Sequence record: OP292222.1 | DNA from: Escherichia phage Esco_phi_B-01 | Length of the DNA stretch: 64,000 nucleotides | Strand: one strand, 5' to 3' | In this document: positions 1-64,000 of the stretch, piece by piece | How the letters are laid out: each line of letters starts with the position of its first letter | Numbering within the stretch: position 1 is the stretch's first letter | Translations under genes and position numbers: made by a program | The notes under the pieces: model-generated | What the model was told of the DNA's origin: nothing | Seen by the model: the letters and a program-made list of their open reading frames with translations, nothing else | Databases searched by the model: none

Positions 1-1242
1 CCAAGTATCTGTTTCTACATCCAACCAATAGACACCTTTAGATTCAGAATCAATTACGTTAGCCTCTACTGTAGGGTCCATTTTTTCTTCTTTAACTTCG
101 CCTGTAATTAAAGCAAACGTATGCCCTTGGATAGAATCTAATTTATAGCAAACAGCTTTAGGGTTCCCTGTGATAGTTGAATATCCGCTTTCAAATATCT
201 TCTCGCCGTAAGTTGGTGAGCTAGGGTCAGTGTCTATAGGGGCCTCGGATGTTTTTGCTTTATAAACTCTGTCTCTACCCGCAACATAAATGAAATCGTC
301 AGAAGCACACATAGCTTCGGCAATAGTGGAAATAGGCAGTGGGAGTTTTGCATATGACCCAAATATTTCTATTTCAAACGGAAGGTCGATATCACTACCG
401 ATTTTAGCAAATGTTACATCCTGAGAACTAAAGCGAACGTCATCAGCGGACCATCTAATATCACTTGATTTACGCCCGTAAAATATTTGGTCGTAACCTA
501 GTACGTATGTAGTAGTTTCTGTTTGGTAATGCGCCGTTCTAGATACTGGATTACCTACTCTATCGTTAAACAATCTAATATAGTGCCAGTTTTGTCCTTT
601 ATCATTAGAAACTTTAGCTGTGCTTTGGAATCTTTCTAAAAGATACAGAACTCCACCAAGTTCCATTAAAATAGAACGTTTAGGGTCTTTACAAACTGCT
701 TGAATGCTTCCTTGGATTTCATGGAATCGGTCGGCTTTTAAAACATAATTTGATATAGATGACAAATGCGAATACGCCGGCGTAAAGTTAAAATCTTCCG
801 TCATTAAGGAAGCCATAATGGCATCAGTATTAAAGTTCACATAATTCTGATTATTTTTTGTGAATTTTTCTTCAATAAATTTATTAGACAATGTGAATTC
901 GCGCATATGCTCAAATGTATATGCGTTGGTAGAGAAAGTTTCAAATTCTTCAGTGTAAACCCACTCAGACTGCTCAAACCCTTGAGCAGCTACCGCAACT
1001 CGCATTTTATAAAATGAATTAGGAGAAATGAATGCCTCTTCAAACCATTCGTTATTAGGGGTGTAACCTAAATTTCTCCAAAATAATCTATCGTCGGGAA
1101 TTTCTACACCCGCATCCTTCGTTTGGGCCAGTTCTACGAAATAATAGAAGTTGGCGCCTACGTCATCCCAAAGAATGCTCACATGGTTAGCCGAGAGCTT
1201 ATCAATTCTCAGACTAGTAACATAAGGCGCTTGTACAGACAT
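1..1242 (-). CDS. 7: baseplate wedge protein gp7, N-terminal part (gene runs past window start)
   Basis: minus-strand ATG at 1240-1242, frame open to position 1; N-terminus MSVQAPYVTSLRIDKLSAN resembles T4 gp7; synteny 53-5-6-7. Confidence 0.75.
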   Translation of the reverse strand, partial: MSVQAPYVTSLRIDKLSANHVSILWDDVGANFYYFVELAQTKDAGVEIPDDRLFWRNLGYTPNNEWFEEAFISPNSFYKMRVAVAAQGFEQSEWVYTEEFETFSTNAYTFEHMREFTLSNKFIEEKFTKNNQNYVNFNTDAIMASLMTEDFNFTPAYSHLSSISNYVLKADRFHEIQGSIQAVCKDPKRSILMELGGVLYLLERFQSTAKVSNDKGQNWHYIRLFNDRVGNPVSRTAHYQTETTTYVLGYDQIFYGRKSSDIRWSADDVRFSSQDVTFAKIGSDIDLPFEIEIFGSYAKLPLPISTIAEAMCASDDFIYVAGRDRVYKAKTSEAPIDTDPSSPTYGEKIFESGYSTITGNPKAVCYKLDSIQGHTFALITGEVKEEKMDPTVEANVIDSESKGVYWLDVETDTW

Positions 1243-1269
1243 TAAATCTCCTTAAACCTCCGAAGAGGC

Positions 1270-3228
1270 TTATATTGTAATTGGTTCCAACTCTATAGTT
1301 GTGTACTGAGGACGAAGGTCATCTTCAAATACGATTAAAGAACCGTCTTTGGTAAAGATGTTGTCTTGGTCTGGTCCTGCATAAAGTTCAATAGACTGGA
1401 CTTCAAAACGGTCGGAAGTAAGGCCTATCGCGGCGATATCCCAGAAAATAAAGTCTGAGTAATAATCAATTTCGCCAATAACATAGTAGACCGATTGGTC
1501 TGCAGGAGCTGCCATTTTATCGAAGTCATCTCCGGTATAAGGTTGGATGTATTGGTTTTCAATTACATCACCTGGACGGAAAGGACCTATAACCATTTTA
1601 CCATCGCCTCGTTCGTCTTTATCTGTGGCAACAATACGTACGTTATAAGATTTAATATCATCCGATACGTTTGTTGGGACGAACTCAAATTCACTAGAAG
1701 TTACAGAACGGTTGGTGTATTGATTATAGTATTTAATACCTGCTTCAGGTGTTTTGAAGAAGTTTAATACCTCGCGAACCATTGTTACCGTAGCCGAAGA
1801 GCCAAGGATACTGTGGTCTGCATTATCAATATAAGTCAGCATTTTAGACTTGGCAAATCCATGGTTGAATATTTCAACTTCGTTAATATAATAACGGTCT
1901 ATTTGAGAAAGGATTTGAGCCGTTAGCCATTGTTCGGATTCCTGTAATTTGTTCAGTGCATATGAAACCTTAATTTTATGCTTTAAGAACAAGTAGTCTG
2001 GAGAAATAACCGAAGGAGTAATAGGCGCCAAGTTAAATTCTGAAAGATAATTTTGGATATCTTCACGTTGAACCGCAGTCAAATACAATCCTGATTTAGG
2101 TTTAATAGTAACAAAGGCGTAACCTGGTTTATTTGGGTCCGTAAAGGTTTGTACTGCTTGTACAATAGAACCAAATCGCTCTGAAACGAATGTATCATAA
2201 TCCGTACCAGTTACGGCACGCATCTGGGCTTCGCGTTTAACTACAGCTAGTTCACGAATACGTTCGATATCTTCAGGGTCACCGCCACCATCAGCACCTA
2301 CATAATCCGGATTCCCATCATAGTTTTCTGTAATTTTTTCAACCGTAATATATGCCAAAGAATCCGCATAACTAAAGTCCACTGCGCCGTTAGCAACTTC
2401 ACCATCGGTACGAAGATATTCTATAACAATGGTAGCATCTTTAACAGGTTTTAAACCGCCAATATAATTAGCTTCTAATACACCGCCCGCAACTGATTTT
2501 TCGGCAACGCCTTCACCAAAGAAGAATTCGGTATTACCATCTACGGTTTCACGCATATAGTAAATGGTTGATGTACTACCGGCATGAACCATGGATTTAT
2601 TAGTCCAGTTAGTCCATTCTGCACCATCGACATAAAGTTTAACTTCTTGTCTATCAATATCCGGGTCACGAATAAGAATAGGGGTTTTAGGGTCGTACTT
2701 AAGTTCGGTACGAATAATACGACCTTGTGCTAAAGATACAATAGGGAGATATTGGTTATTAACATCACGTACGGCAATAACGTTTTCCGTGGTAACAAAA
2801 GCATACGGGTCTGCCGAAGTATCACGAGCATAGGCCAAGAATTTAGTACCACGTGGGATACGAATATTCTTTTCATTCAGGGCCTGAGTACAGGTCAACA
2901 TAATACTTGTTTTTGCCGCGGATTTGGAACTAGGAAGGTATCCGTTATCTTGTGCAGCCTGGACAACCGAAGAACGAAGGTTTGCCGTTCCTATAAAAGA
3001 CTCGTATAAAGCTGTGTTAGCAAATTGCTGTATATAAAGAGTATTATAAGCAAGCATATCAATAAGGATATTCATTCGAGAACCAACGAAATCATAATCC
3101 TTAAATTCTTCCTGGCTGGAAAGCCAATCGATAATATTCTTTTTAATTTCTTCAAACGTAGCTCCCACAAATACTTTTGGGATAGCGTTAACGGTTCTTG
3201 TTAATTGGTAATTCGTAGGAGTAGCCAT
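1270..3228 (-). CDS. 6: baseplate wedge protein gp6
   Basis: 652 aa ORF (T4 gp6 about 660 aa); position between 5.4 and 7. Confidence 0.85.
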   Translation of the reverse strand: MATPTNYQLTRTVNAIPKVFVGATFEEIKKNIIDWLSSQEEFKDYDFVGSRMNILIDMLAYNTLYIQQFANTALYESFIGTANLRSSVVQAAQDNGYLPSSKSAAKTSIMLTCTQALNEKNIRIPRGTKFLAYARDTSADPYAFVTTENVIAVRDVNNQYLPIVSLAQGRIIRTELKYDPKTPILIRDPDIDRQEVKLYVDGAEWTNWTNKSMVHAGSTSTIYYMRETVDGNTEFFFGEGVAEKSVAGGVLEANYIGGLKPVKDATIVIEYLRTDGEVANGAVDFSYADSLAYITVEKITENYDGNPDYVGADGGGDPEDIERIRELAVVKREAQMRAVTGTDYDTFVSERFGSIVQAVQTFTDPNKPGYAFVTIKPKSGLYLTAVQREDIQNYLSEFNLAPITPSVISPDYLFLKHKIKVSYALNKLQESEQWLTAQILSQIDRYYINEVEIFNHGFAKSKMLTYIDNADHSILGSSATVTMVREVLNFFKTPEAGIKYYNQYTNRSVTSSEFEFVPTNVSDDIKSYNVRIVATDKDERGDGKMVIGPFRPGDVIENQYIQPYTGDDFDKMAAPADQSVYYVIGEIDYYSDFIFWDIAAIGLTSDRFEVQSIELYAGPDQDNIFTKDGSLIVFEDDLRPQYTTIELEPITI

Positions 3229-3236
3229 TTTAATTC

Positions 3237-3530
3237 CTATTTTATGAATACTTTAGATGAGGCTTGTGCGACTGTATCTCCGCACGAAATAGGGTCTGCC
3301 ATTTGGACAGCCTTTTTGCCTGTAACATATACCTTTGATGTTCTAGGTTGGGTTACCCCACCGTGGGTTTTATATGGTTTTTTAATTTCTGTATGAGGAG
3401 TTATTGGGTCCCCATCGACTAATACAGGAATGCCGCCTGTAAATACTTTACCCTGGGTGGCATTTATTACTGTAGGAGGCCATGCTTCATGACCTGCTGT
3501 TACGCATTGATTATAACTTAAGCCCGACAT
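3237..3530 (-). CDS. 5.4: PAAR-repeat spike tip protein gp5.4
   Basis: 97 aa, same size and position as T4 gp5.4. Confidence 0.75.
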
Positions 3531-4111
3531 TATGGCCTCGCATATACATATTCTCTGAGTTGATTAGCCCATTTACTCCAATTACCCACTATAACCTTGG
3601 TATAAACCTTAGTAAGAGTTTTTCTTACCGGTGCTGGAGGAGGGTCGGTTTCGTTACCGGCTCTAGAATTACTTCCTCCTGAGTTCCCTGTATCACCTCC
3701 TGATGACTCTTCCTGAAAGTCATAGATTAATGTGACGGTATAGGAAAAAGTCTTCTGAAGATTACCAGGGGCTTTCCAGAGGTATAATTGAGTGCTCTTG
3801 TCCTCTGGTAAATCTTTCCATGAACCTGCTGTTTTAAATTCATCACCTAATCGATATTTTAACGCATCTTCAGAAAATCCGAATACCGATTCATAGGTTC
3901 CGTATAAACGAGCCCCATCGACAATAATGCCTTCTGTTGGCTCATATTCTGTTATATTTATTTCAACTAATGTTTCGTTTGTTTCTAATTGAGCGGTAAA
4001 CGTAACATCGATTGAGGCTCCTTCCATGGAGTCTCCTAAATCTGTGCTCATAGGTAAAATATTAGCCAATGTCAATCCTCGAACCATCAATAGTATATTG
4101 ACCGGACGCAA
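3530..4111 (-). CDS. hypothetical protein at the gene 5.1 position; true start probably internal (about 4027-4051)
   Basis: ORF between gp5 and gp5.4; the 5' end overlaps the gp5 C-terminus, so an internal Met is the likely start. Confidence 0.5.
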
Positions 4112-5804
4112 TAGAACTCATAGTCGACATAGTTTCAGACCAATTACCCGCAACGGTCATATCGACGTTTCCGTTTACCGACCACTTAACATTTCCATTT
4201 ACTGTATAATCATGGTTGCCTTCGACTAAGGTTTTTGCATCACCTTTAACAGTTATATCGGCATTGCCTTCAACAATAACCGTAACATTTCCTTTAACAA
4301 TAAGGGTCCCGTCGCCTTCTACCGTTTTGGTTTCATTACCACGAATATGGATGCTTTCAGAACCGTCGGTTTGACGACGAACGTTTGCCATATTATAATA
4401 GGTTTCATCGCCACCTATATTGACTTTATTATTACCACCAACATAAGTATTAGAATCGCCTTGGGTCATATAATACCCGTCGGCTACTGTCTTAGAAGTT
4501 TTACGTCCGTCAGGAGCGACTTCTTCGTAACTACCTGTAGGGTGGATTAATCGGTAACGTTCTTGCCCTGGGGTGTTATCGAATTCTTGGATATGCCCAC
4601 CTTCAGTTTGCATGGTTTGGACATATGGGTATTCGCCTTTATAACTAGAATCCGGCTCTTTAAAAAGAATCCTTGTATCTTCCGGAGTCCACGGGTCGGC
4701 AGGGTCAGAATTTGTAGGGGCTGCAAAGGTTTGAATCATCCTATAAGAACGGCCATTAAATTCTCTTTCTTTAGGGGCCATAATACCGTATGATTCCATA
4801 TTACCTGTAAGGATAATCATTGATACCCTTGATGCTCGGCCTTTAGTTTGGTTGAACCATACTGAATTGCGAGCTTCCTCAAATGCCTTTTTATAATCAC
4901 CTATTAGCATTGCACTGAGCATACCACGGAATTTAGCAAGCCCACCTAAACCCATTTGGAAGGCCATGTTTTCAAGAGCCATTTGTCTTGAACGGTTTTC
5001 TTTATTGTAAACAGGACCTACAACACTATGCCTGCCTATATCGTTTTGAACTTTTTTAAGGTCTTCTTGGAATAATTTAGAGGCCTCGTCCATTGATATT
5101 GCACCCGGGTTTCCTTTAACTTCACGACCTATTTGATTAGATAATATTTTGTTTATCTGATTCATATCTCTAATAGGTTGTGGTGTAATAAGGTGACCTA
5201 TACCAATAGTAGGGTATCCTTCGGTATCCCAATATACCTTCAGACGAAGACCCTCATCACGATGAAGCATGTTTTCTATTGTGAAATTAGGATTATCATC
5301 AGGCTTAACTTGGCTTAAATCTAATCCATCCGGATTAATACCTACATCAGTGTTTGCATCTTGTATTACGTTAGAAGTGGCATCATATCCAACTTCACCA
5401 CCTCGGTTTAGTGCAGCGGCATCATTACCTAAATAAAGTGGATACTGCCCTGTAGGGTCACTAAAACCTTCGTTTGGATTTGCCTTTTGTTTTGAAGCCG
5501 AACCATATGTGCCGAGGACAAGCCCGTTTAATTTCCACTTATCAAGAAAGTGTCCGTAAACTTGTGTACCTGGGACCATACCAGTCATAGCGGTTTGGAT
5601 ACCTGAAACAGAGGCGGAAGATGTAGGCATTAATACCGACATCCATGGTAAATCTTCTGTACGAAGGCCTTTTACAGGACCTTGTACTTTTTCATATGGA
5701 TGCATACCCCAGACGCGTACGCGTACTCGGCCCTGTTTGAGTGGGTCCATTCGGTCTTCAACTACACCGACGAACCAACTTAAATTATCAGACATGTTAA
5801 TCAT
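4062..5804 (-). CDS. 5: baseplate hub / cell-puncturing protein gp5 with lysozyme domain
   Basis: 580 aa; central segment LRLKVYWDTEGYPTIGIGHLI resembles T4 lysozyme; C-terminal VxGN repeats typical of the gp5 beta-helix. Confidence 0.9.
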   Translation of the reverse strand: MINMSDNLSWFVGVVEDRMDPLKQGRVRVRVWGMHPYEKVQGPVKGLRTEDLPWMSVLMPTSSASVSGIQTAMTGMVPGTQVYGHFLDKWKLNGLVLGTYGSASKQKANPNEGFSDPTGQYPLYLGNDAAALNRGGEVGYDATSNVIQDANTDVGINPDGLDLSQVKPDDNPNFTIENMLHRDEGLRLKVYWDTEGYPTIGIGHLITPQPIRDMNQINKILSNQIGREVKGNPGAISMDEASKLFQEDLKKVQNDIGRHSVVGPVYNKENRSRQMALENMAFQMGLGGLAKFRGMLSAMLIGDYKKAFEEARNSVWFNQTKGRASRVSMIILTGNMESYGIMAPKEREFNGRSYRMIQTFAAPTNSDPADPWTPEDTRILFKEPDSSYKGEYPYVQTMQTEGGHIQEFDNTPGQERYRLIHPTGSYEEVAPDGRKTSKTVADGYYMTQGDSNTYVGGNNKVNIGGDETYYNMANVRRQTDGSESIHIRGNETKTVEGDGTLIVKGNVTVIVEGNADITVKGDAKTLVEGNHDYTVNGNVKWSVNGNVDMTVAGNWSETMSTMSSIASGQYTIDGSRIDIG

Positions 5805-6406
5805 TAGAGGGCTTTCTCCATTTCACGAATAAGAGCAGAAATAAAAGACTCAATATCATTAGGGTCTATAATTTTTATTTCGCGCTTATATTCATTTTTG
5901 CGAATAGCATCCTCGTAAATATCTACTGCGGCCAATGGGCCTTCGTATTGAGGATAACGTTTTTCTGTATCGCCTTTATCATACCAAGTATACGGATTTT
6001 CTGGTGTGTTGACAAGATTCCAGAATTTCTCGCCTTTTTCGTTTACATGGTAAAGGACCTGGTTTCCACCAGCTGTAGAATATCTTTGGATGGCTGCTTG
6101 GTAGGCGGCTTCTTGGCCGGTAATCCATCCATAATACGGGTCGTATATATTATTACACATCAGTAGAACCCAATATAATTGGACATTGCCATAAAGAAGA
6201 TGGGCTAATTCTTCCGGACGCGGGGCTCCATTGATATAATAAGTTTTTAGTGTATAATTTTTAGCCACTCTATCAAAGTATTCTTTATAATTTCTAAATA
6301 TATCAGTCATCGGCACGCTCAATACATCGGCATTTGTTAATGAGCCCGAATCTGGCTTGACTGTTTTTGATTCGTAATCGATAGGATCGAAAAATGAGAA
6401 GAGCAT
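5804..6406 (-). CDS. 53: baseplate wedge protein gp53
   Basis: 200 aa (T4 gp53 196 aa); synteny upstream of gene 5. Confidence 0.75.
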   Translation of the reverse strand: MLFSFFDPIDYESKTVKPDSGSLTNADVLSVPMTDIFRNYKEYFDRVAKNYTLKTYYINGAPRPEELAHLLYGNVQLYWVLLMCNNIYDPYYGWITGQEAAYQAAIQRYSTAGGNQVLYHVNEKGEKFWNLVNTPENPYTWYDKGDTEKRYPQYEGPLAAVDIYEDAIRKNEYKREIKIIDPNDIESFISALIREMEKAL

Positions 6407-6418
6407 AGGGCCTCCGAG

Positions 6419-6426
6419 TATAAATA
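6419..6426 (+). promoter_or_regulatory. late promoter TATAAATA for gene 4
   Basis: exact T4 late consensus TATAAATA about 27 nt upstream of the gene 4 ATG; RBS AAGGAGG at 6441-6447. Confidence 0.6.
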
Positions 6427-6433
6427 ATATTAA

Positions 6434-6441
6434 TATTTATA
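6434..6441 (-). promoter_or_regulatory. late promoter TATAAATA (minus strand) for gene 53 operon
   Basis: plus-strand TATTTATA is TATAAATA on the minus strand, 28 nt upstream of the gp53 start. Confidence 0.55.
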
Positions 6442-6452
6442 AGGAGGCAACT

Positions 6453-6902
6453 ATGGCTTACTCAGGGAAATTTAAACCTACCAACTTACAAAAATATAAA
6501 GGTGACTGGAAGAAAATCCAATATCGTTCCTCATGGGAAGCATGGCTCATGCGTTGGCTTGACAACCATCCTAACGTAGTCCAATGGAACTCTGAAGAGG
6601 TAGTTATTCCGTATTTTAGTAATGCAGATGGAAAGAAACGTCGATATTTTATGGACTTCTGGGTTAAGTTTGATAATGGCCAACAATTCTTTTTTGAAGT
6701 CAAACCTTTTAAAGAAACCCATCCTCCAGCGGCTCCTGCTAAAATGACTACAGCTGCTAAAAAAAGATATATCAACGAACATTATACATGGAGTGTAAAT
6801 AAAGATAAATGGAAAGCTGCTAAAGCTACAGCAGATAAAATGGGAATCAATTTTAGATTGATAACTGAAAACTCACTGAAAAAATTAGGATGGAAAGGAT
6901 GA
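6453..6902 (+). CDS. 4: head completion protein gp4
   Basis: 149 aa (T4 gp4 150 aa); synteny. Confidence 0.8.
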
Positions 6903-7726
6903 GTATATTTTCCTACATCAATGAGGCTACTGAAACCACAAAAGGTTCTAAGCCTACTCGTTCAGAACAACAATGGATAGCTTTAGGTGTTGAATATGCC
7001 AAAGCTAAGGCCAAAGGTGTCTCGGCTAAGAAATTCGCTGAAGATAAAGGCATTAAGTATTCTAGCTTTACATCTGCGATGTCTCGATACTCGAGTCGAA
7101 TTAAAACTGCTGTACAGGTCGAAAAACTCCAGAAGAAACCTGGCAATAAATTGACCAAAGCCGAACGCCAATTAATTTTGGTGAATAGTTTTAGAAAGAG
7201 TATTCGTGATAAGATTGCTAACGAAGGCGCTGCTGTAAACAATAAATCAGCTAAATGGTTTACAGAAACATTAAAGAAAGGAATTCGTGGACACCAGGTA
7301 TCTAAACCATCTCCTGGCAAGCTTTATGCTTATATCTATGATGCTAAACACAAGGACACATTACCCTACTGGGACAAATATCCTTTAATCATTTATCTTG
7401 GACTTGGTAAGCATAATCTGATGTACGGGTTGAACTTACACTATATTCCGCCTAAAGCGCGCCAACAATTTCTAGAAGAATTGCTGAAGCAATACGCGAG
7501 TACGCCTACCATTACAAACTCGACTAAATTAAAAATCGATTGGAGTAAGGTAAAAGGATTCGCTGGCGCCGACGTGATGATTAAGGCTTATATCCCTGGA
7601 AATATCAAGGGTCCTTTAGTAGAGATAAAACCTTCTGATTGGGCTAATGTCGTAATGATGCCTCTCCAGCAGTTCATGTCTAAAGGTAAGCGTTACTCAG
7701 CTCAGAAAGTATGGAAGAACGCATAA
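6890..7726 (+). CDS. 2: DNA end protector protein gp2 (alternative start 6899)
   Basis: 278 aa (T4 gp2 274 aa); overlaps gene 4 stop. Confidence 0.75.
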
Positions 7727-7811
7727 TAATCTATTATACCAGCCAGTTATTGAATGGAACAGACCTAGGACCATTATACACTGTCTGGGACTTAAGCAAT
7801 ATAGGAATCCT

Positions 7812-8402
7812 ATGAACGGTTTATTTAACCAAACTAACACTACCAACTTTATCTTAGAGGTTAGTGACTCAGGAATGACGCAGTCATTCAAATTGAACGT
7901 GCAAGATGTAACACTACCAGGTATCCATATTCCTATCTCAGACGTCCCAGGATCGACCCAGGGCATACATCGTGCTAAACTGCCAGGTTCTACTGTAGAA
8001 TTCGACCCTTTGATTGTGAACTTTCTTGTAGACCGCGAATTGAAATCATGGCTGGATGTTTATAAATGGATGCTATCATTAAACAACTATGTAACACATG
8101 AATCTGAAGCCTGGCATCCTAAAGGTCAGCCTGAGGCTATCACCCTCCACATTCTTGATAACAACAAACAGAAAATCGTAATGAGCATTCATTACTACGG
8201 CGGTTGGCCATCCGACCTTTCAGAGATTCAGTACTCTTATAAAGAAGATTCCGACCCTGCGATAATCGCTACAGCAACCTTCAACTTCAAATCGTTTGCT
8301 GTAGAAATAGATGGTACAATAGTTACAGGTCGTCCACAAATTGATTCGTATGCCGAACAACGTGTGGCTCGTATGTCTATGCATCCATCTATGAGAAAAT
8401 AA
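7812..8402 (+). CDS. 3: tail completion / sheath stabilizer gp3
   Basis: 196 aa ORF between gene 2 and gene 1, as in T4. Confidence 0.65.
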   Translation: MNGLFNQTNTTNFILEVSDSGMTQSFKLNVQDVTLPGIHIPISDVPGSTQGIHRAKLPGSTVEFDPLIVNFLVDRELKSWLDVYKWMLSLNNYVTHESEAWHPKGQPEAITLHILDNNKQKIVMSIHYYGGWPSDLSEIQYSYKEDSDPAIIATATFNFKSFAVEIDGTIVTGRPQIDSYAEQRVARMSMHPSMRK

Positions 8403-9155
8403 TGAAACTAATATCAATTGTAGGAATCAAACGTAGCGGTAAGGATACCGTTGCTAACTATGTAATTGAGAATATGGATTCCGTAAAATTCCAACTCGCT
8501 GGTCCTATTAAAAAGTATCTGGCTGAAGCTTATGAATACATATCTGATGACCCTGTATTCGACCGTAGTTATATGCCTAAACTTGATTTTAACTGTTTTG
8601 AAGGTATCGGTTACGACCGTGAAGAAATCCTTCCTTTAAAATCATATGATGTGGTTGATATTTTTGAAAATGCTATTGTTAAGCTGAATAATATCCTTCC
8701 TATTCCAGGAATTGATGTTCGTACCGCATATCATTATGGTCTTACCCCGGTCCAGTATCTGTCTGAAGAAACAAAAGACCAGCTATTTGAAGTAATAAAT
8801 AAAAATAACAATTGGTCAGTACGTCGTCTCATGCAGACCCTTGGGACTGATATTATTGTTAACCAATTTGATAAGATGTATTGGGTTAAGTTGTTCGCTT
8901 TAGACTATTTTGATAAAATATACTCTGATGCGAAATACTATGTCGTACCTGATGTTCGTCAAACACATGAAATTGATTCGCTCAGAGCGATGGGTGCTAC
9001 GATTATTCATGTAGTTCGCGCTGAAACCGGTCAAGTACAAGACTCGCACATCACTGAAGCGGGTCTACCAATTTTACCTGGTGACGTTGTTGTTGAAAAT
9101 AACGGCACTCTTTCTGAACTATACACTACTATTGATAAATTATTAGGAAATAAAA

Positions 9156-9163
<8 letters not shown>
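8402..9163 (+). CDS. 1: dNMP kinase gp1
   Basis: P-loop GIKRSGKDT; C-terminal block WSVRRLMQTLGTDIIVNQFDKMYWVKLFALDY closely matches T4 gp1. Confidence 0.85.
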
Positions 9164-10062
<899 letters not shown>

Positions 10063-10080
10063 TTTAAACTAAGGAACAAA

Positions 10081-10335
10081 ATGAAAACTTACTCTGAATT
10101 TTCTGAAAAATCTCTAACTGAATCCTCACATGGTATGGAAGTAAAACTTGGTACGGCTTTGGCTGAAGCCGAACGTTTGTTCGCGCGTATTAAAGAACTT
10201 GCTGATTCTGTTGACCCGGGTTCCTTTAAAGGTGACCAGACTAAAGTTAAAGCTCTTTTGGCTCTGTGTTCTGATGCCGGTGAAATTGCTAAGAATGGCT
10301 CTAAGATGAAGAAACGTCTGGAAGACCTAAAATAA
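10081..10335 (+). CDS. internal-protein-like small protein with capsid targeting sequence
   Basis: N-terminus MKTYSEFSEKSLTE. Confidence 0.55.
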   Translation: MKTYSEFSEKSLTESSHGMEVKLGTALAEAERLFARIKELADSVDPGSFKGDQTKVKALLALCSDAGEIAKNGSKMKKRLEDLK

Positions 10336-10347
10336 TTTAAAAAAGAT

Positions 10348-10395
10348 GTTTACAAGGTCTATAGGCATGATACTATAGACCTATCAAAACAAACT
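10348..10395 (+). promoter_or_regulatory. PeSL early promoter cassette
   Basis: GTTTAC 10348-10353, 17-nt spacer, TACTAT 10371-10376; inverted repeat GGTCTATAG/CTATAGACC. Confidence 0.65.
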
Positions 10396-10413
10396 AACCA
10401 CATGGAACCCAAA

Positions 10414-10638
10414 ATGAAAACTTATCAAGAATTTATTACAGAAGCTAAAAAGCACGAAGACCAGCTGCCGGTTGTTACAAAAACCTTTGATGGTACACTG
10501 GCCGATTTTAAAAAAATCCCTAGTGATAAACTTGCTAAATTGACCGGAAGCATCAGCGAAAAAGATGGCAAGGTTACGTTTTCTGCCCAAGGCACCGCCA
10601 ATCTTAAAAAACTTTTGAAAGCCGCTGGTGCAGAATAA
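10414..10638 (+). CDS. internal-protein-like small protein with capsid targeting sequence
   Basis: MKTYQEFITEAKK at the second in-frame ATG. Confidence 0.6.
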   Translation: MKTYQEFITEAKKHEDQLPVVTKTFDGTLADFKKIPSDKLAKLTGSISEKDGKVTFSAQGTANLKKLLKAAGAE

Positions 10639-10646
10639 AAATAATT

Positions 10647-10695
10647 GTTTACAACGGGCCTTAGTGATGATACTATAGCCCTATCAAAACAAATG
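10647..10695 (+). promoter_or_regulatory. PeSL early promoter cassette
   Basis: GTTTAC 10647-10652, TACTAT 10671-10676, followed by CTATCAAAACAAA as in the other copies. Confidence 0.6.
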
Positions 10696-10712
10696 AGTGA
10701 TTGGAGAATAAA

Positions 10713-10898
10713 ATGAAACGATGCGAATTAATTAGAAATGTTACTGCACTGGCCGCCGTTACTGCTTTTGGCTTTAGTATGTTTGCAGGATTCATGTTGG
10801 ATTTGCTTACAACTTCCGAGAATACAATCTCTTTAGTAGTGGCATTCTTAATTGGTTCAATCTCTTTCGTTATGGATAAAATCTCTAAAGGTGAATAA
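10713..10898 (+). CDS. small membrane protein (hypothetical)
   Basis: ATG 7 nt after GGAG in the PeSL 3' arm; two hydrophobic segments. Confidence 0.45.
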   Translation: MKRCELIRNVTALAAVTAFGFSMFAGFMLDLLTTSENTISLVVAFLIGSISFVMDKISKGE

Positions 10899-11299
10899 TG
10901 AACGTTGAATATTATGTATATGCGGATTACGAAAATAATCCGTCTAAAGATGAAGATAACCGTTTAGGTGTGGATGCTTTTGAATCCCCTGCAGCGGCAT
11001 GGCAATGGGTTGAAAGAACTGATATTCCTTACCGTTATATTGAAGTGGTCGACCACGCAGGAAACAAGTATCCAAAGGAAGCCTATATCCCTTCTGGGAA
11101 GGTAAATTTCCTTTTGTTCGCGGGTGATAATTATTATCCACGTGGCGGGTATACCGATTTAATCGCTAAGGCATTTTCTGAAGACGAACTACGTAATATC
11201 ATTAAAGAAAACGAGAATAAGCCTCTTTACGGTTCTAATCGTTTTGGCTGGTGGCAGATTGTTAATGCCAATACCCACACTATTGTAGACGAGGGTTAA
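10898..11299 (+). CDS. hypothetical protein
   Basis: 133 aa ORF, ATGA overlap with upstream gene. Confidence 0.5.
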   Translation: MNVEYYVYADYENNPSKDEDNRLGVDAFESPAAAWQWVERTDIPYRYIEVVDHAGNKYPKEAYIPSGKVNFLLFAGDNYYPRGGYTDLIAKAFSEDELRNIIKENENKPLYGSNRFGWWQIVNANTHTIVDEG

Positions 11300-11590
11300 A
11301 TGTTATACGTTAAGGTTACTAATCCAGAGAATGGCTATAAATCCGATCAGGTTGCAGCTGAGTTGTTGATTCGAAATTACGGCAAAGATGCTGTGCTTGA
11401 TGTTCAACAGGTTAATATTGGCCGTAGTTCAAGCGATGTTAAACTCAAAGTTAACAGCCAACGCTATAATTCTGTTAACTTTACTTTTTATACGGCAAAT
11501 GAAAATGGGTTGGTCGAATATGACATCTTTAAAAATCCTTTGAAAATTGCTTCTATTAAACTTGATTACATTAATATGTGGCCACAATGA
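11300..11590 (+). CDS. hypothetical protein
   Basis: 96 aa ORF, tight packing. Confidence 0.5.
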   Translation: MLYVKVTNPENGYKSDQVAAELLIRNYGKDAVLDVQQVNIGRSSSDVKLKVNSQRYNSVNFTFYTANENGLVEYDIFKNPLKIASIKLDYINMWPQ

Positions 11591-12063
11591 ATATTAAATT
11601 CGGACAAATTATCCCTAAAGGTTATGCAATTGAAATTGAAACCTGGGAAAATGATGGCGATAACTATAAAACCCAGACTGTATTTGGCGTAGAAGAACAT
11701 GAAATCCAACAGTACAAATATATCCTAGAACTTTTCCATGGTTCGCATTGCAACAACCCGGATAAATGCGGTAATTCGGAATGGGACGTAGTTAAGCATT
11801 TGGTTATTGCTCACATTGAATCTGGTGTAAAATCAGGCCAATTGACTCCTGAATTTTTAGATAAAGTCCTCGGTATCCAAGACTTGGAAGCCTTGCTGAA
11901 CGATGACGAAGAAGAATACTACTTGAATGAAGCCCTTACTGAGCTCCTTGGTATGGCTTGTGAATATGGTGGCGATTTTATCCGTGCAATTTCTTATGTC
12001 AAGCTGTATATCATTGAAGAAGAAATTAAAATCCCTGATGTGAAAGCACTTGATATGCTTTAA
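11587..12063 (+). CDS. hypothetical protein
   Basis: ATG at 11587 overlaps upstream stop (ATGA); the track start is a GTG 9 nt upstream. Confidence 0.5.
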   Translation: MNIKFGQIIPKGYAIEIETWENDGDNYKTQTVFGVEEHEIQQYKYILELFHGSHCNNPDKCGNSEWDVVKHLVIAHIESGVKSGQLTPEFLDKVLGIQDLEALLNDDEEEYYLNEALTELLGMACEYGGDFIRAISYVKLYIIEEEIKIPDVKALDML

Positions 12064-12148
12064 GAATTATGTGATAATATTACTCTATCATTAATACCCT
12101 CTATTACCAAAGGTTCTTCCCTCAAAGAGCCTTTCATAATAGAATTAA

Positions 12149-12222
12149 GGCCCTGTAGCTGGACGGTCAAGCGAGCGACTCATAATCGCTGGATGGTGGT
12201 TCGATTCCACCCAGGGCCACCA
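12149..12222 (+). tRNA. tRNA with CAU anticodon (Met, or Ile if lysidine-modified as in T4 tRNA-Ile)
   Basis: acceptor GGCCCTG/CAGGGCC, anticodon stem AGCGA/TCGCT with loop CTCATAA, T-arm GGTGG-TTCGATT-CCACC, 3' CCA encoded. Confidence 0.8.
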
Positions 12223-12226
12223 ATTT

Positions 12227-12301
12227 GGATGTGTAGCTCAGTGGTAGAGCAGTTGACTGTTAATCAATTGGTCCATGGTTCGAATCCATGCATGTCCGCC
12301 A
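12227..12301 (+). tRNA. tRNA-Asn (GUU)
   Basis: acceptor GGATGTG/CATGTCC with G-U pairs, D-arm TAGCTCAGTGGTAGAGC, anticodon loop CTGTTAA, T-loop TTCGAAT, CCA encoded. Confidence 0.75.
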
Positions 12302-12305
12302 AATA

Positions 12306-12381
12306 CGAGGCATAGCTCAGAAGGAAGAGCAACGGTCTTCTAAACCGTAGGTCGTAGGTTCGATCCCTACTGTCTCGACCA
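12306..12381 (+). tRNA. tRNA-Arg (UCU)
   Basis: acceptor CGAGGCA/TGTCTCG, D-arm TAGCTCAGAAGGAAGAGC, anticodon stem ACGGT/ACCGT with loop CTTCTAA, T-arm GTAGG-TTCGATC-CCTAC, CCA encoded. Confidence 0.8.
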
Positions 12382-12551
12382 AACAAGAAACCGGGTCGCT
12401 ACCGGTAAGTCGTCGGACTGAAGTTCCCTGAATAAGACCCGACTTTAAGGAGTACATGAGTTCCTCTTAAAGTCCCTTATCTCACAGCTGAAACGGCGCA
12501 CAGAACACTTGCCTAGCAGGTGGAACCCCGACAAGGTTACCCTAGGTTAAA
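12382..12551 (+). ncRNA. candidate stable small RNA downstream of the tRNAs
   Basis: about 170 nt with no credible ORF, GC-richer and self-complementary, ending at a terminator; T4 carries stable RNAs of unknown function in its tRNA cluster. Confidence 0.3.
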
Positions 12552-12579
12552 GGCCCTTCCGAAAGGTTGGGCCTTTTTT
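12552..12579 (+). terminator. rho-independent terminator
   Basis: GGCCCTTCCGAAAGGTTGGGCC followed by a T run. Confidence 0.7.
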
Positions 12580-12580
12580 G

Positions 12581-12588
12581 TATAAATA
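12581..12588 (+). promoter_or_regulatory. late promoter TATAAATA
   Basis: exact TATAAATA 27 nt upstream of the ATG at 12615. Confidence 0.55.
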
Positions 12589-12614
12589 TACAGTAAACTA
12601 ACTTAGGAAATAAT

Positions 12615-13169
12615 ATGAAACTTTTAAAATATTTGAGTTGGATTCTGTTGGTCCCACTAGATTTTATCTCTATGGTTCTGGCTGTTATCCTTGCACCTTT
12701 TGTAGTTCCTTTCCACAATAAAAAGACTGGTAAATTGCCATACGGTTTTGATTGGATGATGACATACGATAATCCAATTGACGGTGATAAAGGTCATATT
12801 AAACGTTGGGCTAAAATCAGGAAAATGCCTGGTGGTGTTTATCTCCAGAGAGTAGCTTGGCTATGGCGAAATAAAGCTTATAACTTTGCTTATCATAAAC
12901 TAGGACGTGATTGTAGTTCAGAATTCCATTATCGTGGTAATCCTGACGTAGAATCAGGTTCTCCTGATAAAGCCCACCATGGTTGGTTATGGATGTGGAA
13001 TGATGATGCCTGGGGTGTATTTGCTTCAGTTCCTTATCTTAAGGTCGGCGGAATCACATTTTACCTTCGCGTGTACTGTGGATGGAAGCTTAAGAGCCTT
13101 TTGTCTCGTAAAATCCCTAAAGCTATGTTAGCCTTCCACGTGAACCCGTTCCGGTTCTACAAGAACTGA
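12615..13169 (+). CDS. hypothetical N-terminally membrane-anchored protein, late-promoter driven
   Basis: 184 aa; N-terminal hydrophobic helix; flanked by duplicated terminator/late-promoter cassette. Confidence 0.55.
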   Translation: MKLLKYLSWILLVPLDFISMVLAVILAPFVVPFHNKKTGKLPYGFDWMMTYDNPIDGDKGHIKRWAKIRKMPGGVYLQRVAWLWRNKAYNFAYHKLGRDCSSEFHYRGNPDVESGSPDKAHHGWLWMWNDDAWGVFASVPYLKVGGITFYLRVYCGWKLKSLLSRKIPKAMLAFHVNPFRFYKN

Positions 13170-13174
13170 TTTAC

Positions 13175-13202
13175 GGCCCTTCCGAAAGGTTGGGCCTTTT
13201 TG
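13175..13202 (+). terminator. rho-independent terminator (duplicate of the 12552 copy)
   Basis: identical hairpin GGCCCTTCCGAAAGGTTGGGCC plus T run. Confidence 0.7.
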
Positions 13203-13210
13203 TATAAATA
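13203..13210 (+). promoter_or_regulatory. late promoter TATAAATA
   Basis: exact TATAAATA 29 nt upstream of the ATG at 13239. Confidence 0.55.
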
Positions 13211-13238
13211 GATAAGTTAATTAACACAGGAAACAATA

Positions 13239-13862
13239 ATGAAAACTTACAATGAATTTTTGAACGAAAGCGTTCTGAGTGAAGCCGGCTTGCGCATGAC
13301 TAAAGATATGTGGCAAGCTGCTTATGATAAAATTTCCGGGACTAAAACCACTACCGAGTTCTTTAAAAACGTTTATGATATGTATGGTTTTGATACTAGT
13401 AGCCAGAAAGAATATTACAAAGCTTCCAAAGCTTTTAAAGATATCGTAGCCGGTGGCGCTACTAAGCCTGCTAAACCAGCTAAAGCTCCTGTTGCTAAAC
13501 CTGCAGCCCCAACCAAAGTTGCACCACCTAAACCTGCTGCAGCGCCTAAAGCAGAGCCTGTAAAAGAAGCTCCTAAATCTAAAATCAAGTTTGACACCAC
13601 TACTATTGTTAAAAAATATAACCAGCTGGCTTCTTTGGTTTCTGAAATCGAAACTGAAACTAAACATCTCGTTCGAGAATTCAACGCTCTTCGTAACGGA
13701 CAGCACATTAACAACCTAGATACCCCAGACCTTTATCGCCTCTATCTGACGGTTGAAGGCCTTAAGTATACCCAGCCTATGCATGAAGAAATTGATAACA
13801 AACTTCGTCAAGCCCGCCGCCTTGCAGGTGACGCAGCACAGTTCGAAAAGACTCGTAAATAA
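13239..13862 (+). CDS. internal-protein-like protein with capsid targeting sequence and Ala/Lys/Pro-rich repeat segment
   Basis: MKTYNEFLNES N-terminus; low-complexity PAKPAKAPVAKPAAPTKVAPPKPAAAPKAEP; late promoter upstream. Confidence 0.6.
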   Translation: MKTYNEFLNESVLSEAGLRMTKDMWQAAYDKISGTKTTTEFFKNVYDMYGFDTSSQKEYYKASKAFKDIVAGGATKPAKPAKAPVAKPAAPTKVAPPKPAAAPKAEPVKEAPKSKIKFDTTTIVKKYNQLASLVSEIETETKHLVREFNALRNGQHINNLDTPDLYRLYLTVEGLKYTQPMHEEIDNKLRQARRLAGDAAQFEKTRK

Positions 13863-13865
13863 TGA

Positions 13866-13888
13866 AAGGAGACTTCGGTCTCCTTTTA
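13866..13888 (+). terminator. rho-independent terminator
   Basis: GGAGAC-TTCG-GTCTCC plus TTTT. Confidence 0.7.
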
Positions 13889-13921
13889 GGGGGTTTAGAC
13901 CAAAAATAATTTCACAAAGTT

Positions 13922-13968
13922 GTTTACACCTCCTTTAAACATGATACTATAGACCTATCAAAACAACA
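13922..13968 (+). promoter_or_regulatory. PeSL early promoter cassette
   Basis: GTTTAC 13922-13927, TACTAT 13945-13950, CTATCAAAACAAC. Confidence 0.6.
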
Positions 13969-13985
13969 GTGTGAAGGAGAGTAAA

Positions 13986-14249
13986 ATGGATAATTATGGC
14001 GAATTGTTTAATTTCTTTATGAAATGCGTTCCTGAAGAATTTGGTGCTACTGTTAACGATATTAAGGTTATAGGTGATGACCATCCCATATTTGAAACTT
14101 ACGCAGTAATGGGTAATGATGATGGACAATGGTACACCGTAAAGGTTGTGGTTAATATGTTTGCCGCCGAAGGTTATGTTAAATTGTCTACCAAAGTTTA
14201 CCATGATAACGATTTTGATGCGGAAGATTATTTCAATAATATGAAATAA
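13986..14249 (+). CDS. hypothetical protein
   Basis: ATG 7 nt after GGAGAG; 87 aa. Confidence 0.5.
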   Translation: MDNYGELFNFFMKCVPEEFGATVNDIKVIGDDHPIFETYAVMGNDDGQWYTVKVVVNMFAAEGYVKLSTKVYHDNDFDAEDYFNNMK

Positions 14250-14305
14250 TTGTTACACGGGCTCATGATTGAGATATTATGAGCCTATAATTTGAGGAGA
14301 GCATA

Positions 14306-14704
14306 ATGAATATCGAAGATAAAGAAATGCAAGAGTTGTATAATTCATTAACACCCGAACAACAAAAAGCTGCCAAAGAATTAGAGAAAGCTCTTACTTT
14401 CAGCTTGGCAAAAACTGATTGGGCCGCCATGTATGAAGAAAAAAGGAGATCGGAAATTGAAGCTGCCGAGAGAAATGAATGGATTGTAGAAACCAAGATT
14501 TCTGATGGTGGTTGCTCTGTTGAGGTGTCAGCTGTGGTTAAAGGTACTCATGGTGAAAAATCACTAGGTTGGCATAATGAGGCAAACAAATATATTGTTC
14601 TCTCAACGTCAAAAACTTATGGTCAAAAGGTTCCTGTATCCAAAGCTATTATTAAGCAAGCTCAATGGGAAGCCAATGAAATCTGCCTCGCCAAAATGAA
14701 ATAA
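14306..14704 (+). CDS. hypothetical protein
   Basis: 132 aa; RBS GAGGAGAG upstream. Confidence 0.5.
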   Translation: MNIEDKEMQELYNSLTPEQQKAAKELEKALTFSLAKTDWAAMYEEKRRSEIEAAERNEWIVETKISDGGCSVEVSAVVKGTHGEKSLGWHNEANKYIVLSTSKTYGQKVPVSKAIIKQAQWEANEICLAKMK

Positions 14705-14706
14705 AT

Positions 14707-14745
14707 GTTTACAACCCTCAGAGGACAGGGTATAATGTCCTCATG
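14707..14745 (+). promoter_or_regulatory. early promoter cassette with hairpin
   Basis: GTTTAC 14707-14712, 18-nt spacer, TATAAT 14731-14736; hairpin GAGGACA/TGTCCTC encloses the -10. Confidence 0.6.
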
Positions 14746-14779
14746 GATTACAAAATACCAACCGACTGAAGGAAATACT

Positions 14780-15373
14780 ATGAATACTTTAAAGAAAATT
14801 GTTGAGTTCATCCGTTCTAAACTGGGTACCGCGATGACTCAGAACCTGTCAATCGAAGACCAGTATACTAAAGCTGCTTCTACCCTGATTGATAAAATTA
14901 CCGAACTCCAGACTGCTCATGTTAAGTCTGTGAATGAAGAAAAACGCATTCGTGCATTGGCAAATGAAAAAGACCAACTGGCTGCTTCTAAAGAACGCGA
15001 AATTCGTAAACTGATTGCCGAAGGCGCCGATGTCCAGGTGCATGCTAAACTTGGCCTCCTTTATCGTCGTACAGCCACTCAACTTCGTAAGAAAGCTGAC
15101 GATTATATCGAAATGCGTAATGAAATTAAACTGAAGGTCAAGGAACTTGATGACTCTCGACAGGAACTGGCTGTTAAGCTCGAGTACATCCGTGAAACTC
15201 GTAATATGGCTGCCCTTGGTATTGCTACTGCCGATGATGTGGTTGAAATCGCTGCACTGACTAAGATTGATATTGAAGATACCCTGCTGCGTGTAGAAAC
15301 GTTTAAAGGCCCACAAGTTGGAATGGATACGACTTCTGCCGATATAGACGACTACATTAATTCACTTAAGTAA
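14780..15373 (+). CDS. hypothetical coiled-coil protein
   Basis: ATG after GAAGGAAATACT; long charged helical sequence. Confidence 0.5.
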
Positions 15374-15380
15374 TGTTACT

Positions 15381-15404
15381 GGGAGACTTCGGTCTCCCTA
15401 TTTG
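15381..15404 (+). terminator. rho-independent terminator
   Basis: GGGAGAC-TTCG-GTCTCCC then TATTT. Confidence 0.65.
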
Positions 15405-15421
15405 GAGGAGAGGAGAATATT

Positions 15422-15964
15422 ATGAGTTTATATGATGACCTGATATCAAATGTCGATTGGTTTAAACATAGTGGTCTTTCCCATGAAACTAATGCAGTTC
15501 TTTATAGAATTCGCCAAGACTTAGGTTATTCCAATGATTTCTTAAGTCGAACAAGCAGACGTGGGCATACTACCAAATTACCTTTTATCTTTGCTTTAGC
15601 TGAAGACCTTTCTTTTGCAGAAGCTTTAGAAATTATTGACGTAAATCTGGGTATTCAACGGGTGGAATTCGCTGGACTACGTTATTCAGTATACTCTTTA
15701 AATGAACCAAGCGATTATAAACAGCTTGTTGATGCTGATGATGATTATCACTTGGTATGCTATTTGATGTTAGAAAACGGTGACCACTTTGGTATGGTAG
15801 ACCGTCGTCCGAGTTATTCGGATATTAAAAATTACGATAAAGATGAGCTTATTATTTTAGCCAACGAATATACATCAGAGAGTCGTAAACAACAACGGAA
15901 GCTTAATCGCTTTATTGCTGAATGCCGTGAATACGCTAAAGAGGTTCAAAATGGAACGGCCTAG
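15422..15964 (+). CDS. hypothetical protein
   Basis: 180 aa; RBS GGAGGAGAGGAG upstream. Confidence 0.5.
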   Translation: MSLYDDLISNVDWFKHSGLSHETNAVLYRIRQDLGYSNDFLSRTSRRGHTTKLPFIFALAEDLSFAEALEIIDVNLGIQRVEFAGLRYSVYSLNEPSDYKQLVDADDDYHLVCYLMLENGDHFGMVDRRPSYSDIKNYDKDELIILANEYTSESRKQQRKLNRFIAECREYAKEVQNGTA

Positions 15965-16304
15965 TCTTTCATCGCATGTTTATCAATTGGCTGAATATGA
16001 TATTGCTATTTCCTTATTCACGGGAATTGTCACAGGTATGCTCGGCGGTCTGGTTGGTCTGGTAATGACCACAGTTATGGCTGCAATCGAAGGAGTCATG
16101 CCTATTGAGATGGGTTTCTATATGATAATTGCTCCGGCTGTCGTGGCTTATTTTATCCCTCTCGTGTATGATATTTGCCATACAAATGCTTTGAATGCTC
16201 CCATCCGTAAGAGATATGCTTTAGAGATGGCTAATTATAATGAGTATGTAAAACAAACCAAACGTAATGACCTTGAAACCTTTATTAAGGAATGTAAATC
16301 ATGA
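15951..16304 (+). CDS. hypothetical membrane protein
   Basis: internal ATG after GAGG; two or three TM helices. Confidence 0.45.
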   Translation: MERPSLSSHVYQLAEYDIAISLFTGIVTGMLGGLVGLVMTTVMAAIEGVMPIEMGFYMIIAPAVVAYFIPLVYDICHTNALNAPIRKRYALEMANYNEYVKQTKRNDLETFIKECKS

Positions 16305-16591
16305 ATAAAATTGAAATTGAAATCCCTGAATACAACGACGAGAAATCTGCAGAAAAAGCTATCTATGCTCTTCTGAATAAAGTAGATACCATCGAACATG
16401 AATGTGAAGCTATTGCCGATAAGTACGGTATTCAATTCGGAACAGGTGATTATGGCTCAGGACGTACATACTACCCTGTTGGTTATGAATGCTCCCAGTG
16501 GTTTAAAGATGAAATTGAAAACAATGGTGGTGAAGTTGAAAATGGCGTCGTTACAGTTGGTGCCTGGATTTCCTCTTCAGCAATGTGCTAA
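16301..16591 (+). CDS. small acidic protein, paralog family member 1 (C-terminal WISSSAMC)
   Basis: one of four tandem small ORFs sharing a C-terminal W-[IV]-S-S-S-x-x-C motif. Confidence 0.5.
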   Translation: MNKIEIEIPEYNDEKSAEKAIYALLNKVDTIEHECEAIADKYGIQFGTGDYGSGRTYYPVGYECSQWFKDEIENNGGEVENGVVTVGAWISSSAMC

Positions 16592-16600
16592 GGAAACGCT

Positions 16601-16882
16601 ATGATGAATGATAACCATAACCACCCAGAGCTTCTGGCCGCAGTAAAAGAAATTCATGAAGCTATTCGTCGTGCCGAGGAAATTGCAGACAAATATGAGA
16701 CTCATTTTAATATATACCCTGCTCGCGGTATGGGCGGTGACTATTATTCTCCTGGTGCCTTGAAAGCTGACCTTGCCCATTGGGAAGAAGATGGTCATCC
16801 TGAATGGGCTATTGTTAATACTCATGACTATACAACTGACCTGGAAAATGGTGGTTGGGTGTCCTCTTCTTCTGAATGTTAA
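16601..16882 (+). CDS. small acidic protein, paralog family member 2 (C-terminal WVSSSSEC)
   Basis: as above; RBS AAGGAAA upstream. Confidence 0.5.
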   Translation: MMNDNHNHPELLAAVKEIHEAIRRAEEIADKYETHFNIYPARGMGGDYYSPGALKADLAHWEEDGHPEWAIVNTHDYTTDLENGGWVSSSSEC

Positions 16883-16891
16883 GGAAATATT

Positions 16892-17089
16892 ATGTCTCGT
16901 GAATTAGATTGTGCAATCCGAACTGCCGCGGCGGCTATTGAAAACGTTATCCAGATTTGCAAAGAAGAACGTGAAGAAGCTGATATCTATATCGATGGTG
17001 TTCGTGACTTAGAACGACATATCACGCTTTATAACGGTTGTATTACTATTAGTGGTACCTCTTGGGTATCATCCTCTTACGAATGCTAA
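16892..17089 (+). CDS. small acidic protein, paralog family member 3 (C-terminal WVSSSYEC)
   Basis: as above. Confidence 0.5.
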   Translation: MSRELDCAIRTAAAAIENVIQICKEEREEADIYIDGVRDLERHITLYNGCITISGTSWVSSSYEC

Positions 17090-17099
17090 GGAATAAAAA

Positions 17100-17324
17100 A
17101 TGACTGATATTGATGAATTAGAAAAAGCTGCTCTTGAACTGGCTGCATTGTATAAGAAAGTAAAAGATATGGCTTCTGCTCAAAGTTTTGGTGTTGAGTT
17201 AGACGATTACGATGGTGAAGTTCGTCTTGAAGATTGGCTGAATAGCTCTTGTTACGGCGAAGAAGCTGGCCGAACCTTCGTTGCTCGTCCCGATGGTAAA
17301 ATCTGGTACCCGAGCTCATGCTAA
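17100..17324 (+). CDS. small acidic protein, paralog family member 4 (C-terminal WYPSSC)
   Basis: as above, more divergent. Confidence 0.45.
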   Translation: MTDIDELEKAALELAALYKKVKDMASAQSFGVELDDYDGEVRLEDWLNSSCYGEEAGRTFVARPDGKIWYPSSC

Positions 17325-17545
17325 AATTAAAGAAAAGATACATTCGTAAAATAAACGGTCTTCGTGATTATGCCAAAGGTTGGCCGTTAAGTATTATTAT
17401 GGCTGATAGACACCCACGTTATAATACTGAGATGACCTATTACAAAAAGTATGATTCATATTGTCGGTCTAAAGCAGGTCGTTTAGATGGTTCTTATGAA
17501 GAATACTTTGGTAAAAAACCTACTCGTATTTCGTTAGGAAAATAA
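17318..17545 (+). CDS. hypothetical basic protein
   Basis: 75 aa ORF overlapping upstream stop. Confidence 0.45.
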   Translation: MLKLKKRYIRKINGLRDYAKGWPLSIIMADRHPRYNTEMTYYKKYDSYCRSKAGRLDGSYEEYFGKKPTRISLGK

Positions 17546-17575
17546 TTTAGCCACATGGATGTGGTAGGAGGACTT

Positions 17576-17905
17576 ATGCATAAAGATTCAGTATTCAAAT
17601 ACCTTTTGAAAACGGATAAAGAATTCTATATGAATGGGCAAGCTTTCTTGTTCATTCGTGGTAAACGTGAGATGTTTTATAAATGCGACCTCTCAATGCA
17701 TCACCATATGTATCATACCCATGGCGAGTCTATACTAGGGTTCTCTAGTGACGAGACTAGACACATAGCTATGTACTACGACCATTTTAAGCTCAATGAT
17801 TGTGGTGACAACGCTTTGGTCTGGAATCCATCTTGGCGACGTTGGGATATGGTAGACAACGATAAATTATTTTTAGAATATTGTAGAAGTGATGTACAAC
17901 TCTAA
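17576..17905 (+). CDS. hypothetical His/Cys-rich protein
   Basis: ATG after GTAGGAGG; 109 aa. Confidence 0.5.
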   Translation: MHKDSVFKYLLKTDKEFYMNGQAFLFIRGKREMFYKCDLSMHHHMYHTHGESILGFSSDETRHIAMYYDHFKLNDCGDNALVWNPSWRRWDMVDNDKLFLEYCRSDVQL

Positions 17906-17948
17906 AAACTTGTGTTACTATTACCCTACACAAACATGAGGAGAACAT

Positions 17949-18188
17949 ATGTGGTATTACTCTCCGCTGTCTGATAAGTCTGATGAGCCGGTACGAATTA
18001 GTCGTGCTAAGTTTAAAAAGATTTATGGCTTTGCCTATAAGAAGTCTGATTATGGTGTTCGTTTTGAAGATGCCCACTGTATCAATGACCCTTATGCGGA
18101 AGAAATCTCTAATGAGATAATTCCTATCGTTAAGAATAATTCTGATGATATGTGGGAATTGCATAACGATTACGTTGCTGAAATTTAA
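17949..18188 (+). CDS. hypothetical protein
   Basis: 79 aa; RBS GAGGAGA upstream. Confidence 0.5.
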   Translation: MWYYSPLSDKSDEPVRISRAKFKKIYGFAYKKSDYGVRFEDAHCINDPYAEEISNEIIPIVKNNSDDMWELHNDYVAEI

Positions 18189-18207
18189 GTTTACTGAGGA
18201 AAATATT

Positions 18208-19167
18208 ATGATGCTAGTTATTGGTTCTCGTGCACTGCACCACGCCGGTCTGATTGAAAGTAAGTATATCGAAAATTCTGATTGGGATTTTATTGCCGAC
18301 CAAGGCTCATGGAATCACTTTAAAGCCCGGATGTTCGGCGCTCATGTGCACGTAGACAACCCAGACGTCCAGGCTTTTAAATGCATGCACAACGGTAAAG
18401 AAACCTATTTTGAAGCTTATATCGTCCGCGCCTTGACTAACGTACGTGAAATTACCGGCGAGCTTCAGGACGAAGATTTAACCTCAAGTTATCGACTCCT
18501 GAAATACGCCGAAAATCATATTAAAAAGGATCGTCTTACAGGTTTCTATTGGGCAACGCCTGATATCTGTCTGGCTATCAAAATGAGCCATCGTTATTTG
18601 AAGAACCACCCTTTCTTTTTGAAGACGATGTCCCACATCAAATATCTTCGTAATAAAGGTGTAACCTTGAATGAAGAGCTCCAAGAAATCATGCTGCAAC
18701 GCCAGAAAGAAACGTTGAGCTATTCTCATCCTAAATTGGATGTAAACAAATCATCATTCTTTAATGATACCATTTATACATTAGACCATGACTCCATCCA
18801 CGAAGCTGTGGCATTGGCTGGACGCCCTGCATATACCTTTTATATGAAAGATGGTTCTGAAGTCATGACCTCACGTGAGAAGTTTGAAGCTTTGCCTGAA
18901 GCTATTAAACTGGCTGGCGTATATGAAGAAACTTGTGTGTTGGCCCTAGAACGTTCACAGGTTCCTAACGACTTTAATATTTCACCATCATTAAGTTTCT
19001 ATATGGCTCTTGAGAAAGTGTGTACCTCAATCACTTCAGGCTGGTTCCGCACTTATGCCTGGGAAAACTACCAAGCTGTAGTGAATATGTATAAGACGCT
19101 AGGTGAAAATGACTACATCAAGCGGTTCCAAGATAACCAACATTTAATTCGTCCTTTCACAAAATAA
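18208..19167 (+). CDS. predicted Pol-beta-superfamily nucleotidyltransferase (hypothetical)
   Basis: N-terminal IGSRALHHAGLIESKYIENSDWDF fits the GS...D-x-D nucleotidyltransferase signature; ATG after TGAGGAAAA. Confidence 0.5.
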   Translation: MMLVIGSRALHHAGLIESKYIENSDWDFIADQGSWNHFKARMFGAHVHVDNPDVQAFKCMHNGKETYFEAYIVRALTNVREITGELQDEDLTSSYRLLKYAENHIKKDRLTGFYWATPDICLAIKMSHRYLKNHPFFLKTMSHIKYLRNKGVTLNEELQEIMLQRQKETLSYSHPKLDVNKSSFFNDTIYTLDHDSIHEAVALAGRPAYTFYMKDGSEVMTSREKFEALPEAIKLAGVYEETCVLALERSQVPNDFNISPSLSFYMALEKVCTSITSGWFRTYAWENYQAVVNMYKTLGENDYIKRFQDNQHLIRPFTK

Positions 19168-19179
19168 TTGCATAAAACA

Positions 19180-19225
19180 GTATACAAGGTCTATAGGTGT
19201 GATACTATAGACCTATCAAAACAAC
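19180..19225 (+). promoter_or_regulatory. degenerate PeSL cassette (-35 mutated to GTATAC)
   Basis: GTATACAAGGTCTATAGG...TACTATAGACCTATCAAAACAAC, same as other PeSLs except in the -35. Confidence 0.45.
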
Positions 19226-19245
19226 AGAGTGAAATGGAGAATAAA

Positions 19246-19458
19246 ATGAAACTTTCTAACCAAGCAATCAACATGTTAAACGAAGTTCGTGCAGCTGGTG
19301 CTAAATGCCTGATGGTTAACACTCGTGACGGTGACCTTCGTCAAGCATTTGGTGAATTGAAATCTGCTGACCTGGTTAAATGTTCAGTTGGTATCGGTAA
19401 CGCACTTCGTGTATCTTTATCCCCTAAAGGTAAAATGTACTTTTTCAACAAAAAGTAA
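19246..19458 (+). CDS. hypothetical protein (alternative start 19234)
   Basis: ATG after GGAG of the PeSL 3' arm. Confidence 0.5.
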   Translation: MKLSNQAINMLNEVRAAGAKCLMVNTRDGDLRQAFGELKSADLVKCSVGIGNALRVSLSPKGKMYFFNKK

Positions 19459-19472
19459 TTGAGGAAAATATT

Positions 19473-20159
19473 ATGAACAGCCCGAAAACTTTTAATTCTC
19501 AAGCTCGTGCAGTAGGTAGTTTTGCCGGTAAAATTTCTAACGATAAAATCAAAAACGAAACTATGTTCTTCAACAGCTCGTTGGCTTTCGCTTTTGATAA
19601 TGGTGGCCCTATTACTCGCAGCTTCATCATGAACCTGCCGGATGATTGGAACACTGACCAGGTTGTATTTGATTCTCGAGTTCATATGCTTATGCCTGGT
19701 TGGTATCCTGCTATCCCAGGTTATCATCATGATGATGTACCACGTCCGGATATTCCGGTTGGTCAACACTTTATTACTGCAGGGCAACCTGATTATGATA
19801 ATCCTCGATACCATTCTGAACATATTCTTGGTCTTGTTAACGCTGATGTGTGTCCTACTTATTTTGCAACCGGAACTGCACAATTTAGCCAGATTCCTGA
19901 TGGCGAACTTATCTATCGCCGGTGGCATAAAGAAGTTCTGGAAAAAATCGAGTCCAATGAATTAACCAAGTGGGATGCTCCTGACCGCACATTGCTCCAG
20001 TTTGATTGGCAGACATGGCATACAGGTTCTCGTGCAGTAAGTAATGGCTGGCGCTGGTTTGGTCGTGTGTCTCGTAATACCGACCGTGTTAAAAAGATTA
20101 CAAATGAAATCCGCGTTAATGCTCAAGTATATCTGGAATTCCCTATGGAGGGCTGGTAA
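19473..20159 (+). CDS. hypothetical protein
   Basis: 228 aa; RBS GAGGAAAA upstream. Confidence 0.5.
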   Translation: MNSPKTFNSQARAVGSFAGKISNDKIKNETMFFNSSLAFAFDNGGPITRSFIMNLPDDWNTDQVVFDSRVHMLMPGWYPAIPGYHHDDVPRPDIPVGQHFITAGQPDYDNPRYHSEHILGLVNADVCPTYFATGTAQFSQIPDGELIYRRWHKEVLEKIESNELTKWDAPDRTLLQFDWQTWHTGSRAVSNGWRWFGRVSRNTDRVKKITNEIRVNAQVYLEFPMEGW

Positions 20160-20746
20160 TGGCCCTTTATGAACCTGGTTGCATGGGTGTTGATGTAAAC
20201 TTCATCCGTCGGTCAGAAAATGCCGGAATCATTATCCCAAGTGGTGAACATATGATTATTAAAAAGTCCTGGCGAAATATTGATGATGGGGATGAAGGAA
20301 TTTCAGCCAGTACAATAGATTGGTCGGGTTGTACTGCTGAAATGAAACAACTTTTAATTGAGGAATATAAAATGGGCTATATCGTAAATGGTTGGCAACC
20401 GGAACCCCATAAAGAACAGACACCAGACCCATTGATTTGTTATAGCAAAAAATACGGCTTTCGTACATGGAGTGATGAATACGACAAATTAGTGAGTTCT
20501 AGGTTCTATGTTTGGATGGGTATATTATTTTTCCCACTCCTAGGGTTTTTCCTGACAACAGATAATGACTTACCCATTAGTGTATTCGCTTCAGCGATGT
20601 CTGCAGCTATCTTAGGACTTATCGCATCATTTTTATGGACTGCAGTTATTGAAGTACCTTTTCGTATTTCTAAAGTTAAAAAGGTATATGACGATATCAC
20701 TAAGAAAAATACATTAAACTCTTTTATTGAGGAATGCCGTAAATGA
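20159..20746 (+). CDS. hypothetical protein with C-terminal membrane domain
   Basis: 195 aa; two TM helices near the C-terminus. Confidence 0.5.
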   Translation: MALYEPGCMGVDVNFIRRSENAGIIIPSGEHMIIKKSWRNIDDGDEGISASTIDWSGCTAEMKQLLIEEYKMGYIVNGWQPEPHKEQTPDPLICYSKKYGFRTWSDEYDKLVSSRFYVWMGILFFPLLGFFLTTDNDLPISVFASAMSAAILGLIASFLWTAVIEVPFRISKVKKVYDDITKKNTLNSFIEECRK

Positions 20747-20979
20747 GTATTGCTATTTACATTAAATCCGAATCGTGTGATTCATATCTGTATTCCTACG
20801 ACACAGGAACATCAGAAGAGAAAATCAAAGAAGATTTAGAAAGCGACTTGGATATGTTCCGACCTATTTCTGATTATATGGTCCAAATATCTGATAGTGA
20901 AAGTCCGTCAACAGAAACGTGTGTTGAAATTATTATACGAGATATTTTTGAACAATCATGGAAACGAGACGATGAGTAA
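20743..20979 (+). CDS. hypothetical acidic protein
   Basis: 78 aa, ATGA overlap. Confidence 0.45.
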   Translation: MSIAIYIKSESCDSYLYSYDTGTSEEKIKEDLESDLDMFRPISDYMVQISDSESPSTETCVEIIIRDIFEQSWKRDDE

Positions 20980-21418
20980 AGTTAAAGAATTATCTGCTGG
21001 TATTTTGTTCATGACCGCCGATAAAGAACTAGTTATGGGTCGTGTAACAGGCTCTCGTAATCCAGAGAACATGCGTCATAAATGGGACATTCCTAAAGGT
21101 CATGTCGAACCGGGTGAAGAGCCTATTCAAGCAGCAATGCGTGAAACCGAAGAAGAGATTGGATTCACAGCATACGATCCTGCGTTCCTGAAAGACCTAG
21201 GTGAGTTCAAATATTCAAGCAATAAGAATCTACATCTGTTCTTATATACTGTGCCTGTCGAACACGAGCAGTTCAAGAATTGCAAATGTACAGCTTACCA
21301 TACGTTCCCTGATGGTCGTACGATTCCTGAATTCGATGCTTTTGCCTTAATTAAACGTCCACAATGGAAATACGTCATGGGCCCGTCGATGTTTAAGGTT
21401 TTAGATTCACTCTTTTGA
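20972..21418 (+). CDS. nudE: Nudix hydrolase NudE
   Basis: Nudix box [23 protein letters not shown]; directly upstream of e as in T4. Confidence 0.8.
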
Positions 21419-21426
21419 TATAAATA
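21419..21426 (+). promoter_or_regulatory. late promoter TATAAATA of lysozyme gene e
   Basis: exact TATAAATA 23 nt upstream of the e ATG. Confidence 0.6.
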
Positions 21427-21448
21427 CCTCCTATAATCAGGAGGTATT
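21423..21448 (+). promoter_or_regulatory. RBS-sequestering hairpin of gene e
   Basis: AATACCTCCT-ATAATC-AGGAGGTATT; the 3' arm contains the SD AGGAGG. Confidence 0.6.
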
Positions 21449-21449
21449 T

Positions 21450-21938
21450 ATGGATATTTTTGATATGTTACGTCAAGACGAAGGTCTTGATTTAAATCTT
21501 TATAAAGACACCGAAGGTTATTGGACTATTGGTATAGGCCAGTTAGTTACCAAGAACCCATCTAAAGATGTTGCTCGCGCTGAACTTGATAAGCTTATGG
21601 GGCGAGTTTGTAATGGTCGTATTACTATGGCTGAAGCTGAACAGCTCTTTAACCGTTCAGTGGAAAATGCTCGTAGAGCTATAATGCGTAATCCTAAATT
21701 GAAACCGGTTTATGATGTGCTGGACGAAGTTCGTCGTTGCGCATTGATTAATATGGTCTTCCAAATGGGCGAAGCTGGTGTAGCAGGATTTACCAACTCT
21801 CTGCGTATGCTCCAACAGAAACGTTGGGATGATGCAGCAGTTAACCTGGCACAGTCTCGTTGGTACAAGCAAACCCCGAATCGTGCCAAGCGTGTTATCG
21901 CCACCTTTAAAACCGGTACTTGGGCTGCTTATAGATAA
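21450..21938 (+). CDS. e: endolysin (T4 lysozyme e homolog)
   Basis: [35 protein letters not shown] and [32 protein letters not shown] closely match T4 lysozyme. Confidence 0.9.
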
Positions 21939-21942
21939 AGCA

Positions 21943-21985
21943 GTTTACATCTCCTAGAATTGTGATAGTATATCTACAGTTACTT
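21943..21985 (+). promoter_or_regulatory. PeSL-like early promoter
   Basis: GTTTAC 21943-21948, 17-nt spacer, TAGTAT 21966-21971. Confidence 0.5.
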
Positions 21986-22021
21986 GAACAAACTAATTAA
22001 ATTTACATTTGAAGGACCCGT

Positions 22022-22618
22022 ATGAAAACGTATAAAGAATTTATCACCGAAGCTACTGCAGGAAAGGTCAAAGGCATTAATAAAGATGAGTGGACTTACC
22101 GAGGAAACGGTGTTGACCGCATAGGAAACGGCTTTGACGCTAAAACAGCTCCTATTGAACGATACTTAGCTACAAAGGCTTCCGACTTTAAAGCTTTCGC
22201 TTGGGAAGGACTTCGCTGGCGTAACGATTTGAATATTGAAGCTGATGGACTTAAATTTGGCCATATTCAAGATGTTGTTGCTAGTAACTTAGACTCGGAC
22301 TTTATTAAAGCTGATGAATCCCTTCGTCGCTGGAATTTAAAACTGTTCTCTAAACAGAAAGGTCCGGTGTTTGTACCTAAAGCAGGTAAATGGACTATTG
22401 ATAATAAATTGGCTAAGGCTGTCAACTTCGCCGGACTTGAATTTGCCAAGCATAAATCAGCATGGAAAGGTCTTGATGCAATGGCTTTTCGTAAAGAATT
22501 TGCCGATGTTATGACTAAAGCCGGCTTTAAGGCAGAACTAGATACCTCTAAAGGTACGTTTAAAGACGCTAATATTCAGTACGCTTACGCCGTTGCTAAT
22601 GCAGCCCGTGGTAATTAA
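22022..22618 (+). CDS. internal protein (IPIII-like) with capsid targeting sequence
   Basis: MKTYKEFITEA N-terminus; 198 aa; sits between e and denV where T4 has ipIII/ipII. Confidence 0.6.
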   Translation: MKTYKEFITEATAGKVKGINKDEWTYRGNGVDRIGNGFDAKTAPIERYLATKASDFKAFAWEGLRWRNDLNIEADGLKFGHIQDVVASNLDSDFIKADESLRRWNLKLFSKQKGPVFVPKAGKWTIDNKLAKAVNFAGLEFAKHKSAWKGLDAMAFRKEFADVMTKAGFKAELDTSKGTFKDANIQYAYAVANAARGN

Positions 22619-22644
22619 TAAAGTCCTCTTATAGATAAAAAGTT

Positions 22645-22693
22645 GTTTACTTCTCCTGTAGGCATGATACTATAGACCTATCAACTACAGGAG
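22645..22693 (+). promoter_or_regulatory. PeSL early promoter cassette
   Basis: GTTTAC 22645-22650, TACTAT 22668-22673; inverted repeat CTCCTGTAG/CTACAGGAG with the SD in the 3' arm. Confidence 0.7.
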
Positions 22694-22699
22694 ATTAAA

Positions 22700-23116
22700 A
22701 TGACTCGTATCAACCTTACCTTAGTATCTGAATTGGCTGACCAACACTTAATGGCCGAATATCGTGAATTACCACGTGTTTTCGGTGCAGTTCGTAAGCA
22801 TGTTGCTAACGGTAAACGTGTTCGTGATTTTAAAATCAGCCCTACTTTTATCCTTGGCACAGGCCATGTTACATTCTTTTATGATAAGCTTGAATTTTTA
22901 CGTAAGCGTCAAATTGAGCTTATAGCCGAATGTTTAAAACGTGGCTTTAATATCAAGGATACTACAGTCCAGGACATTAGTGATATTCCTCAGGAATTCC
23001 GTGGTGATTATGTTCCTCACGAAGCTTCTATCGCTATTTCACAAGCCCGTTTGGATGAAAAAATTGCACAACGCCCTACCTGGTACAAACATTATGGTAA
23101 GGCGATTTATGCATAA
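22700..23116 (+). CDS. denV: endonuclease V, pyrimidine dimer DNA glycosylase DenV
   Basis: 138 aa, essentially identical over its length to T4 DenV as I recall it. Confidence 0.9.
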
Positions 23117-23155
23117 GGGAGCAACCTGGACCTCACAATTCTGTGAGGGACTCCC
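23117..23155 (+). other. nested GC-rich stem-loop directly after denV
   Basis: GGGAG-CAACCTGGA-[CCTCACA-ATTC-TGTGAGG]-GA-CTCCC; no T run follows. Confidence 0.4.
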
Positions 23156-23254
23156 GCCAACCTGTAATAAGGTCGAGCCCAAGTGCGGTAATGGGTAAAT
23201 GCAGAAATGGATGAATTAATGTGCCAAGGAGTGGCCCACAACTAAGAGACAATT

Positions 23255-23800
23255 ATGAAAACGTTTTTAACTGGTAGTTACCTATCCCTGATGAATGCTT
23301 TTGCAAACCATTCTGATGCTAGAGTAGAACACATTTGTAATAGTGGGTTTTATGTACCTGATTCACAAACCCTGTTTAAAGAATGCTGCACCCTAAAACT
23401 TGATGGTGGGCGCCAATCTGGTAAAACAAGGGCAGTATCCATTTTTGCGTCTGATTGGCTCGCAGGTGGTGGGACTGTAATTATTTTGTCTAATTGCGCC
23501 GCGTATGCTAATGTTTCGGCTACTGCAATCCGAAAGGAATATTTTAATAACCATACAGAAAGTATTAAGTACCGTTTGTACACTGATTCTGTTCGTAGTT
23601 TTATTGGTAACACTGCATGTAAATTCCGTGGATTATCACTTTCACGGGTTCTGTATATAATTGATGAGCCTGTTAAAACACCCGATATGGATAAGATTTA
23701 TGATGCCCATATAAAGGTGGTGCAACATTGCTGTCGTGCATCATGTGAAGAAAGCAATCAAACTACTCGCCCTCTGTTCTTTGTGATAGGAATGCAATGA
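23255..23800 (+). CDS. hypothetical P-loop NTPase-like protein
   Basis: Walker-A-like GGRQSGKT and Walker-B-like LYIIDEP. Confidence 0.45.
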   Translation: MKTFLTGSYLSLMNAFANHSDARVEHICNSGFYVPDSQTLFKECCTLKLDGGRQSGKTRAVSIFASDWLAGGGTVIILSNCAAYANVSATAIRKEYFNNHTESIKYRLYTDSVRSFIGNTACKFRGLSLSRVLYIIDEPVKTPDMDKIYDAHIKVVQHCCRASCEESNQTTRPLFFVIGMQ

Positions 23801-24093
23801 TGACCGATGAAGAACTTTTTGAGTTCTGTTATTTCTCACGTAAGGTTCGAAGAGAGGACCTTACTACAAACTTTGAGCATGCTTATTTCTACCCATTAGA
23901 ATATGTATTCATGTCAGGGCCCTTTAAGGGCTCTCGTTTTAGATGCCACGCTCCTAGTATCCGATTAATGAAACAGGTTCCTTACTTCACCCTCGAGTTC
24001 ATCTCTGGGCCTTGTAAGGGTATTATTACTCGCAGTCTCTTGACGTATGACCAAGAGATTCATATGATTTCTGACTGGAAAAAATATGTCTAA
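23797..24093 (+). CDS. hypothetical protein with internal repeat
   Basis: 98 aa; two similar segments (SGPFKGSRFRC / SGPCKGIITRS). Confidence 0.45.
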   Translation: MMTDEELFEFCYFSRKVRREDLTTNFEHAYFYPLEYVFMSGPFKGSRFRCHAPSIRLMKQVPYFTLEFISGPCKGIITRSLLTYDQEIHMISDWKKYV

Positions 24094-24304
24094 ATTGACA
24101 ATTGAAGGCTCTGATGAAGCTTTGAAGATGTTTGTTGACTGGTTCCATGAACAAGGCGAACAAGGCTTTATGGAATGTTGGGACGGCGGCCAATGGAATG
24201 GTAAAGAAACTGTTTACCCGACTACGTATATCTCTGTTAGTGGTGGATATGACGGCCTTCGTTTTGTAGAATATGATATTGCATCTGATGAGGAAGTGAA
24301 ATGA
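24086..24304 (+). CDS. hypothetical protein
   Basis: 72 aa, overlapping stops. Confidence 0.45.
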   Translation: MSKLTIEGSDEALKMFVDWFHEQGEQGFMECWDGGQWNGKETVYPTTYISVSGGYDGLRFVEYDIASDEEVK

Positions 24305-24579
24305 TTGAAGATATCAAAGGTTACAAGCCACATACCGACGATAAAATCAGTAAAGTGAATGCCATTAAAGATGCTGAAGTTCGATTAGGCTTAATCTTTA
24401 AAGCATTAGAAGAAGAATACGTTGAAGCCTTTACATGCTCAGGTGTTGATAAAATGAGTGATGAAGAATTCGACCTCACTCATGAACGTCTCGCCCAGAT
24501 TCGTACGGCAATCGAACGCTTGAAAGAAGCTTCTATGTGGGCCTGCCGTTCCGTTTTCCAACCTGAAGAAAAATACTAA
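24301..24579 (+). CDS. hypothetical protein
   Basis: 92 aa. Confidence 0.45.
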   Translation: MIEDIKGYKPHTDDKISKVNAIKDAEVRLGLIFKALEEEYVEAFTCSGVDKMSDEEFDLTHERLAQIRTAIERLKEASMWACRSVFQPEEKY

Positions 24580-24584
24580 AAGCA

Positions 24585-24634
24585 GTTTACATCTCCTGTA
24601 GACGTGGTACTATAGACCTATCAACTACAGGAGA
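24585..24634 (+). promoter_or_regulatory. PeSL early promoter cassette
   Basis: GTTTAC 24585-24590, TACTAT 24608-24613; inverted repeat CTCCTGTAG/CTACAGGAG. Confidence 0.7.
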
Positions 24635-24641
24635 TTACAAA

Positions 24642-25100
24642 ATGTCAGAAATTAATTCAGAAGTATTCATCCGCCGCAACAAATTACGTCGTCAGTTCGA
24701 AACCGAATTTCGTGAACTTAACGCGTCCATCAAAAAAGCCGCCATTAAGAGCGGTGTCCCAGCTTTCTTTATTAAGTACTCTAATCACTTGTTGGACCGT
24801 GCTATCCAACGTGAAATTGACGAAAAATATGTTTTCTCTTTGTTCAAGAAGCTCCATAATCATGTTAAAGAAATCCATGAATTTTTAATCCAGGAGCCTC
24901 TTCCTGACGTAGAATCTGAAATTATCCCAGGTAAGGTGTATCGTCCACTGCGTCTCGAGATTACCGATAAAACCTTATGGTTGGGTATGACCGTAGATCG
25001 TAAACATCCTGATAAAGGATATTCATTAAAATGTCGTATGGCATTTGTTAACTCTAAACGTTTAGAAGGTAAAACCAGCACGAAAGTAATCTATCTTTAA
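24642..25100 (+). CDS. hypothetical protein
   Basis: 152 aa. Confidence 0.5.
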   Translation: MSEINSEVFIRRNKLRRQFETEFRELNASIKKAAIKSGVPAFFIKYSNHLLDRAIQREIDEKYVFSLFKKLHNHVKEIHEFLIQEPLPDVESEIIPGKVYRPLRLEITDKTLWLGMTVDRKHPDKGYSLKCRMAFVNSKRLEGKTSTKVIYL

Positions 25101-25112
25101 TAATGAGGTCTC

Positions 25113-25652
25113 ATGAAAAAAGTATTAGCCACTTTACTATTGACAGTTAGTATGTCTGCCTATAGCGTAGAGCCTACTTTCAGTAATGAACAACTCGATA
25201 ATTTACATTATGCGTATGCTTTCGGTGAACAATACCAAAAGTCGGGAAAGTTCAAAGAAAACCCTAATCAAAAAGGATTAGGATATATAATGGCCGGATT
25301 ATTATGGCAGGAATCGTCTGCCGGAATTAATCAAGGTTTAAATAAAGATAAGCACCATGCTTATGGCATGTTCCAAAATTACTTGCCTACGTTAAGAAGT
25401 CGTGTTCAACAGGTAGGTTGGAAGATGTCAGACAAAGAAATAATTCGTATGGTCCAAAAACGACAGAACAGTGCCTCTTGGGCCTACATTGAGCTGTCTT
25501 ATTGGATTAATGTTCACAAAGGTGACCTGAGAAAAGCGATTGCTTCTTATAATGCGGGCTGGAATGTCAAAGCAGGCAGTAAATATGCTTCCGAAGTTCT
25601 AGAAAAGGCCAATTACCTAAAATCTAAAAAGATGTTTGAGGCGGTATATTAA
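25113..25652 (+). CDS. secreted lytic-transglycosylase-like protein (hypothetical)
   Basis: N-terminal signal peptide; WQESSAG and YNAGWN resemble SLT-domain catalytic motifs. Confidence 0.45.
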   Translation: MKKVLATLLLTVSMSAYSVEPTFSNEQLDNLHYAYAFGEQYQKSGKFKENPNQKGLGYIMAGLLWQESSAGINQGLNKDKHHAYGMFQNYLPTLRSRVQQVGWKMSDKEIIRMVQKRQNSASWAYIELSYWINVHKGDLRKAIASYNAGWNVKAGSKYASEVLEKANYLKSKKMFEAVY

Positions 25653-26009
25653 ATGATTAAACAGATGACTATAGCGCTTATGTTGATTGCTCCGGGAGTA
25701 TTAGCATCACAGGTTGATGATACAAATAATTCAATTGTCGAGTATGCCACCCGTACAGCAAAAGATTATTGTCATCCGAGTAATACTGAATGTGTTATTG
25801 AATTCAGTTCAAAAATAACAGCTGCTTTTAAAGATGGACAGAACGACGTCGAGCATCGCCGAATGAAAGAGAAAACTCTTTCTAAAAGATACGAGCAACG
25901 TCTAAACGTTACTGAATGTGTTCCGTCTGATAAAAAGTACAAAGAAATGTGCGCGTCTATGGTAGACAGACTCGTTGACTCTTACAACCGAGGGCTAAAC
26001 TCTAAATGA
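25653..26009 (+). CDS. secreted Cys-containing protein (hypothetical)
   Basis: signal peptide MIKQMTIALMLIAPGVLAS; 118 aa. Confidence 0.45.
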   Translation: MIKQMTIALMLIAPGVLASQVDDTNNSIVEYATRTAKDYCHPSNTECVIEFSSKITAAFKDGQNDVEHRRMKEKTLSKRYEQRLNVTECVPSDKKYKEMCASMVDRLVDSYNRGLNSK

Positions 26010-26485
26010 TTATTGATTATATTAAGGGCGATATCGTCGCCCTGTTTCTTCAAGGTAATATTATTGCACACGGGTGCAACTGTTTTCATACTATGGGTTC
26101 AGGTGTTGCCGGTCAATTAGCAAGGGCCTATCCTAAAATATTAGAAATTGATAAGACCACTACTGAATACGGTTCTCGTGATAAATTAGGCGACATGTCT
26201 ATTGTTTTTAAACATAAGCCTAATGGATTTGCAATGTGCTATAATTTATACACCCAATACGAACCAGGCCCTAATCTTGATTACGGTGCTTTAGTAAACT
26301 GTATGATAGAATTAAATCTACAAGCAAACGACCTTTTGTTTAAACCAAGAATTTATATTCCTCGTATAGGTTGTGGTATTGCTGGCGGTGATTGGGACAA
26401 GGTTTCTAAATTAATCGACATGTTTACTCCTGATATTGATTTAATAGTGGTGGATTATGAAAGCACATTACCCACATCCGTTTGA
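26006..26485 (+). CDS. macrodomain-like protein (predicted ADP-ribose binding/processing)
   Basis: GNIIAHGCNCFHTMGSGVAGQLARAYP resembles the macrodomain N-C-x-x-x-M-G-x-G-[IV]-A signature; later GCGIAGGDW. Confidence 0.5.
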   Translation: MIIDYIKGDIVALFLQGNIIAHGCNCFHTMGSGVAGQLARAYPKILEIDKTTTEYGSRDKLGDMSIVFKHKPNGFAMCYNLYTQYEPGPNLDYGALVNCMIELNLQANDLLFKPRIYIPRIGCGIAGGDWDKVSKLIDMFTPDIDLIVVDYESTLPTSV

Positions 26486-26669
26486 CCCTAAAAACAAAGC
26501 GGAAATTATTCGGCACTGGACCGAAACCCGAGTAACTAAATGCCCTATAAAAAGTCAGCATAACACCGATAAATGGTATATTGGTGAATACGTTGAATAT
26601 ACTTTTATAGATAAAAATAAACGTAAACAGCATGTAGAAGAATATTGCTTAAAGGTGCAATGGTTATGA
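26457..26669 (+). CDS. hypothetical protein
   Basis: 70 aa. Confidence 0.4.
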   Translation: MKAHYPHPFDPKNKAEIIRHWTETRVTKCPIKSQHNTDKWYIGEYVEYTFIDKNKRKQHVEEYCLKVQWL

Positions 26670-26872
26670 GCCAAGCCCGAATTCTTAAAACGGCCAAATG
26701 TGAAAAATGCGAATGGCCAGTAATAGCCGCTTTATGCAACGATGAAATGGAATGTGAATTTGATTACTGGTGGTACTGTTCTAATAAAGGATGTTCTAAT
26801 CATAAGGGTGAAGGTTTTCATTCCGGTTATTGCGAACATCCTAAATTTGTGCGATATGGGGAACCCAAATGA
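26666..26872 (+). CDS. Cys-rich small protein (possible zinc binding)
   Basis: CEKCEWP...CNDEMECEF...CSNKGCSNH...CEHP; ATGA overlap. Confidence 0.45.
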   Translation: MSQARILKTAKCEKCEWPVIAALCNDEMECEFDYWWYCSNKGCSNHKGEGFHSGYCEHPKFVRYGEPK

Positions 26873-27042
26873 GTTTGAGTAAAGAACAGAAAGACAAATT
26901 GTTTGAGCTTATCCATGAGCTCATGGAACTTAATATAGAATGTGAATTTGATAACTCTCTGGACTGGGATTGGAGAGGTGACGAAGAGGATGAGTTTTCT
27001 AAAAAGGAAAACGAATTAATAGCTTATGTGAATACGCTTTAA
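26869..27042 (+). CDS. hypothetical small acidic protein
   Basis: 57 aa ORF below the track cutoff; ATGA overlap with upstream stop. Confidence 0.35.
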   Translation: MSLSKEQKDKLFELIHELMELNIECEFDNSLDWDWRGDEEDEFSKKENELIAYVNTL

Positions 27043-27051
27043 GAAGGTAAT

Positions 27052-27624
27052 ATGGCTCAACTTTATTTTCATTATGCGGCAATGAACTCAGGTAAGACCG
27101 CTTCATTGCTAACGGCCGCTCATAACTACAAAGAACGCGGTATGGGCGTGCTCCTTTTAAAGCCTGCGATAGACAATAGAGAATCAAGCCATACCATTTC
27201 GTCTCGTATAGGGATTAGTCAAGAGGCTAATGCAGTGACTCCGGATATGGACCTATACGAGTTCTATCGTTGGGCTGAATCTCAAAAAGATATCCACTGT
27301 GTGTTTGTGGATGAAGCCCAGTTCTTAGAACCTGCACAGATAAAACAACTGGCAAAGATAGTAGACAATTATAATGTTCCGGTTATGTGTTACGGGCTAA
27401 GAACTGATTTTCAGGGTAAACTGTTTCCTGGTTCTGCTGAATTACTCGCTACGGCAGATAAACTCGTTGAGTACAAAGGTGTGTGCCATTGCGGCCGTAA
27501 AGCTACTATGACTGCTAGGGTCCAAGATGGTGTCGCAATTAAGGACGGAGCCCAAGTTTCTATAGGTGGCAACGATTCTTACGTGTCATTGTGCAGGAAG
27601 CACTGGATAGAAATAACGAGTTGA
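27052..27624 (+). CDS. tk: thymidine kinase
   Basis: MAQLYFHYAAMNSGKTASLL P-loop; C-terminal CHCGRKAT...SLCRKHW zinc site typical of type II thymidine kinases. Confidence 0.9.
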   Translation: MAQLYFHYAAMNSGKTASLLTAAHNYKERGMGVLLLKPAIDNRESSHTISSRIGISQEANAVTPDMDLYEFYRWAESQKDIHCVFVDEAQFLEPAQIKQLAKIVDNYNVPVMCYGLRTDFQGKLFPGSAELLATADKLVEYKGVCHCGRKATMTARVQDGVAIKDGAQVSIGGNDSYVSLCRKHWIEITS

Positions 27625-27631
27625 GGGTACT

Positions 27632-27910
27632 ATGGACCTAAATTCAAAGATTTTAATTCTAGCGTTCGCTGTGGCCATCTCTTATATTGTTCTTTCGCCC
27701 ATCATGGATGATGCGGCTTACAAAAGAGAGATAGAAGTTGTAGCAGCGACGTATAATGCTAATAATAAAGAATGTCCTAATAAAAATGGAGTGGATTTAA
27801 TTAAAGCACATTATATGCTTTCTATTACCTCGCCTATACAGAGGAATTGGGTTGAATATAATTTTAACGACGTGTTCTATTCTTATTGTCGTAAGCTTAA
27901 AAAGCTATAA
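27632..27910 (+). CDS. hypothetical membrane-anchored protein
   Basis: N-terminal TM helix; 92 aa. Confidence 0.45.
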   Translation: MDLNSKILILAFAVAISYIVLSPIMDDAAYKREIEVVAATYNANNKECPNKNGVDLIKAHYMLSITSPIQRNWVEYNFNDVFYSYCRKLKKL

Positions 27911-28003
27911 ATAGTAATACTAACCGTAGAGCTTTAGCTTTTGGTAATCGCTATCGGTTAAGGCCGAAAGGCAAATTCGTATAAAATAACAAAGGACTTT
28001 TGT

Positions 28004-28297
28004 ATGGGTATTTTCCGTACAGTGGCTTGTATCCTTATGATTGGATGTTTAAGCCCGACATCTTCACTAGCAAACAAATCCGACCCTAAATTGATGGACG
28101 CCTTTGCTAGTAGTGCGATGCCAGTTTATGCGCAAATGAGTAAACCTAGTGTAAAGGCCTCCGAAGACTACTGGGCTTATGTAACTGCTTCTTGGAAAAT
28201 TTCAAATTGCAATACAATAGAGTCTTGCTCGATTGAAGGTCGGGCTATCGGAGAACGATACGCTAAACTAATGAAGGTAGATGATGAAATTCAATGA
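28004..28297 (+). CDS. rI: lysis inhibition regulator rI-like
   Basis: 97 aa, signal-anchor N-terminus, conserved Cys pair; same size as T4 RI; next to tk. Confidence 0.6.
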   Translation: MGIFRTVACILMIGCLSPTSSLANKSDPKLMDAFASSAMPVYAQMSKPSVKASEDYWAYVTASWKISNCNTIESCSIEGRAIGERYAKLMKVDDEIQ

Positions 28298-28667
28298 TTT
28301 CGTACTTAGTCGAGGGACTGAAGTAGATTCTTATATTGGTTGGCTGTTGGTTTCTTTAGCCTATTTTAAGTCAGCCCATTTGGAAACCAAAAGCTATGCA
28401 AGACACAAAGCATATGACTTCTATTATACAGAAGTTCAAGGACCACTAGACCAGTTCAGTGAACAGTATTTAGGATTTAGTGGCAAAGAATATAAAGCAT
28501 CACTACCATCTGCTTCAGAACTGCCTAAAGACCCCATAGATTTTCTTGATGAACTTATTAAAGCGTCTGATAAAATCTACAAAAATCTTCCTAAGGCCAT
28601 CCAATCGACTTTGGACGACATCACTGGTGTCTTTTACCAGACTAAGTATTTGTTAACGTTAGAATAA
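28281..28667 (+). CDS. hypothetical protein
   Basis: 128 aa overlapping rI stop. Confidence 0.5.
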   Translation: MMKFNDFVLSRGTEVDSYIGWLLVSLAYFKSAHLETKSYARHKAYDFYYTEVQGPLDQFSEQYLGFSGKEYKASLPSASELPKDPIDFLDELIKASDKIYKNLPKAIQSTLDDITGVFYQTKYLLTLE

Positions 28668-28672
28668 TCAAA

Positions 28673-28699
28673 GGTCTCACTTCGGTGGGACCTTTTTTC
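28673..28699 (+). terminator. rho-independent terminator
   Basis: GGTCTCAC-TTCG-GTGGGACC plus TTTTTT. Confidence 0.7.
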
Positions 28700-28707
28700 G
28701 TTTTAGT

Positions 28708-28760
28708 GTTTACATCCTCTAGGAACGTGATACTATAGACCTATCAACTAATGAGGAGAA
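28708..28760 (+). promoter_or_regulatory. PeSL early promoter cassette
   Basis: GTTTAC 28708-28713, TACTAT 28731-28736, CTATCAACTAATGAGGAG. Confidence 0.65.
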
Positions 28761-28764
28761 AGTT

Positions 28765-28947
28765 ATGTTAACTACCGAACAGATTGAGAAAATTATTAAA
28801 CTCGCCCAGCATATTGAAAACGCATCCAATGACCTAGCTGTTGAATATTGTGAAGGCTATTCATATTCCGGAATAGAGCAGTGTAAACGAGATTTGGCTA
28901 ACTCTAAAGCAGCCTTGGTTGAGTATCTTAATGAGTTGAAAGCATAA
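28765..28947 (+). CDS. hypothetical small protein
   Basis: 60 aa after PeSL. Confidence 0.45.
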   Translation: MLTTEQIEKIIKLAQHIENASNDLAVEYCEGYSYSGIEQCKRDLANSKAALVEYLNELKA

Positions 28948-29204
28948 TGGCTGTTGGATTTGCTAAGGACGGAGCTGAACAGCTCGAAATGGAAGCGGTC
29001 GTTCAGGCCGCTATAGTACACGCCCGTAAGCAAGTAGCAGTTGAACGTGAATCGGCTAAATATTGTTTTGATTGTGATGAAGAGATTCCTGAAGCACGAC
29101 GTCAAGCTATCAAAGGTGTGATATATTGTATAGGTTGTCAGTCAATGCATGATGAAATTTTTAAACGTGAGCCACGTAACTGTTGGCACAGGAGCATGAG
29201 ATGA
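28947..29204 (+). CDS. TraR/DksA-family C4 zinc finger protein
   Basis: CFDCDEEIPEARRQAIKGVIYCIGCQ: C-x2-C-x17-C-x2-C with the conserved IPEARR segment. Confidence 0.6.
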   Translation: MAVGFAKDGAEQLEMEAVVQAAIVHARKQVAVERESAKYCFDCDEEIPEARRQAIKGVIYCIGCQSMHDEIFKREPRNCWHRSMR

Positions 29205-29295
29205 TTTACTATCTTGAACCTTGGGCTTGGCTTACAATGCTTATTGGTCCAGTTTTAATGGGTTTATTCTTTTCATGGTTAGCGAGGAAACTGTA

Positions 29296-29493
29296 ATGTT
29301 ATACGACCCGAGTGGTAATTCTGAAGATGGTATTATTGTCCTTTTGGCAGATGTTGAAGAGTCTGACGATGACATCTTTGTTAAAGATTGGGAAGAAAAA
29401 GGCGGAATCACGCTCCAACAAGAAAATGATATGATTTGTCTGAATGCAAGCCAAGTCGAAGAACTTTATAGTATTTTAAAACATAACCGTTGA
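29296..29493 (+). CDS. hypothetical acidic protein
   Basis: ATG after GAGGAAACTGTA. Confidence 0.45.
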   Translation: MLYDPSGNSEDGIIVLLADVEESDDDIFVKDWEEKGGITLQQENDMICLNASQVEELYSILKHNR

Positions 29494-29503
29494 GGAACAG
29501 AAA

Positions 29504-30064
29504 ATGATTATTGAAACAACTGAATTGTTTGGTGAACTGACCGCTGAAGTAGTTGATAATGCAATTGTGCTTTCACAAGAAGACGATAAAATCGTACTAA
29601 CTATCCAAGATATTAAACCACTTTATGATTTAAAGGTTTTGGATAAAGATGGGTATCTTGATGGACGCCATAGAGCATCGTTTGATATTAACGACGATGT
29701 ATGGGCCCAGATTTATAAAAATGAAGACGGATTTAATATCGAAACTGATACGGAATGTCTAAGCATTAGGAATTCTAGTAATTTCTTTAAATGTATTTTT
29801 AAACTGTTCCAGGAAGAATGCAAGCCTGAAGTTGAATGGAAAGTTCCAGGTCAAGATGCGGTGATTCGTTCTAGTGAAACATTTGAAGGTGATGAAGAAG
29901 AAATGGATTATGATACCGAACTAACCGTGTATCAACACCAGGGCCGTGATTTGCTATCCTTGGTCCAAAGACACGACGGTGAAAGTGAATTGGTATTTAC
30001 TAAAGACGAGCTAAAAGTTTTAGTCTCTTATCTGAACTCTGTTATCCCAACTATGAACTCTTAA
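29504..30064 (+). CDS. hypothetical acidic protein
   Basis: 186 aa; RBS GAGGAACAGAAA upstream. Confidence 0.5.
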   Translation: MIIETTELFGELTAEVVDNAIVLSQEDDKIVLTIQDIKPLYDLKVLDKDGYLDGRHRASFDINDDVWAQIYKNEDGFNIETDTECLSIRNSSNFFKCIFKLFQEECKPEVEWKVPGQDAVIRSSETFEGDEEEMDYDTELTVYQHQGRDLLSLVQRHDGESELVFTKDELKVLVSYLNSVIPTMNS

Positions 30065-30074
30065 GGAAAATATT

Positions 30075-30527
30075 ATGATTATCAATTCAAACTCTTGGCA
30101 CGTTAAATTACACGACCGTTTTTACGACCGTCATTCTCGACCACACTCTTTGTGTGCTTATTTCTGGAAAATGGTTTGGGCTTGTTTTGCTTGTGCAGTT
30201 GTTGCAGGTAGTACGCTTTTTGGATTAACTGTTGCAGGAGCTGGTGTATTAGAGCATTTCTTTGTATTAAGTACTCCCGTTCTGTTGAGCCTCGGGTTTG
30301 TTTTAGGGTTGACTGCAATAGCTCTTATTATTGCGCTATCCATCGGTTTGGCATTCGGTGCGATGAATTTACACGCATGGTATGATGCCCGTAAAGAAGA
30401 AAAGGAATGGGAACGAATTAAAGCTAAACGTGAAGGAAAGGAAATTAAAGAAAATATAGTCGTCCAATACATTAAAGCTCGTAAATCTAAGATGTGTCCT
30501 GTAATTCACTTCGAGAACAAAGAATGA
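30075..30527 (+). CDS. hypothetical membrane protein
   Basis: 150 aa; three predicted TM helices. Confidence 0.5.
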   Translation: MIINSNSWHVKLHDRFYDRHSRPHSLCAYFWKMVWACFACAVVAGSTLFGLTVAGAGVLEHFFVLSTPVLLSLGFVLGLTAIALIIALSIGLAFGAMNLHAWYDARKEEKEWERIKAKREGKEIKENIVVQYIKARKSKMCPVIHFENKE

Positions 30528-31534
30528 GAACAGTTATGAAAGGCTACTTCGGTAGCCATCTTTATGGAACAAGTACTCCGGAATCCGATGTCGATTTTAA
30601 AGAAATCTTTGTTCCACATCCGCGTGATATTCTGTTAGGTACGGCAATGAACCATACCAACCTGAACACGAATAACACTGCTTCCAAAAACACTAAAGAT
30701 GATGTTGACCATGAGCTTTACAGCCTGAAATATTTCTTTAAACTGGCTGCTGAAGGCGAAACCGTTGCTCTGGATATGCTCCACACTCCACCTGAACTAG
30801 TGGTTAAATCTGATTTACCTGATGTATGGAAATTTATCCAAGATAACCGTTCACGTTTCTATACAACTAACATGAAAGCCTATTTAGGGTACGTCCGTAA
30901 GCAAGCTTCTAAATATGGTGTTAAGGGTTCTCGATTGGCTGCTCTGCGTGGTGTACTGGCAATTGTTAACCAGATTCCTGAACAGTGGGTCGATTATCAA
31001 GAAGGCATTCCAGATCGTTTACGTCGGACTAAGGTAGAAGATATCAAGCACAGGCTCCCTGAAAACGAGTTTTGCGAATGGGTATTTCATAACCATGAGA
31101 AAACAGGTCCTCAAACGTTCTATACTGTCCTCGGACGTAAGTACCAAACTACTTTGTCATTGGTCGAGCTTAAGCAATCTCTGAATAAACTCGATGCCGA
31201 ATATGGCGAACGTGCTCGTAAGGCTGAAGCCAATGAAGGTATTGACTGGAAAGCTCTGAGCCATGCTTATCGTGCCGGGTACCAATTGATGGAAATCTAC
31301 CAAACTGGTGACTTGGTATTCCCATTGCGTGAAGCCTCTATCATTAAGCTGATTAAAGCTGGTGAATTACCATTTAAAGAAGTTCAAGAACTTCTTGAAG
31401 ATACTGTCGATTTAGTTGAAGTTCTGGCCATCCAGGCAGCTAAGAATGGTATGCCTGCGAAGGTGGACATGAAGTTCTGGGACAAGTTCGTCGAAGAGGT
31501 GTACCTTGACAACCACAACTCTTATTACCGTTAA
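30524..31534 (+). CDS. predicted nucleotidyltransferase (Pol-beta superfamily); alternative start 30536
   Basis: N-terminal YFGSHLYGTSTPESDVDF fits hG[GS]...[DE]h[DE]h; followed by terminator and PeSL. Confidence 0.55.
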   Translation: MRTVMKGYFGSHLYGTSTPESDVDFKEIFVPHPRDILLGTAMNHTNLNTNNTASKNTKDDVDHELYSLKYFFKLAAEGETVALDMLHTPPELVVKSDLPDVWKFIQDNRSRFYTTNMKAYLGYVRKQASKYGVKGSRLAALRGVLAIVNQIPEQWVDYQEGIPDRLRRTKVEDIKHRLPENEFCEWVFHNHEKTGPQTFYTVLGRKYQTTLSLVELKQSLNKLDAEYGERARKAEANEGIDWKALSHAYRAGYQLMEIYQTGDLVFPLREASIIKLIKAGELPFKEVQELLEDTVDLVEVLAIQAAKNGMPAKVDMKFWDKFVEEVYLDNHNSYYR

Positions 31535-31542
31535 CTAAATTT

Positions 31543-31566
31543 AGGACCCTTCGGGGTCCTTTTTTG
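31543..31566 (+). terminator. rho-independent terminator
   Basis: GGACCC-TTCG-GGGTCC plus TTTTTT. Confidence 0.7.
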
Positions 31567-31584
31567 GGTTTAGTGCAAAAAAGA

Positions 31585-31640
31585 GTTTACACTCTCGTAG
31601 AGCATGTTATTATGGACCTATCAAATCTACTGAGTGAAAC
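31585..31640 (+). promoter_or_regulatory. PeSL-like early promoter
   Basis: GTTTAC 31585-31590, 17-nt spacer, TATTAT 31608-31613, CTATCAAATCTACTGAG. Confidence 0.55.
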
Positions 31641-31650
31641 GGAGAATATA

Positions 31651-32631
31651 ATGTTAACTATCAAAATCAACAAAGGTATCTATCGCGGTAATGAAATCTC
31701 TGGTACGTTCATGAGTTCAGGTAAAACCTGGTTCCCTAATAAAATTCATGAATCCGAAGCTCATCTCGGTGATGGCAAGGTATTTGTACAGATTGATGGT
31801 GTTGAACGTGGTGTGTGGGTGTTCAAATGCGACATCGAAATGGAAGGTGCTGAAGCTCATGCAATGGTTACTGAATCCTCTGAAGAAATGAAACATCGCA
31901 TCAACAAACGTTTTAAAGTAATGAACATGATGACTAACGGAATCATCGATGGTAAAATTCGTTCCCTTATCATCTCTGGTGCCGCAGGTATTGGTAAAAC
32001 GTATTCTTTGGATAAAGCATTACAAAATGCCCACGAAAATGAAACTATCGAATATAAATCAATCAACGGAAAGATTAGTGGAATCGGTCTTTACGAGCAG
32101 CTTTGGAATAACCGCGGCCCTAATAGTGTTCTTCTTATTGATGATGTTGATGTATTCTCTGACATGGATATCCTGAACCTTCTGAAAGCCGCATTGGATA
32201 CCGGTGAGAAACGTAAGGTGTGCTGGAGCACTTCAAGTTCTTATCTCGATGATAAAAATATCGATAAAGAATTCGAATACGAAGGCACCATCGTGTTCAT
32301 CACCAACGTTGATATTGACCGTGAATTAGAGCGTGGAACTAAACTTGCTCCACACCTCCAAGCTTTAGTATCTCGTTCAGTTTACTTAGACCTCGGAGTT
32401 CACTCGAATGAAGAGATTATGGTTCGTGTTGAAGACGTTATCCTGTCCACTGATATGATGCAAAACCGAGGTCTGACTGATGCTGAGACTTATCAAGCTC
32501 TAGCATGGATGAAGGCCAATGTATCTCGTCTTCGTAACGTATCATTACGCACGGCTCTTTACCTGGCGGACTTCATTGCCACCGATAAAAATGACTGGAG
32601 CGAAATCGCTGAAGTTACACTTCTGAAATAA
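31651..32631 (+). CDS. AAA-type P-loop ATPase (hypothetical)
   Basis: Walker A GAAGIGKT, Walker B VLLIDDVD; ATG after GGAGAATATA. Confidence 0.6.
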   Translation: MLTIKINKGIYRGNEISGTFMSSGKTWFPNKIHESEAHLGDGKVFVQIDGVERGVWVFKCDIEMEGAEAHAMVTESSEEMKHRINKRFKVMNMMTNGIIDGKIRSLIISGAAGIGKTYSLDKALQNAHENETIEYKSINGKISGIGLYEQLWNNRGPNSVLLIDDVDVFSDMDILNLLKAALDTGEKRKVCWSTSSSYLDDKNIDKEFEYEGTIVFITNVDIDRELERGTKLAPHLQALVSRSVYLDLGVHSNEEIMVRVEDVILSTDMMQNRGLTDAETYQALAWMKANVSRLRNVSLRTALYLADFIATDKNDWSEIAEVTLLK

Positions 32632-32641
32632 AGGTGAAATT

Positions 32642-32983
32642 ATGTTCGAACAATTTAGTTATGACCTTATAAAAGCAGAGTTGAAATACTCTAATGCCAT
32701 GAAACAGTCTATTGAAGACTATGATAATGAATTTAAACACCAATTCGCCGAGAAGGTTTACAAAACCGATTGTGAAGAAGGAGACTACAAGAGACTGGCC
32801 TTGGCCGCGAAGACCCAAGCCTTAATAAATCTAGACCGTAAGCAGGTTAAGTTGGCAGGCGACTTCAGAGATGAACTCTGCGCCATCAGGAACGAATACC
32901 TTATTCGTATTAAACACCAACGTAAAGAGAATACCCAATCCGCTTGGTTTAGTGGGCAAGCCGGTGAAAAAAGTTTTTATTAG
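32642..32983 (+). CDS. hypothetical protein
   Basis: 113 aa. Confidence 0.5.
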   Translation: MFEQFSYDLIKAELKYSNAMKQSIEDYDNEFKHQFAEKVYKTDCEEGDYKRLALAAKTQALINLDRKQVKLAGDFRDELCAIRNEYLIRIKHQRKENTQSAWFSGQAGEKSFY

Positions 32984-32985
32984 TT

Positions 32986-33035
32986 GTTTACATCTCCAGT
33001 AGAAATGATACTATAGACATATCAACTACTGGAGG
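32986..33035 (+). promoter_or_regulatory. PeSL early promoter cassette
   Basis: GTTTAC 32986-32991, TACTAT 33009-33014; inverted repeat CTCCAGTAG/CTACTGGAG. Confidence 0.7.
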
Positions 33036-33040
33036 TTATC

Positions 33041-33565
33041 ATGAACGCTAAAGATATTTTTTCACTGATTAATTTTAACAATGGTAATTTCAAATCTGAA
33101 AAACAAAGCAAGTTCTTTAACGACGTTGCTTGTGGTAATGAGATTACCGTATCTGGAGGAGAGATTTACAAAAGCCGTTGGAACTGGATTGCTATCATCG
33201 ATTCAGTTGGTATTGTAGAGCTCTATAAAAACACCAACAAAAAACGTACTCTTCACTGGAGTCGTGAAACCAACCAAGCTTATCAAGCTGAGCGTAATAA
33301 ACGTTTAATGCCTACCGAATCTGACCTGGCAAACGTTAAATCAGATATCGCTTATTTTGATAATCTGATTGCCGAACAACAAGCGGTTATTGATAAGTTT
33401 GACGAAATCAAAGCTTGTAAAGAGATTCCTGAATTCATGCGGGAATCAGTAAACGAACAATACGCCCTCACTTCAGGTCGTATCGAGCAGTACAAATCAC
33501 AACGAGCTGAACGCCAAGCTCTGCTTCAGAAATTTGAAGAGCGTTTAAAGACGGTTCTCGCATAA
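33041..33565 (+). CDS. hypothetical protein with C-terminal coiled coil
   Basis: 174 aa. Confidence 0.5.
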   Translation: MNAKDIFSLINFNNGNFKSEKQSKFFNDVACGNEITVSGGEIYKSRWNWIAIIDSVGIVELYKNTNKKRTLHWSRETNQAYQAERNKRLMPTESDLANVKSDIAYFDNLIAEQQAVIDKFDEIKACKEIPEFMRESVNEQYALTSGRIEQYKSQRAERQALLQKFEERLKTVLA

Positions 33566-33628
33566 ACGCTTTATACCAAGGATGGTATAATGGTTCTAGG
33601 TTCTTAATTACTTACTGAGGAAATTATT

Positions 33629-34474
33629 ATGTCACAAGCAATTAATCAAATTCGTTCTGAAGTTAAAAAAGTTGTTAAATTTGGTCGTATTCCGAGTTCT
33701 AAAGAAGTGGTTGAAAAGGTCCTATATATGATGTGGGACAAGTTCAATGTTTGTACTGTTAAAGATGACTTCACTAAAATCTTTGACAAGACTAAAGGTT
33801 CGTTTACGTTAGAAGACCGAGTCATGAAAACTCTTCGTAAAACGGGTATGTTGTCTCGTGCTAATGCCAAAATTATTCTTAAAAATTATAACAAAGGCTA
33901 CGACCTTTATGGTCGTTTAATCCCGGCGATGACATTTGATGAAGTTGTTAAAGACCTTAATACTAATCAACGTCGTCTACTGGCCCTTGGTGCTCGCCTT
34001 GCAAAAGGTCAAGATAAACAAATGACCTTTAAGACTAACGGTTCAGGTGATTGGATTATCTTTAATATTGTTAATCATCCAAGAAATGAAAACGAGTATA
34101 CTATTTCCCATTACAGTGGGTGTCAATACGACAACTGGAAGTTCCATCTGCGCTTGGCCCTGTCTGAATTAGAACAACACGGTGTTCTTAGTTTTGGTGA
34201 TGCTGAAACTGGAGTAGGCCAACGTATTAAACTTTATAAAATTAAAGACCTGGCTGAAGAGCATTCAGAACAAGCTCCTAAAATGGAACCTGTACCAGTG
34301 CGCAGCAATGAGAAACATCAAGCCCAAATCGAGTATTTTAGCAATTTGCTTACTTGCTTGAATGTTACAATCCAACAACAAGATGATGAGATTTTCCGAC
34401 TCTCCGGTCTGAATGCCAAAGCTAAGGCTGAACGACAAAAATATATCGATATCTTAAATCTTCTTAAGGATTAA
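33629..34474 (+). CDS. hypothetical protein
   Basis: 281 aa; RBS TGAGGAAAT upstream. Confidence 0.5.
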   Translation: MSQAINQIRSEVKKVVKFGRIPSSKEVVEKVLYMMWDKFNVCTVKDDFTKIFDKTKGSFTLEDRVMKTLRKTGMLSRANAKIILKNYNKGYDLYGRLIPAMTFDEVVKDLNTNQRRLLALGARLAKGQDKQMTFKTNGSGDWIIFNIVNHPRNENEYTISHYSGCQYDNWKFHLRLALSELEQHGVLSFGDAETGVGQRIKLYKIKDLAEEHSEQAPKMEPVPVRSNEKHQAQIEYFSNLLTCLNVTIQQQDDEIFRLSGLNAKAKAERQKYIDILNLLKD

Positions 34475-34476
34475 TT

Positions 34477-34677
34477 ATGGAAATCGCAGGTTTTATTCTT
34501 CTGTACCTTGCATTAGGATTCATTACTGTTCTGATTGGCCGCAAACATATGGAAATTAGCTCAGGTAGCGAAGCAGTATTCGCTACCTTTATTTGGCCGG
34601 TGCTTGCTTTATTTGGAATAGTTTCTATTGTGACTTGGCCTTTCGCTAAATTCTATGAAAAATTATTTGGACTTTAA
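34477..34677 (+). CDS. small membrane protein
   Basis: 66 aa, two TM helices. Confidence 0.45.
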   Translation: MEIAGFILLYLALGFITVLIGRKHMEISSGSEAVFATFIWPVLALFGIVSIVTWPFAKFYEKLFGL

Positions 34678-34678
34678 T

Positions 34679-35548
34679 ATGAACATTAAAACACGTAAAG
34701 AATACTCTATATACGACCATGACACGACTCGTCGTATCGCTATCGATCGGCTGGCCGACTTTGGTCATATTTGTAATGGTAATTATACTTATGGTGTAGG
34801 CCGTAAAGGGACTTATATTAGTTCTTTGAATGATTATTGCCGTAGCCCAGCTCATTTATTTGGTGCAACACTACGAGCTAATATTAAAGACCTCTTGGCT
34901 ACTGCAGGACGTATTTCTACGGTTCCTGTTAATATAAAGAATATTAATTTTACGGCTCGTAACCTAGTCATTAATATTCTGCCTGATGGTATTCAAGTTC
35001 GTTTCCGTCCTACTTCAAAAGGTAATAAGGCTCTTCGTGAAGCATTCGAAACCTTATTCAGAGAAGCAATGACTCGTATTAAGGCCGTAGAATCATATAA
35101 AGTTACAACCGATGAATATGCTGATTGTTCTGGACGGGCTGATGCAGTGTATTTTAATGTTAAACTAACTCGTGAATATCTTTTGTCTTATGCCCCTTAT
35201 CAACCCCAACAAAAGGACCCACAAATGGAACGTCGTATCTCTGCAGTATCATGTGACAGCGTAGGCCAGTATGCAGCCTATGACAAATTCAAAACCACAG
35301 CTGTGCCTAGTCCATTCAATTCAGAACCGTATCATTGGAAAATTAGACCTGATAATTCTTTGGTTGTTACTAACCCTACGATGAAACCTATCGAGAAGTA
35401 TCATGAGGACCACCTCCAGGAATCAATCCACCGTTTAAACGGTCAGATCGAAGATGAGAAAAAGAGTATTCAAGACGTATTGATTCGCATCAAGAATATG
35501 GAAATCCAGCGTGACAAGCTTCGCGCGGCAGTATTAGCTCTAAAATAA
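34679..35548 (+). CDS. hypothetical protein
   Basis: ATG immediately after upstream stop (TAATATG). Confidence 0.5.
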   Translation: MNIKTRKEYSIYDHDTTRRIAIDRLADFGHICNGNYTYGVGRKGTYISSLNDYCRSPAHLFGATLRANIKDLLATAGRISTVPVNIKNINFTARNLVINILPDGIQVRFRPTSKGNKALREAFETLFREAMTRIKAVESYKVTTDEYADCSGRADAVYFNVKLTREYLLSYAPYQPQQKDPQMERRISAVSCDSVGQYAAYDKFKTTAVPSPFNSEPYHWKIRPDNSLVVTNPTMKPIEKYHEDHLQESIHRLNGQIEDEKKSIQDVLIRIKNMEIQRDKLRAAVLALK

Positions 35549-35549
35549 T

Positions 35550-35600
35550 GTTTACATCCAAGGACGGATGGAGTATAATCCTTTTATCAACTACTGAGGA
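35550..35600 (+). promoter_or_regulatory. PeSL-like early promoter
   Basis: GTTTAC 35550-35555, 18-nt spacer, TATAAT 35574-35579, then CTACTGAGGAG. Confidence 0.6.
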
Positions 35601-35607
35601 GAATATC

Positions 35608-36618
35608 ATGACTCGTACTGAATACATCAATGCCTTTACTAAGTATATCACTGACAATACCCCTCCATTAACCCCATATATGGTAATAGTTTCTAATATC
35701 AATAAATGGGTAGACCAAATTGATGATGCATTATCGCGCTGTTTCAAAGCTGAAATAGAAAAGATTGCAGGGCGTTTGTTTATTCCTGATATCGTAGATA
35801 CATTTAAAGGTTCTCGACTGCTTTCTCGACTGGTCAATAAGGACATCCTTTCTGAGTTCGGTAAAGAGAAATATCCGGGTTCTAACCATGTTGTTAGCTA
35901 CAAATGGTTTGGTGATACCATAAAAGATTATGTCAAAATTAAAGGTATGGACCCTAGTAGTTTATTTCCGCAACGTTGGGTTAGCGAATTCAAGGCTAAC
36001 TCTGCATTAATTCTCAAAGCGGCCTCTAAAACTATAGTTTCCGGTGATTGTCGTACTATTCACCCGATGGCTAATTGCATGATTAAAACAAATAGTTATA
36101 AAGGAAAAGCTATTATTTCTGTTATTTGGTCGCCTAATAGGAAACCTAAAGATGATGCGGAAGTTGTAAAGTATCAAGATATTGCTTACGATACCTTGAA
36201 TACTATCGAACAAGCCTTAGCTTTGATGGATACAGTAGAGAAATATGAGACCCAAGAAGTTAAACACCACTTAGGCTGGAAAGGATATGAAGTTTTAGTA
36301 ACAGTTCGCGAAATCAAATGGCCTGTTCCAAAAACTGACGCTGAAATTTACCAAGAAAAATGTGAGGAAATTGTGAATACTGATAAAGAGCCTGCTACAT
36401 TAGAAGACTTGATTAACGACTTGAACAGCCCTATCATGGCCCATACACCAATTACTAAATCCAAGTTACCGGAAATCGTTGCCTTAGAAAAAGCGTATAA
36501 AGATGCCCTTGCTATCAACAAAAAACTGACCGGACAATATACCGCTGCCAAGAAACTTTGGGAAGAGTCTACCAATCGTTTAGACCGTCTTGAACAGGCT
36601 CTGGAGCTGTTGAAATGA
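35608..36618 (+). CDS. hypothetical protein
   Basis: 336 aa from the ATG after GAGGAGAATATC. Confidence 0.5.
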   Translation: MTRTEYINAFTKYITDNTPPLTPYMVIVSNINKWVDQIDDALSRCFKAEIEKIAGRLFIPDIVDTFKGSRLLSRLVNKDILSEFGKEKYPGSNHVVSYKWFGDTIKDYVKIKGMDPSSLFPQRWVSEFKANSALILKAASKTIVSGDCRTIHPMANCMIKTNSYKGKAIISVIWSPNRKPKDDAEVVKYQDIAYDTLNTIEQALALMDTVEKYETQEVKHHLGWKGYEVLVTVREIKWPVPKTDAEIYQEKCEEIVNTDKEPATLEDLINDLNSPIMAHTPITKSKLPEIVALEKAYKDALAINKKLTGQYTAAKKLWEESTNRLDRLEQALELLK

Positions 36619-36926
36619 AACAGCGTTTAGCTGAAGATATTGCTTCAGCATCTAATACCGGTTTATTGAAATTTATTAAAGCCGAGGATGTTGAAGTTGA
36701 ATTGGTTGGTAAAATTCATGGTTGTGATGATTATGGTGATGCCGTTAATTGGGATGCAGTAATGGCTATGGTCGCACGACGAGAACAAGCTTCTAAGAAT
36801 GTTCCTAACTGTCCTAAGTGTGGCACAGAACAGGTTCAATTGGTCCATTGGCAAACCAGTAATCTTCGATATAAATGCCGCCATTGCAAACACAAATTTG
36901 AGCGAGACGAAAATGGCAAAGCGTAA
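36615..36926 (+). CDS. zinc-ribbon protein (hypothetical)
   Basis: CPKCGTEQ...CRHCKHKF C4 arrangement. Confidence 0.5.
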
Positions 36927-37149
36927 AGAATATGTAGAGGCTGCCGATAAGGCAGTCCGCGAACTTACTCTGGCTTATTATAAAGAGCATGGTAAATTTC
37001 CGGACAGTTATTCAGTATTGAAATCTGCTTTAACTCGTTCGTATAATAATATACTATCTGATGTGTATGATTTAAAATACGAACACCTAGAAAAATATGG
37101 AACAGAACTTGACCGTTCTGAAGCATTCAAACAAGTATTAGGAATTTAA
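36913..37149 (+). CDS. hypothetical protein
   Basis: internal ATG of track ORF 36799, overlapping upstream stop. Confidence 0.45.
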
Positions 37150-37150
37150 A

Positions 37151-37414
37151 ATGTTTAAAGTTTATGGGTACGATTCAAATATTCACCGTTGTGTTTTCTG
37201 TGATAATGCCAAACGTCTACTTGATGTTAAGAAGCAACCTTACGAATTCATTAACGTGATGCCGGAAAAAGGTGTATTTGATGATGAGAAGATTGCTGAA
37301 CTCTTGGCTGCTCTTGGACGTGAGTCTCAAGTAGGTTTGACCATGCCCCAGGTATTTGCTCCAGACGGAACTTCTATTGGCGGCTTTGACCAACTGCGAG
37401 CATATTTCAAATGA
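37151..37414 (+). CDS. nrdC: thioredoxin/glutaredoxin NrdC
   Basis: 87 aa; MFKVYGYDSNIHRCVFCDNAKRLL...GLTMPQVFAPDG closely matches T4 NrdC including the CxxC motif. Confidence 0.9.
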   Translation: MFKVYGYDSNIHRCVFCDNAKRLLDVKKQPYEFINVMPEKGVFDDEKIAELLAALGRESQVGLTMPQVFAPDGTSIGGFDQLRAYFK

Positions 37415-37567
37415 TTGAATTATCGTTGGGTGTTTTGTATCTTATCATCGGTATTGGTTATGCTAGACCCTAGCTAAATTAGATGATTCCGGTGACTTTT
37501 GTTGGTGGCTGACGTCTATGATTTGTTGGCCTTTATTTCTGGTTGGTGCTTCATTCTGGAACTTTAA

Positions 37568-37876
37568 ATGATTGAATTAAATGAACAGACCATTTTTCTA
37601 GGTGATGGCACTGAAGATGACCTAGAATATAAACTATATGAATATATGGTTTGGCTGGCTAAAGCAGAAGGTATAGACTTTGTTGTAGCTCACCCATATG
37701 GCGAGAACACCGTTGTAATTGGTGGCGTTGCTTATGAAGTCCAATGGCAATACGTCGGGCTCGAATCCGAAGAATTTGAAGAAGATGAGCATGGTGATTG
37801 GCATCCAGTTGGCCCTTGGTATTGGGAAAACGGCGAGCCTGATTTTGAAGTAATTAGTTGGTGGCGTGACCATTAA
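37568..37876 (+). CDS. hypothetical acidic Trp-rich protein
   Basis: 102 aa. Confidence 0.5.
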   Translation: MIELNEQTIFLGDGTEDDLEYKLYEYMVWLAKAEGIDFVVAHPYGENTVVIGGVAYEVQWQYVGLESEEFEEDEHGDWHPVGPWYWENGEPDFEVISWWRDH

Positions 37877-37992
37877 GCCATGGTATGTCGCTCGGTGGGA
37901 AACTACCGAGCCAGAGGAACCAGTTTACAACGATTCCGAAATAGATTATAATGAACCTTCAAACAATGATTTAATCGATATGGAGTTTGGAT

Positions 37993-38166
37993 ATGAGTAC
38001 CAAAATTGAAGTTGGCCGTCATAAAGGCCGTCTGATTGAACATTCTCTTTACGAGTTATCGGATTCGGGTTCTTTACCTGACCTAGAGTCCGATTTGATT
38101 AAAGCTGCAGCCGATTATATTCATTGGCTTGAAGCTCAACTCCGCTTTTCTGATGAGGCCTTCTGA
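37993..38166 (+). CDS. hypothetical small protein
   Basis: 57 aa ORF below the track cutoff; GGAG 7 nt upstream; stop overlaps next ATG. Confidence 0.4.
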   Translation: MSTKIEVGRHKGRLIEHSLYELSDSGSLPDLESDLIKAAADYIHWLEAQLRFSDEAF

Positions 38167-38468
38167 TGAATTTATTTGAATTTGAAGGTAAAACTGTTCG
38201 TATTACTAAAGAAGATGTCGACCATTATGTTGACTGGCCTGAATTAAACGGCAATCGCGGTTTTGAGTCAGGCGAGCTCTGTGAAGGTGCTGAAGTTAAA
38301 ATCTTGAAGGTGGAGATTTCTCCGTGGGGCAATCCTGAAATCATTGGCGTAACTGCTATCGAATTCAATGGTAAGGTATACGAATACACTAAAGAAATGT
38401 TTGAAGATACTAAAGCTTCATTCTGGTGTTTTTGGACTAACGATGATAATGAATTTGAGGTCGCATGA
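38166..38468 (+). CDS. hypothetical protein
   Basis: 100 aa. Confidence 0.5.
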   Translation: MNLFEFEGKTVRITKEDVDHYVDWPELNGNRGFESGELCEGAEVKILKVEISPWGNPEIIGVTAIEFNGKVYEYTKEMFEDTKASFWCFWTNDDNEFEVA

Positions 38469-38650
38469 AAACTGTATTAGTCTATACTGAAAAGTTAAAT
38501 GGTGACAAGGTCTGGAAACTTCTTATCAAAGGAAGTCCTAATGACCAGTTTATGGCTACCTGCGTAGGATTATACACTCGTCCTACCAAAAAGATGATTC
38601 GTCAATTTAAACGGTTACACCGTATGTTTTACGGTACATTTGAAAAATAA
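38465..38650 (+). CDS. hypothetical basic protein
   Basis: 61 aa. Confidence 0.45.
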   Translation: MKTVLVYTEKLNGDKVWKLLIKGSPNDQFMATCVGLYTRPTKKMIRQFKRLHRMFYGTFEK

Positions 38651-38685
38651 TAAATACCCTTATCTAATAATGGTAAGGGTTTATT

Positions 38686-39159
38686 ATGTTGTTGACCGGC
38701 AAATTATACAAAGAAGAAAAACAAAAACTTTATGATGCACAATGTGGTAAGTGTTTGATTTGTAAACGTGAATTAAACCCTGATGTTCAAAGTAACCACC
38801 TTGACCACGACCATGAATTGAGCGGGCCAAAAGCCGGTAAGGTTCGTGGTTTACTATGTAACCTGTGCAATGCTGCAGAAGGACAAATGAAGCATAAGTT
38901 CAACCGTTCTGGTCTTAAAGGTCAAAACGTTGACTACCTCGAATGGTTAGAGAATTTGCTGGTCTATCTGAAATCTGATTACACTGAAAACAATATCCAT
39001 CCTAATTTCGTTCCTGATAAAACCAAAGAGTTCAGTAGATTAGGTAAGGAAGAAATGATTGCTGAAATGCTTTCACATGGAATGACTTATAATGAATCTG
39101 ACACAAAGAAACAAATGGTCGATTCATTTAAAAAACAACTGAGGAAATCGCTTAAATGA
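38686..39159 (+). CDS. 49: endonuclease VII (Holliday junction resolvase gp49)
   Basis: 157 aa; GKCLICKRELNPDVQSNHLDHDHELSGPKAGKVRGLLCNLCNAAEGQMKHKF closely matches T4 endo VII. Confidence 0.9.
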   Translation: MLLTGKLYKEEKQKLYDAQCGKCLICKRELNPDVQSNHLDHDHELSGPKAGKVRGLLCNLCNAAEGQMKHKFNRSGLKGQNVDYLEWLENLLVYLKSDYTENNIHPNFVPDKTKEFSRLGKEEMIAEMLSHGMTYNESDTKKQMVDSFKKQLRKSLK

Positions 39160-39253
39160 TTAATTTTTATGCCTTAACCGAATCTATGAATGATATTATC
39201 CGGCGCATGGGTGTTGAGTATCCTGCCCAATGGTTATTTGTTGTAACTAATAC

Positions 39254-39481
39254 ATGGACTATCGTATGAATAAATTTCGTAATGCTGCTTCTGATATCCT
39301 GGCCAATATTACATTTGTCCTGTTTATTGTGTGCCTTTTAATCCTGGTTATCCCATTTGGATTGCTGTTTGTGATGATTGGTGCGCTGAGTACTGAAAAG
39401 GGTCTTGAAGGGTCTGAGTTCGAAAAACGAATCCAGTCTGTTCATAGTGTTATTTCTAAAATGTTGAAGGTGAAAGAATGA
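39254..39481 (+). CDS. small membrane protein
   Basis: 75 aa, one long hydrophobic segment. Confidence 0.45.
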   Translation: MDYRMNKFRNAASDILANITFVLFIVCLLILVIPFGLLFVMIGALSTEKGLEGSEFEKRIQSVHSVISKMLKVKE

Positions 39482-39774
39482 AACGTTTTGAAGAGTATGT
39501 AGCTACTGATTGGGCTGCTTGGGACAAGTTTGGCCAAGAATGGTACTTCCATGACTGTGACCTGAACCCAGAATTCTTTAAAGATAAGGAAGATGACCTT
39601 AAAGATATCTATGCTCTTTCAGAGATTCACGGTATTAAACCTACCGTCTACTTCTCTTTTGATGATACTGGGTTCCTTATCCAGATTTACATCCCGTATG
39701 GAACTAATGAAGACGAAGTTATCAAAACTTGGGACTACCAAGGAGTTATTTCCTGTGGACCAAAAGTTAACTAA
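39478..39774 (+). CDS. hypothetical protein
   Basis: 98 aa. Confidence 0.5.
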   Translation: MKRFEEYVATDWAAWDKFGQEWYFHDCDLNPEFFKDKEDDLKDIYALSEIHGIKPTVYFSFDDTGFLIQIYIPYGTNEDEVIKTWDYQGVISCGPKVN

Positions 39775-40072
39775 AATTGAGATTTACGGTATCCCTGAGA
39801 CGGTCATGCGCTGTCCAGGGTGCATTGCAGTTCTATCGCTCCTAAATTCCCTTTCTATCCCACATACTTTCTATCCTGTGATTAACCAGACGCCGTCAGG
39901 CGCAGTATATGATAAGCCTCTTATAGTATCATTGGCCAAACGTGCTGGCTTCAAGAGCTTAGCTATACGCTATCCTGTAATCTTTGTTGATAATAAGAAA
40001 ATAGAAAATATTCCTGCCTTCAAATCCCTTTTGATTGAGCTTGGCTATGACCGAGATTTAATTGAAGATTAG
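39755..40072 (+). CDS. glutaredoxin-like (NrdH-like) protein, GTG-initiated
   Basis: CPGC active-site motif after beta strand KIEIYGI; no in-frame ATG; GTG at 39755 is 9 nt after AGGAG and overlaps the upstream ORF. Confidence 0.45.
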   Translation: MDQKLTKIEIYGIPETVMRCPGCIAVLSLLNSLSIPHTFYPVINQTPSGAVYDKPLIVSLAKRAGFKSLAIRYPVIFVDNKKIENIPAFKSLLIELGYDRDLIED

Positions 40073-40073
40073 T

Positions 40074-40127
40074 GTTTACTTCCTCTCCTCACGTGTTATA
40101 GTCTATCCTATCAACACATGAGGAGAA
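40074..40127 (+). promoter_or_regulatory. PeSL early promoter cassette
   Basis: GTTTAC 40074-40079, TATAGT 40097-40102; inverted repeat CTCCTCACGTG/CACATGAGGAG. Confidence 0.6.
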
Positions 40128-40131
40128 CATT

Positions 40132-40308
40132 ATGACTATCCAAGATAAAGAAATTAAAGTCAACCAGTATTATTCAATCAACGGCAAAGCTGTTCTAGTA
40201 ACTGAAATATCTAGCCTGGACGTGTGGTATACCATAATCGACCTTAATATTAAAATGATTTGTGACCGTGGTGTATTTTGTTCGATAGCTAAGGAAATTA
40301 AATTATGA
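40132..40308 (+). CDS. hypothetical small protein
   Basis: 58 aa ORF below the track cutoff; ATG after AGGAGAACATT. Confidence 0.4.
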   Translation: MTIQDKEIKVNQYYSINGKAVLVTEISSLDVWYTIIDLNIKMICDRGVFCSIAKEIKL

Positions 40309-40559
40309 GCCTGAAATTGCATTCAATGAAAAATGTCGTCACCCTTAATCTGGATGATGAGCGCCTAATTTTTCTCACCGTCACTGATAAGAATATTGAA
40401 ATTGCAAATGGTCCTAAGACTTATTGCTGCCCAGTGAAGAATTGGAAGCATGTAACCTTTTTGACCCTGGCCGACCGTCTGAAAGACCTTAAGTTGGATT
40501 TGGATATCAAAGATATCCAGTACATTAAAAACCTTATTGGATACAAACTGTTGAGGTAA
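40305..40559 (+). CDS. hypothetical protein
   Basis: 84 aa. Confidence 0.5.
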   Translation: MSLKLHSMKNVVTLNLDDERLIFLTVTDKNIEIANGPKTYCCPVKNWKHVTFLTLADRLKDLKLDLDIKDIQYIKNLIGYKLLR

Positions 40560-40561
40560 CT

Positions 40562-40855
40562 ATGGGTAAAACTATCCGTCGTAAAGAATTGCCATCTAGA
40601 GATTTTAATTGCATTGCTAGACGTAAAGCACCTGATGGCGTATCGGAAGAAACTTTGAATGAAAATATCTTCCGGTCAGATAAATGGAAACGCTTTAGCG
40701 GTGTTGATTCTGAAGTTAAGAATGAAATGAATCGCCAACTTCGTAAAGAAGTGAGAAAGCTGAAAAAAGATGTTTACAACGACGATGAACCTGATTACAA
40801 TACTTCTCATCGAGTTGCAAAACGTAAATCAAACGAGTGCTATCGTTACAGCTGA
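40562..40855 (+). CDS. hypothetical basic protein
   Basis: 97 aa. Confidence 0.5.
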   Translation: MGKTIRRKELPSRDFNCIARRKAPDGVSEETLNENIFRSDKWKRFSGVDSEVKNEMNRQLRKEVRKLKKDVYNDDEPDYNTSHRVAKRKSNECYRYS

Positions 40856-40862
40856 GGAAAAT

Positions 40863-40994
40863 ATGAATATCAAACGTATGCTTTTTAAACAAGGATTATA
40901 CACCTTAAATGTTGCTCCAAAAGGCGATACGACTAAGTGGTCAGTAAATGACTGGATTAAATTTATTGATGAAAACGGCAACTGGAAAATTTAA
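40863..40994 (+). CDS. hypothetical small protein
   Basis: ATG after GAGGAAAAT; the track ORF extends upstream into the previous gene. Confidence 0.4.
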   Translation: MNIKRMLFKQGLYTLNVAPKGDTTKWSVNDWIKFIDENGNWKI

Positions 40995-41195
40995 ATGAAT
41001 CCTGAATCTAAATTATCACAACGAATTGCTGAAGCCCGTCGTCAGTTCTTTGAAAATATGGTAGCTCAAGGTATTGATGACGAAGTTTTTCTAAACTGGT
41101 TTTGGAATAACAAATATTCAAAATGCGCAGGAGCAATATTAATATCAGCCGCCGCGATGTATGAAGGTTGGAAAGGTGCATTAGCACAAAAATAG
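40995..41195 (+). CDS. hypothetical protein
   Basis: 66 aa. Confidence 0.45.
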   Translation: MNPESKLSQRIAEARRQFFENMVAQGIDDEVFLNWFWNNKYSKCAGAILISAAAMYEGWKGALAQK

Positions 41196-41240
41196 TTTAC
41201 AAACTCTTGGGACCAGAGTATAATGGTCCTACGGATTATA
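41195..41240 (+). promoter_or_regulatory. PeSL-like early promoter
   Basis: GTTTAC 41195-41200, 18-nt spacer, TATAAT 41219-41224; short hairpin GGACC/GGTCC. Confidence 0.6.
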
Positions 41241-41263
41241 AATTTTAAACTGAGGAAATTATT

Positions 41264-41593
41264 ATGTCACAAGCTATTAAAAACGTACTGAACTCTTTCG
41301 CTTTCGATAAAGTTAATGAACTGATGAAAACTGGCTTTGTAACTCCTCAGGTTCTTGACCAATGGGTTGCTGAACTGTTACCAATTATGCATTCTAAAGA
41401 CCAAAAAATCGGTAAGAATGGTATTCGTGAAATCCTGGTTCAATATATTCTTGATGAGTTTGATGTTGCTGCCTTCGGTGTTGAATCTAAAGCTTGGCAC
41501 CCAGGTGAAATCACAGACAAAACCATCCGTCGTATGAAGAACCAACGTAAGAAAAAATTCGTTGACCTGAAAATTGTTAAGGCTGCGAAATGA
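41264..41593 (+). CDS. hypothetical protein
   Basis: 109 aa; RBS TGAGGAAAT upstream. Confidence 0.5.
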   Translation: MSQAIKNVLNSFAFDKVNELMKTGFVTPQVLDQWVAELLPIMHSKDQKIGKNGIREILVQYILDEFDVAAFGVESKAWHPGEITDKTIRRMKNQRKKKFVDLKIVKAAK

Positions 41594-41856
41594 TTAAAAT
41601 AAAACTCTCTAATTACGATAAAAACTTGGAAATGATTGCTATGAAAGAAGAACTCCTGAATGATGCCCGCTTTACAGGTTATGCAGTCCAATTTAATGGT
41701 GATGGGGCTCTCCAGATTGAAGGTGACCACTTTATTATCGAATATGAATTTAAACGGTACTGGCTATACGCTAAAGATGAAGTTGGCGGTATTGATTACG
41801 TCGATGAGTTTGATAATCTTGATGATGCATTAGAAGGAGCTCGATTCCTACAATGA
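41590..41856 (+). CDS. hypothetical protein
   Basis: 88 aa. Confidence 0.5.
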   Translation: MIKIKLSNYDKNLEMIAMKEELLNDARFTGYAVQFNGDGALQIEGDHFIIEYEFKRYWLYAKDEVGGIDYVDEFDNLDDALEGARFLQ

Positions 41857-42116
41857 AACCTATATCCACCACCCTCGCTTATGAAGGTCTCGGATTTTTC
41901 TTAATAGATAACTGTATGGATGTTGAGTTTGTTTGTGGTGAGACTTCTTTAGTATGGAAGTCTCATATTTCCAAATACAACCATCGGGATTATCCGGAAC
42001 TTTTTAAAGAATTTTGCGGATATATGTCCGAACATGGATGTACTGATACAATTTCTTATCCCGAGTTCATACAAATCCTTGAAACAGTATTTCAGGCTTA
42101 TTGCTTACTCCGTTGA
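41853..42116 (+). CDS. hypothetical protein
   Basis: 87 aa. Confidence 0.5.
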   Translation: MKPISTTLAYEGLGFFLIDNCMDVEFVCGETSLVWKSHISKYNHRDYPELFKEFCGYMSEHGCTDTISYPEFIQILETVFQAYCLLR

Positions 42117-42182
42117 TGCTTTAAACGGGTCTCCAAATACTATGATATAATAGACCTATGATTTGAGTTATCTGAGGTAACA

Positions 42183-42740
42183 ATGACCGAAATTAAACTG
42201 ACTAAAAATAACTATGTAAATAATAAGGAGCTTCTGAAAGCCATTACCCAGTGGAAAACGGAACTCCGAGAAAATACCGACCCTAATAAAATAGTTCGTC
42301 AGAACGACGTTATCGGCTTGGCTATTATGCTCATTGCTGAAGGCCTTTCTAAGCGTTTCAACTTCTCCGGATATACCCAATCTTGGAAGCAAGAAATGAT
42401 TGCTGATGGAATCGAAGCTTCTATTAAAGGCCTTCACAACTTCGACGAAACAAAATACGACAACCCACATGCATATATCACTATGGCTTGTTTTAATGCC
42501 TTTGTTCAGCGTATCAAGAAAGAACGTAAAGAAATGGCAAAGAAATACAGCTACTTCGTCCATAACGTTTATGACGCTAATGACGACGACATGGTAGGTA
42601 TCGCAGATGAAACTTTTATCCAGGATATTTACGACAAAATGACTCAGTACGAAACCTCTTTAGTTAAAGCGCCAGGGTCTGATAAGAGCGCCGAATCTAA
42701 AGTTGGTGAGCTGGATTTTTTATATGGAACTCAAGATTAA
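42183..42740 (+). CDS. 55: late sigma factor gp55
   Basis: 185 aa; NYVNNKELL...[55 protein letters not shown] closely matches T4 gp55. Confidence 0.9.
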
Positions 42741-42951
42741 CCTGGTAGGCCTTTTAGAAGAAGTAGATGGAGAGTATTCGGCAATTCCTTATGTTCTTAA
42801 AATGTATCTTAAGGATATTGCCAAGCTTCCTATTGTAATAGACCCAAAACACCCTGATTCGGTAGAAATTAAAGCTGAAAAAGGAACATTAACTTATAAC
42901 TATCACGTTACCGACGAAGATTTTTATATAAAACTGAATTACAAGGATTAA
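42724..42951 (+). CDS. hypothetical protein
   Basis: internal ATG overlapping the gp55 3' end. Confidence 0.45.
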
Positions 42952-42952
42952 T

Positions 42953-43264
42953 ATGCAAAGCACCGACATTTCTCAATTGACTGAAGAGCAAATTGAAGAA
43001 GCCCAGAAGCGTTTAGAAGAGAATAATGCTAAAGAAGCCGCTTCTCAAGCTGCCAAAATTCTTAAAAAGAATGCCCGTGAAATTAAGCGTCTTAATACCC
43101 ATGCTCAGGGCGCTGTTCTTGAAAACAATTTCGAAGCTTACAAATATGCTATAATTAAATTACGTGGTATTTACCGTCAACCAACTACTGACGAAATCGT
43201 TAGAGTTATGTGGGAAACTACGCGTAAACAGATTTGGGAAATTATCAATGGCGCTAGTAAATAA
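42953..43264 (+). CDS. hypothetical protein
   Basis: 103 aa. Confidence 0.5.
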   Translation: MQSTDISQLTEEQIEEAQKRLEENNAKEAASQAAKILKKNAREIKRLNTHAQGAVLENNFEAYKYAIIKLRGIYRQPTTDEIVRVMWETTRKQIWEIINGASK

Positions 43265-43448
43265 ACCCTTTAAACGGCTTCTTATTGGAGCCGCCTTCAG
43301 ACTTCGCTCATACGGTAATATTTGTATTAAGCAGACTGAAACCGAATATAAAATGGTTGGGCAGTATTCCGATGAAATTTTTCGGATTGAGCCTGTAGCC
43401 AAGGTTTGGGTGGATTCACATCAACTTAAGAAGTGGTGGCAACGATGA
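43248..43448 (+). CDS. hypothetical basic protein
   Basis: in-frame ATG overlapping upstream gene end. Confidence 0.4.
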   Translation: MALVNKPFKRLLIGAAFRLRSYGNICIKQTETEYKMVGQYSDEIFRIEPVAKVWVDSHQLKKWWQR

Positions 43449-43603
43449 TAACATGGACTGCCGGTTAATGAATGACGAATACGAAAAAGTTTAAGAGGTG
43501 TATTATGACTATTGATGATGTAGATATTCTTACTTCCGACGAATTAAAACGATTGGGTAATATATTTCAAGACGAACATCCTGATTTTTAAGAGGTCATA
43601 TGA

Positions 43604-43777
43604 ATGACGAATTCGACGGATTTTGATAAGATTAAATCTGACAAAAATGAGATGATACTTAAATTTGAAGCTGCTCGTATTAAAGCGGAAAATGAAGGTA
43701 CTATTACCTATAAGCCTATCAAGTTCAGGTCTTCTCATGAACCTCTGTACGGGGTATTAATTGGTAAAGGAGCTTAG
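43604..43777 (+). CDS. hypothetical small protein
   Basis: 57 aa ORF below the track cutoff; AAGAGG upstream; ends inside the terminator hairpin. Confidence 0.35.
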   Translation: MTNSTDFDKIKSDKNEMILKFEAARIKAENEGTITYKPIKFRSSHEPLYGVLIGKGA

Positions 43778-43789
43778 GCTCCTTTTTTG
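43768..43789 (+). terminator. rho-independent terminator
   Basis: GGAGC-TTAG-GCTCC plus TTTTTT. Confidence 0.65.
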
Positions 43790-43817
43790 CTTTATATTCG
43801 GATGATAAAATGAATTT

Positions 43818-44435
43818 ATGAAATACATCACATACCTGACAATATATTCCGGGACTAAGCTTCCACCGTTTTATATAGGGTCCACCACTTTAGAGAAGCA
43901 TTTGAATGGATACCACGGAAGTGTCCTTTCTAAAGCGTATAAAGAAATCTATAAAAACGAGCTTTTAGAGCATCCTGAACTATTTGACTCATGTATTGTA
44001 AGTGAACATCCCACAAGAGAAGAGGCTTTAGAAGCTGAAAGAATGTACCAGTTAAGAACTGATGCAGCTCAAAATCCTTTATTCTTTAATAGGGCTATTG
44101 CCGCCCCTAAAGGGTTCTTCGGGCTTTCGCTACCTAAAGAGCATCACCCTCTTTACGGCTCTCATAATGCCAAAGGGTATATTCATTCCTATAATCCTGT
44201 TACATTAGAACAGACCTTTGCACCTACGGTCCCTGAAGGATATGTAGAAGGTCGTTCTCCTAATTATAAAGCATCTAGTCACAATAAGGGCAGGAAGTGG
44301 TATAATAACGGAATAGAACATAAACTGATTAATCCGTCTAATATTCCTGATGGATGGGTCAAAGGCAAACTTCCGGGCTCGGCTTCTAAAGCCGCCTCTA
44401 AAATGTGGGAACGAATACGTAATGAAAATTCTTAA
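43818..44435 (+). CDS. GIY-YIG homing endonuclease (Seg-like)
   Basis: N-terminal KYITYLT...FYIGST (GIY-YIG-type), conserved R and E downstream; basic C-terminal DNA-binding-like region; sits where T4 has alpha-gt. Confidence 0.6.
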   Translation: MKYITYLTIYSGTKLPPFYIGSTTLEKHLNGYHGSVLSKAYKEIYKNELLEHPELFDSCIVSEHPTREEALEAERMYQLRTDAAQNPLFFNRAIAAPKGFFGLSLPKEHHPLYGSHNAKGYIHSYNPVTLEQTFAPTVPEGYVEGRSPNYKASSHNKGRKWYNNGIEHKLINPSNIPDGWVKGKLPGSASKAASKMWERIRNENS

Positions 44436-45444
44436 TACAGGCGACTGGCACCTTGGAGTTAAGAACGACGACCCTTGGGTCCAAAACATTCAATTGACCG
44501 GCATTAAAGATGCTATCAATTATTCTAAAGCAAATGGTATTACTGTATGGATTCAATACGGTGATATTTTTGATGTCCGTAAAGCCATTACTCATAAGTG
44601 TATGGAATTTGCTCGGCATATTTCAGATTTGCTTAAAACCAATGGCATCACCATGTATACCATTGTTGGTAACCATGATGCCCACTACAAAAACACCCTA
44701 ACTCCGAATGCTGCTTCTGAAGTTCTGGGTAAATATGACCATATCAAGGTTATTGAGAAACCTACTACGGTTAACTTTGATGGCACCGAAATTGATTTGA
44801 TTCCATGGATGTGTGAAGAAAACACGACTGATATCATGGACCATATCAAAAATACCACAGCAGATTTCTGTATTGGTCATTGGGAATTAAATGGTTTCTA
44901 TTTCTATAAAGGAATGAAATCTCACGGTTTAGAACCTGATTTCCTTAAAAAGTATAAGCAAGTTTGGTCAGGCCACTTCCATACTATTTCTGATGCAGCA
45001 AACGTCAAGTACATTGGTACTCCATGGACCCTTACTGCAGGCGATGAGAACGACCCTCGTGGTTTCTGGATTTTCGATACCGAAACTCATAAAATGGATT
45101 TCATCATTAACGAAACCTGTTGGCATCGTAAGATTCATTATCCTAATGCGACTATCGATTACAAAGATTTTACAAATATCGCAGTTCGTGTTATAGTCGA
45201 TAAAATCGATGACGGCCTTACTAAGTTTGAATCAGAACTTGAAAAGGTTGTTCACTCTTTACGTATTGTGTCTAAGGTAGATAATAGTGTTGATATCGAT
45301 GATTCTGAAGAGGAAGATGAAGTTAAATCCCTCTTGGATATGATGTATGATTATATCGACGCCCTTCCTGATGGCCACACTGAAGAAGACGTTAAAGCCC
45401 TTAAGACTATGGCCGCACAACTTTATAATGAGGTTACACGATGA
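44422..45444 (+). CDS. 47: recombination endonuclease subunit gp47 (Mre11-like)
   Basis: N-terminal MKILNTGDWHLG phosphoesterase motif; 340 aa; upstream of gene 46. Confidence 0.85.
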   Translation: MKILNTGDWHLGVKNDDPWVQNIQLTGIKDAINYSKANGITVWIQYGDIFDVRKAITHKCMEFARHISDLLKTNGITMYTIVGNHDAHYKNTLTPNAASEVLGKYDHIKVIEKPTTVNFDGTEIDLIPWMCEENTTDIMDHIKNTTADFCIGHWELNGFYFYKGMKSHGLEPDFLKKYKQVWSGHFHTISDAANVKYIGTPWTLTAGDENDPRGFWIFDTETHKMDFIINETCWHRKIHYPNATIDYKDFTNIAVRVIVDKIDDGLTKFESELEKVVHSLRIVSKVDNSVDIDDSEEEDEVKSLLDMMYDYIDALPDGHTEEDVKALKTMAAQLYNEVTR

Positions 45445-45704
45445 CTTTAGATGAATTCAAAAAATCGGGACTTGAACTGGAACACGACTGTATAGTTATT
45501 GACGATGATGGCCAACCTAGTACAATTAAGTTCTGGTTTGAAGCCGTGAGCACTCGTGATACCGGCGAGCTTATTAAAGTTTATGTTGCTACCGATTGGG
45601 CTGTAGAATTTAGCTTTAATGTAATGGTAGATGATACTCCAGAAACATTAATTCATATGGCTGAATCATGCATCAAGGATGCGTATAACGATGAAGACTT
45701 TTAA
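45441..45704 (+). CDS. hypothetical protein
   Basis: 87 aa between 47 and 46. Confidence 0.45.
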   Translation: MTLDEFKKSGLELEHDCIVIDDDGQPSTIKFWFEAVSTRDTGELIKVYVATDWAVEFSFNVMVDDTPETLIHMAESCIKDAYNDEDF

Positions 45705-47373
45705 GTTAAAAAAAGTAACGTATAAAAATATTATGTCGGTAGGGCAGCAGCCCATTACAATCCAACTTGACAAGGTCCAAAAGACCTTAGTCACTGGTAA
45801 AAATGGTGCAGGGAAATCAACATTCCTTGAAGCTGTAACATTTGCTCTGTTCGGTAAGCCTTTTCGTGATGTTAAGAAAGGGCAGTTGATTAACTCAAGT
45901 AACAAGAAAGACCTTTTGGTCGAACTGTGGATGGAATATGATGGCAAAGAATACTATATCAAACGCGGGCAAAAACCCAACGTTTTTGAAATCTCTTGTG
46001 ACGGTGAACGTCTTGATGAATCTGCCAGCAGTAAAGACTTCCAAGCGGAATTTGAACAGCTTATCGGAATGTCCTATGCAAGCTTCAAACAAATTGTCGT
46101 ACTCGGCACAGCTGGATATACCCCTTTTATGGGCCTATCCACTCCTGCAAGAAGAAAACTCGTCGAAGACCTCTTAGAGGTTTCTGTATTAGCGGATATG
46201 GATAAGTTAAACAAATCTTTGATTCGTGAGACTAATAGCCAAATCCAAGTAATAGACGTTAAGCAAGATTCTATTACCCAACAAATTAAAATTTATAATG
46301 ACAACGAAGAACGTCAACGTAAATTATCTGGCGAAAACGCTGCCCGTCTACAATTAATGTATGATGAGCTCGTTAAAGAAGCCAGGACTGCGAAGGCGAG
46401 CATAGAATCCCTGACTGATGAATTACTCAATGTTATCGTAGATGATGACCCTAGCGACTCCATGAGTGACCTGAGTAATAAAGGATTTGCAATCAAAAAT
46501 GATATGGCGACCTTTACAAAGGTGGTTAAGTTATACGAAACTGGTGGTCACTGCCCTACGTGTATGCAAGGGTTAGAAGAGCATGGTAATATCCTTACTA
46601 AAATTAAGGATAAAAACTTTGAGCTTCAAAAATCTTTGGATAAGATTAATGAGCAATACCAAGAGCTCAAGCTCATTAAAGACCAAGTAACCGAACAACG
46701 CAATAAAGCGTTGGCTATTAAATCTCAGATAGCTACTCATAAGCAGCAAGCCATTACTGCTGTAGAGAAAGCCAAAAAGGTTAAGGTATTAATTGACCAA
46801 GCAGCAGCTGAGTTCGTAAGTAATGCCGAAGAGATTGCTACGCTTCAAGCAGAGCTTGATAAAATCGTCTCTACCAAATCGTCCTTGGTAATGGAAAAAT
46901 ATCATCGTGGAATTCTGACAGAAATGTTGAAGGATACTGGTATTAAAGGTTCCATTATTAAGAAATACATTCCTATCTTTAATAAGCAGATTAATTCTTA
47001 TTTGAAGATTATGGAAGCGGACTACGTCTTTACCCTAGACGAAGAATTCAATGAGACGATTAAATCACGTGGACGTGAAGACTTTAGTTATGCTTCATTT
47101 TCACAGGGTGAGAAAGCACGTATTGATATAGCACTTCTTTTTACATGGCGCGATATTGCTTCTAAGGTATCAGGTGTTAATATCAGCACGTTAATTCTTG
47201 ATGAAGTTTTTGATAGTGCAACTGACGCTGAAGGCGTTAAGAGCATTGCAACCATCTTGAATAGCCTTGAGGATACGAACGTGTTCATTATCTCTCACCG
47301 AGACCATGACCCACAAGCTTATGGCCAACATCTTCAAATGAAGAAAGTTGGGCGATTCACGGTGTTAGAATGA
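45691..47373 (+). CDS. 46: recombination endonuclease subunit gp46 (Rad50-like ATPase)
   Basis: Walker A GKNGAGKST, long coiled-coil centre with CPTC zinc hook, C-terminal signature SQGE and Walker B LILDEV; 560 aa. Confidence 0.85.
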   Translation: MKTFKLKKVTYKNIMSVGQQPITIQLDKVQKTLVTGKNGAGKSTFLEAVTFALFGKPFRDVKKGQLINSSNKKDLLVELWMEYDGKEYYIKRGQKPNVFEISCDGERLDESASSKDFQAEFEQLIGMSYASFKQIVVLGTAGYTPFMGLSTPARRKLVEDLLEVSVLADMDKLNKSLIRETNSQIQVIDVKQDSITQQIKIYNDNEERQRKLSGENAARLQLMYDELVKEARTAKASIESLTDELLNVIVDDDPSDSMSDLSNKGFAIKNDMATFTKVVKLYETGGHCPTCMQGLEEHGNILTKIKDKNFELQKSLDKINEQYQELKLIKDQVTEQRNKALAIKSQIATHKQQAITAVEKAKKVKVLIDQAAAEFVSNAEEIATLQAELDKIVSTKSSLVMEKYHRGILTEMLKDTGIKGSIIKKYIPIFNKQINSYLKIMEADYVFTLDEEFNETIKSRGREDFSYASFSQGEKARIDIALLFTWRDIASKVSGVNISTLILDEVFDSATDAEGVKSIATILNSLEDTNVFIISHRDHDPQAYGQHLQMKKVGRFTVLE

Positions 47374-47561
47374 GTGATTTTATAACAGGCCAGCATTTGT
47401 TGGCCGTTCCAGAAATAAAGAGATATGTTTTAGTTAACAACTTCTCTGGAGACGAACATCTTGTTACTGAAGATTATCTCCAAAATGCTTTTAAGTCAGA
47501 ATATGTTACAATAATGTCAAATAGAAATCCAGCATGGTTTGTCTATGAGTACTTTGATTAA
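47370..47561 (+). CDS. hypothetical protein
   Basis: 63 aa. Confidence 0.45.
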   Translation: MSDFITGQHLLAVPEIKRYVLVNNFSGDEHLVTEDYLQNAFKSEYVTIMSNRNPAWFVYEYFD

Positions 47562-47617
47562 ATTGCTTTAAAATATTGATTTATAATACATTTACCAACT
47601 AAATGAGAGAAAATATT

Positions 47618-48037
47618 ATGTTTGCTACTTCTAATGGCGTTACCGTTAAAGATATCCAAGTTAAAACCATCCGTACTGATTCCAACCCACATAATCAGAA
47701 CCGTATCCGTAAATCATGGGTACTGAATATTGATACCAACTCTGCACGCCGATTGCAGTCTCTTCCACAAGAAACCAAGTTTATGCTGTACAGTATCATC
47801 GATAATGATGTATCTGATAAGTGGATTGAAATCATGCGTAAACACTTTAAAGATTCTTTGGCTGCAGGTGCTAAACTTGTTATCGACCGCGACGGTTCTG
47901 AACGTTTAGAAGATGATTATTGCGTCGACCCTGATGAGCAGTTGCTTGAAGCCGGTTCTATTATTGCTTCCAAGATTCCAGAGTATATTGAATCTCTGCC
48001 TGAATCAATCCGTAAACAAATGATCGTAATTGCTTAA
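47618..48037 (+). CDS. hypothetical protein at the rpbA position (between 46 and 45)
   Basis: 139 aa from the ATG after GAGAGAAAATATT; name by synteny only. Confidence 0.45.
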   Translation: MFATSNGVTVKDIQVKTIRTDSNPHNQNRIRKSWVLNIDTNSARRLQSLPQETKFMLYSIIDNDVSDKWIEIMRKHFKDSLAAGAKLVIDRDGSERLEDDYCVDPDEQLLEAGSIIASKIPEYIESLPESIRKQMIVIA

Positions 48038-48062
48038 TAATTTGACTTGATAAGGAAACATT

Positions 48063-48761
48063 ATGAAATTCTCTAAAGAAACCCTGAACATTCTTAAAAA
48101 CTTCTCTGGTATTAACCCAGGCATTATGCTTAAACCAGGTAACACCATTCTGACCCGATCTGTTACCGGTGCAAGTTACGGTGAAGCTACTGTAAGTGAT
48201 ACCTTCGATATCGAAGCGGCAATCTATGATTTGAATGGCTTCTTAAGTATTCTGTCTTTGGTATCGGAAAGTGCTGAAGTTTCGGTAAGTGAAGACCAAA
48301 CCACATTAATTATTAAAGACCAACGTTCAACAATTAAGTGGCCTATTGCTGACCCAAGCACAATCGCATTCCCAAGTAAAGCTATTCCGTTCCCTGTGGC
48401 TGAAGTTATTTTCGACCTGAAAGCCGAAGATTATCAACAGTTGATGCGTGTGTCCTCCGGTCTGAGTATTGATACATTTGCAATCACTGTAGACGATGGT
48501 AAAATTGTTATCAACGGTTATAAACAAGTCGACGATAAAGAATTAACTCGTCCATTGTATTCTCTGGTCGTGGCTGACCATGATGGTCCTGACTTTAAGT
48601 TCATCATTAACAAAACCAATATGAAAATGATGCCTGCCGATTATCATGTGTTGTTATGGGCGCGCGGTGAAGGTCAGGATGCTCGATTTGCAGCTAAGTT
48701 TGAAGGTACACAAGCTTCTTACGTATTAGCTATGGAAGCAGGCTCAAGCCACTCGTTCTAA
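48063..48761 (+). CDS. 45: sliding clamp gp45
   Basis: 232 aa; SILSLV...NMKMMPADYHVLLWA closely matches T4 gp45. Confidence 0.9.
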   Translation: MKFSKETLNILKNFSGINPGIMLKPGNTILTRSVTGASYGEATVSDTFDIEAAIYDLNGFLSILSLVSESAEVSVSEDQTTLIIKDQRSTIKWPIADPSTIAFPSKAIPFPVAEVIFDLKAEDYQQLMRVSSGLSIDTFAITVDDGKIVINGYKQVDDKELTRPLYSLVVADHDGPDFKFIINKTNMKMMPADYHVLLWARGEGQDARFAAKFEGTQASYVLAMEAGSSHSF

Positions 48762-48822
48762 AGCATAGGGAGGAATTTCCTCCCTTGGAGTATAATGTAA
48801 AAACAAACCTGAGGAAATTAAT

Positions 48823-49782
48823 ATGCTTACAGTAAATAATAATGAATTCATGTTCGAACAGAAATATCGTCCAGGTACTTTATCTGAATGTATTCTGCCT
48901 GCTCATGATAAAGAAACTCTCCAAGCCATTGTTAATAAGGGCCTAATCCCTAACATTATCCTAGTCTCTGCTTCACCAGGCACAGGTAAAACTACCGTGG
49001 CTAAAGCATTGTGTGCTGATACAAATTCAGACATGTTGTTTGTTAACGGTTCCGACTGTCGTATTGATTTCGTTCGTAACGAACTTACTCGTTTTGCATC
49101 TTCTAAATCTATCGAAGGTAAACGTAAGGTAATTGTTATTGACGAATTCGACCGTGCTGGTGTTGCTGAAGCTCAACGCCACCTTCGTTCATTCTTAGAG
49201 GCCTATTCCTCAAACTGTTCTGTAATTATTACAGCAAACAATATTGATGGTATCATCGGTCCACTTCAATCCCGTTGTCGTGTAATTAAATTTGGTGAAG
49301 CCACTCCAGCTGACCAAACAGCCATGATGAAAGAAATGATTCATCGTGCCGTAGCAATTTGTAAAAACGAAAATATCGAAGTCGAAGACCTTAAAGTTAT
49401 TGCTGCTTTAGTTAAACAAAACTTCCCTGACTTCCGTAAAACAGTTAACCAACTGGACCGTTATTCCTCAAGTGGTAAAATCGATGCAGGCATTTTGAGT
49501 ATTGTAATGAATACCAATTCGCCTATTGATGAAGTAGTGGCTGCACTGAAAGATAAAAACTTTAAAGAACTCCGTGCATTAGCTCCACGTCATGTCAATG
49601 ATTATGCCAACTTTATTATGGCATTGGCTAACGAACTCTATGGTAAATTGCCTGGACCAAGCATTGTTAGAATGTATGAAATCGTCGGTGAAAATAACCA
49701 ATACCACGGTATTGCTGCTAACCCAGAAATTCACCTGACTTATCTGTTTATCCAACTTGCTCTGGAGCTCCAATGGCTATAA
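48823..49782 (+). CDS. 44: clamp loader large subunit gp44
   Basis: 319 aa, Walker A SPGTGKTT, Walker B VIVIDEFD. Confidence 0.9.
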   Translation: MLTVNNNEFMFEQKYRPGTLSECILPAHDKETLQAIVNKGLIPNIILVSASPGTGKTTVAKALCADTNSDMLFVNGSDCRIDFVRNELTRFASSKSIEGKRKVIVIDEFDRAGVAEAQRHLRSFLEAYSSNCSVIITANNIDGIIGPLQSRCRVIKFGEATPADQTAMMKEMIHRAVAICKNENIEVEDLKVIAALVKQNFPDFRKTVNQLDRYSSSGKIDAGILSIVMNTNSPIDEVVAALKDKNFKELRALAPRHVNDYANFIMALANELYGKLPGPSIVRMYEIVGENNQYHGIAANPEIHLTYLFIQLALELQWL

Positions 49783-50345
49783 GTCTTTTTGATGATGACG
49801 TTGAACTGAATGAACATGAAGTTGCTTGGAAACAACGTAACGACGCTGCTATTCAAGCCTTGGCCGATTCATTTAAAGAAAAGGCTGAAAACGAATTGTT
49901 TGCCATTATGAACGATATCACATACGGTAAAAAACAACGTAACTTGGCTCAATCAGAAAACTATAATCAATTTTGGCTAGATAATAGTTTGAGCCAGCAC
50001 GTAGATTGCATTATGCAAGCCGCGATGGTTAACTGTCTTAAACTTGACGACCAAAGTCACTTCAATTATCTTTTACATGCTGTTCCTAAGGGTAAGAGAT
50101 TTGGTAAATGGGCTAAGGCCCATGATGATGAAGTTAGTGTAGTTTTTATTACTCGTTTATTGATGAAATACCATTCAATTAATAATGATGACGCTTATCG
50201 TTATCTCGAGACTTATAAAATTAAAGGCCATCTTCCGGCAATGCTTAAGAAGATGAAAGGGTTGGTTACGGACGAGTTCCTGAAATCCGTAACTAAAAAT
50301 GTGAAAGAACAAAAAGATTTGAAAAAGAAAGCATTGGAATGGTAA
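49773..50345 (+). CDS. 62: clamp loader small subunit gp62
   Basis: 190 aa directly after gene 44. Confidence 0.8.
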   Translation: MAISLFDDDVELNEHEVAWKQRNDAAIQALADSFKEKAENELFAIMNDITYGKKQRNLAQSENYNQFWLDNSLSQHVDCIMQAAMVNCLKLDDQSHFNYLLHAVPKGKRFGKWAKAHDDEVSVVFITRLLMKYHSINNDDAYRYLETYKIKGHLPAMLKKMKGLVTDEFLKSVTKNVKEQKDLKKKALEW

Positions 50346-50351
50346 ATTAAA

Positions 50352-50714
50352 ATGATTGAAATTACTCTGAAACAACCTGAAGACTTCTTGAAAGTGAAAG
50401 AGACCCTAACTCGTATGGGTATCGCTAATAATAAAGAAAAGAAACTATATCAATCCTGTCACATTTTGCAAAAGCAAGGACGGTATTATATTGTCCACTT
50501 TAAAGAGATGTTGCGTATGGATGGCCGCCAGGTAGATATCGATGGTGAAGACTACCAACGCCGTGATTCCATAGCCCAGCTTCTTAAGGATTGGGGACTT
50601 ATTGATATTGTAGACGATTCTGAATTGTTCGAAATTACTAATAATTTCCGTGTCATTTCATTTAAACAGAAAAATGACTGGGAACTGCTGTCTAAGTATA
50701 CGATTGGTAATTAA
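50352..50714 (+). CDS. regA: translational repressor RegA
   Basis: MIEITLKQPEDFLKVKETLTRMGIANNKEK...FRVISFKQK closely matches T4 RegA. Confidence 0.9.
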   Translation: MIEITLKQPEDFLKVKETLTRMGIANNKEKKLYQSCHILQKQGRYYIVHFKEMLRMDGRQVDIDGEDYQRRDSIAQLLKDWGLIDIVDDSELFEITNNFRVISFKQKNDWELLSKYTIGN

Positions 50715-50724
50715 GTTTAAGCAA

Positions 50725-50745
50725 AGGGACTTTGGTCCCTTTTTG
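50725..50745 (+). terminator. hairpin plus T run between regA and gene 43 (terminator and/or gene 43 translational operator)
   Basis: AGGGAC-TTTG-GTCCCT plus TTTT, followed by GAGTATAAT and the gene 43 RBS. Confidence 0.5.
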
Positions 50746-50802
50746 GAGTATAATTATTCATCAACAAACAAAAGACAATCACTCGTCTATAAAGGAAATG
50801 AA

Positions 50803-53514
50803 ATGCAAGAATTCTATTTGACAGTCGAACAAATCGGTGATAATATTCTCGAACGTTACATCGATAAAAATGGTAACGAACGTAGTCGTGAAGTTCCTTA
50901 CAAGCCTACAATGTTTATGCATGCCAACCCAGAGCAAGCCGTAAAATATATTGACATCTACGGTAAGGGCTGTGTTAAGAAAGAATTCGATTCAATGCGC
51001 GATGCTTCTCAGTGGATGAAGCGAATGGACGATATGGGTCTCGAAGCCCTTGGTATGGACGACTACAAATTAGCCTATTTGTCTGATACCTATCGTAAAG
51101 AAATCAAGTATGATTCTTCCAAGATTCGTATTGCTAACTTCGACATCGAGGTAACATCTCCTGATGGATTCCCTGAACCTGCCCAGGCTAAACATCCTAT
51201 CGATGCCATTACTCACTACGACTCGATTGACGATAAATTCTATGTATTCGACCTTTTAGTTTCACCTTATGGTACGGTCGAAGAGTGGTCGATTAAAATC
51301 GCTGAGAAACTCCAAGACGAAGGTGGTGACGAAGTTCCACAAGAAATCATTGACAAAATCGTTTATCTTCCGTTTAATTCTGAAGAAGAAATGATGCTTG
51401 AGTATCTGAATTTCTGGCAACAGAAAACTCCTGTGATTTTGACTGGATGGAACGTTGAATCATTTGACGTGCCATACGTTTATAACCGTCTGAAAAATCT
51501 GTTTGGTGAGAACACTGCTAAGCGATTAAGCCCGCATCGTAAGACTCGTGTTAAAGTTATCGAGAATATGTACGGTGTTCGTGAAATTATTACACTGTTC
51601 GGTATTTCTGTTCTGGATTATATCGACCTTTATAAAAAATTCAGCTTTACTAACCAGCCTTCTTATTCTCTGGATTATGTTTCTGAATATGAATTGAAAG
51701 TAGGTAAGTTGAAATATGATGGTCCTATCTCCAAGTTACGTGAGACAAACCACCAACGATATATTTCCTATAACATTATCGACGTATATCGTGTTGTGCA
51801 GATTGATATGAAACGCCAGTTCATTCTTCTTAGTCTGGACATGGGTTATTATGCTAAGATGCAGATTCAGTCAGTGTTCAGTCCAATTAAGACTTGGGAC
51901 GCTATTATCTTTAATAGCCTTAAAGAACAGGGTAAAGTTATTCCTCAGGCCAAATCGCATGCGGTTCAACCTTATCCAGGTGCTTTCGTTAAGGAACCTA
52001 TTCCTAACGCGTACAAATATGTAATGAGTTTCGACCTTACATCTCTGTACCCAAGTATCATTCGACAAGTGAATATAAGCCCAGAGACCATCGCAGGCAC
52101 ATTCGCCAACGCACCGATACATGAATATATTGCCGGAACTGCTCCGCGTCCTAGCGACACCTACAGTTGCTCTCCTAACGGCATGATGTACTATAAAGAC
52201 CGTGATGGTGTGATTCCTACAGAAATCACGAAGGTGTTCTTACAACGTAAAGAACATAAAGGTTATATGCTCGCAGCTCAACGTAATGGTGAGTTAATTA
52301 AAGAAGCATTAGAAAATCCTAATCCATCTGTTGATAGTCCACTGGATATCGATTATCGTTTCGACTTCTCTGACGAAATCAAAGCCCAGATTAAAAAATT
52401 GTCAGCATCTTCTTTAAAAGAAATGTTGTTCAAAGCCGAACGTACTGAAGTCGCAGGTATGACTGCTCAGATTAACCGTAAGTTGCTTATCAACTCCCTT
52501 TATGGTGCACTTGGTAACGTATGGTTCCGTTACTATGACCTCAGGAACGCAACTGCAATCACATTGTTTGGTCAAATGGCCCTCCAATGGATTGAACGTA
52601 AGGTTAACGAATATCTGAATAGCGTATGTAAGACCGAAAACCAGAAGTTCGTGCTCTATGGTGATACCGACTCCATTTATGTTAAGGCCGATGCAATCAT
52701 CAATAAAGTAGGCGAAGATAAATTCCGTGATACTAACCACTGGGTTGACTTCTTAGATAAATTTGCACGTGAACGTATGGAACCAGCTATTGATGCAGGC
52801 TTCCGTGAGATGTGTGAATACATGAACAATAAACAGCACTTGATGTTCATGGACCGAGAAGCTATCGCAGGTCCTCCACTTGGTTCTAAAGGTCTTGGTG
52901 GATTCTGGACAGGCAAGAAACGTTATGCACTGAACGTTTGGGACATGGAAGGTACTCGTTATGCCGAACCACACTTGAAAATCATGGGTCTCGAAACTCA
53001 GAAATCAAGTACACCTAAAGCGGTTCAGAAAGCACTGAAAGAATGTATCCGTCGTATGCTTCAAGAAGGCGAGGCCTCTTTGCAAGAGTATTTCAAACAG
53101 TTTAATAAGGAATTTAACGAATTAGACTATGTAAGCATTGCTGCAGTATCCAGTGCTAACAACATCGAGAAATATAATGAAGGTGGTTTCCCTGGTTCTA
53201 AATGCCCGTATCACATCAAAGGTTGCTTAGCTTACATGCGTGCTTCTGCTGGTGATTTGACTATGCCTCGTATCGTTGATGGTGAAAAGGTATATGTACT
53301 GCCACTTAAAGAAGGCAACCCGTTCGGTGAAGCTTGTATGGCATGGCCGTCAGGTATTGAACTTCCGATTCAGATTCGTGACCAAGTCCTCCGTTGGATG
53401 GACTACAACGTACTGTTCCAAAAGACCTTTATCAAACCCCTGACCGGTTTTACTGAGTCTGCTAAAATCGACTACGAGAAAAAAGCAACATTATTTGACA
53501 TGTTTGACTTTTAA
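50803..53514 (+). CDS. 43: DNA polymerase gp43 (family B)
   Basis: 903 aa from MQEFYLTVEQIGDN; exonuclease motif FDIEV, polymerase motifs SLYPSI and YGDTDS; N-terminus resembles RB69 pol. Confidence 0.9.
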   Translation: MQEFYLTVEQIGDNILERYIDKNGNERSREVPYKPTMFMHANPEQAVKYIDIYGKGCVKKEFDSMRDASQWMKRMDDMGLEALGMDDYKLAYLSDTYRKEIKYDSSKIRIANFDIEVTSPDGFPEPAQAKHPIDAITHYDSIDDKFYVFDLLVSPYGTVEEWSIKIAEKLQDEGGDEVPQEIIDKIVYLPFNSEEEMMLEYLNFWQQKTPVILTGWNVESFDVPYVYNRLKNLFGENTAKRLSPHRKTRVKVIENMYGVREIITLFGISVLDYIDLYKKFSFTNQPSYSLDYVSEYELKVGKLKYDGPISKLRETNHQRYISYNIIDVYRVVQIDMKRQFILLSLDMGYYAKMQIQSVFSPIKTWDAIIFNSLKEQGKVIPQAKSHAVQPYPGAFVKEPIPNAYKYVMSFDLTSLYPSIIRQVNISPETIAGTFANAPIHEYIAGTAPRPSDTYSCSPNGMMYYKDRDGVIPTEITKVFLQRKEHKGYMLAAQRNGELIKEALENPNPSVDSPLDIDYRFDFSDEIKAQIKKLSASSLKEMLFKAERTEVAGMTAQINRKLLINSLYGALGNVWFRYYDLRNATAITLFGQMALQWIERKVNEYLNSVCKTENQKFVLYGDTDSIYVKADAIINKVGEDKFRDTNHWVDFLDKFARERMEPAIDAGFREMCEYMNNKQHLMFMDREAIAGPPLGSKGLGGFWTGKKRYALNVWDMEGTRYAEPHLKIMGLETQKSSTPKAVQKALKECIRRMLQEGEASLQEYFKQFNKEFNELDYVSIAAVSSANNIEKYNEGGFPGSKCPYHIKGCLAYMRASAGDLTMPRIVDGEKVYVLPLKEGNPFGEACMAWPSGIELPIQIRDQVLRWMDYNVLFQKTFIKPLTGFTESAKIDYEKKATLFDMFDF

Positions 53515-53516
53515 GT

Positions 53517-53570
53517 GTTTACATACCACATGGAACGTGGTATTATCCTTCCTATCAACTACATGAGGAA
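53517..53570 (+). promoter_or_regulatory. PeSL-like early promoter
   Basis: GTTTAC 53517-53522, TATTAT 53541-53546, CCTATCAACTACATGAGGAA. Confidence 0.55.
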
Positions 53571-53576
53571 ATTATA

Positions 53577-53813
53577 ATGGAAGCTTTAATCGTTAGTGCT
53601 GGTGTTTTAGGATTCGGTTCTCTGGCTATTATGTTCATTGGTTACTTTTTACCATGGATTCTAGCTCTTTTGCGAGGCACCCGTAGCAATGTCGGAATCT
53701 TCTTCCTTAATCTCTTGTTAGGATGGACGATGATTGGTTGGGTAGTGGCTTTAATCTGGGCCATCGTCGCTGAACGTAAATCAAACGCACAAATCATTAT
53801 CGTTAAACAATGA
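53577..53813 (+). CDS. imm: superinfection immunity protein Imm-like
   Basis: 78 aa, two TM helices, LLGWTMIGWVVALIWA motif; immediately after gene 43 as in T4. Confidence 0.65.
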   Translation: MEALIVSAGVLGFGSLAIMFIGYFLPWILALLRGTRSNVGIFFLNLLLGWTMIGWVVALIWAIVAERKSNAQIIIVKQ

Positions 53814-53947
53814 AGATAATTATTTTATTTCTTATAATGACTGCCTTTACCGTTTATTGGGCAGTGGCAATTCCTCCAATGATTCCAACATTAATCATAG
53901 GATGGATTATTCTTATAGCACAAATTAAGTATAACTGTTTTAATTGA
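53810..53947 (+). CDS. small hydrophobic membrane peptide
   Basis: 45 aa ORF below the track cutoff, ATGA overlap with imm stop, almost entirely hydrophobic. Confidence 0.35.
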   Translation: MKIIILFLIMTAFTVYWAVAIPPMIPTLIIGWIILIAQIKYNCFN

Positions 53948-53954
53948 GGATATT

Positions 53955-54455
53955 ATGAAAAAGTTAATTATCGCAATGAGTATGCTCCTATCAGGTTGCG
54001 CGGTCCAATACGGTGATGCAGTTTCGGCTGATGAAGTTGGTAAAGCTCGTATTGCAGCTGAACAGAAACAATTCGACGGCGAAATGAAATTCCGTGCCGG
54101 TTCTGGACTTGTGTATACCCGAGCTAATAATCAATGTGGTAATAACTGTGCAAAATATGCTCAAAGGGAAATCGAATTCCAACGTGAACAAGAGTCTAAG
54201 CGTGAAGAGGTACTAGCCAAACACCAGGCAGAAATGAAGCGCCAAGATGATTTGTACAAAAAGCAGAAACTGTATTCTATGTGTGTAAACCATATCAATC
54301 TACAGATTTCTGTCCATGAGGCTCGTTATTACGAAATGCTCGAAACCGAGAGCTTCGATAAAGCTCGTGATTATAAGAAACAAATCAACAAGCTTAAGAC
54401 CAAAGTGCCTGCTGCAGTAGAACAGTGCATGGAATACGGTAAAGATAAGATTTAA
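53955..54455 (+). CDS. lipoprotein (hypothetical)
   Basis: signal peptide with lipobox LLSGC; charged coiled-coil mature part. Confidence 0.55.
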   Translation: MKKLIIAMSMLLSGCAVQYGDAVSADEVGKARIAAEQKQFDGEMKFRAGSGLVYTRANNQCGNNCAKYAQREIEFQREQESKREEVLAKHQAEMKRQDDLYKKQKLYSMCVNHINLQISVHEARYYEMLETESFDKARDYKKQINKLKTKVPAAVEQCMEYGKDKI

Positions 54456-54515
54456 GCAATAGAAATTTATTAAAAATAGTGTATAATGTACCTACATTCA
54501 CTTGAGGAACAGATA

Positions 54516-56189
54516 ATGAAAAAGGTTGTTATTTTAGGCGCAGGTCTTGGCTCACGGTTGTATCCAATTACTAACGAAATCCCGAAGGTATTGGTTAACT
54601 ATAAACAACATACGGTATTAAAGCATTTGTATGATTTGTATAGTAACCAATCAGATGAAATTATTCTGGTTATTCACAGCAAATTTAACGACCTCGTTAA
54701 AGGCTATATTAAATCCATTAACATGATTACTGGTGATAAGCCTAAATTCACTATTCGTAACGTTGATGTTGCTAATGGTTCAGCTCATGCAATCGATTGC
54801 ATTGCCGAAGATATCATTGGCCATAATGTCCTGTTTAACTGGTGTGACATCATTCCTATCGGTCATAAAGTTGAATGGGGTAACGACTACTGTTATACCT
54901 ATGGAACTGACTGTCGTTTTACATTTGAAGAACCGTACTTACGTGAAATTGGTACTGGTGGCGGTGTAGTTGGTTTGTATCAGGTAGCCAATTGGACAGG
55001 TTTCGACCGTTCTAATTATGGTGAAGACCTTGCTGATAACCTGGATTCAATGGTCTATTTGACCGAACGTAAACTGGATTTTGTAGTTGATGTCGGTGAC
55101 AAATTGAAACTGGCTAAGGCCCATGAAGAATCTGAAATTAACCGTGAATTTAATAAATTAGAATTCACCGAGAATCTGGCTATTAAAGTACCAACTAACG
55201 AATTAGGTAAAGAAATTCAATCTAAAGAAATCAATTGGTATAATTCTATTGATTCTGAATTCGTTCCTAGCATTGTAGACTTTTCTCCAGGCGAATTCAT
55301 TAAAATGGAACGTATCTTTGGTCGAACCATGGCAGATGCCTACCGGTTTATGTCCAAAGAAACTAAAGTCCTCATGGTTTATAAGGTCATTAGTGCATTA
55401 CGTTCATTTGGTGGAACTATTGATAACCCGTCCGATGAGCAATGGTATTCCGATGTTAAGAAAGAAGTATTGGACAAGGTCCTTATTCGTAATGCTTCTA
55501 TTGCTGGATTGATTGAAGGCTTTGCTCCACAGGGCATTACCCATGTTAACGATTTCAAAGTAGGCGACCCTGAAAAACTTCTTCGCCATGCACTAGAAAT
55601 TCTGTCTGAACATAAAGAACCGTACCAACTTATTCATGGCGACCCGCACTACAGTAATATTATGCTGTCGGACGAAGGTGATATTAAAATCATCGACCCA
55701 CGTGGTTATTTCGGTAATAGTTCTAAAGGCCCTGCGATTTATGATGAAGCTAAGGTGCTTTATTCTATCGATGGCTATGACAAATTTAACTCAGACCCTC
55801 TATGGGGCGGATTAACTCGTAACGGAACTCGTGTATTCGTTGATATCGAAAAGATTATGCCTTTAGACGATATCCCTATGTGCACATTTAAGCACAAGCT
55901 CTGGATTGCTGTTATTTGGATGGCTCTGGCAGGTTACTTTAAGAATAACCCTCTGAAAGCTCTAGGTGCTTATTATAACGGTTTGTACCAACTGAGTGTG
56001 CTGCTGAAGCGGCATCCTCGTAAGCGTAAGCTTATTACGGGTGAATTTGTCGATGAAGTTCGTGACCCTATTACGGCTCAAATTATTACTCGTTGTCCTG
56101 ATAAGTGGGTTTTGCTTGACCAGGAAACTGGTGTAAAATATAAACCTACAGGTTCTACTGAACTCCACAAACAATGGAAGAAAATTTAA
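54516..56189 (+). CDS. bifunctional nucleotidyltransferase / small-molecule kinase fusion
   Basis: N-terminus KVVILGAGLGSRLYPITNEIPKVLV fits sugar-phosphate (LicC/MurU/RmlA-type) nucleotidyltransferases; C-terminus LIHGDPHYSNIM...IIDPRG fits the APH/choline-kinase-like catalytic loop. Confidence 0.6.
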   Translation: MKKVVILGAGLGSRLYPITNEIPKVLVNYKQHTVLKHLYDLYSNQSDEIILVIHSKFNDLVKGYIKSINMITGDKPKFTIRNVDVANGSAHAIDCIAEDIIGHNVLFNWCDIIPIGHKVEWGNDYCYTYGTDCRFTFEEPYLREIGTGGGVVGLYQVANWTGFDRSNYGEDLADNLDSMVYLTERKLDFVVDVGDKLKLAKAHEESEINREFNKLEFTENLAIKVPTNELGKEIQSKEINWYNSIDSEFVPSIVDFSPGEFIKMERIFGRTMADAYRFMSKETKVLMVYKVISALRSFGGTIDNPSDEQWYSDVKKEVLDKVLIRNASIAGLIEGFAPQGITHVNDFKVGDPEKLLRHALEILSEHKEPYQLIHGDPHYSNIMLSDEGDIKIIDPRGYFGNSSKGPAIYDEAKVLYSIDGYDKFNSDPLWGGLTRNGTRVFVDIEKIMPLDDIPMCTFKHKLWIAVIWMALAGYFKNNPLKALGAYYNGLYQLSVLLKRHPRKRKLITGEFVDEVRDPITAQIITRCPDKWVLLDQETGVKYKPTGSTELHKQWKKI

Positions 56190-56572
56190 TGTCGTATCGA
56201 GTAGAAAATAAGCCACATTTATGTTTTGATATCGATAACACAATCACGATTTGGAACCATGACCGTGATTATGAGAACTTTAAACCGGACACCGAAATGG
56301 TGTCCATGATTAATAAGCTTTATGATGAAGGGTACGAGATTACATTGTTCACCGCGCGTGGCATGACTTCATGTGGCCCAGGTCGAATCTTGGTTGAAGT
56401 AGTTCCTGCCTTGGTTAAGAACCTTGAAAAAATTGGATTGAAATATCACAATTTGCTTACACATAAGCCGAGTTATACTTTTATCATCGATGACCGAGCA
56501 ATCCGTCCTGACCACTTTAAAGAAATGGTTCGTGAAGGAACTCTTGATGGTTATAAGGCCTATCATCCATGA
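56189..56572 (+). CDS. HAD-superfamily phosphatase-like protein (alternative start 56174)
   Basis: motif I CFDIDNTIT (DxDxT), motif II ITLFTARG, motif IV FIIDDRA. Confidence 0.55.
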   Translation: MSYRVENKPHLCFDIDNTITIWNHDRDYENFKPDTEMVSMINKLYDEGYEITLFTARGMTSCGPGRILVEVVPALVKNLEKIGLKYHNLLTHKPSYTFIIDDRAIRPDHFKEMVREGTLDGYKAYHP

Positions 56573-57105
56573 ATCCAAAAATCATTGTTATAGACGGCCC
56601 GGATAATTCCGGGAAGTCCACTTTAATTAAAAATCTGTTATCCAATAAGAAATACCGCCTTATTGATTTTCCTAAAAAGATTAATGGCAAGTGTATTTCA
56701 TTAGGAACTGATAACGATAAGGCTTTAGTTGAAACTCTGTATAAGTTTTTAGACCCTAATTTCGTTTATATCCTTGACCGTGGTTATCCAAGTAATATTG
56801 TTTACTCAGGATTCCTTCGTGGTGAAATGGACCCTTATGTAGAACTGGAAGATTGGAAAGGGTTTAAATCTGAATTTAACGTTATCGAGGTTATTTTAAC
56901 TCGCAACCCATTAGACGAAGACTTCGAAGACGACCTTATTAAATTAACCGAAGATGAGTTCAACCTAACTATCCGGCAATACGAAACATGTTTTGAAAAC
57001 GTGTTTAAAATCTTAAATCATGACGGCCATAATAATTTGCTTAATGTTGATATGGTAGAATTAAAACGTCTGAACGAATATATTGAAAATAAGGTGAATA
57101 AATGA
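56569..57105 (+). CDS. P-loop nucleotide kinase-like protein (thymidylate-kinase-like)
   Basis: IVIDGPDNSGKST P-loop at the N-terminus; 178 aa. Confidence 0.5.
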   Translation: MNPKIIVIDGPDNSGKSTLIKNLLSNKKYRLIDFPKKINGKCISLGTDNDKALVETLYKFLDPNFVYILDRGYPSNIVYSGFLRGEMDPYVELEDWKGFKSEFNVIEVILTRNPLDEDFEDDLIKLTEDEFNLTIRQYETCFENVFKILNHDGHNNLLNVDMVELKRLNEYIENKVNK

Positions 57106-57800
57106 AACACATTACCGCTGTTAGTTTTGAAAATGCATTTAAACAAATGAACGAAGAAATCCTGGAAGCTCCACAGTTTGCAGTTGATTCTCGTATCGGA
57201 CGTTGTTATGAAATTGGTTCTGCTTCGGTAGAAGTACTGGATGCAAGCACCTATAAATTCACCGACCCACGTATTAATCGTATTAGTTATGAATATGCCG
57301 AATCCTTTTGGAAATTTATGATTTCTGGTGGTACTGACGCTGCCGAAGCATTTAAGGAATACCCTAATGTTGCTAAGTTCATTGATAAGCCGAAAAGTGA
57401 CGTATTGCCTGCAAACTTCAACACTTTCTATGGACCTCGAATTGTGGCCCAACTCCCAGCCCTACTTAAAGAGCTTAAAGAAAAGGCTAACTCGCGAAGA
57501 GTTGTGTTCCAGATTCTCCAAGAACAAGACCAAGCCCTCCTTGATTCTGACGAATCCTTAGAATATCCGTGTACCGATTCGGTAACGTATTATATTCGTG
57601 ACGGACGTTTGTATGCACACACCCATATGCGTTCACAGAACTGCGCTGTTGTTATGCAGCTGGATTTCTATCTGCAGGGTAAACTGATGGCATTTATTGC
57701 TGAACAGTGTGGTGTCGGTTTAGGTACATATTCCCACACCATGGTAAGTGCACACGTGTTTGAACGCGATTTTGACTACGTCCGAGGTTTCCTGAAATGA
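57102..57800 (+). CDS. 42: dCMP hydroxymethylase gp42
   Basis: catalytic region EYPCTDSVTYYIRDGRLYAHTHMRSQNCAVV aligns with T4 gp42 DFMCTNTVQYLIRDKKINAVVNMRSNDVVFG. Confidence 0.8.
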   Translation: MKHITAVSFENAFKQMNEEILEAPQFAVDSRIGRCYEIGSASVEVLDASTYKFTDPRINRISYEYAESFWKFMISGGTDAAEAFKEYPNVAKFIDKPKSDVLPANFNTFYGPRIVAQLPALLKELKEKANSRRVVFQILQEQDQALLDSDESLEYPCTDSVTYYIRDGRLYAHTHMRSQNCAVVMQLDFYLQGKLMAFIAEQCGVGLGTYSHTMVSAHVFERDFDYVRGFLK

Positions 57801-58690
57801 GTTTGTTTATCGTTCCTATTTTCAGTATGCGTAGTTACGAAACAGGTGAATATGCCGTCCTTAAGGACGGCAATTTTCAACTCCATTTAAATCGTGCTCG
57901 TCCAGGTGATTATCTGGCTTATCCTAGAAATTCGAGCGATATCAAAGAATGCATTGAATTATTCCCGGAACTGAATTTCGTACCACTTTGGTATAAAGAA
58001 AATGCTTATGAAACCCGTAAACATTTCTGGTCTGAAAATGAGTTTGTAGTCGATTCACTAATCGAATACTACGATTGCTCAGGACTGGTAACTGATATCA
58101 CCGGTTATGATGGTGCTCACACTGTACAATTCAACTTTAATATCACAATGGACCCTGAAGTTCCTCGTTATTATATCGACGAGTTCATTGATATTGATGT
58201 GGCTTCAGTTGAACGTTCACTTTATACTACAGTCCTGAATCAATGCCAGAAAGACGTCCTGGTGTCACGAGGTGCATCCTCTGATAAGATTTTTGTAGAC
58301 CAAAAGGTAATTAATCCTGCAGTAATTGAGCGTTACTCTGAAGGTCTAGCGCCTATTAAAATTGATGGTATTTTCCATCCATTCCGTATTTCGGATAAGT
58401 GCTATCAATTCGAAAGAGTTGTAGACCAAGCTGCCGCTGAAGGTGCTCGTCTTTATATCACTGACCCGAATGATTCATTTAAGCGTGAAGACTATCGTCC
58501 TGATGTAGAGATTATTAAATTCAAACCGAGTAAGGTTGAATATTATCAAATTCTGAAATCAAGACCACATATCATTTATCATGAGAACCCAGGTTTAGTA
58601 TTCCATCCTGGTCTGGCTGAATTCATTTATTTCGGTGCCAATATTCATTCTGAATACGAAATGCCACGTTATGAGGACGTAGTATGCTAG
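57797..58690 (+). CDS. hypothetical protein at the beta-gt position (candidate DNA glycosyltransferase)
   Basis: 297 aa between gene 42 and uvsX, where T4 has beta-glucosyltransferase; no recognisable similarity to T4 beta-gt by eye. Confidence 0.4.
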   Translation: MSLFIVPIFSMRSYETGEYAVLKDGNFQLHLNRARPGDYLAYPRNSSDIKECIELFPELNFVPLWYKENAYETRKHFWSENEFVVDSLIEYYDCSGLVTDITGYDGAHTVQFNFNITMDPEVPRYYIDEFIDIDVASVERSLYTTVLNQCQKDVLVSRGASSDKIFVDQKVINPAVIERYSEGLAPIKIDGIFHPFRISDKCYQFERVVDQAAAEGARLYITDPNDSFKREDYRPDVEIIKFKPSKVEYYQILKSRPHIIYHENPGLVFHPGLAEFIYFGANIHSEYEMPRYEDVVC

Positions 58691-58892
58691 GTCCTCTATT
58701 GCTTTTTATAGGTTTGTTATTATTCTCTTTCGGAGCCTTGCTATTACTAGTGTGGCTCGAGAAACGAGAAGTTCGGAAGATAGTCGATAAGGCTATCAAC
58801 CGAGGAATTAAGTAATGCTGTAGCTGTGAAGTGATATAATTACCCTATCTTAAAACGTGAGAAAAATATAATGATGCCTATGGAAAAATATA

Positions 58893-60065
58893 ATGTCTGA
58901 TTTAAAATCCCGTTTGATTAAAGCTTCTACTTCTAAAATGACTGCCGACCTGACCAAATCTAAATTGTTTAATGGTCGTGACGAAGTTCCTACTCGTATT
59001 CCTATGCTTAATATTGCATTGGGTGGTGCGTTGAATGCAGGCTTACAATCAGGTTTGACAATCTTTGCTGCACCGTCTAAACACTTTAAAACGTTGTTTG
59101 GATTAACTATGGTTGCGGCATATATGAAGAAATATCCAGACGCAATTTGCTTGTTCTATGACTCTGAATTCGGTGCTTCAGAATCTTATTTCCGTTCAAT
59201 GGGTGTTGACCTGGAACGTGTGGTTCATACGCCAATCCAGTCAGTCGAACAACTGAAGGTTGACATGACCAACCAATTAGAAGAAATTACTCGTGGCGAA
59301 AAGGTTATTATCTTTATCGACTCCATCGGTAACACTGCTTCTAAGAAAGAAACCGAAGATGCTTTGAACGAGAAAGTTGTAGGTGATATGACTCGTGCTA
59401 AGTCTCTGAAATCTCTGTTCCGTATCGTAACACCTTATCTGACTATCAAGGATATTCCTTGCGTAGCAATTAACCATACGGCTATGGAAATTGGTGGAAT
59501 GTATCCTAAAGAGATTATGGGTGGCGGTACTGGTATTCTGTACTCTGCTTCTACCGTATTCTTTATCTCTAAACGTCAGGTTAAAGATGGTACCGAGCTC
59601 ACTGGTTATGACTTCACCCTGAAGGCCGAAAAATCTCGTACTGTTAAAGAGAAATCAACGTTCCCAATTACTGTGAACTTTGAAGGTGGTATCGACCCAT
59701 TTAGTGGTCTGCTCGAAATGGCTACTGATATTGGCTTTGTTGTGAAACCTAAAGCTGGTTGGTATAATCGTGCATTCCTTGACGAAACCACGGGTGAAAT
59801 GGTTCAAGAAGAAAAATCATGGCGTGCTAAAGCTACCGATTGTGTCGAGTTCTGGGGACCGCTGTTTAAACATGCTCCATTCCGTGAAGCAATCGAGAAT
59901 AAGTATAAGCTCGGTGCAATTAATTCTATTAAAGAAGTCGATGATGCGGTGAACGACCTTATTAACTCTCGTGTCTCTAAGAACGTTGCAGTTAAATTGA
60001 GTGGCGACACTCAAAGCGCAGCTGATATCGAAAACGATTTAGAAGAGATGGATTTAGATGACTGA
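58893..60065 (+). CDS. uvsX: recombinase UvsX (RecA-like)
   Basis: 390 aa; MSDLKSRLIKASTSK..., Walker A, EKSWRAKATDCVEFWGPLFKH closely match T4 UvsX. Confidence 0.9.
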   Translation: MSDLKSRLIKASTSKMTADLTKSKLFNGRDEVPTRIPMLNIALGGALNAGLQSGLTIFAAPSKHFKTLFGLTMVAAYMKKYPDAICLFYDSEFGASESYFRSMGVDLERVVHTPIQSVEQLKVDMTNQLEEITRGEKVIIFIDSIGNTASKKETEDALNEKVVGDMTRAKSLKSLFRIVTPYLTIKDIPCVAINHTAMEIGGMYPKEIMGGGTGILYSASTVFFISKRQVKDGTELTGYDFTLKAEKSRTVKEKSTFPITVNFEGGIDPFSGLLEMATDIGFVVKPKAGWYNRAFLDETTGEMVQEEKSWRAKATDCVEFWGPLFKHAPFREAIENKYKLGAINSIKEVDDAVNDLINSRVSKNVAVKLSGDTQSAADIENDLEEMDLDD

Positions 60066-60387
60066 TTTATCTGATTTAGATAATTTTGTTAAAGATACTG
60101 AAGAGGGTCCTAGTGACCCTCGTTATTATGAGAAATCGTTAGATATAATCCGTAAGTCAATGGGTTCTGTTAAGCAGGAAATTATGCTTACATTACCTGA
60201 TGGCACTGCTCACATCGTTTATGTGATGAATATTGTTATTGAGAAAGATGGAAAAGTGTCGGTTGATTTCGGAACGCCTTCCGAAGACCGAAAAGAAGAG
60301 CTAGCGCTTCATGTAGAAAAATGTGTTACAATGCAAATACAAGAAGAACTGGATAAAATTAAATCTAAGAGGTGGTGGAAGTGGTAG
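60058..60387 (+). CDS. 40: gp40-like protein (head vertex assembly chaperone position)
   Basis: 109 aa between uvsX and gene 41; by synteny. Confidence 0.5.
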   Translation: MTDLSDLDNFVKDTEEGPSDPRYYEKSLDIIRKSMGSVKQEIMLTLPDGTAHIVYVMNIVIEKDGKVSVDFGTPSEDRKEELALHVEKCVTMQIQEELDKIKSKRWWKW

Positions 60388-61811
60388 AAACTATTTTGGC
60401 TCAACTGCTAGGCAATAGTGATTATTTCACTAAGGTCTGGCCTTATATGAATGATTCTTATTTTGACCAGGGTCCGGCAAAGACCCTTTTCAAAGAAATC
60501 AAAAAACATGTCAATGAATATAATGCGGTGCCTTCTAAAAATGCTTTGAGTATTGCATTAGATAACAGCACCCTTTCAGAAGTTGAACATCAAGGAGCTA
60601 AAGAGCTTTTAAATTCTCTGAATGCAGGCCCTGAAGACCAAGAATGGTTGGTTAAAGAGACAGAGAAATATGTTCAGAAGGCAGCGATGTATAATGCCAC
60701 TTCAAAAATTATTGAAATTCAAACTAATGCCGACCTTCCGGTTGAGCAACAAAATAGAAAACTCCCAGGTATTGGTGCTATTCCAGATATCATGCGTGAT
60801 GCATTATCGATTTGTTTCGATTCTGAATTAGGCCATGACTGGATGGATGACTATGAAGAACGTTTTAAAAGTTATTCTGATAAAGCACGTAAGGTTCCAT
60901 TCCGTCTTAATATTCTGAATAAGATTACTAAGGGTGGCGCTGAGTTTGGTACTGAAAACGTATTGTTAGCAGGAACAAACGTAGGTAAGTCTCTGGGTCT
61001 GTGTTCATTGGCTGCTGATTACCTTCAATCCGGTTACGATGTTCTTTATATCTCCATGGAGATGGCAGAGGAAGTATGTGCTAAGCGTATCGATGCTAAC
61101 CTTCTAGATGTATCACTGGATGATATTGATGATGGTCACGTCTCATGGCCTGAATATAAAGCCAAGATGGATAAGTGGCGTTCAACTGCTACTTTAGGTC
61201 GTTTAAAGATTAAACAGTATCCTACTGGTGGTGCTAATGCCGATACATTCCGTGCATTATTAAACGAATACAAGCTCAAACAAAACTTTGTCCCACAGGT
61301 CGTTATCGTCGACTACTTGGCCATCTGTGCTTCATCCCGTACGAAAGTTTTCTCTGAAAACAGTTATGGATTGATTAAGATGGTTGCCGAAGAACTACGT
61401 GGACTTGCAGTAGAGAAGAAATTATTGTTGTGGACTGCAGCCCAGACTACTCGTGGCGCGAACGTTGCAGCCGAAATCGATATGGCTGATATCGCTGAAT
61501 CCTTTGGTATTGCACATACTGCAGACTTCATGTTAGGTGTGGTCGAGACAGAAGAGTTTGCTCAGATGGGTATGCAGATGGTTAAGCAGCTTAAATCCCG
61601 TTATGGTGATAAGAGCTACTACAACAAATTTAAGATTGGTGTTAAGAAAGGAAACCAGCGTTGGTATGAAGTTGAAGACGATTCTAACCCAGGCCCAGTG
61701 AACACCGTTCGTGAGGCTACAGGTGAAATGAATCGCCAAGCAGAGGTCAATCGTCAGTCGCGTGTTAATAGAAGCGATTTAGACGATTTAGCAGCATCTA
61801 TCAAATTTTAA
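60372..61811 (+). CDS. 41: replicative DNA helicase gp41 (DnaB-like), GTG start
   Basis: VEVVETILAQL... parallels T4 MVEIILSHL; Walker A LLAGTNVGKS; ISMEMAEEVCAKRIDAN; 479 aa. Confidence 0.9.
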   Translation: MVEVVETILAQLLGNSDYFTKVWPYMNDSYFDQGPAKTLFKEIKKHVNEYNAVPSKNALSIALDNSTLSEVEHQGAKELLNSLNAGPEDQEWLVKETEKYVQKAAMYNATSKIIEIQTNADLPVEQQNRKLPGIGAIPDIMRDALSICFDSELGHDWMDDYEERFKSYSDKARKVPFRLNILNKITKGGAEFGTENVLLAGTNVGKSLGLCSLAADYLQSGYDVLYISMEMAEEVCAKRIDANLLDVSLDDIDDGHVSWPEYKAKMDKWRSTATLGRLKIKQYPTGGANADTFRALLNEYKLKQNFVPQVVIVDYLAICASSRTKVFSENSYGLIKMVAEELRGLAVEKKLLLWTAAQTTRGANVAAEIDMADIAESFGIAHTADFMLGVVETEEFAQMGMQMVKQLKSRYGDKSYYNKFKIGVKKGNQRWYEVEDDSNPGPVNTVREATGEMNRQAEVNRQSRVNRSDLDDLAASIKF

Positions 61812-61832
61812 GGAGCTTCGGCTCCTTTTTTG
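61811..61832 (+). terminator. rho-independent terminator
   Basis: GGAGC-TTCG-GCTCC plus TTTTTT. Confidence 0.7.
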
Positions 61833-61840
61833 TTTTAAGG

Positions 61841-61890
61841 GTTTACTTCTCCTGTAGGCATGATACTATAGACCTGTCAACTAATGGAGA
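61841..61890 (+). promoter_or_regulatory. PeSL early promoter cassette
   Basis: GTTTAC 61841-61846, TACTAT 61864-61869, CTCCTGTAGG...CTAATGGAG. Confidence 0.65.
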
Positions 61891-61895
61891 ACAAA

Positions 61896-62213
61896 ATGAA
61901 AACCATCGACTGTAAAGCGGAATATAAAGTGTATTACCATGGAAGTTGTAGTGTTGCTAATATTGGTAATATGCTTTGTCCTCCTGAGGAAACAGGAGTT
62001 CTGTCTGAAACTGGTCGTAAGAAAAACCTGAACCGTGTGTTCTTTACTGAAGATATTGGTTTGGCTAAGATTTATGCTGGCCGAGCTGCTCGTTCGGTGG
62101 GAGGAGAACCTCGTCTTTATCGTGTAATTGCTCCGGTAGATGTGGTTTGTTTAAATGATACCAAAGGCGCTACGGTTTATCACGCTGAATGGGCCTTCTG
62201 TGAGGAAATCTAA
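61896..62213 (+). CDS. hypothetical protein (alternative start 61884)
   Basis: ATG after GGAG of the PeSL 3' arm. Confidence 0.5.
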   Translation: MKTIDCKAEYKVYYHGSCSVANIGNMLCPPEETGVLSETGRKKNLNRVFFTEDIGLAKIYAGRAARSVGGEPRLYRVIAPVDVVCLNDTKGATVYHAEWAFCEEI

Positions 62214-62417
62214 ATGTTTAAATTAGAAATCGTAGTGTTTATTGGTTGGTTTGAAAATGGTAATATGTTTACCAAAGAAACTGCGCTGGATGTTAGTGAC
62301 CAAAAAATGATTGAATGGGTTACAGTGCAGTATGCAGAAGTGAATAATGCACTGGTGAAAGCCTTTGTTAATGACAATAAAGTTTTTGAATATGATGCCC
62401 GCATTGAGGAAATCTAA
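62214..62417 (+). CDS. hypothetical protein
   Basis: 67 aa; N-terminal hydrophobic segment. Confidence 0.45.
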   Translation: MFKLEIVVFIGWFENGNMFTKETALDVSDQKMIEWVTVQYAEVNNALVKAFVNDNKVFEYDARIEEI

Positions 62418-62558
62418 ATGGAAGAGGTTGAATGTGTAGTATGTGGTTGTTCGGTATGTGAAGACCAGGCGGTATTTGATGCTTGGGACAACGCAACTTG
62501 TTTAGACTGCGATAGCGAATACGAAGAAATTGCTCATAAACATGAAGACGAGGAATAA
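62418..62558 (+). CDS. small Cys-rich acidic protein (possible zinc ribbon)
   Basis: 46 aa ORF below the track cutoff; CVVCGCSVC...CLDC. Confidence 0.35.
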   Translation: MEEVECVVCGCSVCEDQAVFDAWDNATCLDCDSEYEEIAHKHEDEE

Positions 62559-62798
62559 ATGAATATTGTATTAATGAAGCCGACCTCTAGCTCTTTTTGG
62601 AATAAATCTTTTGGTAAGCATAATATGTTTATCCAACGCACCGTAAGCAGCTGGGAACTAGTTCTTTCAGTCGGTCACAACGATTATGAACAAGAATACG
62701 TAGAGTTCTTCGAATTTCCTGTGAAGCCTACTAAGCGTCAGATTCGTCAGACCAAACATAAATTCCGTAAAATTTATTTGGAAGATTCATTAAAATAA
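62559..62798 (+). CDS. hypothetical protein
   Basis: 79 aa. Confidence 0.45.
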   Translation: MNIVLMKPTSSSFWNKSFGKHNMFIQRTVSSWELVLSVGHNDYEQEYVEFFEFPVKPTKRQIRQTKHKFRKIYLEDSLK

Positions 62799-62799
62799 A

Positions 62800-62850
62800 G
62801 TTTACAACGGTCTATGGTAGTGATACTATAGACCTATCAACTAATGAGGA
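62800..62850 (+). promoter_or_regulatory. PeSL early promoter cassette
   Basis: GTTTAC 62800-62805, TACTAT 62824-62829; inverted repeat GGTCTATGG/CTATAGACC; CTATCAACTAATGAGGAG. Confidence 0.65.
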
Positions 62851-62857
62851 GTTAAAA

Positions 62858-63151
62858 ATGAAAAAGTTATTAATCGCAGCAATCCTTACAGTAGCATCAT
62901 GTGGTACAGCTCCAGTTACGGCTGGATTGGATAAAGACCTTTGTGAATGGTCTATGACCGCAGACCAAGAATCAGTTGAACATCAGATTTACGCTGATAT
63001 CATGAATATCACTAAACGTGACCGTCCTGATATGGTTAAAGAAGTATCTGACCAATTGGCTTCTAGCGGTGTTATGCAGTATAACTATGTTCTGTACTGT
63101 GATGCTAATTTCGATAACAAAAATATTGTTAAAGAGGTGATAGGTGAATAA
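62858..63151 (+). CDS. lipoprotein (hypothetical)
   Basis: signal peptide with lipobox LTVASCG; 97 aa. Confidence 0.5.
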   Translation: MKKLLIAAILTVASCGTAPVTAGLDKDLCEWSMTADQESVEHQIYADIMNITKRDRPDMVKEVSDQLASSGVMQYNYVLYCDANFDNKNIVKEVIGE

Positions 63152-63584
63152 GATTAACAGAAATTTGGTTATCAAAAAGCTCCGTTGCAAAAATCCAAAT
63201 GCACAAGCATACAGGATGTTTTGGAGCGACGACCACCAGTACCTGGGTTATTTTCTTGTTGATAGTGATGATAGAATTACAATGGCCCATAAACTTCTTA
63301 ACAGAGAATTAAACCATTGGCAAGAACTTATTGCGGTAAGGTCTAAATTATTTTCATGTAATGCAATGCATCAATTGGTTTATTTTTTCGCTGAAGGTAT
63401 TCCTGACAAGGTTGAGTTTGATGGATTCGAATTTAAAGATATCCACCCGGACAACGAATTGAACGACCGCGTTAATATGGATATCCCTAGCAAGTATATC
63501 AAAAACAGTCTGTTGAAAATTCTGGAAGCTCCGGTTTATTCAATTGACGACCAGATTTTTAATGCCTTTATGAACCGAGGTTAA
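63144..63584 (+). CDS. hypothetical protein
   Basis: 146 aa. Confidence 0.5.
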   Translation: MNKINRNLVIKKLRCKNPNAQAYRMFWSDDHQYLGYFLVDSDDRITMAHKLLNRELNHWQELIAVRSKLFSCNAMHQLVYFFAEGIPDKVEFDGFEFKDIHPDNELNDRVNMDIPSKYIKNSLLKILEAPVYSIDDQIFNAFMNRG

Positions 63585-63585
63585 T

Positions 63586-63777
63586 ATGACTGCAATGTGT
63601 ACGGGCTCTAAGATTTCTGTATTCGAACTGTTCGAAGAATATGAAATCGTATCAAAAGACCAAGAAGCTATCCATATTATTGCCGGTGATGGCGTAACTT
63701 GGATTATCCCACTTTACCACGAAGATACATATGAAGTCACTGATGCAAATGGTGATAAAGCTATTTTCGTAATATAA
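63586..63777 (+). CDS. hypothetical protein
   Basis: 63 aa. Confidence 0.45.
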   Translation: MTAMCTGSKISVFELFEEYEIVSKDQEAIHIIAGDGVTWIIPLYHEDTYEVTDANGDKAIFVI

Positions 63778-63793
63778 ATAAGGCCAGGAGCCT

Positions 63794-63955
63794 ATGAAAT
63801 CTTTTAAAGAAGTTATGAACGAAGATATGGTCGCAGGCGATGCTGGTGGAAATCCATCTAATATTGCCTCCGGAACTACCTCAGGCGCAGTCGTCAACAA
63901 AGGGCCTGAACAAATCCCATCTAAAAAGCGTAAAGAAAAATCCGAAAACGAATGA
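63794..63955 (+). CDS. hypothetical small protein
   Basis: 53 aa ORF below the track cutoff; RBS AGGAG upstream. Confidence 0.35.
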   Translation: MKSFKEVMNEDMVAGDAGGNPSNIASGTTSGAVVNKGPEQIPSKKRKEKSENE

Positions 63956-64000
63956 TATAATGGCTCTATTAATTTAGAGCCCAAGGAAAAATAATGTCAT

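What the first reader, a model, noticed from the sequence alone, without database searches (positions are those of the whole stretch)
18208..19167. Second predicted nucleotidyltransferase in the hyperplastic region
The 319-aa protein begins MMLVIGSRALHHAGLIESKYIENSDWDF, matching the GS-x(9-13)-D-x-D signature of Pol-beta-type nucleotidyltransferases (KNTase/MNT-like). Together with the NTase at 30524 this gives the phage two unrelated NTase-fold proteins, suggesting nucleotide-transfer chemistry against host targets or signals.
Basis: partly seen in the sequence, partly recalled or inferred. Interest (0 to 1): 0.45.

Follow-up and report, generated by a model that had tools for sequence, protein, structure and literature searches.

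The report
Phage nucleotidyltransferase with tail-tagged partner proteins
The gene very probably encodes an active nucleotide-transferring enzyme of an uncharacterised virus-specific family, and in nearly all related phages it sits just downstream of genes for small acidic proteins that all end in the same Trp-Ser-Ser-Ser-x-x-Cys tail, which suggests a two-part system that has not been described.

Summary
The ORF (18208-19167, +, 319 aa) is real. The window is a JS98-like Dhakavirus (T4-type coliphage). Pfam sees only DUF7277 (aa 2-101) plus DUF7275 (aa 120-305).

The family is large (1,604 clusters at 50% identity) and almost entirely viral, reaching jumbo phages and giant viruses.

New here: in 22-23 of 24 lineages, 1-6 genes for small acidic proteins (PHROG 899) lie directly upstream on the same strand. 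All end in G-x-W-x-S-S-S-x-x-Cys-stop. The window has four (16301-17324).

Best reading: a Mg-dependent NTase working with these partners, most likely nucleotidylylating their Ser-rich tail. A MenT-like tRNA 3'-end activity is the main rival. The acceptor is inferred, not shown.

The parts
18208..19167 (+). NTase gene (319 aa plus stop); homolog of RB69 ORF134c / IME08 orf116; PHROG 2141
   Evidence: 98% identical to the JS98 protein
18196..18199 (+). Shine-Dalgarno GAGG, 8 nt upstream of the ATG
   Evidence: sequence read directly
18211..18510 (+). N-terminal catalytic lobe (aa 2-101, Pfam DUF7277): beta1(2-5)-alpha(6-12)-beta2(26-31)-alpha(32-41)-beta strands 45-47, 54-61, 64-73
18223..18228 (+). 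codons G6-S7 (hG[GS] motif at the beta1/alpha junction)
   Evidence: 115/117 conserved
18280..18288 (+). codons D25-W26-D27 (metal-binding DxD at the start of beta2)
   Evidence: 116/117 conserved
18412..18414 (+). codon E69 (third catalytic carboxylate, within strand 64-73)
   Evidence: 116/117 conserved; strand assignment
18565..19122 (+). C-terminal helical lobe (aa 120-305, Pfam DUF7275). It has 54 near-invariant positions. K125, S127, H128, K139, E168, H194, D195, H198, E240, E241, E248 and R249 are also kept in the short-form relatives
   Evidence: Pfam 2.8e-78; conservation; no strong PDB neighbour for this lobe alone
16301..16591 (+). partner protein copy 1 (96 aa, pI 4.3, ends ...GAWISSSAMC-stop), PHROG 899
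   Evidence: AF2 model pLDDT 91
16601..16882 (+). partner protein copy 2 (93 aa, ends ...GGWVSSSSEC-stop), PHROG 899
16892..17089 (+). partner protein copy 3 (65 aa, ends ...TSWVSSSYEC-stop), PHROG 4882
   Evidence: tail motif
17100..17324 (+). partner protein copy 4 (74 aa, internal WLNSSC plus terminal ...IWYPSSC-stop), PHROG 899
30524..31534 (+). the other NTase named in the finding: RlaP-family Pol-beta NTase (PF10127). Not part of the module

Best explanation
The gene encodes a catalytically competent Pol-beta-superfamily nucleotidyltransferase of a virus-restricted family. Pfam DUF7277 is the catalytic lobe and DUF7275 is a helical second lobe. The protein is bilobed like MenT/AbiEii toxins and ANT(2'')/Lnu enzymes.

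By analogy with the superfamily, D25, D27 and E69 would bind two Mg2+ ions and promote attack of an acceptor hydroxyl on the alpha-phosphate of an NTP. Invariant basic and His residues of the helical lobe (K125, H128, K139, H194/D195/H198, E240/E241, E248/R249) would line the cleft and bind the NTP and the acceptor.

The enzyme is one half of a conserved two-part module. The other half is one to six upstream genes for small acidic proteins whose only invariant feature is the C-terminal tail G-x-W-x-S-S-S-x-x-Cys-COOH.

My committed reading is that the NTase nucleotidylylates a serine hydroxyl in that tail, that is, protein NMPylation of a co-encoded partner, as MntA does to HepT.

Shown: the ORF, motif invariance, the predicted fold, the gene pairing.
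Inferred: catalysis, a functional link to the partners, the identity of the acceptor.

Approximate confidence by step:
- Active NTase: 0.9
- Functional link with the partners: 0.7
- Partner tail is the acceptor: 0.3-0.35
For: Fold and catalysis:
- The only near-invariant N-lobe residues are G6, S7, D25, D27 and E69.
- The AF2 model has pLDDT 91.7, with GS at the beta1/alpha junction, DxD on beta2 and E69 on a strand.
- Minimal 208-266-aa relatives keep GS...DxD fused to the DUF7275 core.
- D25-to-K125 spacing is 100 residues, against 96/102/109 for the catalytic Asp-to-Lys in MenT1/4/3 (PMC10435456).

Module:
- In 80 IMG/VR loci (24 lineages), one neighbour family recurs in 19/24 lineages by HMM and 22-23/24 with the tail motif. 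The next-best neighbour family is in 4/24.
- 215 partner ORFs lie upstream on the same strand, 4 downstream, 1 on the opposite strand. The nearest partner is <=120 bp away in 15 lineages.
- The pairing holds in Phapecoctavirus, Pseudomonas Otagovirus, Acinetobacter T4-likes, jumbo-phage contigs and MAG contigs.
- Reverse test: 4/4 partner look-ups have a PF23942/PF23940 gene 57-700 bp downstream.
- The genus distribution of the partner tracks that of the NTase.
- 152/154 partners end in Cys, against 4.7% of background ORFs. The bodies are 22% identical, yet W, S, S and C of the tail are invariant.

Precedent: the minimal Pol-beta NTase MntA poly-AMPylates its co-encoded partner HepT (PMC7641770).
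Against: - No direct evidence of binding or modification; no complex model could be made.
- Short-form relatives keep all catalytic and core C-lobe residues but have no partner nearby. The basic reaction therefore does not require a partner.
- One or two long-form lineages lack a detectable upstream partner.
- The spacing between the Ser pair and the terminal Cys varies (WQGSSC, WDSSTC, WVSSSxxC), which argues against a rigid recognition geometry.
- In the partner model W89 is part of the last beta-strand, and only about six residues are less ordered. The 'tail' is short.
- The closest structural neighbour (MenT1) acts on tRNA, not protein.
- Known protein-modifying Pol-beta NTases (GlnE, MntA, DrrA) use Tyr rather than Ser (my own knowledge).
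- Pairing could in principle reflect co-mobility of a cassette without a shared biochemical step.
Confidence: 0.4

Rival explanations
1. MenT-like RNA 3'-end nucleotidyltransferase. The enzyme adds nucleotides to tRNA (or other RNA) 3' ends, either to manipulate host translation or to repair or cap damaged tRNA ends. The small acidic partners would then be inhibitors, regulators or nucleic-acid mimics, analogous to the 68-aa MenA1 encoded upstream of MenT1, rather than substrates.
For: - MenT1's antitoxin is a small protein encoded directly upstream (PMC7450476; PMC10435456).
- The partners are strongly acidic: median pI 4.4, net charge -9.
- The C-lobe is much more conserved than the N-lobe (0.71 vs 0.52 mean column identity), and the family reaches giant eukaryotic viruses. 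This fits a universal substrate such as the tRNA CCA end.
- Pnkp and Rnl1 RNA-repair genes lie a few kb upstream in jumbo-phage lineages, and a polynucleotide kinase lies near the short form in Streptomyces phage BillNye.
- Gordonia phage Culver's copy lies 1.25 kb from a tRNA cluster.
Against: - No DUF1814/AbiEii sequence match in Pfam or PADLOC.
- The MenT motif IV (+DxxD) and the Ser/Thr two residues before the first Asp are not conserved.
- The whole protein is not basic (pI about 6.2-6.5).
- The phage's own three tRNAs already encode CCA.
- Pnkp or tRNA proximity is seen in only a few lineages.
- Up to six diversified tandem copies with an invariant tail is unusual for an antitoxin.
Confidence: 0.25
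2. Small-molecule O-nucleotidylyltransferase, like ANT(2'')-Ia or LnuA. The enzyme would inactivate an anti-phage metabolite or modify a nucleotide or NAD-derived signal. The partner genes would be unrelated passengers.
For: - NAD-related genes occur within about 2.5 kb in four unrelated contexts: Sir2-like in Phapecoctavirus, NAD-dependent deacetylase in Vibrio PG216, an ADP-ribosyltransferase in Acinetobacter DLP2, and NudE in this window.
Against: - It does not explain the near-universal, oriented and often abutting pairing with tail-motif proteins.
- The 200-aa helical lobe with 54 invariant positions is far larger than the C-lobes of ANT(2'') or LnuA.
- The NAD-related neighbours belong to different families and sit at variable distances, which may be chance in accessory-gene regions.
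Confidence: 0.12
3. Bifunctional enzyme in which the helical DUF7275 lobe is a second, metal-dependent phosphoesterase-type active site (His/Asp/Glu cluster H128, H194-D195, H198, E240/E241, E248). It would be paired with the NTase lobe as a 'writer-eraser' or end-healing pair, as in GlnD or the E. coli CCA-adding enzyme.
For: - The C-lobe carries an unusually dense set of invariant His, Asp and Glu residues.
- H194-D195-S-I-H198-E-A resembles an HDxxHxA metal motif. That resemblance is my own observation, not a test.
- The C-lobe is the better conserved half.
Against: - No HD or PDE family hit, even as a recurrent weak match in 32 members at E<=10.
- The invariant residues may simply line the NTase cleft.
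Confidence: 0.1
4. A non-catalytic NTase-fold protein (structural or binding role only).
For: None specific. Pseudo-enzymes exist in the superfamily (my own knowledge).
Against: All three carboxylates and the GS motif are conserved in 115-116 of 117 homologs and in the short forms, while the rest of the N-lobe varies freely.
Confidence: 0.03

Closest known systems
MenT1/MenT3/MenT4 and AbiEii (DUF1814 NTase toxins; PDB 8an4, 6j7n, 6y56)
   Same: - Bilobed: an N-terminal Pol-beta core plus a helical lobe.
- Long GS-to-DxD spacer (x15 in AbiEii; mode 17 here).
- An invariant Lys flanked by hydrophobic residues about 100 residues after the DxD (K125, against K137/K171/K189).
- MenT1 has a small protein encoded directly upstream.
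   Different: - No sequence match to PF08843 or the PADLOC AbiE models.
- No conserved Arg in motif II, no +DxxD motif IV, and no Ser/Thr phospho-site before the DxD.
- The C-lobe is about 200 aa with its own dense conservation.
- The family is viral, not a bacterial toxin-antitoxin locus.
- The upstream partners are multi-copy and defined by a W-SSS-x-x-C terminus, unlike MenA/AbiEi antitoxins.
ANT(2'')-Ia (AadB, 4xje) and LnuA (4wh5) antibiotic nucleotidyltransferases
   Different: They are 160-180 aa, act on antibiotics, and have no equivalent of DUF7275 or of the partner genes. No sequence similarity.
MntA/HepT (MNT-HEPN type VII toxin-antitoxin)
   Same: A minimal Pol-beta NTase that (poly)nucleotidylylates a hydroxyl of a protein encoded next to it (PMC7641770). 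This is the functional precedent for the proposed mechanism.
   Different: - The partner there is a HEPN RNase modified on Tyr; here it is a small acidic protein with a Ser-rich C-terminus and no Rx4-6H motif.
- Gene order is reversed: MNT is upstream there, the NTase is downstream here.
- No PF01909 match.
Kanamycin nucleotidyltransferase / MNT
   Same: Same superfamily and the same hG[GS]...DxD...E catalytic logic.
   Different: - The spacer is 17 residues, outside x(9-13).
- No PF01909 or KNTase_C match.
RlaP (PF10127), the other NTase in this window at 30524
   Same: A Pol-beta-superfamily NTase in the same phage.
   Different: No pairwise similarity, a different Pfam family, and a different genomic context.

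Membership tests
Pol-beta nucleotidyltransferase superfamily | hG[GS] motif at the beta1/alpha junction | tested here: met
   V4-I5-G6-S7. G and S are conserved in 115/117 homologs. Strand 2-5 is followed by helix 6-12.
Pol-beta nucleotidyltransferase superfamily | [DE]h[DE]h on the next strand plus a third carboxylate on a later strand | tested here: met
   D25-W-D27-F at the start of strand 26-31; E69 in strand 64-73. Each is conserved in 116/117.
Pol-beta nucleotidyltransferase superfamily | alpha/beta core fold shared with solved NTases | tested here: met
   [not shown]
Pol-beta nucleotidyltransferase superfamily | Mg-dependent NMP transfer activity | not testable with these tools
   Requires biochemistry.
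DUF1814 / AbiEii / MenT toxins | sequence match to the family model (PF08843; PADLOC AbiE models) | tested here: not met
   No hit at E<=10 for the query or for 32 family members.
DUF1814 / AbiEii / MenT toxins | motif II with about x15 spacing and a conserved Arg (PMC3985639) | tested here: inconclusive
   The spacer is 9-21 residues, mode 17, which is similar. No residue between S7 and D25 is conserved, so the Arg is absent.
DUF1814 / AbiEii / MenT toxins | motif III: Lys surrounded by hydrophobic residues in the C-terminal lobe | tested here: inconclusive
   [not shown]
DUF1814 / AbiEii / MenT toxins | motif IV: +DxxD pentad | tested here: not met
   There is no conserved +DxxD. The position 18 residues after K125 is D in 53 and H in 57 of 117; K214-D215-G-S-E218 is not kept in the short forms.
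DUF1814 / AbiEii / MenT toxins | pairing with an AbiEi/MenA-type antitoxin in a bacterial toxin-antitoxin locus | tested here: not met
   The context is viral. The upstream genes are PHROG 899 tail-motif proteins with no Pfam or PADLOC match.
KNTase / MNT (PF01909 NTP_transf_2) | GS-x(9-13)-DxD and a family HMM match | tested here: not met
   The spacer is 17 residues in this protein. No PF01909 hit.
MntA/HepT type VII toxin-antitoxin | adjacent HEPN partner with an Rx4-6H motif | tested here: not met
   The partners have no conserved Arg or His. The only invariant positions are W, S, S and C of the tail.
HD / PDE phosphohydrolases (for the DUF7275 lobe) | HD-domain fold or HMM match | tested here: not met
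   [not shown]
Pfam DUF7277 + DUF7275 / PHROG 2141 | family HMM matches above the curated threshold | tested here: met
   95.4 and 262.6 bits against a cut-off of 27; PHROG 2141 at 1.7e-149.

The most novel reading that the evidence does not exclude
A widespread viral protein-tagging system. The DUF7277/DUF7275 NTase attaches a nucleotide to the invariant W-x-S-S-S-x-x-Cys C-terminus, or primes a short polynucleotide on it. That terminus is shared by a diversified, multi-copy family of small acidic phage proteins. This would be a new post-translational modification module operating during early infection, in T4-like, Phapecoctavirus-like, Otagovirus-like and jumbo phages. A variant of the same idea is that Ser nucleotidylylation activates the tail for further chemistry with the terminal Cys.
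Probability: 0.27. Interest if true: 0.8.

Novelty: new variant of a known kind. Interest (0 to 1): 0.55.

Why it matters
This family is one of the larger uncharacterised gene families in big lytic phages: 1,604 clusters at 50% identity and 734 of about 50,700 sequenced phage records. It is carried by many therapeutic-candidate coliphages and by Klebsiella, Acinetobacter and Aeromonas phages. It is currently labelled only as two DUFs.

Showing that it is an NTase with an intact catalytic centre gives it a testable chemistry. The tight, oriented pairing with tail-tagged small proteins gives a concrete candidate acceptor or regulator, so simple experiments (co-expression plus intact-mass MS, [alpha-32P]NTP labelling) can now be designed.

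If the partners are substrates, this would be the first NTase-based protein-modification module described in phages. If the enzyme is MenT-like, it would be a viral counterpart of a bacterial tRNA-targeting toxin.

Tried and rejected
1. Sequence bridges to known families. PDB phmmer and profile searches found nothing. NCBIfam and PADLOC found nothing. There were no recurrent weak Pfam hits in 32 members.

2. AFDB50 fold search. The library was not available, so the closest cellular relatives of the fold are unknown.

3. Rosetta-stone fusion. P0238 (377 aa) looked like partner plus NTase in one chain, but the DNA has a TAG stop after ...GGPACW that the source's gene caller read through. Rejected. 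It is just another abutting pair, with a 12-nt gap.

4. Conserved downstream partner. The 96-aa and 228-aa genes downstream in the window are not related to the genes downstream in Phapecoctavirus.

5. tRNA maturation rationale. All three phage tRNAs encode CCA, so de novo CCA addition is not needed for them.

6. tRNA-cluster or Pnkp/Rnl1 linkage as a general rule. This is seen only in 2 jumbo-phage lineages, BillNye and Culver.

7. Reverse locus scan with the partner alignment.

8. Literature. No paper mentions DUF7275, DUF7277, PF23940 or PF23942, and none was found on phage homologs.

9. Late-promoter control. There is no TATAAATA between 13203 and 21419. The sigma-70 scan was no better than shuffles.

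10. Cellular genomes. Only 5 loci were found among 185,579 species genomes, all MAG contigs. The scan used long-form peptide patterns and could miss divergent cellular relatives.

Full report
**Observation.** The ORF at 18208-19167 (+) is real and encodes 319 aa starting MMLVIGSRALHHAGLIESKYIENSDWDF. A GAGG ribosome-binding site lies 8 nt upstream. The window is 96.7% identical to Escherichia phage JS98, a Dhakavirus and T4-type coliphage. In phage IME08 the gene is orf116, 'similar to RB69 ORF134c'. It lies in the tRNA-to-e accessory region between e.6/e.8 and e.2/nudE/e. It sits in a long co-directional run of small ORFs. There is no late-promoter TATAAATA between 13203 and 21419, so I infer early or middle expression.

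**What the databases say.** Pfam gives only two domains of unknown function: DUF7277 (aa 2-101, 3.5e-27) and DUF7275 (aa 120-305, 2.8e-78). PHROGs gives family 2141, function unknown. NCBIfam, PADLOC and PDB sequence searches give nothing. No paper in the library mentions these DUFs. A few GenBank records for Acinetobacter phages call the homolog 'putative nucleotidyltransferase'.

**Is it an NTase?** Yes, with high confidence.
- Across 117 homologs (down to about 43% identity), only five positions in residues 1-110 are >=97% conserved. They are exactly the Pol-beta catalytic signature: G6, S7, D25, D27, E69.
- An AlphaFold2 model built on a 32-sequence alignment is confident (pLDDT 91.7, pTM 0.85). 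It places GS at the beta1/helix junction, DxD at the start of beta2 and E69 on a later strand.

The spacer between GS and DxD is 17 residues (9-21 in the family), not 9-13. The nearest relatives are MenT/AbiEii and ANT(2'')/Lnu, not KNTase/MNT. The 'other NTase' at 30524 is a RlaP-family Pol-beta protein. It has no pairwise similarity to this one, so the two are distinct families of one superfamily.

**Anatomy.**
- The helical C-terminal lobe is the better conserved half: mean column identity 0.71 against 0.52 for the N-lobe. It has 54 near-invariant positions, including K125, H128, K139, R165, E168, H174, H194, D195, H198, E240, E241, E248, R249 and R281.
- Minimal relatives of 208-266 aa occur in Streptomyces, Gordonia, Mycobacterium, Vibrio and Pseudoalteromonas phages. 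They keep hhhGS...KDhDhh fused to the K.SH...DHD..H...EE..ALER core. The NTase signature and DUF7275 are therefore inseparable, and DUF7275 is best read as the second lobe of one enzyme.
- K125 is an invariant Lys among hydrophobic residues. It lies 100 residues after the DxD, comparable to the catalytic Lys of MenT1/4/3 at 96/102/109. I could not verify the residue-level superposition.
- The C-lobe alone has no convincing PDB neighbour. It shows no HD/PDE signal, although H194-D195-S-I-H198-E-A resembles such a metal motif.

**Distribution.**
- The family has 2,121 clusters at 90% identity and 1,604 representatives at 50% identity, of which 571 are at E<=1e-30. The top 150 are all 290-350 aa single-unit proteins.
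- It occurs in 734 phage records: T4-like phages of Escherichia, Klebsiella, Enterobacter, Aeromonas and Acinetobacter, plus Phapecoctavirus, Pseudomonas Otagovirus, Stenotrophomonas phages and, as short forms, actinophages.
- The Escherichia count (259) shows it is absent from most T4-proper genomes.
- Only five loci turned up among 185,579 species genomes, all MAG contigs. That scan used long-form peptide patterns.
- BFVD adds full-length structural relatives in giant eukaryotic viruses: Sylvanvirus (508 aa) and Satyrvirus (571 aa), both labelled DUF7275.

**A conserved partner.** I clustered the ORFs of 80 IMG/VR loci and grouped the loci into 24 lineages by NTase identity >=65%.
- One neighbour family stood out: 13/24 lineages by BLAST, 19/24 by HMM, and 22-23/24 when the tail motif is also accepted. 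The next-best neighbour family is in 4/24.
- These are small proteins, mostly 60-170 aa. They are strongly acidic, with median pI 4.4 and net charge -9. They belong to PHROG 899/4882 and have no Pfam family.
- Their bodies are very divergent (22% mean column identity). The only invariant positions are Met1 and W, S and C of the C-terminal tail G-x-W-x-S-S-S-x-x-Cys-stop.
- 152 of 154 HMM hits end in Cys, against 4.7% of background ORFs.
- 215 copies lie upstream on the NTase strand, 4 downstream and 1 on the opposite strand. The nearest copy is <=120 bp from the NTase ORF in 15 lineages. There are 1-6 copies per locus.
- The pairing also holds in Phapecoctavirus, Otagovirus PN09, Acinetobacter DLP2 and the MAG contigs.
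- In the reverse direction, 4 of 4 partner proteins looked up have a PF23942/PF23940 gene 57-700 bp downstream.
- The genus profile of the partner in the phage database tracks that of the NTase: Aeromonas 57 vs 59, Enterobacter 34 vs 36, Shigella 17 vs 18.
- The short-form NTases have no such neighbour.
- In the window there are four tandem copies at 16301-16591, 16601-16882, 16892-17089 and 17100-17324, 0.9-1.9 kb upstream of the NTase. In three of the four copies the Cys-TAA stop is followed directly by GGA, giving the TAAGGA ribosome-binding site of the next gene.
- An AF2 model of copy 1 is confident (pLDDT 91). It shows a long helix plus a small sheet, with W89 in the last strand and only the final six or so residues less ordered.

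**Mechanism.**
- Shown: an intact three-carboxylate Pol-beta centre under strong purifying selection, a MenT/ANT-like bilobed fold, and a near-obligate, oriented gene pairing with tail-tagged proteins.
- Inferred: two-metal NMP transfer from an NTP to a hydroxyl acceptor.
- I commit to the partner tail's serine hydroxyl as the most likely acceptor. The precedent is MntA, which poly-AMPylates its neighbour HepT.
- The reason is the pattern itself. A single invariant terminal tag on otherwise freely diverging, multi-copy bodies is what a shared modification handle looks like.
- I give this roughly a 30-35% chance. The main rival (about 25%) is a MenT-like tRNA/RNA 3'-end transferase with the acidic partners as regulators or mimics. 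In its favour are the top structural neighbour, the MenA1 analogy, the universal-substrate-like conservation, the reach into giant viruses, and occasional Pnkp/Rnl1 or tRNA neighbours.
- Lesser rivals are a small-molecule ANT/Lnu-type activity, a bifunctional enzyme with a second metal site in DUF7275, and a pseudo-enzyme.

**Comparison and membership.** It works like a Pol-beta NTase and meets every testable defining feature of that superfamily. It is not a demonstrable member of DUF1814/AbiEii/MenT: no HMM match, no motif IV, no motif II Arg, no phospho-site Ser/Thr, and no AbiEi/MenA-type antitoxin. Nor is it a member of PF01909 KNTase/MNT, of MntA/HepT (the partner is not HEPN) or of HD/PDE. 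It is a member of Pfam DUF7277+DUF7275 and PHROG 2141.

**Rejected leads.**
- An apparent partner-NTase fusion (P0238) is a TAG read-through by the source's gene caller.
- The downstream neighbours are not conserved.
- All phage tRNAs encode CCA.
- AFDB50 was unavailable.

**Verdict.** The enzyme belongs to a large, virus-restricted and uncharacterised NTase family. The more interesting result is the previously unremarked two-part module with W-SSS-x-x-Cys-terminated proteins. I rate it a new variant of a known kind, with interest 0.55.

Noticed in passing
window 16301-17324 (+): Four tandem paralogous genes for small acidic proteins ending in W[IV]SSS..C-stop (the fourth ends ...WYPSSC). In three of the four, the Cys codon and TAA stop are followed directly by GGA, giving the TAAGGA ribosome-binding site of the next gene. 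This became the central new result, as the partner family of the NTase.
   Followed up: yes
window 19473-20159 (+): A 228-aa ORF downstream of the NTase (RB69 ORF132c homolog) with a PGYHHDD...WHTG pattern suggestive of a metal-binding, cupin- or dioxygenase-like protein. It has no Pfam hit and is not conserved next to the NTase in Phapecoctavirus.
   Followed up: partly
window 20897-21460: A NudE-type Nudix hydrolase (PF00293). It is followed at 21419 by TATAAATA inside a 14-bp-stem hairpin, which is likely the late promoter/terminator junction ahead of the lysozyme gene e.
   Followed up: partly
window 12149-12381 (+): Three phage tRNA genes (Met-CAT, Asn-GTT, Arg-TCT), each with the 3'-CCA encoded.
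   Followed up: yes
L097:1-2030, L098:1-2030, L099:123-1046, L100:1-768, L058-L065 and L010:785-1657: T4-type RNA-repair genes (Pnkp, and Rnl1 in some) lie 2-4 kb upstream of the partner/NTase module in jumbo-phage lineages. A polynucleotide kinase lies near the short-form NTase of Streptomyces phage BillNye. A Metallophos phosphoesterase often lies about 1 kb downstream.
   Followed up: partly
L007:7200-8331, L013:5900-6640, L009:4853-5167, window 20897-21418: NAD- or ADP-ribose-related genes (Sir2-like, NAD-dependent deacetylase, ADP-ribosyltransferase, NudE) occur within about 2.5 kb downstream of the NTase in four unrelated phage groups. This may be chance in accessory regions.
   Followed up: no
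BFVD hits A0A3G5AJ90 (Sylvanvirus, 508 aa) and A0A3G5AE53 (Satyrvirus, 571 aa): Giant eukaryotic viruses (metagenome-assembled) carry longer proteins with the full NTase+DUF7275 unit (TMq about 0.7). The sequences could not be retrieved to see the extra domains or to look for partner genes.
   Followed up: no
L101:107-1240: An ENA metagenome gene call reads through a TAG stop, artificially fusing a partner protein (which ends ...GGPACW, so Cys is not the last residue here) to the NTase. This is either a gene-caller genetic-code choice or a TAG-recoding phage.
   Followed up: partly
L041:5709-5954, L084:5432-5677, window 17100-17324: A partner subfamily carries the motif twice: an internal W-x-S-S-S-C-Y-G plus the terminal W..SSC.
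   Followed up: no

Follow-up and report, generated by a model that had tools for sequence, protein, structure and literature searches.

DarTG systems block phage DNA replication through ADP-ribosylation of DNA, and the phage-encoded erasers of this modification determine the infection of DarTG-carrying strains. The closest described case is that of tk.4 in phage T4, for which a saturated transposon library (HIDEN-SEQ) was challenged with E. coli expressing DarTG2 (bioRxiv preprint of November 2025; 10.1101/2025.11.20.689424). As given in the preprint's section on tk.4, this was the single conditionally essential T4 gene on the DarTG2 host and was non-essential without DarTG2, clean removal of tk.4 made T4 more sensitive to DarTG2, and the gene was renamed adfM (anti-DarT factor Macrodomain); in the wording of the same section, removal of ADP-ribose from DNA by AdfM "seems likely", the support being genetic (10.1101/2025.11.20.689424). 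The chemistry itself has been demonstrated for two other macrodomains. Gp104 of PhiKZ (a chimallivirus), a DarG2-like antitoxin that is also called AdfM, is imported into the phage nucleus, frees an oligonucleotide of thymidine-linked ADP-ribose in vitro, rescues DarT2 toxicity, and is required on DarTG2 hosts (PMC13309987). SCO6735 of Streptomyces coelicolor is without Lys84 and Asp125 of TARG1 and without Lys80 of DarG, the equivalent residue being Gln85; it takes ADP-ribose off thymidines in DNA and gives protection against DarT, its activity was abolished in Q85A or Q85E, and a water-mediated mechanism was proposed in which the Gln positions the distal ribose (PMC9411070). As to the activity of SCO6735 on phosphate-linked ADP-ribose, the results and the discussion of another paper (PMC11833690) are inconsistent, and the point was not relied on. 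T-even phages also carry AdfN (gp30.3, NADAR), which counters the guanosine-modifying DarTG1 (PMC11825919). AdfB of ICP1 was considered as a related phage macrodomain and was dropped, as the paper on it describes a DarT-binding antitoxin mimic and uses the term macrodomain for DarG only (PMC11481870).

In the window (the whole stretch of 64,000 nucleotides that was analysed; all coordinates refer to it, and every feature given is on the + strand), an ORF with an ATG start at 26006..26485 encodes a single-domain protein of 159 amino acids, which the sequence-only reading had called a phage-encoded, macrodomain-like protein. The region 25000-28000 was 98% identical to that of Escherichia phages dhaeg, MN04, and JS98 (Tevenvirinae, genus Dhakavirus); the window is on this similarity assigned to a JS98-like (Dhakavirus) T-even phage, which bears out the phage origin of the protein. 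The gene is annotated in JS98 as tk.4, "phosphatase; contains A1pp phosphatase motif", and is named "macro domain protein" in other public records. The encoded protein (window Tk.4) and T4 Tk.4 (155 amino acids) were 56% identical with 74% positives in a gapless, full-length alignment (E=8e-69). Both genes are located between vs and tk.3, and the gene order regB-vs.1-vs-tk.4-tk.3-...-tk-rI is common to the window, T2, T4, and JS98. Judging from identity and synteny together, the ORF is the Dhakavirus ortholog of tk.4/adfM of T4 (genus Tequatrovirus), from which it differs in 44% of the residues, including GCGIAGG in place of GAGIGKG in loop 2 (see below). Relatives were detected by tblastn in 2,769 of 50,697 phage records, including those of T4-like, rV5-like, FelixO1-like, Vi1-like, and Pakpunavirus-like phages and of large Vibrio phages. 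The phage gene tk.4 is thus old and widely distributed, and it had been named before; the anti-DarTG2 role was already known for the T4 ortholog, and the gene was already annotated in the closest public genomes.

The upstream synteny anchor is vs (valyl-tRNA synthetase modifier; 25653..26009), whose TGA stop codon overlaps the ATG of tk.4 (ATGA at 26006-26009), and this overlap of start and stop suggests that translation of tk.4 may be coupled to that of vs. A GAGGG sequence resembling an RBS (25990..25994, read from the sequence) is located 11 nt upstream of the ATG, and the same arrangement of GAGGG and ATGA is present in T4 and JS98. The 3' end of tk.4 overlaps the tk.3 ORF (DUF7202; 26457..26669) by 29 nt, and tk (thymidine kinase; 27052..27624; Pfam TK, E=5.5e-57) is the downstream synteny anchor; such tight packing around tk.4 is typical for the T-even early-gene block. 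Between tk.4 and tk (26457..27042), three small ORFs were assigned to DUF7202 (tk.3), Phage_zn_bind (PF23895), and DUF7438, which are recently defined families without known function. A promoter/terminator scan of the region 24-28 kb yielded 14 promoter-like sites against 13.9 expected from shuffled sequence, that is, no difference. A GC-rich 8-bp hairpin (AGGGCGAT-ATC-GTCGCCCT; 26025..26043; about -13 kcal/mol) was found inside codons 7-13 of tk.4 and was considered as a functional element; T4 has retained it despite the 56% protein identity, the one difference lying in the loop. However, it was absent from the orthologs of four T-even genera (Karamvirus, Jiaodavirus, Mosugukvirus, and Biquartavirus), in which similar amino acids are kept; the candidate was dropped for this reason, and a general regulatory role of the hairpin is improbable.

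With respect to family membership, Pfam PF01661 (Macro) matched window Tk.4 with 33.8 bits (E=3.7e-8; profile positions 2-117 of 118), which is above the curated gathering threshold of 22 bits, and PHROG 335 matched with E=1.6e-70. The search of PDB sequences with Tk.4 alone gave Poa1p (yeast, 6LFU), BT1257 (Bacteroides, 2AFC/2FG1), SCO6735 (5E3B), DarG (Mycobacterium tuberculosis, 5M3I), and TARG1 (human). When a profile of 69 homologs was used, these matches were strengthened to E=4e-19 through 5e-10, with higher scores for BT1257 (72 bits), TARG1 (66 bits), and SCO6735 (61 bits) than for the DarG proteins (49, 43, and 31 bits). The AlphaFold2 model, which was built from the alignment of the 69 homologs, had a pLDDT of 94.2 and a pTM of 0.89 with disorder in the last three residues only, and it predicted the three-layer alpha/beta/alpha macro fold. 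The best Foldseek matches of the model were TARG1, BT1257, Poa1p, and DarG, human TARG1/OARD1 (4J5R) being at the top (E 1e-9, TM 0.72-0.81; family profile E 4.6e-17). The motifs of the predicted ADP-ribose pocket, D9, G31-S-G-V-A35, and P119-R-I-G-C-G124, were all present in the alignments. On the profile scores and the modelled fold, window Tk.4 is assigned to the Macro domain family, and the macrodomain-like character that had been read from the letters was thus confirmed both by the HMM search and by structure prediction and comparison with TARG1. The PDB, profile, and Foldseek matches therefore place it in the ALC1/TARG1/DarG/Poa1p-like class and not in the MacroD class. The earlier interpretation was supported, with a reservation as to the TARG1/MacroD type: the macrodomain and the TARG1-like fold were upheld, whereas the protein is not of the MacroD type, and both catalytic residues of TARG1 are missing (Q84 and A126 in Tk.4).

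For the comparison of active-site residues, window and T4 Tk.4 were aligned with the characterised enzymes by HMMER and MAFFT, and conservation was evaluated over the 69 homologs, with identities as low as 38%. The Asp of the KGD motif, D9 (codon at 26030..26032), which we take to be the adenine-contacting Asp typical of macrodomains, was invariant in the alignments of the window, T4, SCO6735, BT1257, DarG, TARG1, and PhiKZ gp104. Residues 17-43 of window Tk.4 are GNIIAHGCNCFHTMGSGVAGQLARAYP; within them, residues 22-35 (HGCNCFHTMGSGVA; 26069..26110) would comprise the putative catalytic loop (H22, N25) and the G-x-G-V-A phosphate-binding loop 1, and H22, G23, N25, C26, G33, and A35 were invariant in the 69 homologs. 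H22 and N25 align with H24 and N27 of SCO6735, and N25 aligns also with N23 of PhiKZ AdfM and with the second Asn of VNTVNC in DarG, which is DarG N22 going by the N23-M28 deletion in PhiKZ (PMC13309987). The codon CAA of Q84 (26255..26257) is in the column of DarG K80, TARG1 K84, PhiKZ AdfM K78, and SCO6735 Gln85. Q84 was likewise invariant in the homologs, and T4 Tk.4 has the identical H22, N25, and Q84. Residues 119-128 (PRIGCGIAGG; 26360..26389) correspond to the phosphate-binding loop 2 and align to PRIGCGLDRL of TARG1. P119, G122, and G124 were invariant, and A126 is in the column of TARG1 D125, where SCO6735 has Ala as well. The SCO6735-type pattern, that is, Gln at the position of DarG K80/TARG1 K84 together with the H-x-x-N loop and without the Asp of TARG1, is therefore found in Tk.4, and by this pattern the protein is assigned to the lysine-independent SCO6735-type subgroup of the ALC1-like macrodomain hydrolases. 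A TARG1-type mechanism was rejected, the K84/D125 catalytic dyad being replaced by Q84 and A126.

Considering these data together, it is likely in our judgement that window Tk.4 acts as an early, orphan antitoxin-like hydrolase, which strips the thymidine-ADP-ribose made by DarT2 from single-stranded phage DNA by means of a SCO6735-type H/N/Q site. In the proposed mechanism, DarT2 of the host DarTG2 ADP-ribosylates thymidines in single-stranded phage DNA, by which replication is blocked. Tk.4, an orphan antitoxin-like macrodomain presumed to be made early in infection, would bind the ADP-ribose moiety in the pocket of D9, the G31-A35 loop, and the P119-G128 loop, and would hydrolyse the thymidine-ribose bond so that replicable DNA is restored. 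The active site used would be of the lysine-independent SCO6735 type (H22, N25, Q84), unlike the Lys type of DarG, TARG1, and PhiKZ AdfM. The proposal that a phage macrodomain might reverse host ADP-ribosylation such as that by DarT agrees well with the T4 genetics, in which, according to the tk.4 section of the preprint, the gene was needed on the DarTG2 host and its deletion sensitised the phage (10.1101/2025.11.20.689424). We infer both the transfer of this role to the 56%-identical window allele and enzymatic removal as the mechanism. Activity of Tk.4 would not be expected from its likeness to DarG by itself, because the catalytic Lys of DarG is absent, and the argument rests instead on SCO6735; since SCO6735 is active with Gln85 and no Lys, the missing DarG Lys is no argument against DNA de-ADP-ribosylation by Tk.4. 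As a counterpoint, the surface lysines K34 and K89 of SCO6735 (mutated in PMC9411070) correspond to S32 and G88 in window Tk.4. With Gln in place of the catalytic Lys of DarG, T-even Tk.4 is well suited to testing the mechanism without Lys that was put forward for SCO6735.

Tk.4 may act by more than hydrolysis, because SCO6735 that has lost its catalytic activity can still inhibit DarT through interaction: the inactive forms of SCO6735 (Q85A), DarG (K80A), and TARG1 (K84A) all inhibited DarT in vitro, SCO6735 being the strongest (PMC9411070), and ICP1 AdfB counters DarT apparently by direct interaction (PMC11481870). That Tk.4 would neutralise DarT2 mainly by stoichiometric binding of the toxin, with hydrolysis dispensable, is nevertheless unlikely in view of its sequence conservation and its size. 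No variation was seen among the homologs at H22, N25, or Q84 or in either phosphate loop, a pattern that fits an enzyme, whereas in a binder one would look for changes that track individual DarT2 variants, and Tk.4 is without the C-terminal DarT-binding domain of DarG, aligning to positions 1-142 of a 338-position DarG model. The name "phosphatase" would make Tk.4 an enzyme acting on small molecules, with either ADP-ribose-1''-phosphate phosphatase activity like that of Poa1p or O-acetyl-ADP-ribose deacetylase activity. However, "A1pp" is an old domain name of Macro, so that the annotation is a transfer of the label; the match with Poa1p splits into two stretches, between which the central part including the region of Q84 was not confidently aligned; and we know of no source of Appr-1''-p in T4-infected E. 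coli. As the genetic phenotype in T4 is, in the tk.4 section of the preprint, specific to DarTG2 (10.1101/2025.11.20.689424), we regard a small-molecule function as quite improbable.

Tk.4 might also remove Asp/Glu-linked ADP-ribose from proteins, and thereby reverse ADP-ribosyltransferase (ART) defences of the host or tune the modifications made by Alt, ModA, and ModB of the phage. T-even phages do deploy ADP-ribosyltransferases, and the sequence-only reading had pointed to their use on host proteins by T4-like phages, but Alt, ModA, and ModB modify arginine, and this linkage is cleaved by ARH-type enzymes and is not a substrate of macrodomains, which makes a link with Alt/Mod unlikely. Activity of TARG1 and SCO6735 on automodified PARP1 E988Q (PMC9411070) speaks for action on proteins, whereas in the tk.4 section of the preprint no phenotype of this kind is reported, tk.4 being non-essential without DarTG2 (10.1101/2025.11.20.689424); on balance, we think a protein substrate of this type very unlikely to explain the gene. 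As for the degradation or sequestration of ADPR-derived immune signals, e.g., gcADPR of Thoeris, which had been put forward from the sequence too, no experimental or comparative evidence was found, the closest relatives by structure are glycohydrolases whose substrate is ADP-ribose on macromolecules, and the match with ThsA was well below the ALC1-like group. Such a function is to be considered extremely unlikely.

Several other genes of the window were noted in the course of the analysis. Immediately before regB, an ORF of 92 amino acids (24301..24579) is orthologous to T4 Vs.4 (66% identity) and matches the Acb2/Tad1 hairpin domain of Pfam (PF24729; E=4.7e-16; 59 bits, cut-off 27). Its product, encoded 1.4 kb upstream of tk.4, is probably a sponge for cyclic nucleotides that counters CBASS. 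T4 vs.3 has no counterpart at this position in the window. The 151-amino-acid ORF at 9401..9856, which is gene 57B, matches Pfam PF23474 (Acb1, anti-CBASS phosphodiesterase; E=8.8e-59), and is labelled "RNA ligase" by RefSeq in JS98. Accordingly counted by their predicted products, at least three candidate anti-defence genes would be carried in the window, namely tk.4, Acb2/vs.4, and Acb1/57B. Three tRNA genes (Met-CAT, Asn-GTT, and Arg-TCT) are located at 12149..12381, the same set being annotated in JS98. The 355-amino-acid ORF at the nrdC.10 position (31564..32631) had sub-threshold P-loop/STAND-NTPase-like Pfam matches only, and is adjoined by an ORF for a 346-amino-acid RlaP-family nucleotidyltransferase (nrdC.11; 30494..31534). 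With regard to tk.4, a Dhakavirus appears to carry the same anti-DarTG2 factor as T4, in an early-gene block with Acb2/vs.4, and this is nothing new in kind. The effect of such erasers on the infection of DarTG-carrying strains matters when the host range of therapeutic T-even phages, the JS98 group among them, is to be predicted.

Two phage macrodomains that are not orthologous, PhiKZ gp104 (PMC13309987) and T4 Tk.4 (10.1101/2025.11.20.689424), were independently named AdfM, and the name now spans both. PMC13309987 makes no mention of tk.4, and the difference in lineage between the two proteins is absent from the tk.4 section of the HIDEN-SEQ preprint (10.1101/2025.11.20.689424). PhiKZ gp104 (region compared, L006:12518-13006) resembles Tk.4 in being a phage-encoded single macrodomain that counters DarTG2; however, the identity to window Tk.4 was about 22% (pairwise BLAST E=0.001), and gp104 is of the DarG-like Lys type (K78), whereas Tk.4 is of the SCO6735-like Gln type. 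The homolog of Tk.4 in Pelagimonas (P0080) is an orphan, as is SCO6735: no darT was found beside it, the genes around it being unrelated, and as a single case it says little on the origin. From the low similarity, the Lys or Gln type, the profile ranking, and the orphan Pelagimonas homolog, independent recruitment of different macrodomain lineages by the two groups of phages is therefore suggested, not proved. A fuller scenario can be put forward tentatively, at somewhat less than even confidence: Tk.4 would belong to the Gln-type SCO6735/BT1257 lineage and not to the Lys-type DarG2 lineage of PhiKZ AdfM, phages would have recruited both independently against DarT2, and the T-even enzyme would derive from an orphan cellular macrodomain for the repair of DNA ADP-ribosylation, instead of from a DarG antitoxin taken over by the phage. 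If this is true, the T-even enzyme might act on more kinds of substrate than DarG and accept, e.g., Asp/Glu-linked ADP-ribose on proteins, as SCO6735 does. The lineage split of the two AdfM proteins is the one modestly new element.

Among the other known systems, T4 AdfN (gp30.3) is similar to Tk.4 as an orphan antitoxin-like ADP-ribosylglycohydrolase carried by T-even phages, but it has the unrelated NADAR fold and acts on the guanosine-ADP-ribose from DarT1. Tk.4 was also tested as a DarG proper and rejected: it scored 27.8 bits with NCBIfam NF048014 (DarG2; cut-off 250) over positions 1-142 of 338 only, and 28.1 bits with the DarG model of PADLOC over positions 2-144 of 329 only, both far below the cut-off and limited to the macrodomain part, and it has neither the catalytic Lys nor the C-terminal domain nor a darT neighbour. 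The DarG2 macrodomain (Thermus aquaticus, 5M31; M. tuberculosis, 5M3I) has Lys80 in the place of Gln84 of Tk.4, and DarG2 possesses a C-terminal DarT-binding domain and is encoded beside darT, whereas Tk.4 is a single domain with vs and tk.3 as neighbours. SCO6735 and BT1257 are cellular and not phage proteins, with about 27-29% identity to Tk.4, and their Gln motif is N-M-I-G-Q (N-M-I-G-Q-H-G) as compared with N-L-Y-T-Q in Tk.4. Window Tk.4 would work like the DarG macrodomain but with the catalytic residues of SCO6735.

Follow-up and report, generated by a model that had tools for sequence, protein, structure and literature searches.

A YbiI-type zinc-ribbon protein of the TraR/DksA family with a distinct, invariant N-terminal tip in a T4-like Escherichia phage

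The window analyzed here, a stretch of 64,000 nucleotides from Escherichia phage Esco_phi_B-01 (OP292222.1), contains an open reading frame on the + strand (28947..29204, ATG start, TGA stop) whose 85-residue product is, judged by its sequence, a member of the TraR/DksA family, on the YbiI branch and not on the TraR branch. It is a real, functional gene under strong purifying selection, and there are good grounds to assume that it is expressed early in infection. [quoted passage not shown]

Part of this picture is already public. The gene is known at the level of annotation, since identical copies and labeled relatives exist and a dksA/traR Pfam match in a T4-like phage was tabulated already in 2006 (PMC1524935). 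The copies in MN04 and JS10 are 100% identical to the 85-residue protein (GenBank), and the existing labels range from ‘hypothetical protein PA4870’ in JS10 to ‘C-4 type zinc finger protein’ in dhabil, ‘zinc finger protein (DksA/TraR-like domain)’ in Merlin and ‘TraR/DksA C4-type zinc finger protein’ in Turkey5. The family assignment is likewise public, phage TraR-family proteins are an established class of polymerase regulators, and the protein is an uncharacterized, unsurprising member of an established family. New here are its placement on the YbiI branch, the replacement of DxxDxA by another invariant tip, a strongly selected tail that is specific to the phage proteins, and the location behind an early promoter in a T4-like phage that is virulent.

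The translation of 28947..29204 (MAVGFAKDGAEQLEMEAVVQAAIVHARKQVAVERESAKYCFDCDEEIPEARRQAIKGVIYCIGCQSMHDEIFKREPRNCWHRSMR) contains everything that the initial annotation had read from it: an 85-residue frame, the peptide CFDCDEEIPEARRQAIKGVIYCIGCQ, the cysteine pattern C40-x2-C43-x17-C61-x2-C64 and the hexapeptide IPEARR (residues 47-52, nt 29085-29102). TraR shares the cysteine spacing (C37/C40/C58/C61) and the identical hexapeptide at its residues 44-49; R51 and R52 of the phage protein correspond to R48 and R49 of TraR. The gene and its parts are the following:

28947..29204, + strand: gene for the zinc-ribbon protein, TraR/DksA family (YbiI-type), supported by reading frame, HMM, fold and selection
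28947..28982, + strand: N-terminal tip, residues 1-12, MAVGFAKDGAEQ, conserved in the phage-type homologs
28965..29033, + strand: long N-terminal helix, residues 7-29, predicted (AF2; Foldseek to 5w1s_M and 6n57_M)
29064..29138, + strand: C4 zinc ribbon C40/C43...C61/C64, including IPEARR (Pfam match to residues 38-66)
29130..29159, + strand: C-terminal helix, residues 62-71, predicted (AF2)
29160..29201, + strand: C-terminal tail, residues 72-85, FKREPRNCWHRSMR, specific to the phage clade and absent from TraR

By profile statistics, the family match is far beyond chance. An HMM search finds the DksA/TraR C4 finger (Pfam PF01258, zf-dskA_traR) with an E-value of 1.6e-9 and 38.1 bits, which passes the gathering score of 24.9, and the similarity extends well past the spacing of the cysteines: the YbiI-type model NF008243 of NCBIfam matches residues 1-71 with an E-value of 2.3e-21, PHROG 54 (‘DksA-like zinc-finger protein’) matches with 4.6e-20, and the TraR subfamily model TIGR02419 with 1.1e-13. 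The curated cut-offs were missed for the equivalog models NF008243 (76.0 bits vs 96) and NF010268 (29.2 bits vs 108) and for the subfamily model TIGR02419 (51.5 bits vs 59.7), as was the cut-off of the DksA model NF033459 (13.4 bits vs 105). YbiI (2kgo) is the closest solved relative, with an E-value of 3.6e-9 for the single sequence and of 4.7e-27 for a full-length profile match; TraR (5w1s, 6n57) comes next, with a profile E-value of 3e-13, and the profile match to DksA (1tjl) has an E-value of 0.01. Furthermore, a profile of the protein with its phage and YbiI-type relatives aligns in hhalign with a TraR-type profile of 28 proteins over 69 columns, at a probability of 99.7% and an E-value of 7.9e-27. 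The TraR/DksA family call of the initial annotation is borne out by this alignment, the PF01258 score, the full-length match to YbiI, and a predicted fold that superposes on TraR. The PADLOC defence models gave no match.

With YbiI (2kgo, NF008243/PRK11019), the protein has in common the MA-x-G-[FW]-A-x-D-x-A signature, a zinc ribbon containing IPxARR, a comparable length (88 residues in YbiI) and a basic C-terminal tail ending in S-x-[LM]-R. However, the identity is only 37%, and the tail reads PRNCWHRSMR here, compared to YNRRGSKDSQLR there. Moreover, YbiI is encoded by a σS-dependent chromosomal gene (PMC4447067) and has no established function, whereas the gene described here would be an early gene of a virulent phage. 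Our literature search on YbiI yielded no functional data beyond a single statement for which the data are not shown, namely that overexpressed YbiI rescues the auxotrophy of a dksA strain and not a ppGpp0 strain; its authors thought an iron-related role likelier (PMC2613031). F-plasmid TraR resembles the phage protein in architecture, predicted fold, cysteine spacing and IPEARR, and both are devoid of DksA's second coiled-coil helix and ppGpp site; they differ in that the identity is only ~28%, in that the phage protein has no DxxDxA, and in its extra C-terminal tail of 12 residues. DksA itself is a distant homolog, with which the zinc-ribbon core and the Pfam family are shared. It is a ppGpp-dependent protein of 151 residues that has ppGpp-binding residues and a coiled coil of two helices with a DxxDxA tip, as opposed to 85 residues and a single N-terminal helix here.

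In a tblastn search, relatives were found in 752 phage records, mostly of T4-like phages of Klebsiella, Escherichia, Acinetobacter, Enterobacter and Aeromonas, but also of jumbo phages of ~350 kb, and the length of 85 residues is kept in 42 homologs from T4-like and jumbo phages. The dN/dS ratio is 0.06 against dhabil and 0.10 against Merlin, at synonymous sites that are near saturation; for Turkey5, wherever a value could be calculated, it was similar, at saturated synonymous sites. The synonymous changes relative to the orthologs are spread throughout the gene. Short reading frames are plentiful in this region, and in Mosigvirus phages such as JS09 the gene is reduced to a chimeric remnant, an ORF of 54 residues, both of which might suggest that the frame arose by chance or is itself a decaying remnant with a fortuitous cysteine pattern. 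The conservation data already refute this notion, which we regard as exceedingly improbable in view of the dN/dS values of 0.06-0.10, the constant length in 42 homologs and HMM E-values down to 1e-21.

This functional gene is dispensable in some lineages. The syntenic region of T4 from rI.-1 to mobD.1, to which this particular search was confined, contains no homolog (best tblastn E-value 5.1), which argues for an accessory gene of a variable region; in T4-like phages of the Dhakavirus type, it would be carried as an early accessory gene in the variable stretch between rI and nrdC.11. Likewise, no partner gene is conserved alongside it: in Merlin, Turkey5, SE_PL and EnA02 the flanks are unrelated to mobD.3, to the 31-residue ORF and to the DUF7189 ORF that surround it here, which suggests that the zinc-finger gene travels alone. 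A partner gene, by analogy with QisA and TraR of phage VP882, was considered and rejected, because the neighbors differ between lineages.

The window belongs to a Dhakavirus, one of the T4-like coliphages grouped with JS10, JS98 and MN04, and the 4.6 kb around the gene are 95-96% identical to these genomes. On the + strand, tk (27052-27624) is followed by a 92-residue ORF, rI, rI.-1, a terminator, a promoter and mobD.3, and then by the zinc-finger gene, a 31-residue membrane ORF, the DUF7189 ORF, mobD.1, a membrane protein and nrdC.11; the next strong terminator lies after nrdC.11, near 31543. The elements next to the zinc-finger gene are:

28670..28695, + strand: intrinsic terminator (stem of 11 bp, UUCG loop, T run) at the end of the tk-rI-rI.-1 unit
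28708..28736, + strand: T4-type early σ70 promoter, GTTTACA-N-TGaTACTAT with an extended -10 element, assigned by motif and conservation
28765..28947, + strand: mobD.3 homolog, 60 residues, DUF7438, 66% identical to T4 MobD.3
29201..29296, + strand: predicted membrane ORF of 31 residues, phrog_12165
29296-29493, + strand: DUF7189 ORF

The terminator, with a folding energy of -16.1 kcal/mol (z -5.8) that none of 200 shuffled sequences reached, forms the upstream boundary of the transcription unit to which the zinc-finger gene belongs. The promoter lies 29 nt upstream of mobD.3, the first gene of the string. Its motif, GTTTAC-N16-18-TAnnnT, occurs at 18 sites in the window, all of them on the + strand, compared to an expected 2.8 ± 1.7 for both strands, and many of the GTTTAC-type sites in the window have further bases in common. 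In T4, early promoters have GTTTAC as their -35 consensus. Both dhabil and the Moonvirus Merlin keep the pair of terminator and promoter that follows rI.-1, and in Merlin the terminator stem has another sequence. Late promoters (TATAAATA) or middle promoters with a MotA box were not found directly upstream. Given the conserved T4-type early promoter class and the absence of late and MotA boxes at this position, early expression of the gene, an idea put forward in the initial annotation, is a well-founded expectation. Transcription would be carried out by the unmodified σ70 RNAP of the host. Furthermore, stop and start codons overlap between mobD.3 and the zinc-finger gene (TAATG), between the latter and the 31-residue ORF (ATGA), and between this ORF and the DUF7189 ORF (TAATG), which suggests that the four small genes are translationally coupled; translation of the zinc-finger gene would thus be coupled to that of the upstream mobD.3.

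In the AF2 model of the protein (mean pLDDT 72), residues 7-29 form a long N-terminal helix and residues 62-71 a C-terminal one, with the zinc ribbon in between; confidence is low at residues 1-4 and 79-82. YbiI and RNAP-bound TraR are its best structural matches (6n57_M, TM 0.70, rmsd 2.8 Å; 5w1s_M, TM 0.72, rmsd 2.3 Å), whereas the match to DksA is weaker (7khi_M, E-value 0.06). As these best matches include TraR from RNAP complexes, the scaffold is predicted to be that of TraR. If TraR-type architecture is taken to mean one long N-terminal helix, a zinc-containing globular domain and a C-terminal helix within ~70-90 residues, AF2, Foldseek and hhalign all find it in the 85-residue protein.

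In TraR, experiments have defined three functional elements, the DxxDxA tip, the globular domain and the C-terminal helix (PMC9239242, PMC6970531); the phage protein matches the globular domain in its contact motif and has a predicted helix in the place of the C-terminal one. In the globular domain, R48 contacts the rim helices, and E46, R49 and K50 contact Si3 of the β′ subunit (PMC9239242, PMC6970531). The contact residues P45, E46, R48 and R49 correspond to P48, E49, R51 and R52, all of which are invariant or nearly so; the four cysteines, I47, P48, R51 and R52 are invariant in 73/73 homologs. P43 and K50 of TraR are not kept and are replaced by E46 and Q53. The predicted C-terminal helix aligns in hhalign with that of TraR, which contacts the β lobe-Si1 (PMC6970531), and the counterpart of the predicted helix 7-29 is the TraR helix that enters the secondary channel. 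Three features make binding to RNAP likely: the rim-helix/Si3 contact motif is identical, the architecture agrees with that of TraR, and the long helix carries an N-terminal end that does not vary.

In the mechanism that we favor, the protein would bind host RNAP without binding DNA. Where the secondary channel opens, the IPEARR-bearing zinc ribbon would rest on Si3 and the rim helices of β′, and the C-terminal helix on the β lobe-Si1, and the N-terminal helix would extend through the channel in the direction of the active site. The kinetics of open complexes would be altered independently of ppGpp, and host promoters with short-lived open complexes, such as those for rRNA and ribosomal proteins, would be damped, which would favor phage transcription. 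The T4-type phages are the textbook case of a stepwise takeover of RNAP, by ADP-ribosylation, AsiA/MotA and gp55/gp33, and to our knowledge no secondary-channel factor forms part of the standard T4 picture. If the protein does bind the channel, virulent phages would possess a further level of control over the polymerase, one that is horizontally mobile, and the protein would offer a handle on the function of the unexplained YbiI of E. coli. If it behaves like TraR or Orf73 of phage lambda, a known mechanism would merely be extended to another group of phages.

The closest precedents are five phage homologs, lambda Orf73, P2 Orf82, VHML Orf8, VP882 Orf61 and X. bovienii Gp34, all of which (5/5) were found to bind RNAP and to inhibit rrnB P1; in addition, lambda Orf73 increases burst size, and P2 Orf82 is made from an early promoter (Gopalkrishnan et al., 2022; PMC9239242). 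For TraR and these five homologs, an action on initiation that does not require ppGpp has been demonstrated (PMC9239242). Like the protein described here, they are small, phage-encoded members of the TraR family, and they are expressed in the lytic program. Yet they stem from temperate phages and from the DxxDxA branch (lambda Orf73, MADIIDSA; P2 Orf82, MPDNVDFI), while our protein stems from the YbiI branch and from a virulent T4-like phage that already reprograms RNAP by other routes. A search of a library of papers returned no reports of RNAP binding or transcription results for members of the phage clade.

The remaining functional element of TraR, the DxxDxA motif, is absent from the N-terminus of the phage protein (MAVGFAKDGA). 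In the TraR-type set of 28 sequences, D3, D6 and A8 of this motif are invariant. Residues 1-12 of the phage protein cannot be aligned with the TraR tip, as both hmmsearch and hhalign alignments start only at residue 13-19. Their register corresponds to an offset of 3, and its gapless extension would place D8 on A5 of TraR; D8 and A10 would match D6 and A8 only after a slip by one residue, and F5, a tryptophan in YbiI, would then replace D3. A MAFFT alignment with D8 under D3 of TraR was rejected, because hmmsearch and hhalign fix the offset at 3 and leave the tip unaligned. The N-terminus is also 2-3 residues longer than that of TraR. What stands in place of DxxDxA is itself highly conserved: residues 1-12 are kept in 39 to 42 of the 42 phage-type homologs, with M1, A2, G4 and Q12 invariant, and between the window, Merlin and Turkey5, the codons for MAVGFAKDGAEQ differ by 4-5 synonymous and 0 non-synonymous changes. 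The wider pattern MA-x-G-[FW]-A-x-D-x-A is a signature of the YbiI branch, found in 62 of the 148 representatives of our library, while another 28 of the 148 have DxxDxA without the YbiI-type signature. Across 73 sequences, 24 of them from cellular proteins of the YbiI type, conservation of M1, A2, G4, D8 and A10 is at least 90%.

This difference bears on function. In the RNAP complex, S2 of TraR lies 4.3 Å from the catalytic Mg (PMC6970531), and DxxDxA is needed for the activity of both TraR and lambda Orf73 (PMC9239242, PMC2613031): D3N or D6N cripples Orf73, and D6N cripples TraR (PMC2613031, PMC9239242). Gp34 has no D3 and yet equals TraR in RNAP binding, with a lower activity, and the N-terminal extension of VHML Orf8 has been suggested to reduce its activity (PMC9239242). 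An output equal to that of TraR is therefore much less certain than binding, given that the tip differs from DxxDxA, and its strength or nature may differ from that of TraR.

Another reading is that the target is not RNAP at all and that the resemblance to TraR reflects shared ancestry only; the protein could then act on another host or phage protein or on nucleic acid, or could have a metal-related role such as that suggested for YbiI. This reading can draw on the missing tip motif and the missed curated family cut-offs, on YbiI, the closest characterizable relative, having no proven function, and on some C4 TraR/DksA homologs without DxxDxA that do not work like DksA (PMC9239242). These homologs, however, also lack the C-terminal helix and are longer, whereas here the RNAP-contacting IPEARR is invariant and identical to that of TraR, the entire architecture fits RNAP-bound TraR, and a long helix whose N-terminal end is invariant would be expected of a factor that inserts into the channel. 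We thus consider a target other than RNAP rather unlikely.

Alternatively, the protein may occupy the secondary channel with an output unlike that of TraR, owing to its G4-F5-A6-K7-D8-G9-A10 tip, its longer N-terminus and its tail, which is rich in Cys, His and Arg. It might plug the channel and thereby block the active site or the entry of NTPs, might simply keep out the DksA, GreA and GreB of the host during infection, or might act through its tail on the phage-modified polymerase. The common scaffold with a different invariant tip fits such a scenario, as does the selection at the protein level on both tip and tail across unrelated phage lineages. The output of other secondary-channel factors also varies with their tip, with DxxExA in the Gre factors and Rnk acting as a competitor (PMC9239242), and TraR of VP882 has been reported to work in complex with a partner protein (bioRxiv 10.64898/2026.07.27.740977). 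On the other hand, YbiI overexpression reportedly gives DksA-like complementation (PMC2613031), no neighboring gene is conserved across lineages as a possible partner, and the tail is modeled at low confidence. A different output has, in our judgment, a low though appreciable probability, next to the TraR-like modulation that we favor.

The tail (residues 72-85) is the second feature that sets the protein apart from TraR. R74, R77, N78, C79, W80, H81, R82 and M84 are invariant in 42/42 phage-type homologs, and a comparison of the window with Merlin and Turkey5 shows 3-6 synonymous and 0-3 non-synonymous differences in the codons for the last 14 residues (FKREPRNCWHRSMR). This conservation could in principle stem from the Shine-Dalgarno sequence of the downstream gene, an AGGAG within codons 82-83, an explanation that we rejected: the jumbo phages Turkey5 and SE_PL retain the tail although its codons have changed synonymously, for serine even from AGC to TCT, and the downstream DNA is unrelated, which indicates that the constraint acts on the protein and not on the next ribosome-binding site.

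The tail does not match the YbiI-type consensus [YF]NRRGSKDSQL[RK]; cellular YbiI-type members end in YNRRGSKDSQLR, the members of the phage clade in PRNCWHRSMR. The tail of P0082, ...HNRKVWHRSMR, is intermediate between the two forms, and R82 and the terminal S/Q-[ML]-R are common to both, so that PRNCWHRSMR is probably a diverged form of the YbiI-type tail. Further invariants specific to the phage clade are H25, Q29 and Y60.

Taken together with the tip, these features allow for a broader proposal, in which the YbiI-type proteins, including the phage clade, would constitute a functionally distinct class of secondary-channel factors, in which the scaffold of TraR brings a different invariant tip, G-[FW]-A-K-D-G-A on a longer N-terminus, to the active site. 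The phage versions add to this the RNCWHR tail, and H25 is also invariant in their clade. With such a factor, T4-like and jumbo phages would plug or retarget the polymerase, or exclude DksA and Gre factors, rather than mimic DksA-ppGpp; we consider this proposal unlikely. Speculatively, the clade-specific invariants H25, C79 and H81 might form a second metal site; the pLDDT of the tail is low. Lastly, the cellular type of tail also occurs in some T4-like phages, for example in the Karamvirus EnA02.

In the Mosigvirus-type phages JS09, HX01 and DCP548, we find a chimeric ORF of 54 residues (phrog_25948; proteins P0044, P0048, P0063 and P0065), which is related to two pieces of the window:

JS09 locus 2459-2623 (Escherichia phage JS09, KF582788.2 113197-113361), chimeric 54-aa ORF
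Window 29296-29370 and 29118-29204, pieces related to the JS09 chimeric ORF

This chimera opens with ~25 residues that match the DUF7189 ORF at its N-terminus and closes with 29 residues that form the C-terminus of the zinc-finger protein (IYCVGCQSMHDEIFKREPRNCWHRSMR); the small membrane ORF and then a full-length DUF7189 gene follow on the 3' side. Since the helix and the first CxxC motif of the TraR-like gene are substituted in this ORF, the gene has decayed in the Mosigvirus lineage, with its 3' end retained. A further homologue of the zinc-finger protein is found in a Karamvirus, within the same rI-to-nrdC.11 region:

EnA02 locus 2001-2270 (Enterobacter phage EnA02, T4-like), zinc-finger protein homologue

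It carries the variant MASGWGPSDDGFAA at its N-terminal tip and a C-terminal tail of the cellular YbiI type (...SYNRRGSKDSQLR), and the protein therefore occurs with two or more types of tail among T4-like phages.

The interval between rI.-1 and mobD.3, immediately upstream of the early gene string, is an indel hot spot. Compared with the window (28667-28765), it is ~240 bases longer in JS10 (2164-2503 of its locus) and dhabil (2164-2506); in dhabil, the extra bases encode a 76-aa ORF, dhabil_161, which immediately follows the same terminator and promoter as in the window and is missing from the window's phage. Within the string, mobD.1 is possibly a second transcription-related protein, judging by its Pfam matches, both named 'y05I-like putative transcription factor':

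Window 29504-30064, mobD.1 homologue, T4_y05I_N (E 9e-40) and T4_y05I_C (E 8e-19)

For rI.-1 (DUF5856; window 28281-28667), the label 'starvation-inducible transcriptional regulator' in RefSeq and PHROGs looks unsupported, because Pfam lists only a domain of unknown function. The T4 late-promoter consensus (TATAAATA) occurs once within 26500-31700, at 27906-27913, where it precedes the start of rI (28004) by ~90 nt, which suggests that this lysis-inhibition gene is also expressed late.

The motif GTTTAC-N16-18-TAnnnT occurs 18 times in the window, against 2.8 expected, and always on the + strand:

10348, 10647, 13922, 14707, 21943, 22645, 24585, 28708, 31585 (+), first nine sites
32986, 35550, 37923, 40074, 40772, 41195, 53517, 61841, 62800 (+), last nine sites

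Many share the longer consensus GTTTACATCTCCTnTAGnnnTGATACTAT. Presumably, these sites serve the phage as early promoters, and they chart the early transcription units across the whole window.

Follow-up and report, generated by a model that had tools for sequence, protein, structure and literature searches.

The reading frame directly upstream of gene 47 in the DNA analysed here (64,000 nucleotides of Escherichia phage Esco_phi_B-01, record OP292222.1; hereafter the window) encodes a protein of the T4 Seg class with a predicted GIY-YIG fold, a family assignment that is settled by three independent lines: homology to Seg proteins, conserved residues and fold prediction. On this basis and by analogy with T4, we consider it highly probable that the frame is the gene of a free-standing Seg-class homing endonuclease, residing in a 607-bp cassette between the promoter/terminator region downstream of the a-gt.2 homolog and the start of gene 47, and that it has been spread by intronless homing. 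From its sequence it would be an ordinary Seg-type homing endonuclease gene, real and probably active. The initial annotation had tied this endonuclease to the lack of alpha-glucosyltransferase (alpha-gt) in the window; these two features are now separated. The features of the region are as follows.

42183-42740: gp55, the late sigma factor (phrog_234, E 3e-68)
after gp55: four small genes, homologs of T4 a-gt.5, a-gt.4, a-gt.3 and a-gt.2 (DUF5491, DUF2654, phrog_1648, DUF5486)
43604..43777, + strand: a-gt.2 homolog, 57 aa (Pfam DUF5486, E 4e-20; phrog_2140; 98% identical to JS98 a-gt.2)
43766..43791, + strand: intrinsic-terminator-like hairpin AAAGGAGC-TTAG-GCTCCTTT plus T run (scan, MFE fold)
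43788..43811, + strand: predicted T4 middle-promoter-like site (MotA box TGCTTTA, 11-nt spacer, -10 TAAAAT)
43815..44421, + strand: 607-bp cassette, not in JS98 or dhaeg (blastn break points, multiple alignment, annotations)
43818..44435, + strand: Seg-type GIY-YIG homing endonuclease gene as assigned by homology, 205 aa plus stop, ATG start (phrog_10820, E 2e-92; phrog_314, 'homing endonuclease')
43818..44117, + strand: N-terminal GIY-YIG catalytic domain, aa 1-100 (invariant residues, predicted fold)
44118..44432, + strand: basic C-terminal half, aa 101-205, presumed to bind DNA (SegE-like; includes WYNNG...IPDGWVKGK)
44422..44435, + strand: 14-nt overlap of the endonuclease 3' end with the gene 47 start
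44422..45444, + strand: gene 47, SbcD/Mre11-like recombination nuclease subunit, 340 aa (phrog_100, E 2e-134; Pfam Metallophos)
44422..44800, + strand: gene 47 patch of ~380 bp that departs from the JS98 backbone (sliding identity, alignment, blast)

The polymorphic cassette ahead of gene 47

The window is Dhakavirus DNA, with 98–100% identity to Escherichia phage JS98 on both sides of the reading frame over the ~20 kb compared; its closest overall match is Ec2-ASingh, an unverified partial record. The a-gt.2 homolog is the final conserved gene ahead of a variable slot that ends at gene 47, the product of which is 69.5% identical to T4 gp47. According to the T4 record, the order in that phage is 55, a-gt.5, a-gt.4, a-gt.3, a-gt.2, mobB, alpha-gt, 47.1, 47. 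Homology to JS98 ends at 43814 and restarts at 44422, boundaries that are exact to a few bases, and where the window has the cassette, JS98 has 157 bp with gene 47.1, a predicted membrane protein of 47 codons. In dhaeg the slot holds neither 47.1 nor the endonuclease and presents a clean empty site with a 57-bp gap. Altogether, the slot occurs in four states within Dhakavirus: with 47.1 (JS98, JS10, EcWhh-1), empty (dhaeg), with the 205-aa gene (the window, IME08, IME540, QL01, NC-G, Ec2-ASingh), or with a 284-aa variant (KIT01, LQ5, SHP1, vB_EcoM_005) whose first ~163 residues are as in the 205-aa form and are followed by a different, longer C-terminus. Most Dhakaviruses in the database are without the endonuclease gene, and in JS98 and JS10 no homing endonuclease genes were counted (Petrov et al. 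2010, PMC2993671). Outside the genus, homologs that are 58–67% identical stand directly upstream of gene 47 or overlap it in Klebsiella phage EI, Erwinia FBB1, Salmonella SEA1 and many Tequatroviruses (AndreasVesalius, ESh30), and this comparison of sequences places the insertion at the 5' edge of gene 47 irrespective of what stands upstream. The gene is intergenic, shares the orientation of its neighbours and is sporadic among close relatives. Its earlier description as a mobile-element marker is supported by its presence or absence among phages that are otherwise 97–100% identical, by the sharp boundaries and by the use of the same site in several genera. The GC content of the cassette (0.39–0.425) is not distinct from that of the flanks, and a compositional sign of foreign origin is absent. 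The four slot states provide a natural series for the study of intronless homing and marker exclusion at gene 47.

The frame was confirmed at 43818..44435 (+), with 205 aa and the GIY-YIG-type N-terminus MKYITYLT...PPFYIGST, and the overlap with the start of gene 47 that had been reported for it was borne out as well, the stop codon (44433-44435) lying 14 nt inside gene 47. The true gene 47 start is the ATG at 44422, from which the product begins MKILNTGDWHLG and is colinear with T4 and JS98 gp47; a 364-aa gene 47 frame from 44350 was therefore discarded as an artefactual N-terminal extension. The same over-long gp47 is annotated in the IME08 record, in which the endonuclease gene is unannotated. 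A search for flanking single-nucleotide differences within Dhakavirus returned a single consistent distinction between endonuclease-plus and endonuclease-free phages, namely codons 3–5 of gene 47, which read ATT CTT AAT here versus ATA TTA AAC in endonuclease-free relatives. This synonymous difference arises because the overlapping stop codon of the endonuclease gene forces it; neither Tequatrovirus nor Klebsiella phage EI follows this pattern.

Compared with the IME08 and QL01 orthologs, the gene has 32–34 synonymous and 3–5 nonsynonymous differences, corresponding to a dN/dS of 0.022 (IME08) and 0.034 (QL01) at a dS of ~0.3; for the 162 N-terminal codons that it has in common with the KIT01 variant, dN/dS is 0.031. 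As judged from these substitution patterns, purifying selection on the protein is strong throughout its length, and the synonymous excess together with the 248 database homologs of the 205-aa protein identifies 43818..44435 as a genuine gene and no chance reading frame. No paralogs of the endonuclease were found within the 64-kb window.

Downstream of the cassette, the window is 80% identical to JS98 over 44400-44599 and 90% over 44600-44799 before identity returns to 97–98%, and the upstream flank (98.5% in 43600-43799) stays JS98-like until the cassette begins. In blast searches, this gene 47 patch was 85.8% identical to JS98, 95.0% to dhaeg and 96.3% to Ec2-ASingh, to which it is close; over 44440-44613 it is identical to dhaeg, itself endonuclease-free. 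The patch may possibly represent a recombination or co-conversion tract, short of proof, and comparably divergent stretches without a nearby endonuclease are found at other places in the 20 kb (35800-36199, 36600-36999, 40600-40799). For the 284-aa variant we had considered that the C-terminal swap in KIT01 was brought in together with a gene 47 5' end from another genus; this idea was dropped, as the KIT01 5' haplotype is 99.3% identical to that of endonuclease-free Bp7. Since for either endonuclease variant the adjoining 5' haplotype of gene 47 thus also occurs in endonuclease-free phages, there is no flanking signature diagnostic of homing.

The route by which the cassette would have spread can be outlined by analogy with the pairs SegE/uvsW, SegG/gene 32 and SegF/gene 56, in each of which the endonuclease cuts the gene named, SegG doing so at a distance from where it is inserted (PMC2988022). 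In a mixed infection, the enzyme would cut the allele of a related phage that lacks the endonuclease, at the 5' end of gene 47 or close to it; the break would then be resected and repaired by the phage recombination machinery with the endonuclease-bearing genome as template, so that the recipient would gain a copy of the cassette along with some of the adjoining gene 47 sequence, resulting in intronless homing and marker exclusion. What we infer here from the T4 precedents is that the protein is catalytically active, that its target is within gene 47 or adjacent to it, that homing takes place, and how the gene is expressed. In the literature searched, no Seg enzyme at gene 47 had been named or assayed.

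What maintains the gene may be viewed differently. Instead of being purely selfish, the nuclease might be kept for the benefit of the phage, either as a weapon against competing relatives through marker exclusion or as an aid to recombination near genes 46/47. A dN/dS of 0.02–0.03 would be very strong selection for a supposed parasite, the same lineage has been retained at the same site in several genera, and the stop/start overlap embeds the gene in the transcription and translation context of gene 47, which would make its precise loss costly; marker exclusion by Seg enzymes has, moreover, been described (Edgell review, PMC2988022). Against this stand the majority of database Dhakaviruses, which are evidently viable without the gene, and the clean empty site in dhaeg. 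We therefore rate a phage benefit as the less likely account of the gene's persistence, though one to be taken seriously. Such a benefit would overlap with the homing mechanism and differs from it in what maintains the gene.

Terminator-like hairpin, predicted promoter and possible modes of translation of the endonuclease gene

The frame was said to follow a terminator, and a terminator-like hairpin is indeed found 32 nt upstream. It has an 8-bp stem (43766-43785) with 4 G-C pairs, is followed by a T run and forms in the MFE fold. Although it is the sole such site in 43300-44700, shuffled sequences contain 1.1 on average, so that it is statistically unexceptional when taken alone. The hairpin is base-for-base identical in Ec2-ASingh, IME08, QL01, KIT01, dhaeg and JS98, that is, in endonuclease-plus and endonuclease-free phages.

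The predicted middle-promoter-like site next to it conforms to the pattern TGCTTYA-N11-13-TANNNT, of which the window holds 8 occurrences against 1.7 expected, a number that 0 of 100 shuffles reached. Its sequence is common with endonuclease-free JS98 up to 43814, which marks it as a resident promoter, as predicted, of 47.1/47. With the -10 hexamer set at -12..-7, the predicted +1 falls on 43818, the A of the endonuclease ATG, and no Shine-Dalgarno sequence stands at normal distance from this ATG. The endonuclease would then be translated either from read-through transcripts only or as a leaderless mRNA. A scan for sigma-70 promoters gave 5 sites versus 4.7 in shuffles, hence no excess, and there is no late promoter TATAAATA in 43000-45500. 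The free-standing endonuclease genes of T4 have the same orientation as their neighbours, abut a conserved gene, have weak ribosome binding sites and use resident middle promoters (PMC2988022); by analogy, the layout seen here matches this reviewed pattern.

A bolder synthesis can be drawn from these elements. A single Seg lineage may have followed the 5' end of gene 47 through four or more T4-like genera in which cytosine is modified differently (as glucosyl-hmC in Tequatrovirus and as hmC without glucose, possibly arabinosylated, in Dhakavirus), under unusually strong selection as an inter-phage weapon, with the cassette spliced exactly at a MotA-type +1 such that a leaderless mRNA would provide for low-level expression at middle times. 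Taken as a whole, this scenario strikes us as rather improbable.

Family and fold of the 205-aa protein

The assignment to GIY-YIG endonucleases of the free-standing, T4-Seg-like type, which had been proposed from the N-terminus and a basic C-terminal half, is supported by comparison with the Seg proteins of the T4 record, by conserved residues and by the predicted fold. A search with the Pfam GIY-YIG model (PF01541) did yield a match to the 205-aa protein (E 0.0073), yet one of 17.0 bits, under the gathering score of 22.6; among 90 homologs, 18 are matched at E<=0.01, the best at 4.7e-4. The sub-threshold score is a limit of the sensitivity of the model and no biological criterion. An NCBIfam scan gave nothing relevant, and a single-sequence phmmer search of PDB sequences produced only noise. 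As these direct scans are weak or empty, the domain assignment rests on homology to Seg proteins plus the predicted fold.

In blastp comparisons, T4 SegE aligned with 27.8% identity over 198 aa (E 5e-10) and T4 SegG with 33% over 105 aa of the catalytic domain (E 1e-6). With a profile built from the 90-sequence family, hhalign matched SegE at a probability of 97.3% (E 2e-11, 170 columns), the match spanning the C-terminal half including the WxNNG...PDG[WF]xKG motif. The same profile matched I-TevI at 47% only, in a segment that holds E74, and when it was run against PDB sequences, its sole match was a NUMOD3-like stretch in the DNA-binding domain of I-TevI (E 0.028).

Across the 90 homologs, Y6, Y10, G12, P16, Y19, G21, Y32, E48, F56, E74 and N91 are invariant and R67 is nearly so. 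The GIY/YIG motifs are present as T-Y6-L ... Y19-I-G21, in the columns of the corresponding motifs of SegA-G and I-TevI, in a residue alignment that took in SegA-G, I-TevI and I-TevII; Y6, Y19-I-G21, E74 and N91 align with Y6, Y17-V-G19, E75 and N90 of I-TevI. A Seg-specific G-Y-x-G-S motif is present too, N-G-Y32-H-G34-S aligning with D-G-Y-[ML]-G-S. No Arg equivalent to the catalytic R27 of I-TevI is aligned; the segment is missing, likewise in all seven T4 Seg proteins. The AF2 model of the N-domain (residues 1-100; pLDDT 92–98) shows the order beta-beta-alpha-alpha-beta-alpha, in which helices flank a three-stranded sheet, and confidence over the C-terminal half is mixed. In a Foldseek search of the PDB, the top 3 matches were the I-TevI catalytic domain (probability 1.0), the next match having an E >1, and among the BFVD predicted viral structures there were 76 matches at E<=1e-3, the named ones being GIY-YIG, Seg-like or NUMOD3 endonucleases.

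The C-terminal half is basic as described before: residues 101-205 have a pI of 9.66 and a net charge of +6.3, compared with a pI of 6.4 for residues 1-100. In the homologs the C-termini have been exchanged, NUMOD3 being found in 61 of 90, and distant homologs, with NUMOD3 C-termini and at other loci, have only the catalytic domain in common with the protein; in the 205-aa protein itself, Pfam detected neither NUMOD3 nor another DNA-binding domain. As far as sequence comparison can tell, this exchange of C-termini is the modular pattern typical of such enzymes.

The sub-threshold Pfam score and the missing counterpart of I-TevI R27 could also be read as signs of a catalytically dead or degenerating GIY-YIG relic, now serving as a DNA-binding or regulatory protein or as a mere carrier of the gene 47 translation initiation region; I-TevI doubles as an autorepressor, which lends the regulatory variant a precedent. 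We regard such a relic as quite unlikely. The remaining GIY-YIG hallmark residues are invariant across the 90 homologs, the active T4 Seg enzymes equally have no aligned Arg at this position, and a dN/dS of 0.02–0.03 over the whole length, catalytic domain included, argues against decay. A probably active Seg-type endonuclease remains our preferred reading.

Absence of alpha-gt, related systems and database labels

In keeping with the initial annotation, the T4 record places alpha-gt in the 55–47 interval, and the window contains no alpha-gt-like reading frame: tblastn of T4 alpha-gt and beta-gt against its 64 kb gave no credible match. A weak alpha-gt match at 56339-56446 (36 aa, E 0.027) was rejected as spurious, since it lies inside a 132-aa HAD-phosphatase-like frame. 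From there it had been concluded that the endonuclease stands in place of alpha-gt and that this fits an altered DNA-modification chemistry. Comparison of the 55/47 junction across relatives does reveal differing junctions and a polymorphic cassette, and it contradicts the replacement: what the cassette replaces is the 157 bp of JS98 with gene 47.1, and JS98 and dhaeg, both endonuclease-free, are also without alpha-gt. According to Petrov et al. 2010 (PMC2993671), JS98-type phages have no glucosyltransferase homologs at all. Tequatrovirus AndreasVesalius has alpha-gt, 47.1 and an endonuclease homolog (61% identical), in this sequence, between a-gt.2 and gene 47, and in REP2, G9062 and 121/2022-2B the coordinates likewise place alpha-gt and an endonuclease homolog together. 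In the phage collection, homologs of alpha-gt form two identity bands, one of >=90% (T-even) and one of 60–80% (mainly Klebsiella phages), with no Dhakavirus homolog among the matches listed.

That the endonuclease displaced alpha-gt in connection with a change in modification chemistry could draw on the position of T4 alpha-gt in the same a-gt.2–47 slot, on the lack of both alpha-gt and beta-gt in the window, and on an RB69-like sugar-nucleotide gene set that adjoins gene 42 in the window. The endonuclease-free phages JS98 and dhaeg that also lack alpha-gt, the Tequatroviruses in which alpha-gt, 47.1 and an endonuclease homolog stand side by side, and the missing Dhakavirus entry among the listed alpha-gt matches all speak against it, and we consider a displacement very improbable. 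As JS98-type phages are without alpha-gt whether or not they have the endonuclease, the link to modification chemistry is not supported. Endonuclease-free phages without alpha-gt and the coexistence of both genes in Tequatrovirus imply that the presence of the endonuclease and the absence of alpha-gt are independent; by genome comparison, the latter is a property of the JS98 lineage and no consequence of the insertion. The occurrence of the same endonuclease lineage beside alpha-gt in Tequatrovirus makes this system suited to testing how Seg enzymes tolerate differently modified DNA.

Among known systems, T4 SegE resembles the protein in architecture: it also has 205 aa, can be aligned nearly throughout, carries the C-terminal WxNNG...PDG[WF]xKG[RK]L, and its gene lies directly upstream of a conserved DNA-metabolism gene in the same orientation. 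The two differ in their sites (uvsW versus gene 47), identity is ~28%, and the 205-aa protein does not match the Pfam SegE_GIY-YIG model. Of the T4 proteins compared, SegG comes nearest in the catalytic domain, with PPxYYIGS and EAERxYQL...NPxxFN in common, whereas its C-terminal half is unrelated; by analogy with SegG, the enzyme might be expected to cut within the conserved gene downstream, with co-conversion, here too. The I-TevI catalytic domain (PDB 1LN0/1MK0) is the structural archetype of GIY-YIG homing enzymes and the fold match found here, but I-TevI is intron-encoded, it includes the R27 segment and binds DNA through a zinc finger/HTH domain, and its sequence match to the protein is weak. 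T4 mobB occupies the opposite end of the same hypervariable a-gt.2–47 slot, between a-gt.2 and alpha-gt, and belongs to the unrelated HNH family, with no sequence similarity to the gene in the window. As mobB shows, homing endonuclease genes have, to judge from gene content, landed repeatedly in the a-gt.2–47 interval.

A true HNH endonuclease, as the RefSeq entry for QL01 and PHROGs family 10820 would have it, can practically be dismissed, for only these database labels favour it, whereas a Pfam scan found no HNH family even at E<=1, the leading fold matches are exclusively GIY-YIG nucleases, and the sequence homology is with SegE/SegG, the T4 Mob proteins giving no such match (mobB E 0.21). 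The HNH label is wrong in view of the Seg homology, the conserved residues and the predicted GIY-YIG fold. Several annotations are corrected by this analysis: the gene missing from IME08 and its over-long gp47, the HNH label in QL01 and PHROGs, and the Pfam GIY-YIG model that falls short of detecting the domain. The current understanding of homing endonucleases is left unchanged, some relatives already having the gene annotated as a homing endonuclease. Labels of the orthologs are inconsistent among records: at the same position, QL01 has an 'HNH endonuclease' (YP_009202791, 97.6% identical), Klebsiella phage EI a 'SegE homing endonuclease' (QEM42259, 67.5%) and AndreasVesalius a 'putative homing endonuclease' (QXV76024, 61%).

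Variants of the endonuclease and its slot

A longer form of the endonuclease occurs in KIT01 and also in LQ5, SHP1 and vB_EcoM_005:

KIT01 (L013) 2625-3479, endonuclease variant of 284 aa, which the KIT01 record begins at an internal start (2709)

Over the first ~163 residues, the KIT01 protein is ~98% identical to that of the window, with four nonsynonymous differences in 162 codons, and thereafter it continues into a longer C-terminus unrelated to the window's. The gene 47 5' end adjoining this variant shares only ~70% identity with that of the window and 99.3% with that of the endonuclease-free Bp7. At the other end of the protein, the endonuclease of Ec2-ASingh, the closest database relative of the window (record marked UNVERIFIED), diverges in its first ~25 codons (MFIVYLTIYGGDKLPPFYIGSTS...) and is nearly identical to the window's in the remainder; 181 bp of additional sequence follow the terminator, and these together with the divergent codons lie at about 2630-2890.

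In the Dhakavirus dhaeg, the slot is a 57-bp gap (2617-2673) that holds neither 47.1 nor the endonuclease, and the 5' end of gene 47 is identical to the window's across 44440-44613. Either the site is naive or the gap is a scar that a precise loss left. T4 carries mobB, an HNH homing endonuclease gene, inside its a-gt.2 to 47 slot (4886-5680), so homing endonuclease genes that are unrelated to each other have landed in this interval repeatedly.

Database records describe the locus unevenly. For IME08 (NC_014260), the endonuclease gene at 3125-3742 was left unannotated, and the gp47 annotation (3648-4751) is 27 codons over-long, starting inside the endonuclease. The label 'HNH endonuclease', attached to the ortholog in RefSeq QL01 and in PHROG 10820, is wrong, as this ortholog is a GIY-YIG protein.

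Short patches of the window also depart from the JS98 backbone (73–83% identity, or indels), with QL01 sometimes the better match:

35800-36199
36600-36999
38000-38599
40600-40799
43400-43599

They belong to the mosaicism found generally across the early-gene region, which has no relation to the endonuclease.

A middle-promoter-like site

A sequence resembling T4 MotA-box middle promoters was recognized by its pattern ahead of the endonuclease:

43788-43811, TGCTTTA-N11-TAAAAT

Its predicted transcription start, likewise pattern-based, would be 43818, the A of the endonuclease ATG. The identical sequence precedes 47.1/47 in the endonuclease-free JS98. In a scan of the window, the pattern was over-represented (8 matches versus 1.7 expected), the remaining matches being:

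12056, 13022, 16217, 26287 and 47564, + strand
35019 and 37641, - strand

Genes between gene 43 and uvsX

Relevant to the modification chemistry of the phage are five genes located between gene 43 (DNA polymerase) and uvsX, within 54486-58690:

567-aa nucleotidyltransferase/kinase-like ORF (phrog_4098)
132-aa HAD-phosphatase-like ORF
178-aa thymidylate-kinase-like ORF
gene 42, dCMP hydroxymethylase
297-aa ORF, function not assigned (phrog_3891), last of the five

T4 has beta-gt in the slot filled here by the 297-aa ORF. The 567-, 132- and 178-aa ORFs resemble the gene kinds of the RB69 arabinosyl-hmC set as given in PMC8056088, which cites Thomas et al. 2018.
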